A stretch of 25,728 nt of DNA from a virus. Taxonomy: Duplodnaviria; Caudoviricetes. How positions within the stretch are numbered: position 1 is the stretch's first letter; each line of letters begins with the position of its first letter. The notes beneath the pieces are model-generated. The model was not told where the DNA came from. It saw only the letters and a program-made list of their open reading frames with translations, and did not search any database. Position numbers and translations under genes: made by a program. The stretch lies in IMG/VR virus record IMGVR_UViG_3300022719_000188, positions 1-25,728 of that record. The stretch is one strand, 5' to 3'. Shown here piece after piece: positions 1 through 25,728 of this stretch.

Positions 1-709
1 TGAGTGCGATCTGGTAGGCCTCCAGCTTGGTTTTGGCGAACCCGATCATCTCGAGGGGCGACAGGTCCGCGCGCTCGCGCCACATACGAAGCGTGCGCAC
101 GTTAATTTCCCCTGTGCCGGCGCCGCCATAAACGATGATGCGAAAGCTCTGGGCGGCGGGTTCGCCGCCGGGCCTGAAAGCGAAGCGGCGCGTTCGCTCG
201 CTTGTGCGAATGTTTTTCCGGCTGGACAGACCCGAGGGCTCCGGGGTGCCGAAGGGCTGCCACGCCGCGCCGTCGTAGTACTCGACCGCGAACGCGTCAT
301 CGCGGCCGGATAAGGCTCCATCACTAGAAAAAAAGCCAATCACGTCGACAAAGCAGATTTCGTCCGCTGCCCCGAGGTCAATCTCGGCCACAACCCACGG
401 ATCGGACGACACGAAGTTCGTCGTGAACACCGTGCTGGCGTCCTGATCGACCAGGTTTGCCACGGTGCCGCCATTGGCCGCGGTGATCATGCCCGTGGTC
501 AATTGCACCGGCTCGATGCACCGGCGCAGCCGCTTGCCCGTTGCCACGGTGCCAGGCGCGCGCGCTAGCCCGCCCTGCAACAGCGCGACCTGGTTGCGCG
601 CGCTTTCCAGCGCCAGATAGTAGTGCGTGAGGTCGATGCGCTCGCGCAGTTCCGGGTCGAGCTCCCCGCGCGTGAAGGCGTTCTGGATTTCACCGCGCCT
701 TCTCCCCAT
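1..709 (-). CDS. Tail tubular protein B/nozzle-like protein (T7 gp12/Bbp13-like), runs off the window
   Basis: Not in the ORF track. ATG at 709 overlaps the upstream TGA. Translates MGRRRGEIQNAFTRGELDPELRERIDLTHYYLALESARNQVALLQGGLARAPGT, the typical N-terminal motif of this family; follows the adaptor gene. Confidence 0.8.
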   Translation of the reverse strand, partial: MGRRRGEIQNAFTRGELDPELRERIDLTHYYLALESARNQVALLQGGLARAPGTVATGKRLRRCIEPVQLTTGMITAANGGTVANLVDQDASTVFTTNFVSSDPWVVAEIDLGAADEICFVDVIGFFSSDGALSGRDDAFAVEYYDGAAWQPFGTPEPSGLSSRKNIRTSERTRRFAFRPGGEPAAQSFRIIVYGGAGTGEINVRTLRMWRERADLSPLEMIGFAKTKLEAYQIAL

Positions 710-1317
710 CACGTCCTCCGCACGGCGATCAGCGGATTGGCGCCGACATGCACCTTTGGCGCGGGGCGCGCCTGGGCGTCGATCTTCTTGGCCTCGGCGA
801 TCAGCCCGCCCTCGCCATAGGTCGACGGCGGCCCGAAGGCGACGCGGCGCAGCCGCTCGGCCGCGGCGGTATCCTCGCGCACGCTTTCCTGAAACTCCGC
901 CTTCAAGACCGTCACAACCAGCCGGATGAAGTAGCCCGGCCAGCGCGCCGGATCCATCGCGTGGGTGTAGCGCAGCCAAACCTCGTCATGGTCGCTTAAA
1001 AGCACATGGTCGCGCAGATCCCACAGATGAGTGGGTGCGCGCGCGTCCTTGCTGGCATAGACCGCCCGCGGCGTGCCGAGCATGTCGGATGGCAGCGCGA
1101 ACTGGTATTGCCAGTGGGCGTCCGGTGTCGCGCTCAGGCGCGAAAGCTGCGCCAGCTTGGTCTGGAAAGTCCACGGATGCGAGCTGACCAGCCCGCCGAC
1201 ATGGGTCTCGTAGATCTCGACGTAATCCGGCCCCGGCGACACATCCTCGGTCACCGTCAGGCTGCCGATCTCGGTGAGCGCGCGGTTGATCAGGTCGATG
1301 CGCGTGGTCACTTTCAT
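709..1317 (-). CDS. Tail tubular protein A/adaptor (T7 gp11-like); true start may be GTG at 1311
   Basis: 202 aa; IDLINRALTEIG, HPWTF and YQFALPSD motifs; position after the capsid genes. Confidence 0.8.
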   Translation of the reverse strand: MKVTTRIDLINRALTEIGSLTVTEDVSPGPDYVEIYETHVGGLVSSHPWTFQTKLAQLSRLSATPDAHWQYQFALPSDMLGTPRAVYASKDARAPTHLWDLRDHVLLSDHDEVWLRYTHAMDPARWPGYFIRLVVTVLKAEFQESVREDTAAAERLRRVAFGPPSTYGEGGLIAEAKKIDAQARPAPKVHVGANPLIAVRRT

Positions 1318-1320
1318 CCT

Positions 1321-1414
1321 CCGCGGACCATCCGGCCCGCGGTCCGCGCCAGGCGCGGCGGCCGGTCGGCCTTACAGCACGGCCAATTTCGCTAGATTGG
1401 CCGCGCTGGGGTGC
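1321..1414 (-). repeat. Four-hairpin dispersed element, copy 1
   Basis: Minus strand: GCACCCCAG-stem-CTG TAA GGCC GACC GGCC, stem, CCGCGGGCC GGAT GGTCCGCGG. Confidence 0.9.
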
Positions 1415-1426
1415 TTAATCTCTGAT

Positions 1427-1651
1427 CTAGGCGTTCTGTGCGTCGTCGCCGCTATCGCCGCTCTTGGCAGGCTTTTTCGCCGGGGCAGGCTTGCCGCCTT
1501 CGGCCAGCTTGAGCGCGGTGCCCTCAAGCCCCGGCGCGGCCATCACGAAGATCGGCGCGCCGTCCGGCGATCGTTTGGGGTCAAACCGGCTCCCGTTGAC
1601 GAAGCACGGCGCCACCACCTGGTAGCGCACGCGATTGTCCTGTTTGGCCAT
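1427..1651 (-). CDS. Small hypothetical virion-module protein (74 aa, MAKQDNRV...)
   Basis: AAGGAGAAGG RBS before ATG 1651; low-complexity K/P/A tail. Confidence 0.7.
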   Translation of the reverse strand: MAKQDNRVRYQVVAPCFVNGSRFDPKRSPDGAPIFVMAAPGLEGTALKLAEGGKPAPAKKPAKSGDSGDDAQNA

Positions 1652-1680
1652 CGGCCTTCTCCTTCTTTCGGTACCGTTTG

Positions 1681-1758
1681 GCACCCCAGCGCGAAGCGCT
1701 GAGCCGCCGACTGGCGGCCGGGCCCGAGGCCCGAAACGGCGGGACGGATGTCCCGCCG
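1681..1758 (+). repeat. Four-hairpin dispersed element, copy 2
   Basis: GCACCCC AGCGC GAA GCGCT GAG CCGCC GACT GGCGG C CGGGCC CGA GGCCCG AAA CGGCGGGAC GGAT GTCCCGCCG. Confidence 0.9.
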
Positions 1759-1763
1759 ATCAC

Positions 1764-2183
1764 TTAAATGGCGTTAGGCTGGGAAGCCCACTTGGTCGGG
1801 TCCTGATTGGTCAGGAACGCATCGACCGTGCAGGTCGGCGTTGTCCCGCCCATATCATACGAAAGGCGGAGATAACGCTGGTTGGTGAACGGCATGGGGA
1901 TGATGACGGTCGCGCCGGTCGCGAAATCGGCCGCGGCAAGCTGCGGGTGCGAAAGCAGCGTGGTCGCGGATGCGAAGTTTTCGACCGTGTCGGTCTCGAT
2001 ATCGATATCGAGCGTTGGCGTTGTCCCGGCCAGACCAATCTTGGCGACGATCACCCACCACATCGGATCGCCGGGGCCGATCAGACGCTCCGCGCCCAGA
2101 TCGATCACGTCTTCCGACGCCACGGCGCTCGTGCCCGTGAGGGCCTGATCCGACGACACCTGCAAGCGGCTGTCGATAATCAT
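1764..2183 (-). CDS. Bbp16-like capsid cement protein
   Basis: 139 aa; MIIDSRLQVSSDQA...SEDVIDLG...RYLRLSY pattern; directly after the capsid gene. Confidence 0.85.
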   Translation of the reverse strand: MIIDSRLQVSSDQALTGTSAVASEDVIDLGAERLIGPGDPMWWVIVAKIGLAGTTPTLDIDIETDTVENFASATTLLSHPQLAAADFATGATVIIPMPFTNQRYLRLSYDMGGTTPTCTVDAFLTNQDPTKWASQPNAI

Positions 2184-2226
2184 GGAAGTCTCCTCAAGTT
2201 CGTATTAGAGCCTGCCGCCGTCAGCC

Positions 2227-3243
2227 TTAGCTGTTATCCGGCACAAGCGCTTCGGTGTTCAGGATGGCGTCGCAGCGGCGCACCGGGATGCCACCGAACA
2301 TCAGGACGCGCTTGCCCCCCAGTTGCTCGGTGGTCAGATTAATATTTTTCGCGTTCTTCATCTGGCGGTCGAGCGTGCTGATTACCGTACGGTTGGCGTA
2401 AAACGCCGCGCGCCCGGCGTTCAGCGAAGGCGGCAAATGCATGGCCTGGGTCATCAGGTCGACAAGATCGGCGCTGTTGCTCGACGCATCGCCGGTCAAC
2501 TCGGAAACGTCGATGTTGCAAATGCGTACGATATAGCGCCAGTCGCGCACGGCGATGCCGCATTTCCACTGATAATGCGAGCGGTAGGCCTGCATGCGCC
2601 CGCCATTGCCGTCGATATCCTCGATGGTCACCTCGCCCATGTCAGTCATCTTAAGACCGGCCTGCGTGGCCTTCGGATAAAGGCCGTGAACCGTGCGCGG
2701 CCCCCAGACAATCAGCCAGACGGATGTGTTGTCGGAACCCGAGCCGCCGCCGTGAAGCACGTTTTCGCCGCTTTCCACCGTCCCTGGGTCGCGCTCGTTG
2801 AACCGCGGCGCAAGGCCGGTGAAGGCCTCCGGCTCGGTGCCCTCGTTGCCGTAGAACAGCGTGGAGGCCTTTTCCTTGCTCATGCCCTCGATATGCGCGG
2901 CGTCCTCGGTCAGCCGGAAGCTGGCCGTGTTGCCGTTGAGATCGGCCATGTCCTTGTCGACTTCAGCGTAGGCTTCCAGCATGCCGGTGTTTTCGGTGAC
3001 CTGGACGGTGGTCGAGCGGGTCGGCTGCACGCCGCCATAAAGCTTGCGCCAGGTGGGCGCGGGAATACCTGAACGGATCGTCGTGCGGTGGCCGGTTGGC
3101 AGGTTGCCTTCCACCCACGGCATGTCATCAAGGACCTCGTTGGTCTCGTTCAGAATTTCGACGATCTGCGCGATCGAGCCGTCCGGGTCGATCCGCTTGG
3201 CCAGTTCCGACAGCGTCGGGAATTCGGTCCCCAGCGTCGCCAT
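2227..3243 (-). CDS. Major capsid protein (BPP-1 Bbp17-like)
   Basis: 338 aa; IVEILNETNEVLDDMPWVEGNLPTGHRTTIRSGIP, FTGLAPRF, VRDWRYIVRICNID, FGGIPVRRCDAILNTEA; GGAGG RBS. Confidence 0.92.
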   Translation of the reverse strand: MATLGTEFPTLSELAKRIDPDGSIAQIVEILNETNEVLDDMPWVEGNLPTGHRTTIRSGIPAPTWRKLYGGVQPTRSTTVQVTENTGMLEAYAEVDKDMADLNGNTASFRLTEDAAHIEGMSKEKASTLFYGNEGTEPEAFTGLAPRFNERDPGTVESGENVLHGGGSGSDNTSVWLIVWGPRTVHGLYPKATQAGLKMTDMGEVTIEDIDGNGGRMQAYRSHYQWKCGIAVRDWRYIVRICNIDVSELTGDASSNSADLVDLMTQAMHLPPSLNAGRAAFYANRTVISTLDRQMKNAKNINLTTEQLGGKRVLMFGGIPVRRCDAILNTEALVPDNS

Positions 3244-3319
3244 ATCTTACCTCCTTCTGCTGCCGCCGCCGGCGGCCGGAATAACGATGGGACGCAAGAC
3301 TAATCGAGCACGAACCCTG

Positions 3320-4135
3320 TCAACTTTTGTTCATGCTCGGATACATGGCTTCAAGCCGCTGCTGGTATTCGCTCTTGCCGGCATTGGCGCCGCCGCCTTC
3401 GCCGCCGCCCTGCAAGCCGTGCTCGCCGCCAAGCTTAAGCACCTTTTCAAGCGCCATGACGCCCTCCGCGCTGGCGGCCATCGCCGTGACGATGTTGGCT
3501 TCCGCGCGATTGAGCACGCCGCGCTTGACCAGCCCTTCGACCTGGCCGACCGCCGCATTGATACGCTTGCCCGCTCGCGCCTTGACCTGCTCCGGGTCGG
3601 ACACGCCAGGCGCGAGCTTTTTCATCTCTTCGCCAACATTGATCGGATCATCGAGGATGCCATTTTCGCTGAGCTGGGAATAAAGCTCGGAGATCGCGCC
3701 GTTGAACTGCTCGTTCGACAGCCCGTTCTTGTGGGCGATATCGCGCCAGATCGGCAGCACCTCGTCATCGCTCAGATCGCCGAACTTCTGCTTGAAGTCA
3801 TCGCTCAGGCTCAGCTCGTAGCCGTCCGGCTTTTCCGGCGGCCGGGCCTGCTCGCCCAGCTTGCCAGCCAGCTTGTCGATGGTCTCCTGGTCGGTCTTGC
3901 CCTTTAGCTCGGCAAGGTGCTCGGGCAGGCCGTCCGGCCAGTAGACTTGCGCCTCGCCGCCATCACTGGCGGCGTTGCCCTGATCGCCGCCGCCAGCTTC
4001 GGCCTCTCTCGCGGCTTTGCTCAGCGCGGTTTCCGCCGGCGGCGGATCGCTCTTGCTGGCATCCCCTTCGCCGGTTCCGGCCTGCGTGCCGTCCGCCTCG
4101 CGCAGCACATCAAACAGATCGTCGAAAATCAGCAT
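3320..4135 (-). CDS. Putative capsid scaffolding protein
   Basis: 271 aa, acidic; PEKPDGYEL, AHKNGLSNEQF and terminal LEAMYPSM; directly upstream of the capsid gene. Confidence 0.7.
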   Translation of the reverse strand: MLIFDDLFDVLREADGTQAGTGEGDASKSDPPPAETALSKAAREAEAGGGDQGNAASDGGEAQVYWPDGLPEHLAELKGKTDQETIDKLAGKLGEQARPPEKPDGYELSLSDDFKQKFGDLSDDEVLPIWRDIAHKNGLSNEQFNGAISELYSQLSENGILDDPINVGEEMKKLAPGVSDPEQVKARAGKRINAAVGQVEGLVKRGVLNRAEANIVTAMAASAEGVMALEKVLKLGGEHGLQGGGEGGGANAGKSEYQQRLEAMYPSMNKS

Positions 4136-4148
4136 GGGTCGTCTCCCG

Positions 4149-4478
4149 TCAGCTCTGCGGCACCTGAAGCGCCTGCAGGATCATGAACAAAACGCCGTTC
4201 TGGCCCTCACGCCGGGCCTTGGCGATCGCGTAGCTCTCCGCGTTTGCCGGATTAAGCTCTTGGTCGGTAGGCGGCCGCAAAAGCGTGTTTTTCGCCAGCC
4301 AGTCGATGAAGCGCGCGCCCTCCGGCGTGGCCAGCGCCGCCTGCACCACGGCGGCTTCCTCGCGCATCTTGTGCTGGGCCCGCTCGCGCTGCTTGCCAGC
4401 CTGCGCGATGAGATGGTCGGTGTCCATCCAGTCGCCGGTGCGCAGGGTCTCGAAAATCTGCTGCTGTGGGTTCGTCAT
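4149..4478 (-). CDS. Bbp19-like phage protein
   Basis: 109 aa; TPEGARFIDWL and REGQNGVL motifs; between portal and scaffold. Confidence 0.7.
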   Translation of the reverse strand: MTNPQQQIFETLRTGDWMDTDHLIAQAGKQRERAQHKMREEAAVVQAALATPEGARFIDWLAKNTLLRPPTDQELNPANAESYAIAKARREGQNGVLFMILQALQVPQS

Positions 4479-6082
4479 GCCGCCCCGCCGTTCAAGGCCC
4501 GGCGCGCGTTCTCACGCGGGTCGGGCTGCTGCTGTTGCTGCTCGGCCTGCTGTTGCTGGGCCATCATGCCGGCCAGCGCTTCCTGAAGGTTGGTAATTTC
4601 CTCGCCCGAGCGGATATGCTCTTCGGGCACGCCCAGCCAGCGGCCCAGTTCCGGGGCGATTTTTTCGGTACGCGCGAACATGTTGACCGCTTGCGGCCCG
4701 AACAGCATCGCGATCAGTTCCAGCCAGCTCGTGGTCTGCTGGACCTTCTGCGCCTGCTGGCCCGCGGCGATCGGCGCAACCACGCGCACCTGCGTGATCA
4801 TCTGGTCGATGGTCAGCGTGGTATCGAGAACACCCATCTGCTCCAGGATGTCGATGACGCGCTGCACCACCGGCGCGACGATCTCCAGCGTGAGCCGGCC
4901 ATAGACCCCGCCAAGGTCCTGGCTGAGCTGCGACATGCGCTCGGCGATTTCCGTGGGCGAGCGCACCGCGCCGGACATCGGCGGCAGGGCGTCGTCCATC
5001 ATCGCCATTTTCATCTGCTGGCGCTCGTCCTCGATCACGAAGCTGGAAATATCGAAGTTGTAGGGCACCTCCAGGCGCTGAAGCGTCGGCCCGAGCGGGC
5101 CGCCGGTCGAGCCAACCTGCCACATCGCCAGCGGCTCGAAGGTCGCCGTGTCCGGGTTGAACGTGCCGTCGTCGCGGCGCGCCCACAGCCCCATGACCGA
5201 AAACGCCGCGGCCATCAGCGCCAGCTCGCGCGCCTTGTTCGTCGTCTTCGCGCTTGGCAGCCCCAGATGCGCCAGCCCGCGCCCGTAAGGCTCGCCCGGC
5301 ACCACGAAGAACCGCGGCGTGATCCACGGGCTCGTACGATAGGTCTCCGTCCAGATTTCCTCGTGCTGATCGGCGTTATGCCCCTTGCGCCAGACCCGCA
5401 ACCGCCAGCGCCCCTCGCTCGGCTCGAAATAGGTGTGCTGATGGATCCAGACTTTCGCGCCCGGCTCATTGTCCATGAGCGAGCGCAATTGCTGCGAAAA
5501 CGTGCCGTTCGGCCAAACCTGGCGCAGGTGGCGAGCCTTGTATTCCTTGCGCCAGTCCACGCCCCAGATGTCGCCATAGGGGCCTTCTTCAAGCGCGATT
5601 TCCGTGATCGGCACGGAGCGGAACCGCGCCGGCGCGGCCATGTCTCCGCGCGTGACATTGAGCGCGCCGGTGCCGGCGAACAGGTCCATGGCCATCTCGT
5701 GAAAGCGCATGTGGAACGAGCCGGACGCCAGCACGCCGCTGGCAACCTTGCCGATCTTCTGGAACTCCTCGGTGAGCGCCTTTTTCTGATCGCCGTCCGG
5801 AACCAGCGGCCCGGCCTCGATCGCGAAGAAATCCTGGAACAGCGGAACGAGGTCGCGCTGGAGCCGCCCGGCGAAGCGCAGCGCCGCCGAGGGCATCGTC
5901 CCGTCGAAAATCTTGTCGGTGCGGTTCTGACCTTCTTGGGCGGCCGTCAACGACTCCATGCCCGCCGGATCGCGGAACGGCATGCCGTATTCGTAGATTT
6001 CCTTGAGCTGGCGCTCGTAATAGGTTTTTCGCTGCCAGGCGTCTTTCGAGCGCTCCTGGATTTCCTTGAAATCGGCGGTCAA
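4475..6082 (-). CDS. Portal (head-to-tail connector) protein
   Basis: 535 aa; KIFDGT, DLFAGTG, PWITPRF..PGEPYGRG and RSPTEIAER motifs of the T7/BPP-1-type connector; TTG start overlaps the upstream stop. Confidence 0.92.
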   Translation of the reverse strand: MTADFKEIQERSKDAWQRKTYYERQLKEIYEYGMPFRDPAGMESLTAAQEGQNRTDKIFDGTMPSAALRFAGRLQRDLVPLFQDFFAIEAGPLVPDGDQKKALTEEFQKIGKVASGVLASGSFHMRFHEMAMDLFAGTGALNVTRGDMAAPARFRSVPITEIALEEGPYGDIWGVDWRKEYKARHLRQVWPNGTFSQQLRSLMDNEPGAKVWIHQHTYFEPSEGRWRLRVWRKGHNADQHEEIWTETYRTSPWITPRFFVVPGEPYGRGLAHLGLPSAKTTNKARELALMAAAFSVMGLWARRDDGTFNPDTATFEPLAMWQVGSTGGPLGPTLQRLEVPYNFDISSFVIEDERQQMKMAMMDDALPPMSGAVRSPTEIAERMSQLSQDLGGVYGRLTLEIVAPVVQRVIDILEQMGVLDTTLTIDQMITQVRVVAPIAAGQQAQKVQQTTSWLELIAMLFGPQAVNMFARTEKIAPELGRWLGVPEEHIRSGEEITNLQEALAGMMAQQQQAEQQQQQPDPRENARRALNGGAA

Positions 6083-6321
6083 TTGCCACCCCCAAGAGTT
6101 TTAGCAGCCGATGTCAAAGCCGATCTCCGACGCGTCCTGCTCCCGCCGAACAGGCTGCTCATCTCGTCATCGACGAACGCCAGCAGGCCGCGCCCGCCCT
6201 CGCGCAACGCCATCTGGCCAGCCTCAACCTTGTCCTGCTTGCGCCGCTGGTCCCGGATCTGGCGCTGCTGCGCTTTTTCCGCGGCGGTCGGCCCAAACAG
6301 CCCCTTTACCGCTTTCGCCAT
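6079..6321 (-). CDS. Small hypothetical protein upstream of the portal (80 aa, MAKAVKGLFG...)
   Basis: GGAGG RBS before ATG 6321; stop coupled to the portal start. Confidence 0.7.
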   Translation of the reverse strand: MAKAVKGLFGPTAAEKAQQRQIRDQRRKQDKVEAGQMALREGGRGLLAFVDDEMSSLFGGSRTRRRSALTSAAKTLGGGN

Positions 6322-6742
6322 GTTTGCCTCCGTAAAGCCATATCCGCCCGCATTGACCGACAAGCGTGGTTGGCGCGAAGCCTGCAAACCGGGCCAGCAC
6401 CTCGCCGGCGCGGTTGCCCGGATCGACCAGCGTGACAATTTCGCCGTCGTGCCCGCGCGCCTGGTCCCGTAAGGCCGCGCGCAGACCTGCCGCGATGCCC
6501 GCCACGCGCCGGCGCGCCGCGTCCCGGCGCACCATGAACCAGGCCTGCGCGGGCCGAGCGTCGCCCCAAGCGTACAGCCCGGCGATCGCGATCGGCGCCG
6601 GATCATCATCTGCGTAGACCGCCCGCGCCTGCCCCGTCGTGACCTGCACGAGGTGGCGAGCATAGACGCCGCGCGGCAGCGTCAACCTTTGCGACCCGAT
6701 GAAATCCGCCAGCTCGGCGACGCCGCAGGACGTGATGCGCAT
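6224..6742 (-). CDS. Putative GNAT-fold phage protein
   Basis: PIAIAGL...AQAWFMV...VDPGNRAGEVLARFAGF resembles GNAT motifs; the C-terminal tail overlaps the next gene by 98 bp. Confidence 0.55.
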   Translation of the reverse strand: MRITSCGVAELADFIGSQRLTLPRGVYARHLVQVTTGQARAVYADDDPAPIAIAGLYAWGDARPAQAWFMVRRDAARRRVAGIAAGLRAALRDQARGHDGEIVTLVDPGNRAGEVLARFAGFAPTTLVGQCGRIWLYGGKHGESGKGAVWADRRGKSAAAPDPGPAAQAGQG

Positions 6743-6751
6743 TAGATTTCC

Positions 6752-8269
6752 CTAGTGAAACAGCCGCGTGGTGTTTTTGACCTTGCCCCCGCCCGACTGC
6801 GCGGCCAGCATCGCCGCCTTTGGGTCGGGCCGCCCCTTGTTGCCCGCGATCACGCCGTAGCGCCCCTTGTCGCCGAGCTGCCAGTACTGCAGCGCGTCAT
6901 GCGGGTTCGACCAGTCGTTCTTTTCCGGCTTGTCGGACGTCTTCTTGAGGCTGCCGACGCGCTGGATCTGGTAGCGGTAGTGGCTGGCGAAGCCCTTGCG
7001 CGTCATGGCGCAGCGCCGGGACAGCAAAAGCCCCGGCGTCTGGCCGTCGATCATGTAGGTCAGATCGTCGCGCACCGCGTCGAGGCGCACCGACACTTCG
7101 TTAGTCGGCGCGGGCAGGATCGCAATGCCCAGCTCGCGCGCGACGATTTCCGCCCAGGCGAACTCGCCACCCTCGGTGTCCGCGCCGGTAAAGCCCGCCG
7201 GGTCGCACCAGCCCATTTTCGGCGGGTGACCCGGCGCGACTTCCGCCAGCTCCAGCTTGATCGCCTCGGCGAAGCGCCGCGGCCCCATGCGCCCCGGCAC
7301 GACCTCGCCAAGGATCCGCGCCTGGCCGTTGGGCATCCGCTGGGCGATGATCGCCGCTGGGCGCTGCACGCCCTGGTCAAGCCCCAAAGTGATCGGGATG
7401 CCCTTGACCGGCTTCAACGCCTCCGCGGAAAGGTGGAATTCGTCGGCATATTCCGGGTAGACCGGCTCGCCGTCGCTGGACGGCCCGTATTGCGCGTCGA
7501 CGAAGCGCTTGATCAGGTTCGGCCGGTTGCGCAGCGCCGCGACCTGGCGCTCGTAGTAGCCTTCCGGCAGATTGTGCAGGTTTTCGGCACGCGGGCCGCG
7601 GCCCGATGGCTGGCGATACAGCCGGAACCCTTCCGGCCGCTCCTCCTCGAAGCTGCGATAGAACCAGCTGTCGATATCCGGCGCGTTCAGGTCCCCGATC
7701 ACGTAGGAGCGGAACTGAACGCCCGCCGAAAGGTTCTTGCGCGAGGGGTAGCGGCCGACGCGGAACAGCGCCTGGTCGAGCACATCCGACGGCAGAAGGT
7801 CCATTTCGTAAAGCCAGAACGCCGTCGGCTCGAAGCCGCGCATGAACTGCTCGACCGCATGCTCGCCGATCGCCGCGAACACCGCCTCGAAATTCACCCG
7901 GACGCGCACCCCGTTCCGGATAATGTCAAAAACGATCTTGTGCGTGGCGTGCCGGCCGCCGCCGCCGGTGAAATCGGCATCTGTCCAGCCGCCGCCGTCC
8001 TCGGGTAGCCATTCCTTCCAGGTGGGGAACAGGTTGCGTTCCATCTGGCCGTATGTCGCGCCGATGATGGCCACGCGGTAGTAAATCTGGCCGTCGGTGC
8101 ACACCGGCATCTCGCTGGCGTTTTTCAGGCAGTCGAAAATGCAGCTGACGGACTTGCCGCCGCCCACGGGGCCCAAAAGCGCGCGCACCGTGCTGGTCTT
8201 GTCGGCGAGGAACGCCTCAGCCACCGGACCGGCCGGACGAAACTGTGCAAAACTCGACAATGCGCTCAT
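6752..8269 (-). CDS. terL: Terminase large subunit
   Basis: 505 aa; Walker A GPVGGGKS, FWLYE Walker B region, LGLDQG nuclease Asp, SNPHDALQY. Confidence 0.92.
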   Translation of the reverse strand: MSALSSFAQFRPAGPVAEAFLADKTSTVRALLGPVGGGKSVSCIFDCLKNASEMPVCTDGQIYYRVAIIGATYGQMERNLFPTWKEWLPEDGGGWTDADFTGGGGRHATHKIVFDIIRNGVRVRVNFEAVFAAIGEHAVEQFMRGFEPTAFWLYEMDLLPSDVLDQALFRVGRYPSRKNLSAGVQFRSYVIGDLNAPDIDSWFYRSFEEERPEGFRLYRQPSGRGPRAENLHNLPEGYYERQVAALRNRPNLIKRFVDAQYGPSSDGEPVYPEYADEFHLSAEALKPVKGIPITLGLDQGVQRPAAIIAQRMPNGQARILGEVVPGRMGPRRFAEAIKLELAEVAPGHPPKMGWCDPAGFTGADTEGGEFAWAEIVARELGIAILPAPTNEVSVRLDAVRDDLTYMIDGQTPGLLLSRRCAMTRKGFASHYRYQIQRVGSLKKTSDKPEKNDWSNPHDALQYWQLGDKGRYGVIAGNKGRPDPKAAMLAAQSGGGKVKNTTRLFH

Positions 8270-8529
8270 TCGCGGGCCTCGCGCTGGCGACTGCTGTCAA
8301 CTTTTTGCCCGCCAACCGGCCCGAACAGGCCCGGTTCCGCCCCGCGCGCCCGCGCATGGGCCCAGCGCTGGCTGGCGCGATCGCGGATCAGGCGGCGTTC
8401 GTTGGTGAGTTCCCGCCTGCGCGCGTCGATTACCCTTGTCTCCTCTTCAATTTTGCGCAAAGCTTCACGTTCTTCGGGCGACAGGAACGATCGCCAGTCC
8501 CGCGTGTTTTTGCCGCTCTTCGCATTCAT
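8266..8529 (-). CDS. Hypothetical protein coupled to terL
   Basis: 87 aa; GGAGG RBS; ATGA overlap with terL. Confidence 0.65.
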   Translation of the reverse strand: MNAKSGKNTRDWRSFLSPEEREALRKIEEETRVIDARRRELTNERRLIRDRASQRWAHARARGAEPGLFGPVGGQKVDSSRQREARE

Positions 8530-8834
8530 CGCATCGCCTCCACGCCGCGAGACGGCACCCCCATCCCACGGCTAATTTTCAAATTTTAACGCACCTCACC
8601 CGGTGGCAACGATTTGACGAAACCCCATCACGGTGCGGAGGTACCTCCCTGGAAGAGAGACAACGGCCGATTTTCCGGGGCACCCCCCGGCCTCGCGCGG
8701 TGCAAATCGATGGGGGGGAGGGGTCGGCGATCGACCTGGCACCCGGCGCGCAGTAGCGCCGCCAGGGGCATGCGGCGACTGATATTTGATCAGTCAGCCG
8801 GGCGCGGATTATACAGCACGATCAGCGCGCTAGC

Positions 8835-9380
8835 TCAGCCGTCCGACTTCCCGCCGTCCGACTTCTCCGCCGCGCCGTCGATAAAGCCTTGATTTTGCTC
8901 GCCTTCATCGCCCGCCAGCGGCAGCCCCGCCAGCCCGCTCGCATCGCCGCTCAGCTCGCCGATCACCAGCACGCCGACGCTCTTCTCGCTCACCTCGATC
9001 GCCTGGGGCTGGCGCTGATGCACATACGGCGCGAGCGCAGCCGCCGCGTCCTTCTGGATCTTCACCGCGTCCAGCTTCTCGCACTGCAGCTCGGCCGCCA
9101 GCTCGTCCACCGGCATGGAGTACAGCTCGGCCAGCACGATCAGCGGCGATCGGTACTGGCTCAGGATGTACGCCGCCCATTCCTCGGTCCGCCGGTTCTT
9201 CGCGCCCTTCGGCCGGCCCGGCCCGCGCCCGCGCCGCGCGTTCGCCGTGGCCAGCGGCGATGATGCCGCGCCATTCTCGAAGCCGTCGAGCAGCGCCGGC
9301 TGATCCGCCTCACTGCCCGGCGGCGCGCCGACATCCATGTTCGCCAGCGCCGCCGCGAAGCCCTGTTTTTCGTCCGCCAT
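8835..9380 (-). CDS. Putative terminase small subunit
   Basis: 181 aa; GRPKGAKNRRT and AAAALAPYVHQRQP motifs; upstream of terL. Confidence 0.7.
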   Translation of the reverse strand: MADEKQGFAAALANMDVGAPPGSEADQPALLDGFENGAASSPLATANARRGRGPGRPKGAKNRRTEEWAAYILSQYRSPLIVLAELYSMPVDELAAELQCEKLDAVKIQKDAAAALAPYVHQRQPQAIEVSEKSVGVLVIGELSGDASGLAGLPLAGDEGEQNQGFIDGAAEKSDGGKSDG

Positions 9381-9399
9381 AAACGCCCCTTATTTTATC

Positions 9400-9696
9400 C
9401 GGTGACCGCGTCGCGCGTCCCGGTGACCGCCCGGAATGCCTTGCGGTCACCGCTCAAGTGCAAGAAATCCTTGGTCTATCTCTCTCTGGTGACCGGGGTG
9501 ACCGTAGTGACCGACACGCGCACGCACGCGCGCTCGCACCCGTTCTTGATCTTCGCGCGCGCGCGCATACGCGAGGCTTGTTGCGGTCACCGCGTGCACC
9601 GCGTGCACCGATTGCGAATTTGCCTGTCATATCAGTGATCTAGCCGGTGACCCCTGCCCATCGTGACCGGTCACCGCAGCGCGCAGGCGGTCACCG
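9400..9696. promoter_or_regulatory. Iteron cluster (GTSACC repeats), putative replication origin
   Basis: About ten GTGACC/GTCACC copies in both orientations, including three at 9-bp spacing (9488, 9497, 9506); no credible ORF. Confidence 0.65.
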
Positions 9697-9778
9697 CCCC
9701 GAGCCCCTCGCCCGTGTGAAATCTCTTGGCATCATAAGGGTCGGGGCGCGCTGGCAACTTTTAGCGGCGTGCGGGTGA

Positions 9779-9828
9779 GGGCGCGGGGCGCGATACGGCG
9801 GGCGCGGGGCGCGATACGGCGGGCGCGG
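9779..9828 (+). repeat. 21-bp tandem repeat GGGCGCGGGGCGCGATACGGC, about 2.4 copies
   Basis: Read directly from the sequence. Confidence 0.9.
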
Positions 9829-9913
9829 CGAGCCATCAGCGAATATTTATGCTATTGCCGCGCCGCGATCATGAATGCTCGCGGCGCGCGGTTTTTAACT
9901 TGATGATTATTTG

Positions 9914-10894
9914 TCAGGCCATCTCGGCCAGGTCCGGCGCGGGCGCGCCCTCATCCAGGTAGAGCAGCGGGATGAAAGTCGCCCGGTAAGTCACCATGCC
10001 GAACCTGGCGCGGTGCGGCCGCACGCCCGCGAGCTTGCGCAGTACCCAGTAGTGCCGCCCGCCGCGCCAGCGCGTGCCCGCGAAGATGCGCGTGACGGCC
10101 GGGCCGGAGTTTGCGACCAGGAAGCCCTCGCCGCCGCGATGCAACTTCACGCCGTGCCGGATCAGCAGGGCGCGGCCGGCCTCGCTTTCGTCCAGCGACC
10201 CATCGATCAACTCGCGAATGGTGGCGCGCTCCCCGTCGATGTCCGTGACGACGAAATCCAGCAGATGGATCAGGCACTTGCGCGCCTCGTCCCGCTCGGT
10301 GGGCGGCGCGGGCGGCACCTCGGGCAGGCCCATCTTGCGCCACATCTCCTGCGCGCGCGTGCGGCCGTGGACCTTGAGCGCCAGCTCGATGCAGCGCAGC
10401 TTCTCCGAAAAGCTGCCGTCGCGCGCCATGTCCAGCGCCACAGGGTCGGGGCTGGCGCCGGAGTTGTGGCCGTAGCCGCCGTGGCGGCGGATGGCGGGGA
10501 GGACTTCGTGCGTGACCCATTTGCGGAAGCGGTGCTCGACGGTGCCCGGCGTCGCGGCCCGGCGCGAGCGCAGCACGAGCATGTAGAGGCCGCTTTCGGA
10601 GATGATGTTGACGTTCGGGTTGCCGCCTCGATCGCCATTTGCATCGTTTACGCCTAGGGAACCAGGGGGGTTCCCTAGATTAAACCTAGGGTACTCTCCG
10701 GTTTCCTCCGCCCATTTGCGCAGGTTGATGACGTCCTTTTCGTCGTCATCGAGCGCCGCCAGCGCGTCCGATGTATTCTGAATGCCGAGCACGCGGCAGA
10801 CATGCGCCGCCACGAACCACGGCTCGCCGCCGCGCACGATCACCTGCACGGCCTGGTCGTCGAAGACAAAGTTCTCAATTGTGTTGTGAAGCAT
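9914..10894 (-). CDS. Bro-N domain protein (antirepressor-like) with a C-terminal domain resembling the helicase C-terminus
   Basis: GEPWFVAAHVCRVLGI, IISESGLYMLVLRSR and FRKWVTHEVLPAIRRHGGY are canonical Bro-N motifs; AGGAG RBS. Confidence 0.9.
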   Translation of the reverse strand: MLHNTIENFVFDDQAVQVIVRGGEPWFVAAHVCRVLGIQNTSDALAALDDDEKDVINLRKWAEETGEYPRFNLGNPPGSLGVNDANGDRGGNPNVNIISESGLYMLVLRSRRAATPGTVEHRFRKWVTHEVLPAIRRHGGYGHNSGASPDPVALDMARDGSFSEKLRCIELALKVHGRTRAQEMWRKMGLPEVPPAPPTERDEARKCLIHLLDFVVTDIDGERATIRELIDGSLDESEAGRALLIRHGVKLHRGGEGFLVANSGPAVTRIFAGTRWRGGRHYWVLRKLAGVRPHRARFGMVTYRATFIPLLYLDEGAPAPDLAEMA

Positions 10895-10956
10895 AGCCCG
10901 CTCCTACTGATGGGTTGCGAGGAGCATGGCGATCCGTTGCTAGCGGCGCGCCAAGC

Positions 10957-11036
10957 CCGGGGCTAGCAAGCACGCAGTAGGCCGTGCCGCACGCGCCTTT
11001 AGGCTTGCGCCCTGGACATGCGCGCGTGCACCCCGG
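10957..11036 (-). ncRNA. c4-type antisense RNA (P1/P7 C4- or P4 CI-like)
   Basis: About 80 nt closed by CCGGGG/CCCCGG, with an internal GGGC GCAA GCCT hairpin; carries CCTACTG and TTGCTAG, complementary to CAGTAGG/CTAGCAA pairs found both upstream and downstream on the same strand. Confidence 0.8.
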
Positions 11037-11142
11037 ACGCTACGGCCTGTCCGGCCGGCGCGTCCGCCTACTGTCTCATGGGCTTGCTAGACCCCGCTTT
11101 ACATTCGCATCGCTGCGAAATATCGTCAACTGACAACGAGGG

Positions 11143-11619
11143 ATGGGGGATGAAGTGACATTTCTTGCACCTTTTGCAGTGCTTGCCGGTGTAATCGCTG
11201 GGAAGGCTCAAGACCCGCTCATGTGGGTGGCGCTAATTTTTGCTGCTATGACTGGTTATAACCGCGCGTCGTGGTGGTGGCCTGCATTGATCGCAGTCAT
11301 ATTCACCATATCAATCGTCGCCATCAACTATAGCTGGTGGCAGGACACCGGCCTGATCCGTCATTGGCCCCGGTTTGTATTTCTAGGCGGCTTCGCCACA
11401 TTTATTATGACTTATGCAGCCTATGGTTTCGGGCGCGGGGCGCGCCGCGTGTTTACCGGCCCCGAAAGGGTGTATGTTCAACATAGACCCCAGCCGCCAG
11501 CCGACGACTGGTCCGCCGAGGACATGGAACGAGCCGGCCAACAGCTAGAACAGCTCGCCGCCGGCATGAAACCGCGCCGCAGCGCGCTCAGCGACGACGT
11601 GCTGAAGGATCGCCAATGA
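11143..11619 (+). CDS. Membrane protein (3-4 TM), moron-like
   Basis: 158 aa with hydrophobic segments; visibly lower GC in the 5' two-thirds; opposite strand to the flanking operons. Confidence 0.75.
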   Translation: MGDEVTFLAPFAVLAGVIAGKAQDPLMWVALIFAAMTGYNRASWWWPALIAVIFTISIVAINYSWWQDTGLIRHWPRFVFLGGFATFIMTYAAYGFGRGARRVFTGPERVYVQHRPQPPADDWSAEDMERAGQQLEQLAAGMKPRRSALSDDVLKDRQ

Positions 11620-11846
11620 CCGACCTCGAAGACCTGGAGCGCCGCGTCGCCGCGCTCGAAGCCGCGCAGAACGACACCACGCAAACCCTGCGCTGGGTGG
11701 TCTCGAAGCTCGGACAGATGGCCGCGGTGCAGCAGGAGCACACGCTGCGCCTCGACCGCATCGAGGCCGATCTCAAGGGCCTGCGCCAGGACCTGCCCGG
11801 CATCGTCGGCGACGCCGTGCGCGCCGCCCTGCGCGAGGAACGCTAG
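11616..11846 (+). CDS. Small coiled-coil hypothetical protein
   Basis: 76 aa; ATGA coupling; heptad pattern LEDLERRVAALE. Confidence 0.75.
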   Translation: MTDLEDLERRVAALEAAQNDTTQTLRWVVSKLGQMAAVQQEHTLRLDRIEADLKGLRQDLPGIVGDAVRAALREER

Positions 11847-11862
11847 CCGGGTTTTTTGCTGT

Positions 11863-11941
11863 CGGGCGGACCTCCGTCCGCCCGTTACGGGCCTAAGGCC
11901 CGGCGCGCAGTCGCGCGCTCAGCCGCGCTGATGCGTGGCTG
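11863..11941 (-). repeat. Four-hairpin dispersed element, copy 3 (lacks the GCACCCC end; terminal loop GGAG)
   Basis: + strand: CGGGCGGAC CTCC GTCCGCCCG TTA CGGGCC TAA GGCCCG GCGCGC AGTC GCGCGC T CAGCCGCGC TGAT GCGTGGCTG; lies between convergent genes. Confidence 0.85.
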
Positions 11942-12013
11942 TAGACAACGGATCGGCAATTTTCGCCCCGGATTTGGCAAAATCAGCGCGGCTGGAGGCG
12001 ATCCTCCGCCGGC

Positions 12014-13849
12014 CTAGTCGTCCTCCGCCATGATCCCGCCTTCGCCGTAGAGCGCATCCAGGCTGATCAGCGTCACCCGCAAATTCACGCCGTTGACCTT
12101 CGCCCGGCCGACCTTGTGCACCTCCGGCGGGCTCTGGCGCAGCGCGCCGGCCCACACGCTCGCGCCGACCTCTCCGGCCCATTTGCTCTCGGCGAACAGC
12201 GCGCGCGTGAGCGCGTTCTGGTTCGGCACCGCCAGGTAAAAGCTCGCCCGGTCCTTGTCCGGCTGCACGATGCCAAGGCCCGCCTGCGCCAGCAGCCGCC
12301 GCGCCTCGCCAATCTCCAGCCCGTCGTCGATCTGCGCGCGATAGTAATAGTCGTGCACCACCTGCCCGACCGTCTTGCGCACGCCGCCCCGCCACGCCTC
12401 CACCTGCACGCTCAGCATGTGGTTGAGGCACAGCCGCCAGTTCTCTTCGGCGTCCTCGAATTCGCTCATGCCCGCGGCAGCCATCAGCTCGCGCCAAGGC
12501 ACAAGATCGCCCTCGCTCGGCGTGCGCAGCCGCGCCTCGTCCCAGCCCTCATGCGCGATCATGTCCGCGCAGGTGAGCAGCGTGCCGAAGGTGTCCTGCC
12601 CGCGCCCGTCCATGCCCCCGGCGGCCAGCTCGTCGCGGAACGCGGCATAGGTCTGGCTAAAGCGCCACCACTCGTCGATCAGCCGGCGCAGGATCGCCCG
12701 GCCGGCCACATGCAGCGCCTGCTCGTCGATCTCCGGCGCGGGCCTCCCCTTGGGCACGCGCGACAGCTTGAGGATCGCCATGCGCGAGAGGTCCTGCGGC
12801 TCCAGCGGCGGCGTGTTGATCGAGGAGAACAGGAAGCTTGAGCGCGCCTGGAATTCCACGCCCTGGTGACGGTCGCCGCCGCGCAGCATCAGCGCGCCGC
12901 TTGCGGCCAGCCGCGCCAGCTTGAGGACCGCCTTTTGCTTGCGCACATCGCTCTCGCTTTCCAGCTCGTCGACGGCGACCGGCAGGCAGTCATGCCCGAC
13001 ATGCTGATAGATGCCGGCCGCGCTTGTGTCGGCGGACTGGATCAGCGCATCGCCGAAGATGCATTTGATCACGTGCTGCAAGGTGCTCTTGCCCGTCGCC
13101 TTGTCGCCGGTCACGAAGGCTGCCGGCCGCCAGGGCAGCGCCGCGCCCAGGAACGCCGCGCCGATCCAGCCCAGCAGCAGCACCGGGTCCACATCAGGGC
13201 GCGCCCATTGCCATGAGCGCAAAAGCGGCAGCATCATCCGCGCGGGGTTGTGCTCATCCGCCACGGGCGAGGGCCAGGGCGCGGAAATCGCCGGGCGCGT
13301 CGGGTAGACATGGCTGCCCACCTCGCACGGCCTGAATGTGTGCATCTTGCCAGCATCGTCCGCGCGGATCATGCGCGTGCCGGCATGGAAGATCAGCGAC
13401 CCGTCCGCCGTGCGCCACATGCCCCGCCCGCGGATATGGTCGGCCTGGTCCCACGGCCCCTTGGCCGAGCAGGCGCGCACCAGCGTGCTCGCGCACCACA
13501 GCGCGTCGAAGCCGTCGACATTGCCCTTCTGGCCCCAGCGCGGCCACGCCCATGTCAGGTAGTCGATATCCCCGTTGAACAGGCCGAGCAGATGCCCCTT
13601 GCCGTAGGGTGGGGCAATGTCCTGGATTTGCCCGCAGGTGTCGATGAAAAAGCAGATATTGCCCTGCACGCCCAGCGGGATCACCGGGCAGTCCGGCGGC
13701 AGGCCGAGATTGTCCGGCTCCCACTGGCCGTGATTGTGATACGCTTTCGGCGGCGGCACCACGCAGGCCGGCTCGGCATCGGCGACCATCGCCTGCACGG
13801 CGGCGGGGCCTGCGGGGCGGGGTCTGGATTTCGCGTCGCTCAACACCAT
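12014..13849 (-). CDS. Phage replication P-loop ATPase/helicase (putative initiator)
   Basis: 611 aa; Walker A GDKATGKS, Walker B VAVDELE, FLFSSIN and DLSR; same operon as the primase. Confidence 0.75.
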   Translation of the reverse strand: MVLSDAKSRPRPAGPAAVQAMVADAEPACVVPPPKAYHNHGQWEPDNLGLPPDCPVIPLGVQGNICFFIDTCGQIQDIAPPYGKGHLLGLFNGDIDYLTWAWPRWGQKGNVDGFDALWCASTLVRACSAKGPWDQADHIRGRGMWRTADGSLIFHAGTRMIRADDAGKMHTFRPCEVGSHVYPTRPAISAPWPSPVADEHNPARMMLPLLRSWQWARPDVDPVLLLGWIGAAFLGAALPWRPAAFVTGDKATGKSTLQHVIKCIFGDALIQSADTSAAGIYQHVGHDCLPVAVDELESESDVRKQKAVLKLARLAASGALMLRGGDRHQGVEFQARSSFLFSSINTPPLEPQDLSRMAILKLSRVPKGRPAPEIDEQALHVAGRAILRRLIDEWWRFSQTYAAFRDELAAGGMDGRGQDTFGTLLTCADMIAHEGWDEARLRTPSEGDLVPWRELMAAAGMSEFEDAEENWRLCLNHMLSVQVEAWRGGVRKTVGQVVHDYYYRAQIDDGLEIGEARRLLAQAGLGIVQPDKDRASFYLAVPNQNALTRALFAESKWAGEVGASVWAGALRQSPPEVHKVGRAKVNGVNLRVTLISLDALYGEGGIMAEDD

Positions 13850-13855
13850 CTCTGC

Positions 13856-14068
13856 CTACCGCCCCACCTTCTTCACGCGCTGGCGGGCGTCCTCGACGAT
13901 CCGCGCATTCAGGCCTTGCGCCAGCCCGATCGCCCATCCAGCCAGCAGGCCAATGGAGGCGGCGATCTCGTTAAAGCCGTAGACCACCTCGATCACGATG
14001 CCGGCCAGCCCCACTGCAAAAATCGCCAGCAGCAGCCAGTGCCGAAACGGCGTGTAGCGAAACACCAT
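13856..14068 (-). CDS. Small two-TM membrane protein
   Basis: 70 aa; GGAGG RBS; two hydrophobic stretches. Confidence 0.65.
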   Translation of the reverse strand: MVFRYTPFRHWLLLAIFAVGLAGIVIEVVYGFNEIAASIGLLAGWAIGLAQGLNARIVEDARQRVKKVGR

Positions 14069-14078
14069 GCCGACCTCC

Positions 14079-14672
14079 CTACCGCCCCGAGCGCTCTTTA
14101 TCGCGCTGCTTCATCGCCTCGCGCGCGTCGTGAACGGTCGCCGCGATCTTCCCGGCCTCGCCGCGCGGCCGGCGCTTTGACGGGTCGCGGGTGAGAAGCA
14201 CGATTTTGGGGTCTTTGCTCTCCGCCGGCACATCCGTGCCGGCGTTACGGCGCTCGCGCCGGCCCGCAGTCGCGGGCTCAGCCGCGCCTGCGGCGCGTCT
14301 GGGGTGCCCCGCGCGATGCTCCTGGCGCTCGGCTTCGTCGACCTGCGCGCTCATTTCCAGGTAGATCGCCCGGAACACGTTATGCGCCGCGCGCACGGCC
14401 GCCGGCAGGTCAACCCAGGCCGGCGGGTCCGGGGCCTGCCAGCCCAGATCGACGGCCACCTGGTAAAGCGCGGAAGCCGGCGCATCCGGCCAATCGTCAA
14501 GCTGCCCGGCATAGGTCGCAAGCACCACGCGCACATGCTGGCCGTGCCGCGTCGTCCAGTGCGCCCAGCCCGGCGCGCCGCCGCAGGCGAGAAACACCGC
14601 GCGCGCCGCCGCTCCGGCCGCCGGGGTGATGTGCTGGCGCCCGAAGGCGCGGCAGACGGGGTCGTCGGTCAT
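14079..14672 (-). CDS. Hypothetical protein containing an in-frame hairpin element
   Basis: 197 aa; GGAGG RBS; ATGA coupling. Confidence 0.65.
   Translation of the reverse strand: MTDDPVCRAFGRQHITPAAGAAARAVFLACGGAPGWAHWTTRHGQHVRVVLATYAGQLDDWPDAPASALYQVAVDLGWQAPDPPAWVDLPAAVRAAHNVFRAIYLEMSAQVDEAERQEHRAGHPRRAAGAAEPATAGRRERRNAGTDVPAESKDPKIVLLTRDPSKRRPRGEAGKIAATVHDAREAMKQRDKERSGR
14223..14307 (-). repeat. Four-hairpin dispersed element, copy 4 (intragenic)
   Basis: + strand: CGCCGGCAC ATCC GTGCCGGCG TTA CGGCGC TC GCGCCG GCCCGC AGTC GCGGGC TCAG...CTGGGGTGC. Confidence 0.9.
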
Positions 14673-14782
14673 TCTTGCCTCCGGTCCACATCCGTGGCCC
14701 GATCACGCGCAACGCGCGGCGGCCGGTCGGCCTTACAGTCGCGCTCTGGCGCGGCTGGGGCGGTTTCCTTGGTCGCGTTCAT
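14669..14782 (-). CDS. 37-aa mini-ORF (MNATKETAPAAPERDCKADRPPRVARDRATDVDRRQE), mostly encoded by element copy 5
   Basis: ATGA overlaps with both the primase stop and the next start; GAGGGG RBS. Confidence 0.5.
   Translation of the reverse strand: MNATKETAPAAPERDCKADRPPRVARDRATDVDRRQE
14682..14763 (-). repeat. Four-hairpin dispersed element, copy 5
   Basis: + strand: CGGTCCAC ATCC GTGGCCCG ATCA CGCGC AAC GCGCG GC GGCC GGTC GGCC TTA CAGTCGCGC TCTG GCGCGGCTG GGG. Confidence 0.9.
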
Positions 14783-15831
14783 GCCAGCCCCCTCAGTTGA
14801 TCGTTGACATCCTTGCCGGTCGTGGCGTGCGCCACCTTGACCGGCCGCCCTTGGGCGGCAAGCGCCCGCAAGCCGCGCTGCAAGAGCCGCTCCGCGCCCT
14901 CCTTGCCCCAGTCGTTGTCCGCCGCCACGATCACCTCGCCGCAGCACTCGGGCAGGCGGATATTCGCCAGGTTCGACAAGCCCCCGGCGCACCACACCCG
15001 CAGCTCGGGACACGCCAGCGCGAGCGACAGCCCGTCCTCGATGCCCTCGCAGATCGCCAGCACGTCCCACAGGCCCTGCGCGGCCGCTTCGCGCGGCGGC
15101 AGGCCGGTCTCGCCGCGCCACAGATGGATCGCCGCGCCGAGATATTGCGGCCACATCTTGCGCACCGGCTGAACCGGGGCCTTGCCGCCACCGTCGGGCG
15201 CAATGAAGGTGCGGTGGATGGCGTAAAACCCGCCGTCCGGCCCGGTCATCGCCGAGACCAGCGCGGGGAAATGCTGCCCGCTTTCCATGTGCTTCTGGGA
15301 CGGGGAAAACCGCACCGCGCGCGGGGTTCGGGGCAGGTCGGCGAGATAAATCCCGCGGCTGGCCAGGTAGCGCGCGCCGAGACTGCCCGCCAAGCCTTCC
15401 GCGTTCAGCCAGGTCGCCTTCGCCCGGCGGCGGTCGCGCCAGAGCTGCGCGGCCTCTTCCTCGCGCTTTTTCTTGAGCGCCGCCTGGTCGGCCTCCGCAC
15501 GCTCGCGCCATTTTTCCGGCGGCATTTCCGCGATGCCGAGGAAGCCGCGCGCGAAATCGAGCGCGTCCTTGAAGTCGCCGCCGCGGATATACTGGATCAG
15601 CCTGAAGATATCGCCCTTGTCGCCGGTCGCCTCGTCGCGCCAGCAGCCCGGCGCGCCGCCGGAAATCTTGATCCAGAACGAGCCGGCGCGGCGGTCCTCG
15701 CGCGTCGGGTTCTTCGCGATCCAGTAATGGCCAGACTTGCGCCCGTCGGGCACGAGCTCGCGCACGAGGCTTTCCGCGCGCGCCTGCAGGCTCGCCTTGA
15801 TCGCCTCGGTTTCCGCATGGCGCCCGCTCAT
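14779..15831 (-). CDS. TOPRIM-domain DNA primase
   Basis: 350 aa; N-terminal PDGRKSGHYW...WRDEATGDKGDIF, YLASRGI, AIHRTFI, ICEGIEDGLS and VAADND. Confidence 0.88.
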   Translation of the reverse strand: MSGRHAETEAIKASLQARAESLVRELVPDGRKSGHYWIAKNPTREDRRAGSFWIKISGGAPGCWRDEATGDKGDIFRLIQYIRGGDFKDALDFARGFLGIAEMPPEKWRERAEADQAALKKKREEEAAQLWRDRRRAKATWLNAEGLAGSLGARYLASRGIYLADLPRTPRAVRFSPSQKHMESGQHFPALVSAMTGPDGGFYAIHRTFIAPDGGGKAPVQPVRKMWPQYLGAAIHLWRGETGLPPREAAAQGLWDVLAICEGIEDGLSLALACPELRVWCAGGLSNLANIRLPECCGEVIVAADNDWGKEGAERLLQRGLRALAAQGRPVKVAHATTGKDVNDQLRGLA

Positions 15832-16292
15832 GCGTATTCCCTGACATTGGACCGGCGCTGGCGCGCGCGGCCGTCAATGTCCCGGCTCACACGCGGATAC
15901 GGATTGAGCCGCTTCATCGCCGTAACAACCACGCCGCGCTCAATGACAAAGCGCAGCCCGCCGTAATGAAACGCGCGCGCGCCAAGCGCGATCGCGACCC
16001 GCGCGCGCTTCTCGATGAGCTGACGCTCGCGCGCAATCTCTACCAGCCCCAGCGCCTGCGCCGCCAACAGCACCTCGGCGTCATGCGCGCCCGGCCCGGC
16101 CAAGGCGCGCGCGTCGCTCAGATCGAGCCGCAGCTCCCGCTCCAGCCAGCGCAGAACCGCGTGATTGGACACGATCGTTTCTTTGCTGGTCCGGGCCGCA
16201 TCCGCGGCCCGGTTACGGCGCTCGCGCCGGCCCGCGGTCGCGGGATCAGCCGCGCCTTGAGGTGCGTCTGGGGTGCCACCAGCTAAAGTCAC
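15828..16292 (-). CDS. Hypothetical protein whose N-terminus is encoded by element copy 6
   Basis: GTGA/ATGA coupling at both ends; core VSNHAVLRWLER...FVIERGVVVT. Confidence 0.65.
   Translation of the reverse strand: MTLAGGTPDAPQGAADPATAGRRERRNRAADAARTSKETIVSNHAVLRWLERELRLDLSDARALAGPGAHDAEVLLAAQALGLVEIARERQLIEKRARVAIALGARAFHYGGLRFVIERGVVVTAMKRLNPYPRVSRDIDGRARQRRSNVREYA
16191..16276 (-). repeat. Four-hairpin dispersed element, copy 6 (intragenic)
   Basis: + strand: CCGGGCCGC ATCC GCGGCCCGG TTA CGGCGC TC GCGCCG G CCCGC GGTC GCGGG ATCAG...CTGGGGTGC. Confidence 0.9.
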
Positions 16293-16762
16293 GATACCGC
16301 TCCCGTGATGATCGCTGGCAAAAGCGCCAGGCTCCCGCCAATCGCGCGCAACGCCGCCTCCGCCAGCCAGGCCGCGCCCCAGACCGCGTCGATGCCCTCA
16401 TGCATCGCACGCAGCCCCACCGCCACGCTGATCGTGCTGAGAAATACAGCACCGCCCGGCCCGGCCAGGAACGCCGCGCCGCCCGCGCCGATCGCCACGA
16501 TCAGCCGGATCTGCGCGCCGTCGATGCGCCTGTCGAATTCCCACGCGTCATTGAGCATCGCGCGCATCTCGGAAAGCGCCTTCGACACCGCCGCCAGGTC
16601 TTCCGCCGGCACCAGATCCTTGCGCACCCGCTGGGTGGCGATATGCGTCTCCAGCCGCGCGATCCCGCGCGTGGCGTCCTGGCTCAGATCGGCCAGGATG
16701 CCCGCCACCCCGGCCAGGATGACCAGCCACACCGCGACGAGGGATTTCTGGCGCTCGCTCAT
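16289..16762 (-). CDS. Membrane hypothetical protein (157 aa, MSERQKSL...)
   Basis: Start moved to ATG 16762 to avoid overlapping the upstream gene; several hydrophobic segments. Confidence 0.6.
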   Translation of the reverse strand: MSERQKSLVAVWLVILAGVAGILADLSQDATRGIARLETHIATQRVRKDLVPAEDLAAVSKALSEMRAMLNDAWEFDRRIDGAQIRLIVAIGAGGAAFLAGPGGAVFLSTISVAVGLRAMHEGIDAVWGAAWLAEAALRAIGGSLALLPAIITGAVS

Positions 16763-16779
16763 TCTTGCTCTCTTTGTTT

Positions 16780-16862
16780 CCGGGGCCACATCCGTGGCCC
16801 GGTTACGCGCTAAGCGCGGCGGCCGGTCGGCCTTGCAGCCGCGCCAGAGCGCGGCTGGGGAG
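16780..16862 (-). repeat. Four-hairpin dispersed element, copy 7
   Basis: + strand: GGGCCAC ATCC GTGGCCC GGTTA CGCGC TAA GCGCG GC GGCC GGTC GGCC TTG CAGCCGCGC CAGA GCGCGGCTG GGGAG; supplies the stop codon of 16810..17097. Confidence 0.9.
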
Positions 16863-17097
16863 GATCGTCGCCGGCGTGTATCCGCCTGGCGATGTCGCGG
16901 CGCAGCGCGAAGCCGTGATCGGCGACAAGGCCGCGCAGCCGCTGCACATCGGACAGCCCGTCCAGCGGCCCCTTGATCACCGTCTCGGCGCGGGCCCGGC
17001 ATTCGAAGCCCTCGTTCACCTCGCGCACGACCTCGTCCAGCGTCAGGCCGTCGGGCACCGGCACCAGCAGGCTGACCAGCACATGCGTCTCAGCCAT
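16810..17097 (-). CDS. Hypothetical protein
   Basis: 95 aa; GAGG RBS; overlaps the upstream stop. Confidence 0.6.
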   Translation of the reverse strand: MAETHVLVSLLVPVPDGLTLDEVVREVNEGFECRARAETVIKGPLDGLSDVQRLRGLVADHGFALRRDIARRIHAGDDPPQPRSGAAARPTGRRA

Positions 17098-18523
17098 TGC
17101 TGACCTCTTTCAGTTCCGGCGCGCGCAGCGCCACGTCGGTGAAATGCGGCACGCCCGCGACGAGCTTCAATTCGATCCCGGTGGCCGCCTCGAACATCGC
17201 CTCGAACGCCGCGCGCGCCAGCGCGTGCTCGCCCGCCCATTGCGCATAGATCGCATAGACCCGCCCCGCCTCGACGACGCCGCCGGGGCTATCCGCCAGG
17301 CACGCCGCGCGAAAGGTCAAAAGCTGGTCGGTGAGCTGGCGGATGCGCTCACGGCGCACCGGCCGGTCGGCGGCCGCCGGCGCGGGCGCGCTGGAGCGCG
17401 CGGGAGCCGGGCCCGCGTCATGGCCGGCATCATGGGGCGCCCCGCCGCCGGGGTGCGGCTGCGTCGCCGGCGGGGCTGCATCCGGCGCGGATGGTTGGGG
17501 GCCTTGAGCGCCGGAAAAATGAATATGAAGGGGTGAGGCGGCCTGCGCTGGCGGCTGCCAGCCATGGGAATCACGTTGATCGCGCGCGGAGGGCGGCTGC
17601 TGCGCCGCGCGCTGCGTGCCCGCATCCGGCGGCATGTAGCCAGGTCCGCCCCACGACCATTCCGGCCCCGGATGGCCCGGCCCGGTCAGCTTGCGCTGGT
17701 ATTGCTCCCATTCCGGCCCGTCATCGGGGCGCGCGCCGCGATCCACCGCGTAGGCCATGCCGAAGCCGAGATTGGCGAGAAGCCCGATCACCGCGACCAG
17801 CGCCACGGTCCACCAGAACCGCACCTCCTCGTCGGTCGTGTCAAAGATGCGCACCATCACGGCTTCCGCCGGCGCGCCCTCGGCGGTCTTGGGCGCGGAT
17901 TTCAGGCGCTCCTCCAGCTTCGGGATGCTCGCCTCCAGCTCGGCCAGCCGCTCGGCCTGCGCCAGCCGCTCGGCCTGCTGCACCGCCTTCAGCTTCAGCG
18001 CCTCGCATTTTGGCCCGCAACCGCCGCGCTCGCCCTCGCGCGCGGCCGCCGCGCGCGTCTCCTCCAGCGCGATGCCCAGCGCCTCCGGATCGCCGGGCGC
18101 GGCCCGGGACAGATCACGATATTCCGCGCGCTGCGCCGCCAGCTTTTCGCGCACCGTGGTCCGGCTCATGGCGCGGTCCTCGCGCGCGGCCTGGCCGTCG
18201 GCCATGGTCACGCCCATCACCGCCCAGCCGGCGACCTGGCTGACCGTGAGACAGAAGATCAGCGGGATGGCGAGCGCCACGCGTTTGACCCATGCGTCCC
18301 ATTCCTGTCCCGTGATGCTCCTGATCTGCACGGGCAGCCAGGCGGCGACAACGGCTATGGCGAAGAACGCCGCGGCATAGCCGATGGCCCCGACACCGGC
18401 GGCGCGCCGGTAGCCGTAAACCGTGTTCATCCCCGCATCGATGAGCCAAAGCGCGGCGAACGCCCACAGGATCGGCCGGCGCTTCACCTGGCTCCAGAAA
18501 CCTTCATGCGTCGTATCGATCAT
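17090..18523 (-). CDS. Multi-TM, coiled-coil protein with a putative C-terminal winged-helix domain
   Basis: Start ATG 18523 (ATGA coupling); N-terminal TMs, coiled coil with GGCGPKC, one further TM, a P/A/G-rich linker and a terminal globular domain. Confidence 0.7.
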   Translation of the reverse strand: MIDTTHEGFWSQVKRRPILWAFAALWLIDAGMNTVYGYRRAAGVGAIGYAAAFFAIAVVAAWLPVQIRSITGQEWDAWVKRVALAIPLIFCLTVSQVAGWAVMGVTMADGQAAREDRAMSRTTVREKLAAQRAEYRDLSRAAPGDPEALGIALEETRAAAAREGERGGCGPKCEALKLKAVQQAERLAQAERLAELEASIPKLEERLKSAPKTAEGAPAEAVMVRIFDTTDEEVRFWWTVALVAVIGLLANLGFGMAYAVDRGARPDDGPEWEQYQRKLTGPGHPGPEWSWGGPGYMPPDAGTQRAAQQPPSARDQRDSHGWQPPAQAASPLHIHFSGAQGPQPSAPDAAPPATQPHPGGGAPHDAGHDAGPAPARSSAPAPAAADRPVRRERIRQLTDQLLTFRAACLADSPGGVVEAGRVYAIYAQWAGEHALARAAFEAMFEAATGIELKLVAGVPHFTDVALRAPELKEVSNG

Positions 18524-18951
18524 AATAGTCCCACGCGTCTGGCCAGCCCCTCGGGCAGCTCGATTTCGCCGTTGCCGGAAAAGCGCACATGCTCCCGCGG
18601 CAGCCACACCCAGGCCGGCTCGATTTCCTCGCCGGTCACCGGGTCAATTTTGGCGCGGGCGCGCGCCGGAAGCACCGCGATATGCCGCGCCGTCTCGGCC
18701 ATCACGCGGATCGCCACGAAGTCTTCTTCCCAGTCACCGCGCCCATCCGGGCGCGGATACGGACCTAAGGTCCGACCGCCAGTCGGCGGCTCAGCCGCGC
18801 CAATGCGCGGCTGGGGAGCGCCTTCGCTGGCCTCATGCACCCCAGACACGCCCTCTGGCGTGTCTGAGCGCGCGACTGCGCGCCGCGCCGTTGGCGCGTG
18901 ATCGCCGGACGGATGTCCGGCGCAAGACAAAGACAGCTCCATCGCGCTCAT
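18520..18951 (-). CDS. Small phage protein with two hairpin elements in its N-terminal half
   Basis: ATGA coupling at both ends; C-terminal AET...VWLPREHV...IELPEGLARRVGLL pattern of small phage proteins. Confidence 0.6.
   Translation of the reverse strand: MSAMELSLSCAGHPSGDHAPTARRAVARSDTPEGVSGVHEASEGAPQPRIGAAEPPTGGRTLGPYPRPDGRGDWEEDFVAIRVMAETARHIAVLPARARAKIDPVTGEEIEPAWVWLPREHVRFSGNGEIELPEGLARRVGLL
18737..18819 (-). repeat. Four-hairpin dispersed element, copy 8
   Basis: + strand: CCGCGCCC ATCC GGGCGCGG ATA CGGACC TAA GGTCCG A CCGCC AGTC GGCGG CT CAGCCGCGC CAAT GCGCGGCTG GGGAGC. Confidence 0.9.
18837..18922 (+). repeat. Four-hairpin dispersed element, copy 9 (inverted partner of copy 8)
   Basis: GCACCC CAGACACGCC CTCT GGCGTGTCTG A GCGCGC GACT GCGCGC CGCGCC GTT GGCGCG TGAT CGCCGGAC GGAT GTCCGGCG. 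Confidence 0.9.
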
Positions 18952-19289
18952 CCCATGCACTCGATTTCGAGTTCATCCATCCGCCGCTCGAAGCTGGCGT
19001 CCTCGCGCCGCTGCTCGACCAGGCGGCACGCCTTTCTCACAGCCTCGTGGCTCAGCCCCGCCGCGCGCGCCACCGAGCGCGCCGGCCGGTTGAAATGCGT
19101 GACCGCAATGTAGAGCGCCTGCCGGCGCAAGCCCGCCATGCGCCAGCCGCGGCCGGAACGCAGATCGTCCGCGCTCAACCCCTCGCGCCGCGCCACCGCC
19201 GACAGCGCCAACTCCAACGCCAGATCCGAGGCGAGGCGGTCGGCGCGGGCGGAAAATTTCGTGTAAAGGATGTCCGTGTGAAGGCTCAT
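18948..19289 (-). CDS. DnaA C-terminal-domain-like HTH protein
   Basis: 113 aa; VARREGLSADDLRS...RRQALYIA...SVARAAGLSHEAVRKACRLVEQRRED matches the DnaA domain IV pattern. Confidence 0.7.
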   Translation of the reverse strand: MSLHTDILYTKFSARADRLASDLALELALSAVARREGLSADDLRSGRGWRMAGLRRQALYIAVTHFNRPARSVARAAGLSHEAVRKACRLVEQRREDASFERRMDELEIECMG

Positions 19290-19447
19290 GGCCCGTCCGT
19301 TCGCTTGAGTGGTCCCAAACGCTAAACACATGACGCGATACGCTGACGCTGAAGGGCAGGGGCGCAGCAGCAACCGGACAGAAAACCGGACGCCGCCGCG
19401 CCATTGGGCCTTTTTACGCCGTGCCCGAGGGCGCTTCGGGAGGAAGC

Positions 19448-20167
19448 TTAGTTAAACGTCACGCTGATGCCGCCGAGCACCTGGATAACATCGCTATCCA
19501 GATCCACGCCCGTGGCGTCGCCGCTCACGTCGTGCCACTTGACGACCTCGCCGAACACACCGACCCGCGGGGCGACCTCCAGGCGCACGCCGCCGGAATA
19601 GACCAGCCCGCCCAGGTCCGGATCGCCGGTCTTGGCCGCGCCGAAGCTGACATCGCCGGTCTCAATCTCGCCGTAAGCCAGCGTGCCGAACACCTCCGCG
19701 CCGGGCAGCAGATCGAAAGCCGCGATCGCGCCGGCCTTCCAGTACCAGTCGGCCTCGAAGTCGGTGATCGCGCTGCCCGCGATGGTGAAGGCGTTGTTGC
19801 TGTCGGCGAACAGCCCGGCCTCGGCCAGCGGGCCGAAACTGAAGCGCCCGAAGCGCCGCTCCAGCGTGACGCGGACCGCGCCGAAATAGCTGTCCCCGCT
19901 GACGCCGTCGACGCTGACCGGCCCGGAGCCGGTATCGAAACTGAAATCGCTCTCGCTTGCGGCGATGCCGCCCAGCAGCCAGCCATTAAGCGCCCAGCCG
20001 GCGCGCTCGCGCTCAAGCCGCTCGGCAATGTGCGGATCCTCGACGCCATCGCCGATATCCGCCGCGCCCGCCGCGCCCGTGCCCAGCGCCACCACGCACG
20101 CCGCCAGCACTGCCGCGACCATCGCCGCGAACGCGCCGGCCAGCCATTTCGCTGTCTGGTTCATCAT
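19448..20167 (-). CDS. Outer-membrane beta-barrel protein (8-stranded Omp25/Ail-Lom-like)
   Basis: Signal peptide ending AGA-AD, alternating amphipathic strands, C-terminal GGISVTFN signature. Confidence 0.8.
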   Translation of the reverse strand: MMNQTAKWLAGAFAAMVAAVLAACVVALGTGAAGAADIGDGVEDPHIAERLERERAGWALNGWLLGGIAASESDFSFDTGSGPVSVDGVSGDSYFGAVRVTLERRFGRFSFGPLAEAGLFADSNNAFTIAGSAITDFEADWYWKAGAIAAFDLLPGAEVFGTLAYGEIETGDVSFGAAKTGDPDLGGLVYSGGVRLEVAPRVGVFGEVVKWHDVSGDATGVDLDSDVIQVLGGISVTFN

Positions 20168-20300
20168 TTTGTCCCTCGAATTTGGCTATGTTGTTTCCGC
20201 AACCCCCCGGCTGCGGCACGCGAGAAACGCACTTGAGAAACGCGCAACAAACGCACTTGCAAATCCCTGCCCGATGATCGCCCGTCCGGACCAGGTGTTT

Positions 20301-20582
20301 TCAGGCCGCCGCACCGGGGCGCAGCGCGCATGTCCCTCCGCCGCGATCGTCACGGCCAACCTCGTCGCTCAAAGAGCGCAGAAGATCGGCCTCCATGCGC
20401 TTCAGCGTCGCCCACAGCTTGTCCATGTCGCGCCGGAACGTGCTCATTTTCGGCGAACCGCCCTGGCGCCAGCGCGTCAAATTGTTCGACGGTACGCCCG
20501 CCTCGCGGCACAGCCTGTGCATCCGCACATTGATGCGCGCGGCGCGGCGCTCGATCGCTTCTAACTCTGAAATCCACTCCAT
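20301..20582 (-). CDS. Cro-like HTH regulator
   Basis: 93 aa; MHRLCREAGVPSNNLTRWRQG HTH; divergent from the repressor. Confidence 0.75.
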   Translation of the reverse strand: MEWISELEAIERRAARINVRMHRLCREAGVPSNNLTRWRQGGSPKMSTFRRDMDKLWATLKRMEADLLRSLSDEVGRDDRGGGTCALRPGAAA

Positions 20583-20588
20583 GCTTCG

Positions 20589-20618
20589 AGGATAAGCGTT
20601 CCACGAATGGAAAGTCAA
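20589..20618 (-). promoter_or_regulatory. Putative sigma70 promoter of cro with a palindromic operator in the spacer
   Basis: TTGACT-18 bp-TATCCT; operator TTCCA CGAA TGGAA at 20599-20612. Confidence 0.7.
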
Positions 20619-20696
20619 CCTGCCACAGGTCGTCCGTGCCTTGCTTTTGTGTGGATGAAATAGTCCGCACGTGGTGCGTTATGTGGACAACCTGTG

Positions 20697-21299
20697 ATGG
20701 AAAGATTTTCCGAAAGCGCTCAGGCGCGGATCCGCGAATGGGTGCGCGATATCCTCGACAAGAAGGGCTGGTCCGGCCACAAGCTGGCGCGCGAGGCGCA
20801 GGTCTCGCCGTCCACCATCCACCGCATCCTGCAGGACGACCGTTTCGTTACGGCAACGCGCACCATCGACAAGATCGTGCAGGCGACCGGCGCGGCGGCG
20901 CCCGAGGATATCTGGCGCCGGGCAACCCCGCCAGGCCCGGGACTGCGCGAGCCCGAGGCGGTCTATTACGGCGAGAAAGCCCCGCCGGAGACGCCTGCCA
21001 GCGCGCATGCGGCCGTGTGGCAGCTGCAAAGCCGGGCGCTGCAACTGGCCGGCTGCCTGCCCGGCGATCTGCTCACCGTGGATCCCGGCACAGCCCCGCG
21101 CGCGGGCGATATCGTCTGCGTGCAGGTGATCGATCCGGCATCCGGCGAGGCCGAAACACTGTTCCGGGTCTATGACAAGCCCTATGCCATGACGGCGGCG
21201 GCTGACCCGCAGGCCCAGCGCAAGCCGCTCATGATCGACGACGAGCGCGTGCAGGTCTGGGGCACTGTGGTGCGCGTGGAACGAAACACCCGCGAGTGA
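20697..21299 (+). CDS. CI-like repressor (XRE HTH plus degenerate S24-like domain)
   Basis: WSGHKLAREAQVSPSTIHRIL HTH; PGDLLTVDP..PRAGDIV and VQVWGTVV S24-fold motifs. Confidence 0.85.
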   Translation: MERFSESAQARIREWVRDILDKKGWSGHKLAREAQVSPSTIHRILQDDRFVTATRTIDKIVQATGAAAPEDIWRRATPPGPGLREPEAVYYGEKAPPETPASAHAAVWQLQSRALQLAGCLPGDLLTVDPGTAPRAGDIVCVQVIDPASGEAETLFRVYDKPYAMTAAADPQAQRKPLMIDDERVQVWGTVVRVERNTRE

Positions 21300-21307
21300 T
21301 CGGCATA

Positions 21308-21325
21308 TTTTCCACGAATGGAAAA
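21308..21325. promoter_or_regulatory. Second operator TTTTCCA CGAA TGGAAAA before the early plus-strand operon
   Basis: 15-bp exact match (TTCCACGAATGGAAA) to the cro-side operator; AT-rich promoter-like context. Confidence 0.75.
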
Positions 21326-21460
21326 TTAACGTTGCATTAATAAAACGTCCGTGGTTAGCCTTGGACCCGTCAAGAGGGCGTTGGCACGGCGGCGCGGCCG
21401 GTCTCCCCTGATCATCCCGCGCCGCCGGTAACGCCCCCCAACCAACCACGGGGGTTTTCC

Positions 21461-21721
21461 ATGACGGATTTGCCGCACCACGACACGCAGACCAATCAGC
21501 CGCCATCGCTGGAGGAGATCACCGCCAAGGCGAAGCCGGGCGTCGGCGCCATGTTCACCAAGCTGCTGGCGCACCGCACGAGCGAGGCGTTTGGCTGGGG
21601 CTTTGAAGCGCATCGCGACCTGGCGAAGCGCGCCTGGGACGAATACGAGGCCGGGCTGATCAGCTTTGCCGAGCTAAAGACCTACTGCACGACCGGGTCC
21701 GCCACGGCAAAGGAGGTGTGA
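21461..21721 (+). CDS. Hypothetical protein
   Basis: 86 aa; first gene of the operon; GGGGG RBS-like sequence. Confidence 0.65.
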   Translation: MTDLPHHDTQTNQPPSLEEITAKAKPGVGAMFTKLLAHRTSEAFGWGFEAHRDLAKRAWDEYEAGLISFAELKTYCTTGSATAKEV

Positions 21722-21724
21722 GCG

Positions 21725-22045
21725 ATGGAGTACAACACCGACGCCGAATGGGACGCGACAATCGCGCAACTGATGAAATCGGACTGCCCGTGCTGCCGCC
21801 TGCGCGGACGCTTGCTGCGCGACATGGCGCCGCCTCTGCGTCGCGAGATCGACCGGATCACGAGCCAGGAGGATGCCAAGAATTTTCAGCAGACGCTCCC
21901 CGATCTGTTCGCAGACCTGCTGATGACGGCGGCGCAACTGGTCGCTCCAGCCGAGCAGGGCAAGCTGGTGCGCCAAACCACTGTCCAGGCGAGAAAACAC
22001 GTCGACGAGGCGCTGGCGCGCAAAACCCAGGGAGGCCGGGCATGA
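21725..22045 (+). CDS. Hypothetical protein
   Basis: 106 aa; GGAGG upstream; ATGA coupling downstream. Confidence 0.65.
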   Translation: MEYNTDAEWDATIAQLMKSDCPCCRLRGRLLRDMAPPLRREIDRITSQEDAKNFQQTLPDLFADLLMTAAQLVAPAEQGKLVRQTTVQARKHVDEALARKTQGGRA

Positions 22046-22308
22046 GCAACGATAACCGCCCCGTCACGGAAACCGGCGAGCTTGTATTCCGCGAGCTTTT
22101 GAACCTCTCGCCCGGCCAGTTCCAGATCTATTCGCGCCTGGCGGCGGAAGCCGCGCTCGGGCGCGGGGCGATCGCCCGCGGCATCGACCACACCATCCAT
22201 GTCGCGCCGGACGAGCACGGCCCGCCGGTGCCGCTTCGCACCTTTCCGCTCGCCGATGAAGGCGGGCGCGTCGTCATCATGCGCCCGCGCGAGGAGGACC
22301 TGTCATGA
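22042..22308 (+). CDS. Hypothetical protein (88 aa, MSNDNRPV...)
   Basis: GGAGG RBS; ATGA coupling on both sides. Confidence 0.65.
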   Translation: MSNDNRPVTETGELVFRELLNLSPGQFQIYSRLAAEAALGRGAIARGIDHTIHVAPDEHGPPVPLRTFPLADEGGRVVIMRPREEDLS

Positions 22309-22616
22309 CCGATGAGCCGCACAAAACCAACGAACAGGTCACCATTGACCGCAGACCTGGTGACGACCTCCCCATCGCCGTCTCGGTCTGGCAGTTCCGC
22401 GCCGGAAAATTCGTCGAGATGGAGGCGTTCCTCGAATTTCTCCGCCACTGGCAGACAGCCTCCGAGCGTGCCGAAAAATGGAAAAAACGCGCTCAGGCCA
22501 GCAAAGAGGCCCTGGTCAAGGCCCGCAATGACGCGTTCCGGGCCGAAAGCGAACTGCGGGGCATCGTGAGCGATCTGGACGACGCCCTTGAGCGCACACT
22601 GGAGCGCAAATCATGA
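22305..22616 (+). CDS. Hypothetical coiled-coil protein
   Basis: 103 aa; GGAGGA RBS; coupled on both sides. Confidence 0.65.
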   Translation: MTDEPHKTNEQVTIDRRPGDDLPIAVSVWQFRAGKFVEMEAFLEFLRHWQTASERAEKWKKRAQASKEALVKARNDAFRAESELRGIVSDLDDALERTLERKS

Positions 22617-22927
22617 CCGCGCGGGCGCTCACGCTCACCGAGGTCGCCGCCGAGCTGGGGCGCTCGCCGTCCTGGCTGGCGAGCAACTGGAAAAAGCTGG
22701 TCGCGCGCCACGGCATGCCCGCCCCGGTCATCGAGGGCGGGCTGCTGAGCTGGTCGGCCGCGCAGTTCTATGCCTGGCTCGACCGCGACCTGCCCGACGA
22801 GCTGCGCCCGGTCGCCGCGGCCTACCGCGCCGCGCTGGCCGCCGCGTCTGATCCATCCGCGCGCATCACCGCGGATGAAACCGCGGCCTGGCGCGATCAT
22901 CTCAACCGAAAATTTGCAAGGACCTGA
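22613..22927 (+). CDS. AlpA/excisionase-like winged-HTH protein
   Basis: LTLTEVAAELGRSPSWL...GMPAPV...WSAAQFYAWLD pattern; upstream of the integrase. Confidence 0.7.
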   Translation: MTARALTLTEVAAELGRSPSWLASNWKKLVARHGMPAPVIEGGLLSWSAAQFYAWLDRDLPDELRPVAAAYRAALAAASDPSARITADETAAWRDHLNRKFART

Positions 22928-22928
22928 C

Positions 22929-23285
22929 ATGCCGGTCAAACCCTGCCTCGGCTACCCCAGCCGCACCGCCGCCGCGCTTTCGCTTTCCGAGCGCGGGCTT
23001 TCGCTGCCCGAGATCGCCGACAAGATCGGCATTCCGGAAAAGAACGTCGAGGCGCTTCTCTACAGCGCGGCCCGCGCCAGGTCGCGCCAGCCGGAGAACA
23101 AAAAGTCGCGTTAGCCGGAAGAACGCGGCTATGTCATCAAGCTGGAGACGATCCGCGCGCTCGCGCCGGAAGCCCAGCGCCGCTGCATGACCGTGGGCCA
23201 GCTCGCCGAACAGATCATCGACACGGTCGCGCGCGAGCGGATGATCGGCGCGATCCTCGACAACCAGCCGAGGAATGCGGAATGA
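22929..23285 (+). pseudogene. HTH protein interrupted by an in-frame TAG at 23112-23114
   Basis: The same frame continues for 56 sense codons to a TGA overlapping the next ATG. Confidence 0.65.
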
Positions 23286-23491
23286 GCGACGCGCTGAAGC
23301 GCAAACACGAAGCAACGCTGCCAGCCCTGCGCGAGGCGGTCCGTGCGCCTTACGGCAAGGCGATCGCGAAGCTGCGCGCCGCCGGGCTGTGGGATGAAAC
23401 CCGCCCGCAAAAGCTCGACGCTCAGGCGCGCGCGGCGTTGCGCGGGGCCGCGACACGCTCTACGCTCGGCGACGACAGCGGAGAGCGGTGA
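23282..23491 (+). CDS. Hypothetical protein
   Basis: 69 aa; GAGGA RBS; coupled on both sides. Confidence 0.55.
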   Translation: MSDALKRKHEATLPALREAVRAPYGKAIAKLRAAGLWDETRPQKLDAQARAALRGAATRSTLGDDSGER

Positions 23492-23607
23492 TGGCGATTG
23501 CGTATTGCACCCCAGCCGCGCCTTCGGGCGCGGCTGTAAGCCCGACCGGGCGTCGCGCCTCAGGCGCGGATCAGCGGCACGGATTTGCCGCTGGAGGCCA
23601 AAAATGA
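23491..23607 (+). CDS. 38-aa mini-ORF (MAIAYCTPAAPSGAAVSPTGRRASGADQRHGFAAGGQK), mostly encoded by element copy 10
   Basis: TGATG overlap upstream, ATGA overlap with the integrase start, GGAG RBS. Confidence 0.5.
   Translation: MAIAYCTPAAPSGAAVSPTGRRASGADQRHGFAAGGQK
23507..23593 (+). repeat. Four-hairpin dispersed element, copy 10
   Basis: GCACCC CAGCCGCGCC TTCG GGCGCGGCTG TAA GCCC GACC GGGC GT CGCGCC TCA GGCGCG GAT CAGCGGCA CGGATT TGCCGCTG. Confidence 0.9.
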
Positions 23608-24743
23608 AGCTCAAGGTCGCGTATCTCAAGTGGCGCGACGGCCGCCCGCGCTGGGAGCCGGGGCCGCGCCTGCGCGAGAAAGGGTGGCGGGGCCGTGACC
23701 TGAAGGACGAGGGCGGCGACTGGCTCACCTTGCCGGACGCGATTGCCGCGGCGGAAAACCTCAATGCCGAGGTCGCCGCCTGGCGCGCGCGCGGCGGCAG
23801 CGTCCCGCGCCGGCCTGCGCCCCCGCGCAAGTCCGCGCGCACCTGCGAGCACCTGTGGGACCTGTGGAAGCAGTCCCCGAAATTCACCAACCTGAAAGCC
23901 TCCACCGCGCGCGATTACCGCAACAAGATGCGCGTGTTCCTCGACGAGTTCGCCGAAGTCCCCGTCGCCGCGATCGAGCGCTCACACCTGTACGTGTGGT
24001 GGGAGCGCCAGTATCACGCGCGCGGGCACACCATGGCCAACGGCATTCTCGCGGTCGTGCGCTCGATGTTTTCGCACGCCACGCGCATCGGCTGGCGCGC
24101 CGACAACCCCGCGCGCGAGCTCGGCCTGCCCGGCGCGGCGCCGCGCCTGGTCCTGTGGCTTCCCGGTGAGGTCTCAGCGCTTGTCGACGCCGCTGACCGG
24201 CTCGGCCTGCCCAGCATCGGCGACGGCGTGATCGTCGGGCTGCACACCGGCCAGCGCCTCGGCGACGTGCTGGCGCTGCCCGACCGGCTGTTCGCCGAAA
24301 CCCGCATCAAGCTATCCCAGGCCAAGCGCGGGGCGCGCATCGACGCGCCGATGACCCCGGCGCTTTCGCAGCGCATCGCCGCGATCCGCGCGCGCCGTCA
24401 CGCCCATTCGGTCGTGGCGATGGACGCGCCGCTGATCCTGCAGGAGAACGGCCGGCCCTATGACAGCAACAATTTCGGCAAGGCGTTCCGCCGCGTGCGC
24501 GCGGAAGCCGCGAAGGCGCGTCCGGCCGTGGCCGACAAGAAGTATCAGGATCTGCGCGACACCGCCGTCACGCGCCTGGCGCTGGCCGGATGCGAGCTGT
24601 GGGAGATCGGCGCGATCAGCGGGCACTCGATGAAATCGATCACCACGATCATCCGCCACTATCTCGTGTTGCAGCCGGAAATGGCGGATGCGGCCATCGC
24701 CAAGCTGTCCCGCTGGCTCGAAGAACAGGAGATCGCGCTGTGA
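23604..24743 (+). CDS. int: Tyrosine recombinase/phage integrase (379 aa)
   Basis: GGAGG RBS then ATG 23604; TGQRLGD (R), QAKRG (K), QDLR, SGH and RHY catalytic motifs. Confidence 0.93.
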   Translation: MKLKVAYLKWRDGRPRWEPGPRLREKGWRGRDLKDEGGDWLTLPDAIAAAENLNAEVAAWRARGGSVPRRPAPPRKSARTCEHLWDLWKQSPKFTNLKASTARDYRNKMRVFLDEFAEVPVAAIERSHLYVWWERQYHARGHTMANGILAVVRSMFSHATRIGWRADNPARELGLPGAAPRLVLWLPGEVSALVDAADRLGLPSIGDGVIVGLHTGQRLGDVLALPDRLFAETRIKLSQAKRGARIDAPMTPALSQRIAAIRARRHAHSVVAMDAPLILQENGRPYDSNNFGKAFRRVRAEAAKARPAVADKKYQDLRDTAVTRLALAGCELWEIGAISGHSMKSITTIIRHYLVLQPEMADAAIAKLSRWLEEQEIAL

Positions 24744-25309
24744 TGCCCAAAGTTCCGTATCTCAAATGGCGCGACGGCCGCCCGCGCTGGGAGCCGGGGC
24801 CGCGGCTGCGCGATCAGGGCTGGCGCGGGCGCGATCTGAAGGGCGACGACGGCGAGTGGCTGGATTTTCCCGACGCCATCAAGGCGGCTCAAAACATCAA
24901 TGTTGAAGCCGGAGTGACGACGCGCATCCCGAAGACACGCCCCAACAGCAACGCCAAAGGGTTCGTGTATTTTTTATGGTCGGAAGACTGTATCAAGATC
25001 GGCTATTCGCGCGAGGCTTTCCGCAGAATTCAAACATTGAACGCGAGCAGCCCATCGGGCATCAAAGCCATAGGCATTGTGCGCGGAACGCGCGCCGACG
25101 AACAGCGCCTACATGACGCACTGTCCGCTTCTCGCAACTATGGCGAATGGTTTTGGGCCACCGATCACGTCATAGCCACCATGACCCAGTCGCTGGCGCA
25201 ATGCAAACCAGTCGTTGCTAAAAGCATTCGAAAAAACGACAATCGGCAACAATCGGCAAGGACAGCGGTCGCAACCCCTTTGAATAGCGAATGCGACATA
25301 GATTTGTAA
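24743..25309 (+). CDS. Fusion of an integrase N-terminal domain copy and a GIY-YIG-superfamily (T5orf172/MUG113-like) domain (188 aa)
   Basis: TGATG coupling to int; 38/50 aa identical to the Int N-terminus; GFVYFL...IKIGYS...RRIQTL..SSP...EQRLHDAL..SRNYGEWF motif. Confidence 0.85.
   Translation: MPKVPYLKWRDGRPRWEPGPRLRDQGWRGRDLKGDDGEWLDFPDAIKAAQNINVEAGVTTRIPKTRPNSNAKGFVYFLWSEDCIKIGYSREAFRRIQTLNASSPSGIKAIGIVRGTRADEQRLHDALSASRNYGEWFWATDHVIATMTQSLAQCKPVVAKSIRKNDNRQQSARTAVATPLNSECDIDL
25239..25258 (+). repeat. Tandem ACAATCGGCA x2, candidate integrase arm-type sites
   Basis: 10-bp direct repeat about 40 bp from the att core. Confidence 0.5.
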
Positions 25310-25347
25310 TCAGTAGGTCGCGGGTTCGATTCCTGCAGCCGGCACCA
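25301..25347 (+). other. att core: 3' half of tRNA-Thr(TGT)
   Basis: GATT TGT AATC AGTAGGTC GCGGG TTCGATT CCTGC AGCCGGCA CCA gives anticodon arm, T-arm and CCA end; there is no D-arm or acceptor 5' strand upstream. Confidence 0.9.
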
Positions 25348-25728
25348 ATAAGATCAATGACATAGCCAAAAATAATCGTGAACAAAACCGGACCGGCTTT
25401 CCCGCCGAGAAGTCGGACATCCGACTTGGTGCAGAGCCACCGCGCGCCCGTCCGAATGAACTTGCCTACCATAAGTATTCCAAGGTTTCGCAAGTTTTTG
25501 CGTTTCTATACTTGCGCGCCGTCACAAGTGTTAATAAAGTACATCCAGCGCCAAGACATAGCCGGACCGCCCGGCGCCGATGGGAGACGCGGGAGCAATC
25601 CGGCGGAGAAACACCAAGGCAAGGCGGGAGAGTGAAACAGGGGATGCCGGGCGCGCCCCAACGCACCCGGCCACGGCGTCATCCCCACCAGACGGGAGAT
25701 GTCTGATGAAACGCAAATCTACCCGAAT

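What the first reader, a model, noticed from the sequence alone, without database searches (positions are those of the whole stretch)
9945..10291. Bro-N protein ends in an apparent copy of the helicase C-terminal domain
Seen by manual alignment. Bro: RKCLIHLLDFVV..GERATIRELI..AGRALLIRHGVKL..FLVANSGPAVTRIFAGTRWRGG..VLRKL..RARFGMVTYRATFIPLLYL. Helicase (about 12035-12450): RLCLNHMLSVQV..GVRKTVGQVV..EARRLLAQAGLGI..LAVPNQNALTRALFAESKWAGE..ALRQS..RAKVNGVNLRVTLISLDAL. Colinear over about 115 aa but diverged. Established: the P4 alpha primase-helicase binds its origin through a C-terminal winged helix. Inference: an origin-binding decoy or replication regulator under c4 RNA control rather than a plain antirepressor.
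Basis: partly seen in the sequence, partly recalled or inferred. Interest (0 to 1): 0.82.

Follow-up and report, generated by a model that had tools for sequence, protein, structure and literature searches.

The report
Antirepressor-like protein carrying helicase's origin reader
A temperate phage's antirepressor-like protein ends in an ancient paralog of its replication helicase's tail domain, and across 16 phages the residues predicted to read DNA match the resident helicase's more often than chance, so it likely binds the replication origin and would act as a brake on it.

Summary
The homology is real. The last ~115 aa of the Bro-N protein match the helicase C-terminal domain (HHalign 97%, E 5e-11; 99.8% against wider helicases), and both models resemble the winged helix of SaPI Rep. 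It is not a copy of this phage's helicase: that helicase ranks 107 of 141, and a tree separates the two. It belongs to a widespread accessory family: Bro-N, Rha or P22_AR_N, a two-helix module, then this domain; 6 of 50 helicase-bearing phage records carry it.

In the helicases one wing residue tracks the origin iteron (K/R with G in 25 of 26; Q with A in 12 of 12). Regulator wings match the resident helicase's wing: 7 of 16 exact, 1.7 expected; six held-out pairs p=0.0014; rest of the domain no signal. The window's own pair is T versus N, three K-type pairs mismatch, and some regulators lack a helicase. The c4 leader is likely but misses Rfam.

Best reading: origin-binding brake (0.5); binding is untested. 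The scan noted this fusion on three other genomes.

The parts
9914..10894 (-). Bro-N regulator gene, 326 aa (P0001)
10496..10849 (-). Bro-N domain, aa 16-133
   Evidence: Pfam PF02498 E 2.8e-18
10304..10417 (-). Two-helix module plus Pro-rich linker, aa ~160-197; also ends shorter P22_AR_N and Bro-N proteins that lack the winged helix
   Evidence: not aligned to helicases by HHalign
9947..10294 (-). Predicted winged-helix domain, aa ~201-316, paralogous to the helicase C-terminal domain
9989..9991 (-). Wing residue X of the regulator (Thr302), two before conserved Arg304; predicted specificity position
12014..13849 (-). Stand-alone AAA+ helicase/initiator-like gene, 611 aa (P0002), Walker A at aa 248-256
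   Evidence: (PHROG 21086 E 1e-70; primase PHROG 35358 E 2e-37)
12047..12436 (-). Helicase C-terminal predicted winged helix, aa ~472-601; wing residue X = Asn589
9400..9697 (.). Likely replication origin: 9 GGTSACC iterons in both orientations, between the regulator and the terS-like gene
   Evidence: 15 in the whole window, 2.0 expected by shuffling
10937..11094 (-). C4-like leader: seed CTAGCAA at 11084-11090, complement at 10963-10969, seed again at 10937-10943
   Evidence: no Rfam match
14779..15831 (-). Separate Toprim primase gene
20694..21299 (+). CI-like repressor (HTH plus weak S24 match); candidate target if the protein is also an antirepressor
23343..24743 (+). Tyrosine integrase, marking a temperate phage

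Best explanation
The gene encodes a Bro-N protein whose tail is an old paralog of the phage helicase's C-terminal domain, predicted to be a winged helix, and it likely binds the same origin repeats as the helicase and, having no ATPase, would compete with helicase loading and slow replication during the short period in which a likely C4-type RNA switch allows its expression. Shown: homology, domain order, iteron array, no ATPase domain, family breadth, wing-iteron association in helicases, wing matching between regulators and resident helicases. Predicted: the fold. Inferred: DNA binding, the origin as target, the inhibitory sign, RNA control and timing.
For: (1) Both AlphaFold models (pLDDT 91, 90.5) share their top four structural neighbours, including the SaPIbov1 Rep C-terminal region (Z 4.5, rmsd 4.3, 98 aligned; Z 4.8, rmsd 4.1, 92 aligned) and TcpK bound to oriT. 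(2) In SaPI PriRep5 the wing reads iteron bases (bioRxiv 10.64898/2026.10.17.759575, passages). (3) In 67 of 89 helicase loci with a scorable iteron, wing residue X tracks the iteron base three before its end: K/R with G 25 of 26, Q with A 12 of 12. (4) Regulator and same-element helicase wings match: 7 of 16 identical at X, 1.7 expected, p 0.0003; three-residue window z 5.5 with no permutation reaching it after correcting for all windows, rest of domain p 0.17-0.28. (5) Six pairs found after the window was fixed give the best of 720 pairings, p 0.0014, rest of domain p 0.54. (6) Matches include pairs 12-24 kb apart (G633, G922, G594, L039), so adjacency does not explain them. (7) A 86% identical relative differs at 10 of 13 wing positions but 7 of 98 elsewhere, and L004, with that wing, has a different iteron, GGTAAC. 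(8) Recognition-side basic residues are kept: R/K in 81 of 84 and 74 of 84 regulators. (9) 8 of 13 bacterial genomes with a regulator have the helicase within ~25 kb on the same contig.
Against: No binding data. The window's own pair is T versus N, not identical. All three K-type helicases pair with E or Q regulators (L024, L009, L036), which the code predicts would not read their own iterons; L001 (N/M) and G1081 (R/P) also differ. In the first ten pairs the signal weakens without L155 and L156 (wing p 0.027, corrected p 0.82, rest of domain p 0.027). The six held-out pairs reach only 0.051-0.06 when corrected for all windows. The helicase code has 4-5 independent tree pairs, which cannot reach significance (p 0.125), and 10 G-type iterons go with other residues. 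No helicase of the family was found in G821, G024, G987, G001 or G002 (several incomplete). 44 of 50 helicase records lack the gene. Structural Z-scores are under 8. Covariation does not give the sign of the effect.
Confidence: 0.5

Rival explanations
1. An ordinary modular antirepressor or transcription regulator: the captured winged helix is one more shuffled C-terminal domain, binding DNA loosely or the repressor, with no link to the origin.
For: Interchangeable Bro-N (41), Rha (14) and P22_AR_N (2) N-termini among 116 short hits; the same N-termini swap in front of ANT/KilAC in AriS-like proteins (PMC9043618, passages); C4-type leaders, which precede antirepressors in P1 (recalled); orphan copies; 9 of 16 lie 12-25 kb from the helicase; PHROG labels are 'anti-repressor' (Bro-N part only).
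Against: It does not predict wing-specific matching to the resident helicase with no matching elsewhere, nor wing replacement among close relatives whose iterons differ.
Confidence: 0.22
2. It binds the origin but helps: it bends or pre-organises the iterons, or tethers the origin, and so boosts early replication.
For: All the covariation evidence fits equally; a C4-type switch would allow expression at infection or induction, when replication starts (inference).
Against: Relatives such as SaPI Reps self-load without accessory factors, and most phages of this family lack the gene. A reader without a motor most simply competes.
Confidence: 0.13
3. It reads iteron-like sites of other elements (rival phages or satellites) or iteron-like operators in its own genome rather than its own origin.
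For: Mismatched pairs; orphan copies; Q, T and A dominate regulator wings while K/R are 3 of 84; a compact related element with other iterons occurs in the dataset.
Against: Self-matching is enriched, whereas a weapon against rivals should avoid self. The six GGTSACC sites outside the origin are scattered and show no clear operator pattern.
Confidence: 0.1
4. The tail is a decaying passenger and the wing match is an artefact of small numbers or shared composition.
For: Small sample; first ten pairs were inspected before testing.
Against: Conserved core and basic residues in 84 diverse proteins; held-out replication; no signal outside the wing; median identity between pairs 27-28%.
Confidence: 0.05

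Closest known systems
Bro-N / Rha / P22_AR_N modular phage 'antirepressor' proteins (e.g. Listeria AriS and its Bro-N and pRha variants, PMC9043618, passages read; Iyer et al. 2002 not held, known from that citation and recall)
   Same: Interchangeable N-terminal DNA-binding domain in front of a shared C-terminal module; accessory gene of temperate phages.
   Different: The C-terminal module is not ANT/KilAC or any Pfam family but a two-helix unit plus a helicase-type winged helix whose wing tracks the resident helicase.
SaPI Rep / PriRep5 and SCCmec Cch self-loading helicases (bioRxiv 10.64898/2026.10.17.759575, passages; PDB 8tch, 5dgk, 7pds)
   Same: AAA+ helicase with a C-terminal winged helix, iteron origin just downstream of the gene, wing reading the bases.
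   Different: Only fold-level likeness (Z 3.0-4.8; no sequence match). No free paralog of the reader domain is described in the passages read.
Phage P4 alpha with Cnr, under CI RNA control (cnr as copy-number control and alpha as primase-helicase: PMC8628076, passages; winged-helix origin domain and CI RNA recalled)
   Same: A C4-type RNA switch ahead of a likely replication regulator; similar GGTGA-type iterons (recalled).
   Different: Primase and helicase are separate genes here, with no D5_N or Pox_D5 match. Cnr is recalled to act on alpha by protein contact and is not a winged-helix paralog.
P1/P7 immI operon, c4-icd-ant (recalled; only search listings seen)
   Same: C4-type leader ahead of an antirepressor-like gene.
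   Different: No icd homologue tested; the protein has a different C-terminal domain.
Papillomavirus E8^E2 (recalled, no call)
   Same: Works-like analogy: an origin-binding domain of a replication protein reused on a short N-terminus as a replication brake.
   Different: Made by splicing from the same gene and unrelated in fold; here a separate ancient paralog.

Membership tests
Bro-N family | Bro-N domain above Pfam gathering score | tested here: met
   66.8 bits versus cut-off 25.6
Classical Bro/Ant antirepressor (Bro-N + ANT/KilAC, ORF6C, P22_AR_C) | Known antirepressor C-terminal domain | tested here: not met
   No Pfam match for aa 199-326 at E<=0.05; only PHROG 21086, the helicase family
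Classical Bro/Ant antirepressor (Bro-N + ANT/KilAC, ORF6C, P22_AR_C) | Binds and inactivates the phage repressor | not testable with these tools
   Needs pull-down or induction assay; no complex prediction was run
Helicase-tail domain family (PHROG 21086 C-terminus) | Significant profile match over the whole domain | tested here: met
Recent duplicate of this phage's own helicase tail | Own helicase is the nearest helicase | tested here: not met
   Rank 107 of 141 (top ranks favour hits found with this query); own helicase in a 58-row clade, support 100, with no regulator
Winged-helix fold | Helical bundle followed by a beta-hairpin wing; structural match to solved winged helices | tested here: inconclusive
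   Topology fits and top hits are winged-helix domains for both models, but best Z 5.2 and 4.8; Foldseek gave nothing at E<=0.001 for the helicase model
Origin-binding protein | Sequence-specific binding of iterons | not testable with these tools
   Only indirect covariation
P4 alpha primase-helicase (the helicase) | Fused primase, D5_N, D5-like ATPase and Pox_D5 domains | tested here: not met
   Primase is a separate gene; no Pfam match for P0002; weak DUF5906 in 15 of 47 relatives, no D5_N or Pox_D5
C4 antisense RNA (RF01695) | Score above Rfam gathering threshold | tested here: not met
   No match in the window at gathering or E<=10; met upstream of regulators in L250 and L059
C4 antisense RNA (RF01695) | 7-nt seed complementary to sites up- and downstream | tested here: met
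   Spacing 121 and 26 nt, versus 99-102 and 29-30 in L250, L059, L247, L248, each with its own seed
C4 antisense RNA (RF01695) | Closing stem with two hairpins and an unpaired seed | tested here: inconclusive
   The window's 75-nt core folds otherwise (z -0.15); L247, 89% identical over 46 nt, folds with this topology

The most novel reading that the evidence does not exclude
A family of phage regulators has captured the origin-reading winged helix of a self-loading helicase and keeps retuning its wing to the resident origin, making it a motor-less, RNA-gated origin competitor that ties the lysis-lysogeny decision directly to replication initiation. The same data give a simple wing-to-iteron recognition code (Gln-A, Lys/Arg-G) for a large unannotated helicase family.
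Probability: 0.45. Interest if true: 0.8.

Novelty: new variant of a known kind. Interest (0 to 1): 0.62.

Why it matters
Bro-N, Rha and AntA proteins are labelled 'antirepressor' in many phage genomes, mostly without test. This subfamily comes with a specific, cheap prediction: a named DNA target, a named specificity residue and natural swap controls. If right, it is a new way for temperate phages to control replication at the origin, with a paralogous reader domain instead of a repressor or a helicase-binding protein. The wing-iteron code would also let origins and their initiators be matched from sequence in this helicase family.

Tried and rejected
Recent in-place duplication: rejected; cognate wing DNA is only 15-24 of 39 bases identical in five pairs, so no sign of recent gene conversion. 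Whole-domain co-evolution with the resident helicase: no signal by local alignment in 8 pairs (p 0.14); by aligned columns p 0.007 in ten pairs, 0.11 without the wing. Two-helix module as part of the helicase: the ESM Atlas structure matches to primase-helicases span aa 157-319 (TM 0.63-0.68), but HHalign aligns only the winged helix; left open. Single origin of the regulators: 75 of 85 group together (support 86), ten scatter among helicases, 9 changes on a short alignment; no clade test run. The 'new6' rows show no signal because a gap filter dropped the wing columns; one search shows this and repeats the test on the right columns. A sequence-only model of seven relatives' leaders did not find the window or L247. 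No sigma-70-like promoter was found on the minus strand ahead of the leader. No solved structure matches the helicase by sequence; Foldseek gave nothing significant. No iteron array was found near the orphan regulators or in L155/L156. Literature: four searches for this fusion listed no paper describing it, judged from listings and abstract starts; Iyer et al. 2002 was not held, so prior mention there or in subscription journals is not excluded. The bioRxiv supplement was not seen. No complex prediction and no read mapping were run.

Full report
Setting. The window is a 25.7-kb, 62% complete virus record of a temperate phage: capsid, portal-like and terminase-region genes on the left, primase (14779-15831), a 611-aa P-loop protein (12014-13849), a CI-like repressor and an integrase. 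Named helicase relatives come from Hyphomicrobiales, so an alphaproteobacterial host is inferred. The finding is the tail of the 326-aa Bro-N gene at 9914-10894.

Observation. The tail aligns colinearly with the helicase's last 140 aa: BLASTP 31% identity, E 0.002; none of 2000 shuffles reaches the score. Independent tests agree. PHROG 21086, the helicase family, hits the tail at E 9e-8. HHalign of 84 regulators against 121 helicases gives probability 97.2, E 4.6e-11, and 22 regulators against 24 diverse helicases 99.8, E 4e-28. A search of 1.8 billion representatives returned 177 hits; of the 150 listed, all 34 long ones are homologues of the helicase core, some fused to Prim-Pol, Toprim or PriCT-2. 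The tail also hits the ends of primase-helicase genes in three cultured Bordetella phage records (E 4e-5 to 6e-4).

Not a copy of this helicase. Among 141 helicase tails the phage's own ranks 107th for this regulator, and 20th to 114th for eight regulators. In a quick tree of 213 domains (140 columns, many forks unresolved) the own helicase lies in a 58-row clade with support 100 and no regulator, while 75 of 85 regulators group together with support 86. The domain was captured long ago from another branch of the helicase family, once or a few times.

Family. Of 116 short hits, 41 carry Bro-N, 14 Rha (all but one at or below Pfam's cut-off; one protein matches both) and 2 P22_AR_N; 60 have no Pfam match, many being fragments. 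Between the N-terminal domain and the tail lies a conserved two-helix module. That module also ends many shorter proteins without the tail: 29 of 68 loci from a motif scan held the module and only one of them the tail. The tail is therefore an add-on to an antirepressor-type scaffold, as ANT/KilAC is in AriS-like proteins (PMC9043618, passages). It is accessory: 6 of 50 mostly complete helicase-bearing records and 0 of 35 mostly fragmentary ones. Seen from the regulator side, 13 genomes in four scans of alphaproteobacterial genomes carry it; 8 have the helicase within ~25 kb on the same contig, 1 on another contig, 3 have none found and 1 was untested. Two virus fragments found by motif also lack a helicase.

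Fold. Both domains model confidently (pLDDT 91.2 and 90.5) with the same order of helices and a final beta-hairpin. Their four best neighbours among 48,161 chains are the same: SaPIbov1 Rep C-terminus (8tch), the DUF1528 domain (2ipq), 3kq5 and TcpK on oriT DNA (5vfx). Cch, HSF and ETS domains follow. Z is only 4.3-5.2, so the winged-helix call is a prediction resting on consistency. In SaPI PriRep5 the C-terminal winged helix binds iterons and its wing contacts bases in the major groove (bioRxiv 10.64898/2026.10.17.759575, passages).

Origin. Nine GGTSACC repeats in both orientations lie at 9400-9697. In many relatives such an array starts within a few hundred bases of the helicase stop; here a 2.3-kb block with the regulator sits between them. 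The iterons differ between phages and track wing residue X, two before a conserved Arg. In 67 of 89 loci with at least five repeats and a readable anchor: K/R goes with G in 25 of 26, Q with A in 12 of 12, and other residues with T 13, G 10, C 5, A 1. The repeat pattern was restricted after a first look. On a tree of the helicase cores the traits change 7-11 times; the 4-5 independent pairs run the same way but are too few (p 0.125). This supports, without proving, that the helicase wing reads the origin.

Does the regulator follow? In ten regulator-helicase pairs the three residues before the Arg were more alike in true pairs than in permuted ones (p 0.0004; corrected for 99 windows 0.005), but I had seen this by eye first, and without L155 and L156 the corrected p is 0.82. 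I then fixed the window and collected six new same-contig pairs. The true pairing is the best of 720 (p 0.0014), stays best when any pair is dropped, and the rest of the domain shows nothing (p 0.54); corrected for all windows p is 0.051-0.06. A seventh pair on separate contigs was left out of the main test; with it p is 0.0002 for the triplet and 0.049 for X alone. Over all 16, X is identical in 7 (1.7 expected, p 0.0003); the triplet has z 5.5 in three alignments, and z 4.0, corrected p 0.004, without L001, L155 and L156. Pairs are mostly unrelated (median identity 27-28%), and four exact matches are 12-24 kb from their helicase. Among close relatives of this protein the wing is replaced while the rest is kept (3 of 13 versus 91 of 98 identical in P0006, one indel included), and L004, which has that wing, has GGTAAC iterons. 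Against: the window's pair is Thr versus Asn, compatible only at the level of 'small residue, T-type iteron'; the three K-type helicases pair with Glu or Gln regulators; orphans exist.

RNA leader. Upstream of the gene a 7-nt seed, its complement and the seed again stand at 11090, 10969 and 10943; four relatives show the same geometry with four other seeds. Rfam C4 scores above threshold before two regulators and sRNA-Xcc1 before two others; 22 loci were scanned in all. The window's element misses Rfam, a model of seven relatives and the C4 fold on its own, though the 256-nt leader folds better than 200 shuffles (z -4). C4-type control is likely. From recall of P1 and P4, such a switch silences downstream genes in the lysogen and lets them be made briefly after infection.

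Mechanism. Most likely (0.5) the protein, held together by the two-helix module and helped onto DNA by Bro-N (both inferred), docks its wing on the iterons and, lacking the motor, blocks or delays helicase self-loading early in infection, damping replication while the lysis-lysogeny choice is made. Origin binding of either sign totals about 0.63. An ordinary antirepressor-type role remains 0.22 and can coexist with origin binding through the N-terminal part.

Novelty. Parts are known: Bro-type shuffling, C4-type leaders, winged-helix origin domains. Four literature searches listed no description of this fusion; Iyer et al. 2002 could not be read. This scan has noted the fusion on three other genomes, one note concluding against an origin role. 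I class it as a new variant of a known kind, interest 0.62.

Noticed in passing
L001 1-6710 and L004 1-4858: Two records share a compact order: regulator, origin, terS-like gene, scaffold and major capsid gene, then the helicase, about 78% identical to the window's genes (helicase over 90%) but with no terL, portal or primase between them. Possibly a satellite or deletion derivative; iterons are GCGAAC and GGTAAC.
   Followed up: partly
about 67 helicase loci, L002-L108: Wing-to-iteron code in an unannotated AAA+ phage helicase family (PHROG 21086): K/R with G, Q with A; hydrophobic or His in place of the conserved Arg goes with CTAAC repeats.
   Followed up: partly
L157 7036-11505 (G024): Four tandem Rha-domain ORFs about 1 kb apart, three sRNA-Xcc1 RNA matches between them, the last ORF ending in the two-helix module and winged helix.
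   Followed up: no
window 9779-9820: Two exact 21-nt tandem copies between the regulator and the origin; L004 has one copy.
   Followed up: no
window 11143-11846 (+): Two ORFs on the opposite strand inside the block between helicase and origin: a 158-aa hydrophobic protein with no family and a 76-aa protein with a weak DUF7553 match. Candidate accessory or exclusion genes.
   Followed up: no
window 10660-10700 and L001 ~570-620: The insertion inside the window's Bro-N domain resembles non-coding sequence downstream of the regulator in L001 (seen by eye; not tested).
   Followed up: no
window 19448-20167 (-): 239-aa ORF that looks like a secreted outer-membrane beta-barrel protein next to the cro-like gene; no Pfam match.
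   Followed up: no
window 24590-25309 (+): T5orf172/MUG113 protein whose N-terminus repeats the N-terminal sequence of the integrase just upstream.
   Followed up: no

What the first reader, a model, noticed from the sequence alone, without database searches (positions are those of the whole stretch)
24743..25309. Integrase N-terminal domain duplicated and fused to a GIY-YIG/T5orf172-like domain, stopping inside the att core
Seen: 24758-24907 matches int 23622-23771 (38/50 aa identical; a 38-bp exact run at 23631-23668 and 24767-24804; many synonymous differences, implying the peptide is under selection). The gene is coupled to int, spans the candidate arm repeats and uses the TAA at 25307-25309 in the tRNA-derived core. 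Established: lambda-type Int N-terminal domains bind arm sites. Inference: an arm-targeted directionality factor or competitor, or a nuclease that excludes rival elements at this tRNA. Recombination between the two copies would delete the Int catalytic domain.
Basis: partly seen in the sequence, partly recalled or inferred. Interest (0 to 1): 0.8.

Follow-up and report, generated by a model that had tools for sequence, protein, structure and literature searches.

The report
Integrase-guided nuclease beside phage attachment site
A temperate phage carries, between its integrase gene and its attachment site, a gene that joins a copy of the integrase's front domain to a GIY-YIG-type nuclease domain; the fusion recurs in dozens of uncultured phages and likely aims a DNA cut at the integrase's own binding sites in related phages that lack the gene.

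Summary
Observation confirmed: 24743-25309 encodes a 188-aa fusion of a near-copy of the adjacent integrase's N-terminus (38/50 aa, dN/dS 0.18) and a T5orf172/MUG113 domain, ending on the TAA of a tRNA-Thr(TGT) att core (25301-25347). It is a family: 65 distinct fusions, putative catalytic Arg95/Glu120 in 65 of 65, last gene before a tRNA core in 12 of 12 loci with downstream DNA, patchy across the integrase tree. New here: residue 17 of the domain covaries with the arm-site sequence (E-TCCGA, V/I-TGAGA, Q/N/S-TGCGA), and fusions match their own element's arm type in 8 of 10. A second arm-type module with the same code lies at 8840-8894. Best reading: an arm-guided homing-type nuclease (0.38); rivals are pure interference (0.25) and a non-cutting integrase competitor (0.22). 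Binding, cleavage and expression are untested; self-protection is unexplained. Closest known: ICP1 Odn. Not found in my paper searches; this scan noted the family on other DNA at least seven times.

The parts
24743..25309 (+). Fusion gene, 188 aa (P0001): integrase-type N-terminal domain + linker + T5orf172/MUG113 domain + disordered tail
   Evidence: mean pLDDT 88.5; tail 161-188 at 51-61
24749..24910 (+). Integrase-type N-terminal domain (aa 3-56); Glu17 (codon 24791-24793) is the column that best tracks arm-site type
24959..25174 (+). T5orf172/MUG113 (GIY-YIG superfamily) domain, aa 73-144; K85, G87, R95, E120 invariant in 65 of 65 fusions, Y76 and E135 in 64
23604..24743 (+). Tyrosine integrase, 379 aa (P0002); source-like copy of the N-domain at 23622-23771; R218, R318, H341, Y353 invariant in 74 relatives
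25240..25259 (+). 10-bp tandem repeat in the tail-coding region; not a canonical arm site
   Evidence: (sequence)
25268..25273 (-). TGCGAC-type site at the position where fusion locus L264 has one; the canonical TCCGAC sites of the int-side arm are missing
25301..25347 (+). att core: 3' part of tRNA-Thr(TGT) from the anticodon arm to CCA; holds the fusion's stop codon
25409..25428 (.). Inverted pair of TCCGAC arm-type sites at the canonical distal-arm position (T-arm +92/+100); a weaker third site at 25449-25459; indicates the attP state
8840..8894 (+). Second arm-type module: two exact TCCGAC sites 15 bp apart plus an IHF-like box, at the 3' end of ORF 8835-9380(-), upstream of a terminase-large-subunit-like ORF (inferred from position and a Walker A motif; no Pfam hit)
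22613..22927 (+). Small HTH gene upstream of int, candidate excisionase (inferred; Pfam HTH_23 below cut-off)

Best explanation
The gene is a fusion of an integrase-type N-terminal domain and a T5orf172 domain that likely acts as a homing-type nuclease: it is predicted to bind integrase arm sites, would cut the int-to-arm interval of related phages or prophages that lack the gene, and would be copied in by repair between int and the tRNA core. Shown: the two-domain architecture, selection on both domains, the fixed position as last gene before the core, the patchy distribution, and the covariation of residue 17 with arm sequence. Inferred: DNA binding, cleavage, homing, and that this copy's N-domain was refreshed from the neighbouring int by gene conversion after the cassette (nuclease domain plus int-side arm) arrived from a TGCGAC-type element. 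Self-protection would have to come from the gene replacing the cut site next to the arm (as for I-TevI, with separate binding and cleavage sites) or from brief expression; this is not shown.
For: (1) 65 distinct fusions, nuclease-domain identity median 35%, maximum 63%, with K85, G87, R95, E120 in 65 of 65; the same domain family cuts DNA in Odn via a catalytic Glu and is enriched among phage homing endonuclease genes (passages of PMC8263062 and 10.1101/2023.03.23.533998). (2) Last ORF before a tRNA-derived core in 12 of 12 distinct fusion loci with downstream DNA (13th ends at the contig end), and downstream of a same-family int on the same strand in 10 of 10 loci long enough to show it, even when other genes lie in between. 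(3) Scattered on the integrase tree: 9 changes for 11 fusions among 73 rows, at least 7 forced, no more clustered than shuffles (47 of 500 as low); 3 of 57 relatives fetched by the integrase query alone; one copy has an in-frame stop at the conserved Glu135 position (L265). (4) Residue 17 tracks arm type in fusion-less integrases (33 of 45 called loci fit, 0 of 5000 shuffles reach the mutual information, top column; 12 of 20 after collapsing at 50% identity) and independently at the second module (E with TCCGAC 4 of 4, V/I with TGAGAC 9 of 10); fusion residue matches own element's arm type in 8 of 10 (permutation p 0.008). (5) The int-side arm seems to travel with the gene: window and L284 have E-type integrases but TGCGA-type or no canonical int-side sites, whereas 15 of 17 fusion-less E-type loci with a same-strand core list TCCGA there. 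(6) In 2 of 4 runs of one study a contig joins an int 3' end at least 90% alike to the same core without matching this gene (joint 24703 to 25303). (7) Window N-domain ranks its own Int 1st of 239, while its closest nuclease-domain relatives (P0004, L284) rank theirs 58th and 129th; a run of 38 bp or more occurs in 1 of 168 int-int pairs of like protein identity.
Against: The carrier's own genome holds the predicted sites (25409-25428, 8840-8864; in L184, L232, L266, L267, L001 also on the int side), so an unrestrained nuclease would hit itself. Nuclease-domain identity correlates with integrase identity (Mantel rho 0.58, p 1e-4, 11 pairs, one pairing inferred only from equal contig length), which fits descent with repeated loss as well as homing; no near-identical fusion was seen in two different integrase backgrounds. 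The int-core slot is a general cargo site with many unrelated genes also coupled to int and abutting the arm. Two of 10 fusions do not match their own arms (L131, L264), and L284's fusion matches the arm it sits on. Seven members sit behind a C4-like antisense element, which suggests phage-level regulation. The conversion signal is modest (run-length permutation p 0.04; unrelated ints reach 33 bp). What lies between int and core in the co-occurring relative is not known. Fold Z-scores are all under 5.
Confidence: 0.38

Rival explanations
1. Odn-like interference without homing: the protein cuts arm-type sites (attP arms or the module beside the terminase genes) of a resident prophage, co-infecting phage or satellite of the same arm type, expressed briefly on infection, and is kept because it benefits the phage.
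For: Same architecture as Odn (captured N-terminal DNA-binding domain, C-terminal T5orf172). C4-like element ahead of the gene in L001 (Rfam C4 above cut-off) and by alignment in L131, L184, L232, L108, L179, L266, in 0 of 62 fusion-less slots by a profile trained on those; P1-type C4 control allows a burst after infection (recalled). Strong conservation with co-descent. A second predicted target at the packaging genes. Related elements co-occur.
Against: Does not by itself explain why the gene is always last before the core, or why the int-side arm is exchanged with it. The window copy has no C4-like element in front (the window's one copy is at 10928-11046, ahead of the Bro-N gene). Self sites remain a problem.
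Confidence: 0.25
2. Non-cutting (or only nicking) competitor of integrase: it occupies arm sites at att and at the second module and so tunes integration, excision or late-gene control of its own phage, in the manner of an antirepressor-cassette gene.
For: Self-type specificity in 8 of 10 with own sites intact; position in C4-like cassettes, the place antirepressor genes take in P1-type operons (recalled; the window's Bro-N antirepressor has such an element); the N-domain is re-matched to the local Int in W, L108, L123.
Against: A competitor needs no nuclease domain, yet 48 of the best 150 N-domain hits are this fusion and no other recurring partner domain was seen among the 19 remaining non-integrase rows; putative catalytic Arg and Glu are invariant; 54 of 57 relatives do without it.
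Confidence: 0.22
3. Passenger: domain shuffling between int and a T5orf172 gene repeatedly yields a folded but functionally unimportant protein in a tolerant cargo slot.
For: The slot holds many unrelated small genes; three fusions (L108, L123, P0006) fall outside the main nuclease-domain group and may be separate origins; one broken copy.
Against: dN/dS 0.18 on the duplicated part; invariant residues in both domains over 49-65 divergent sequences; residue-arm match above chance.
Confidence: 0.08
4. Dedicated recombination directionality factor required for excision of this prophage.
For: Coupled to int and next to att; predicted arm binding.
Against: Absent from most relatives; a separate small HTH candidate is present upstream of int in 123 of 133 loci (iterated profile, role inferred); no resemblance to winged-helix excisionases.
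Confidence: 0.07

Closest known systems
Odn (Gp88) of vibriophage ICP1 (PMC8263062; passages and part 1 of 2 of the Discussion read)
   Same: N-terminal DNA-binding domain captured from another protein (RepA_N) fused to a C-terminal T5orf172 nuclease; specificity borrowed from the donor protein.
   Different: Here the captured domain is from a tyrosine integrase of the carrier's own family, the carrier is temperate and holds the predicted sites itself, and the gene sits beside att; activity is untested.
T5orf172-family putative homing endonucleases of ICP1 and T5-like phages (10.1101/2023.03.23.533998 passages; PMC10448857 abstract) and free-standing GIY-YIG HEGs such as T4 Seg proteins and I-TevI (recalled)
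   Same: Same nuclease domain, modular swap of DNA-binding domains, patchy occurrence next to an essential locus.
   Different: Their binding domains are mostly CapR/DUF723/DUF4397 zinc fingers or RepA_N; no integrase domain appears in the passages I saw (12 of 15 places shown).
Lambda-type integrase arm-binding domain (PDB 1z1b, 2wcc; HPI integrase 3jtz)
   Same: Three-stranded sheet plus C-terminal helix; the top three of 48,161 chains for the isolated domain (Z 4.5, rmsd 2.3, 46 aligned; Z 4.2, 2.8, 46; Z 4.2, 3.4, 51).
   Different: Z under 5 and within 1 of unrelated rows; no Pfam, PHROGs or NCBIfam match for the domain; here joined to a nuclease instead of core-binding and catalytic domains.
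Adi of ICP1 (PMC9638900, abstract only)
   Same: Turns a rival element's attP into a site of DNA destruction.
   Different: Adi is not a nuclease and works through a serine recombinase; this protein carries its own nuclease domain.

Membership tests
T5orf172/MUG113 (GIY-YIG superfamily) | Profile score above the curated cut-off | tested here: met
   PF10544 25.9 vs 20; PF13455 27.4 vs 22.3
T5orf172/MUG113 (GIY-YIG superfamily) | Conserved catalytic Arg and Glu | tested here: met
   R95 and E120 in 65 of 65; their identification as the catalytic pair rests on motif position (recalled; Odn passage), not on a residue-level superposition
T5orf172/MUG113 (GIY-YIG superfamily) | GIY-YIG fold | tested here: inconclusive
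   Seven GIY-YIG chains among the top 12 rows (2lwf Z 4.9 rmsd 2.8 65 aligned; I-TevI 3.9; UvrC 3.7), all Z under 5; Foldseek nothing at E 0.001
T5orf172/MUG113 (GIY-YIG superfamily) | DNA cleavage | not testable with these tools
   needs purified protein
Lambda-type arm-binding domain | Three-stranded sheet plus helix at the N-terminus of a tyrosine integrase | tested here: inconclusive
   Model pLDDT 94.4; top three matches are arm-binding domains but Z 4.2-4.5; no profile match
Lambda-type arm-binding domain | Specifies repeated sites flanking the att core | tested here: met
   By covariation only; binding itself not measured
Homing endonuclease gene | Optional gene with gene-less cognate alleles | tested here: met
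   3 of 57 carry it; scattered on the tree
Homing endonuclease gene | Own allele is immune because the target is altered | tested here: inconclusive
   Int-side TCCGAC sites are missing in the window, but distal-arm and second-module sites remain, and five other carriers keep matching int-side sites
Homing endonuclease gene | Recent lateral spread / demonstrated homing | tested here: inconclusive
   Arm travelling with the gene in W and L284, but no near-identical copies in different backgrounds and Mantel rho 0.58
Odn-like chimeric anti-element nuclease | Captured DNA-binding domain N-terminal to T5orf172 | tested here: met
Odn-like chimeric anti-element nuclease | Binding domain is RepA_N taken from a rival satellite, target absent from the carrier | tested here: not met
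   Domain is integrase-type and matches the carrier's own arm type in 8 of 10
Excisionase / recombination directionality factor | Small winged-helix protein co-occurring with the integrase throughout the group | tested here: not met
   188-aa two-domain protein in a minority of elements; another gene fits better

The most novel reading that the evidence does not exclude
A self-retargeting attachment-site nuclease: it parasitises the one non-coding address a temperate phage cannot easily change, reads that address through a near one-residue code (E, V/I, Q/N/S, L/T), re-aims itself by gene conversion from the neighbouring integrase after moving into a new phage, drags an att arm with it, and can also strike a second, undescribed set of integrase sites at the packaging genes that couples integration to DNA packaging or late-gene control in this phage group.
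Probability: 0.2. Interest if true: 0.88.

Novelty: new variant of a known kind. Interest (0 to 1): 0.7.

Why it matters
If it cuts, it extends the Odn principle (borrowed DNA address plus T5orf172 nuclease) from replication origins to site-specific recombination sites, and gives a mechanism for swapping integration modules and for competition among temperate phages of Alphaproteobacteria-like hosts. The residue-17 code and the two classes of predicted sites make the idea directly testable with one small protein and a few short DNA fragments, and offer a natural series for studying how arm-binding domains change specificity. The second arm-type module beside the terminase genes is independent of the fusion and may point to an unrecognised integrase role in packaging or late transcription.

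Tried and rejected
Single-protein scans of viral contigs found no loci; alignments were needed. Foldseek gave no match at E 0.001 for the whole model or the N-domain. PHROGs gave only unknown-function families for the C-domain, NCBIfam nothing; the Atlas returned generic T5orf172 clusters. No full fusion among 50,697 annotated phages (2 records, C-domain only) or in the 401 genomes searched (26 matches, none spanning both domains; at most 8 candidates scored per genome). No RNA holder listed, so expression is open. No joint of the 1136-bp deletion type is among those listed; contigs drop rare variants, so this shows nothing. My first arm-calling script tied TCCGA with its own reverse complement and was corrected. 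Rejected: stop-in-core as an integration switch (core shared by phage and host; nearly all cores of this family start at an xxTAA loop, 40 of 43 same-strand cores; an open frame of 100 codons or more ends there in 3 of 5 fusion slots and 1 of 19 other long slots, but those three look related and P0004 ends earlier). Rejected: general self-immunity by loss of arm sites. Rejected: the 10-bp tandem repeat as arm sites. No nuclease family among 41 cargo ORFs taken from fusion-less slots (2 Pfam hits: YaaC, Lar). My DNA coordinates for L267 did not align to the C4-like element. Against the second module being strictly tied to this integrase: 4 of 5 module-bearing records tested had no N-domain match, and 6 of 9 records checked upstream of the terminase-like gene showed no module by my strict pattern within about 1.5 kb. 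No complex prediction was run.

Full report
OBSERVATION. The window is a virus record of 25,728 bases with a GP7 capsid gene, a head-tail connector, a toprim primase and a Bro-N antirepressor, that is, a temperate podovirus-like phage; named relatives of its integrase lie mostly in Hyphomicrobiales and other Alphaproteobacteria. The integrase is 23604-24743 (379 aa). The ORF 24743-25309 (188 aa) starts on the last base of the int stop. Its first part repeats the int 5' end exactly as reported: 38 of 50 aa, 119 of 150 nt, a 38-bp exact run, dN/dS 0.18, Fisher p 3.5e-5. Residues 73-144 pass the cut-offs for T5orf172 and MUG113. A model from a 49-row alignment (pLDDT 88.5) shows two domains, a flexible linker and a disordered tail. 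Structural neighbours among 48,161 chains are lambda and HPI integrase arm-binding domains for the first domain and GIY-YIG nucleases for the second, but all Z-scores are under 5 and Foldseek found nothing significant, so the folds are consistent leads, not proof.

THE ATT SITE. The stop TAA is in the anticodon loop of a tRNA-Thr(TGT) 3' fragment. Contigs from four runs of one study carry a tRNA 5' half joining at 25301 and host-like ends leaving at 25347, fixing the core at 25301-25347. Because the last two codons and the stop are in shared sequence, integration would leave the protein unchanged. In 14 fusion-less close relatives that I picked for carrying TCCGAC, sites fall at fixed offsets from the T-arm: -96 to -98 in 14 of 14, -57/-58 in 11 of 14 (inverted near there in 2, absent in 1), and an inverted pair near +92/+100 where the distal arm is present. 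The window has the distal pair at exactly +92/+100 (25409-25428), so it is in the attP state, but has no TCCGAC on the int side; instead a TGCGAC-type site at 25268-25273, where fusion locus L264 has one.

A FAMILY. The full protein found 3 other full fusions among 8 hits. The N-domain alone, run against 1.84 billion representatives, gave 285 hits; of the best 150, 48 are this fusion, 83 integrases and 19 fragments or other. With further hits and loci, 65 distinct fusions entered a tree; 62 fall in one group (support 91/91, below the starred threshold) with 3 of 15 non-fusion domains, and 3 lie outside. Nuclease-domain identities are 35% at the median and at most 63%; K85, G87, R95 and E120 are invariant. 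Thirteen distinct loci, the window included, were recovered. In the 10 with enough upstream DNA a same-family int lies upstream on the same strand; in the 12 with downstream DNA the fusion is the last ORF before a tRNA 3' fragment of Thr, Arg, Lys or Ile/Met type (anticodons read by eye). Among integrases fetched without reference to the fusion, 3 of 57 with the N-domain and at least 800 bp downstream carry it, and 0 of 70 without the N-domain. On a tree of 73 integrases the 11 fusions need 9 changes. The slot otherwise holds unrelated small genes, often coupled to int and running into the arm, so coupling and adjacency alone are not special.

WHAT THE N-DOMAIN READS. In 61 fusion-less loci with a core, I called the commonest T-x-x-G-A pentamer around the core; 45 were called and 16 were unclear. 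The residue after the conserved PR(W/F) motif (position 17) tracks it: E with TCCGA 15 of 16, V/I with TGAGA 6 of 10, Q/N/S with TGCGA 6 of 9, L/T with TGTGA 5 of 5; 33 of 45 fit, no shuffle of 5000 reaches the observed mutual information, and position 17 is the top column in the 38 loci aligned. The code was read off the same data, so the fit is inflated, but it persists after collapsing relatives (21 of 31, 12 of 20, 9 of 14) and passed an independent test. A matrix scan showed two exact sites plus an IHF-like box at 8840-8894 (IHF consensus recalled). That pattern occurs in 17 viral contigs, 14 beside a homologue of the terminase-large-subunit-like ORF and the other 3 matching the ORF that ends there; two are identical to the window. 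The TGAGAC version occurs in 30, 19 beside that ORF. Where I held the integrase of the same contig, TCCGAC went with E in 4 of 4 and TGAGAC with V/I in 9 of 10; one N-type record had a TGCGAC module. Counter-results: 4 of 5 further module records showed no N-domain match, and 6 of 9 records checked directly had no module by the strict pattern. For fusions, residue 17 matches the element's own arm type in 8 of 10 (p 0.008; L108, L123 and L179 left out for lack of a core or a callable pentamer), even where the domain overall is not closest to the local Int (own-Int ranks 1, 1, 1, 5, 54, 58, 110, 129, 171 of 239). The window protein (E17) is thus predicted to bind TCCGAC sites, its own included.

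HISTORY OF THIS COPY (inferred). Its nuclease domain is closest to P0004 (52%), L284 (47%) and L264 (45%, tied with two others), its integrase is sister to P0015 (the P0004-P0015 pairing rests only on equal contig length), yet only the window's N-domain is a near-copy of the local int. A run of 38 bp is reached by 1 of 168 int-int pairs of similar protein identity, and synonymous changes are unevenly spread (p 0.04). The simplest account is arrival of a cassette with its TGCGAC-type arm, followed by conversion of the N-domain from int. So 'duplication' is right for this copy but the fusion is older than it.

REGULATION. Seven members lie behind a C4/ash-like element (Rfam C4 above cut-off in L001; weak hits in L179, L232, L266; alignment); a profile trained on them found none in 62 fusion-less slots and one copy in the window ahead of the Bro-N gene, not ahead of the fusion. 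The window's fusion would be translated with int. No RNA holder was listed.

MECHANISM. Binding to arm-type sites is well supported by comparison (about 0.85); nuclease activity is likely (about 0.65) from the invariant residues and the Odn precedent. I commit to a homing-type nuclease (0.38) because it accounts for the fixed last-gene position next to the predicted site, the patchy spread with a broken copy, the arm travelling with the gene, and re-matching to the local integrase; a related int joined to the same core without this gene is present in 2 of 4 runs (intervening sequence unknown). The main weakness is self-protection, and co-descent with the integrase (Mantel rho 0.58) fits loss as well as homing. 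Interference without homing (0.25) shares the biochemistry; a non-cutting integrase competitor (0.22), a passenger (0.08) and a directionality factor (0.07) follow.

COMPARISON AND NOVELTY. It works like Odn in design but is not an Odn: the captured domain and the self-type target differ. It is a T5orf172 member by profile. Nine full-text searches listed no paper whose title or abstract start describes an integrase arm domain fused to this nuclease, or arm sites at terminase genes; I read passages of PMC8263062 and the bioRxiv HEG paper, part of one Discussion, and two abstracts; the library lacks most subscription papers and I opened no supplements, where HEG domain tables could hold such proteins. 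A look-up by sequence found no earlier scan note; a look-up by words returned seven notes of the same architecture on other genomes and one related design. These are unchecked notes and add no evidence; my reading was recorded before I saw them. The residue code, the second module and the arm mismatch do not appear in the lines shown. Verdict: real, conserved, a new variant of a known kind; interest 0.7.

Noticed in passing
window 8840-8894; L334-L350, L351-L380: Two arm-type sites 15 bp apart plus an IHF-like box at the 3' end of the small gene upstream of the terminase-like ORF; conserved in many related phages and switching sequence with the integrase's residue 17, with or without the fusion. 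Possibly links integrase to packaging or late transcription.
   Followed up: partly
window 10928-11046 (-): C4/ash-like element (profile E 5e-8) ahead of the Bro-N antirepressor gene 9914-10894.
   Followed up: partly
window 11853-11930, 14212-14289, 16180-16257, 18725-18802, with related inverted copies near 1698-1756, 18837-18921 and 23507-23591: Family of about 50-80-nt GC-rich intergenic repeats, one just upstream of int; probably regulatory or terminator-like.
   Followed up: no
window 24703-25303 (runs X1 and X3): A related integrase 3' end joined to the same tRNA-Thr core without matching the fusion gene; intervening sequence unknown.
   Followed up: partly
window 25357-25507 and 25642-25709: A relative with a different distal arm occurs in the same runs; all four runs show a joint skipping 66 bases near the window's right end, so the last 90 bases may differ from those contigs.
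   Followed up: no
L242 4001-4369: An integrase with two tandem N-domains in one ORF: another outcome of N-domain duplication.
   Followed up: no
L265 1031-1033: Fusion copy with an in-frame TAG at the conserved Glu of the GEWF motif; decay or an assembly error.
   Followed up: no
L021, L104, L268, L028, L032, L027, L030, L006, L196 (int-to-core slot): Varied small cargo genes, mostly without Pfam family (YaaC in L006, Lar in L196), many coupled to the int stop and ending in the arm or IHF-like box.
   Followed up: partly
window 22613-22927: Small HTH gene with homologues upstream of int in 123 of 133 loci; candidate excisionase.
   Followed up: partly
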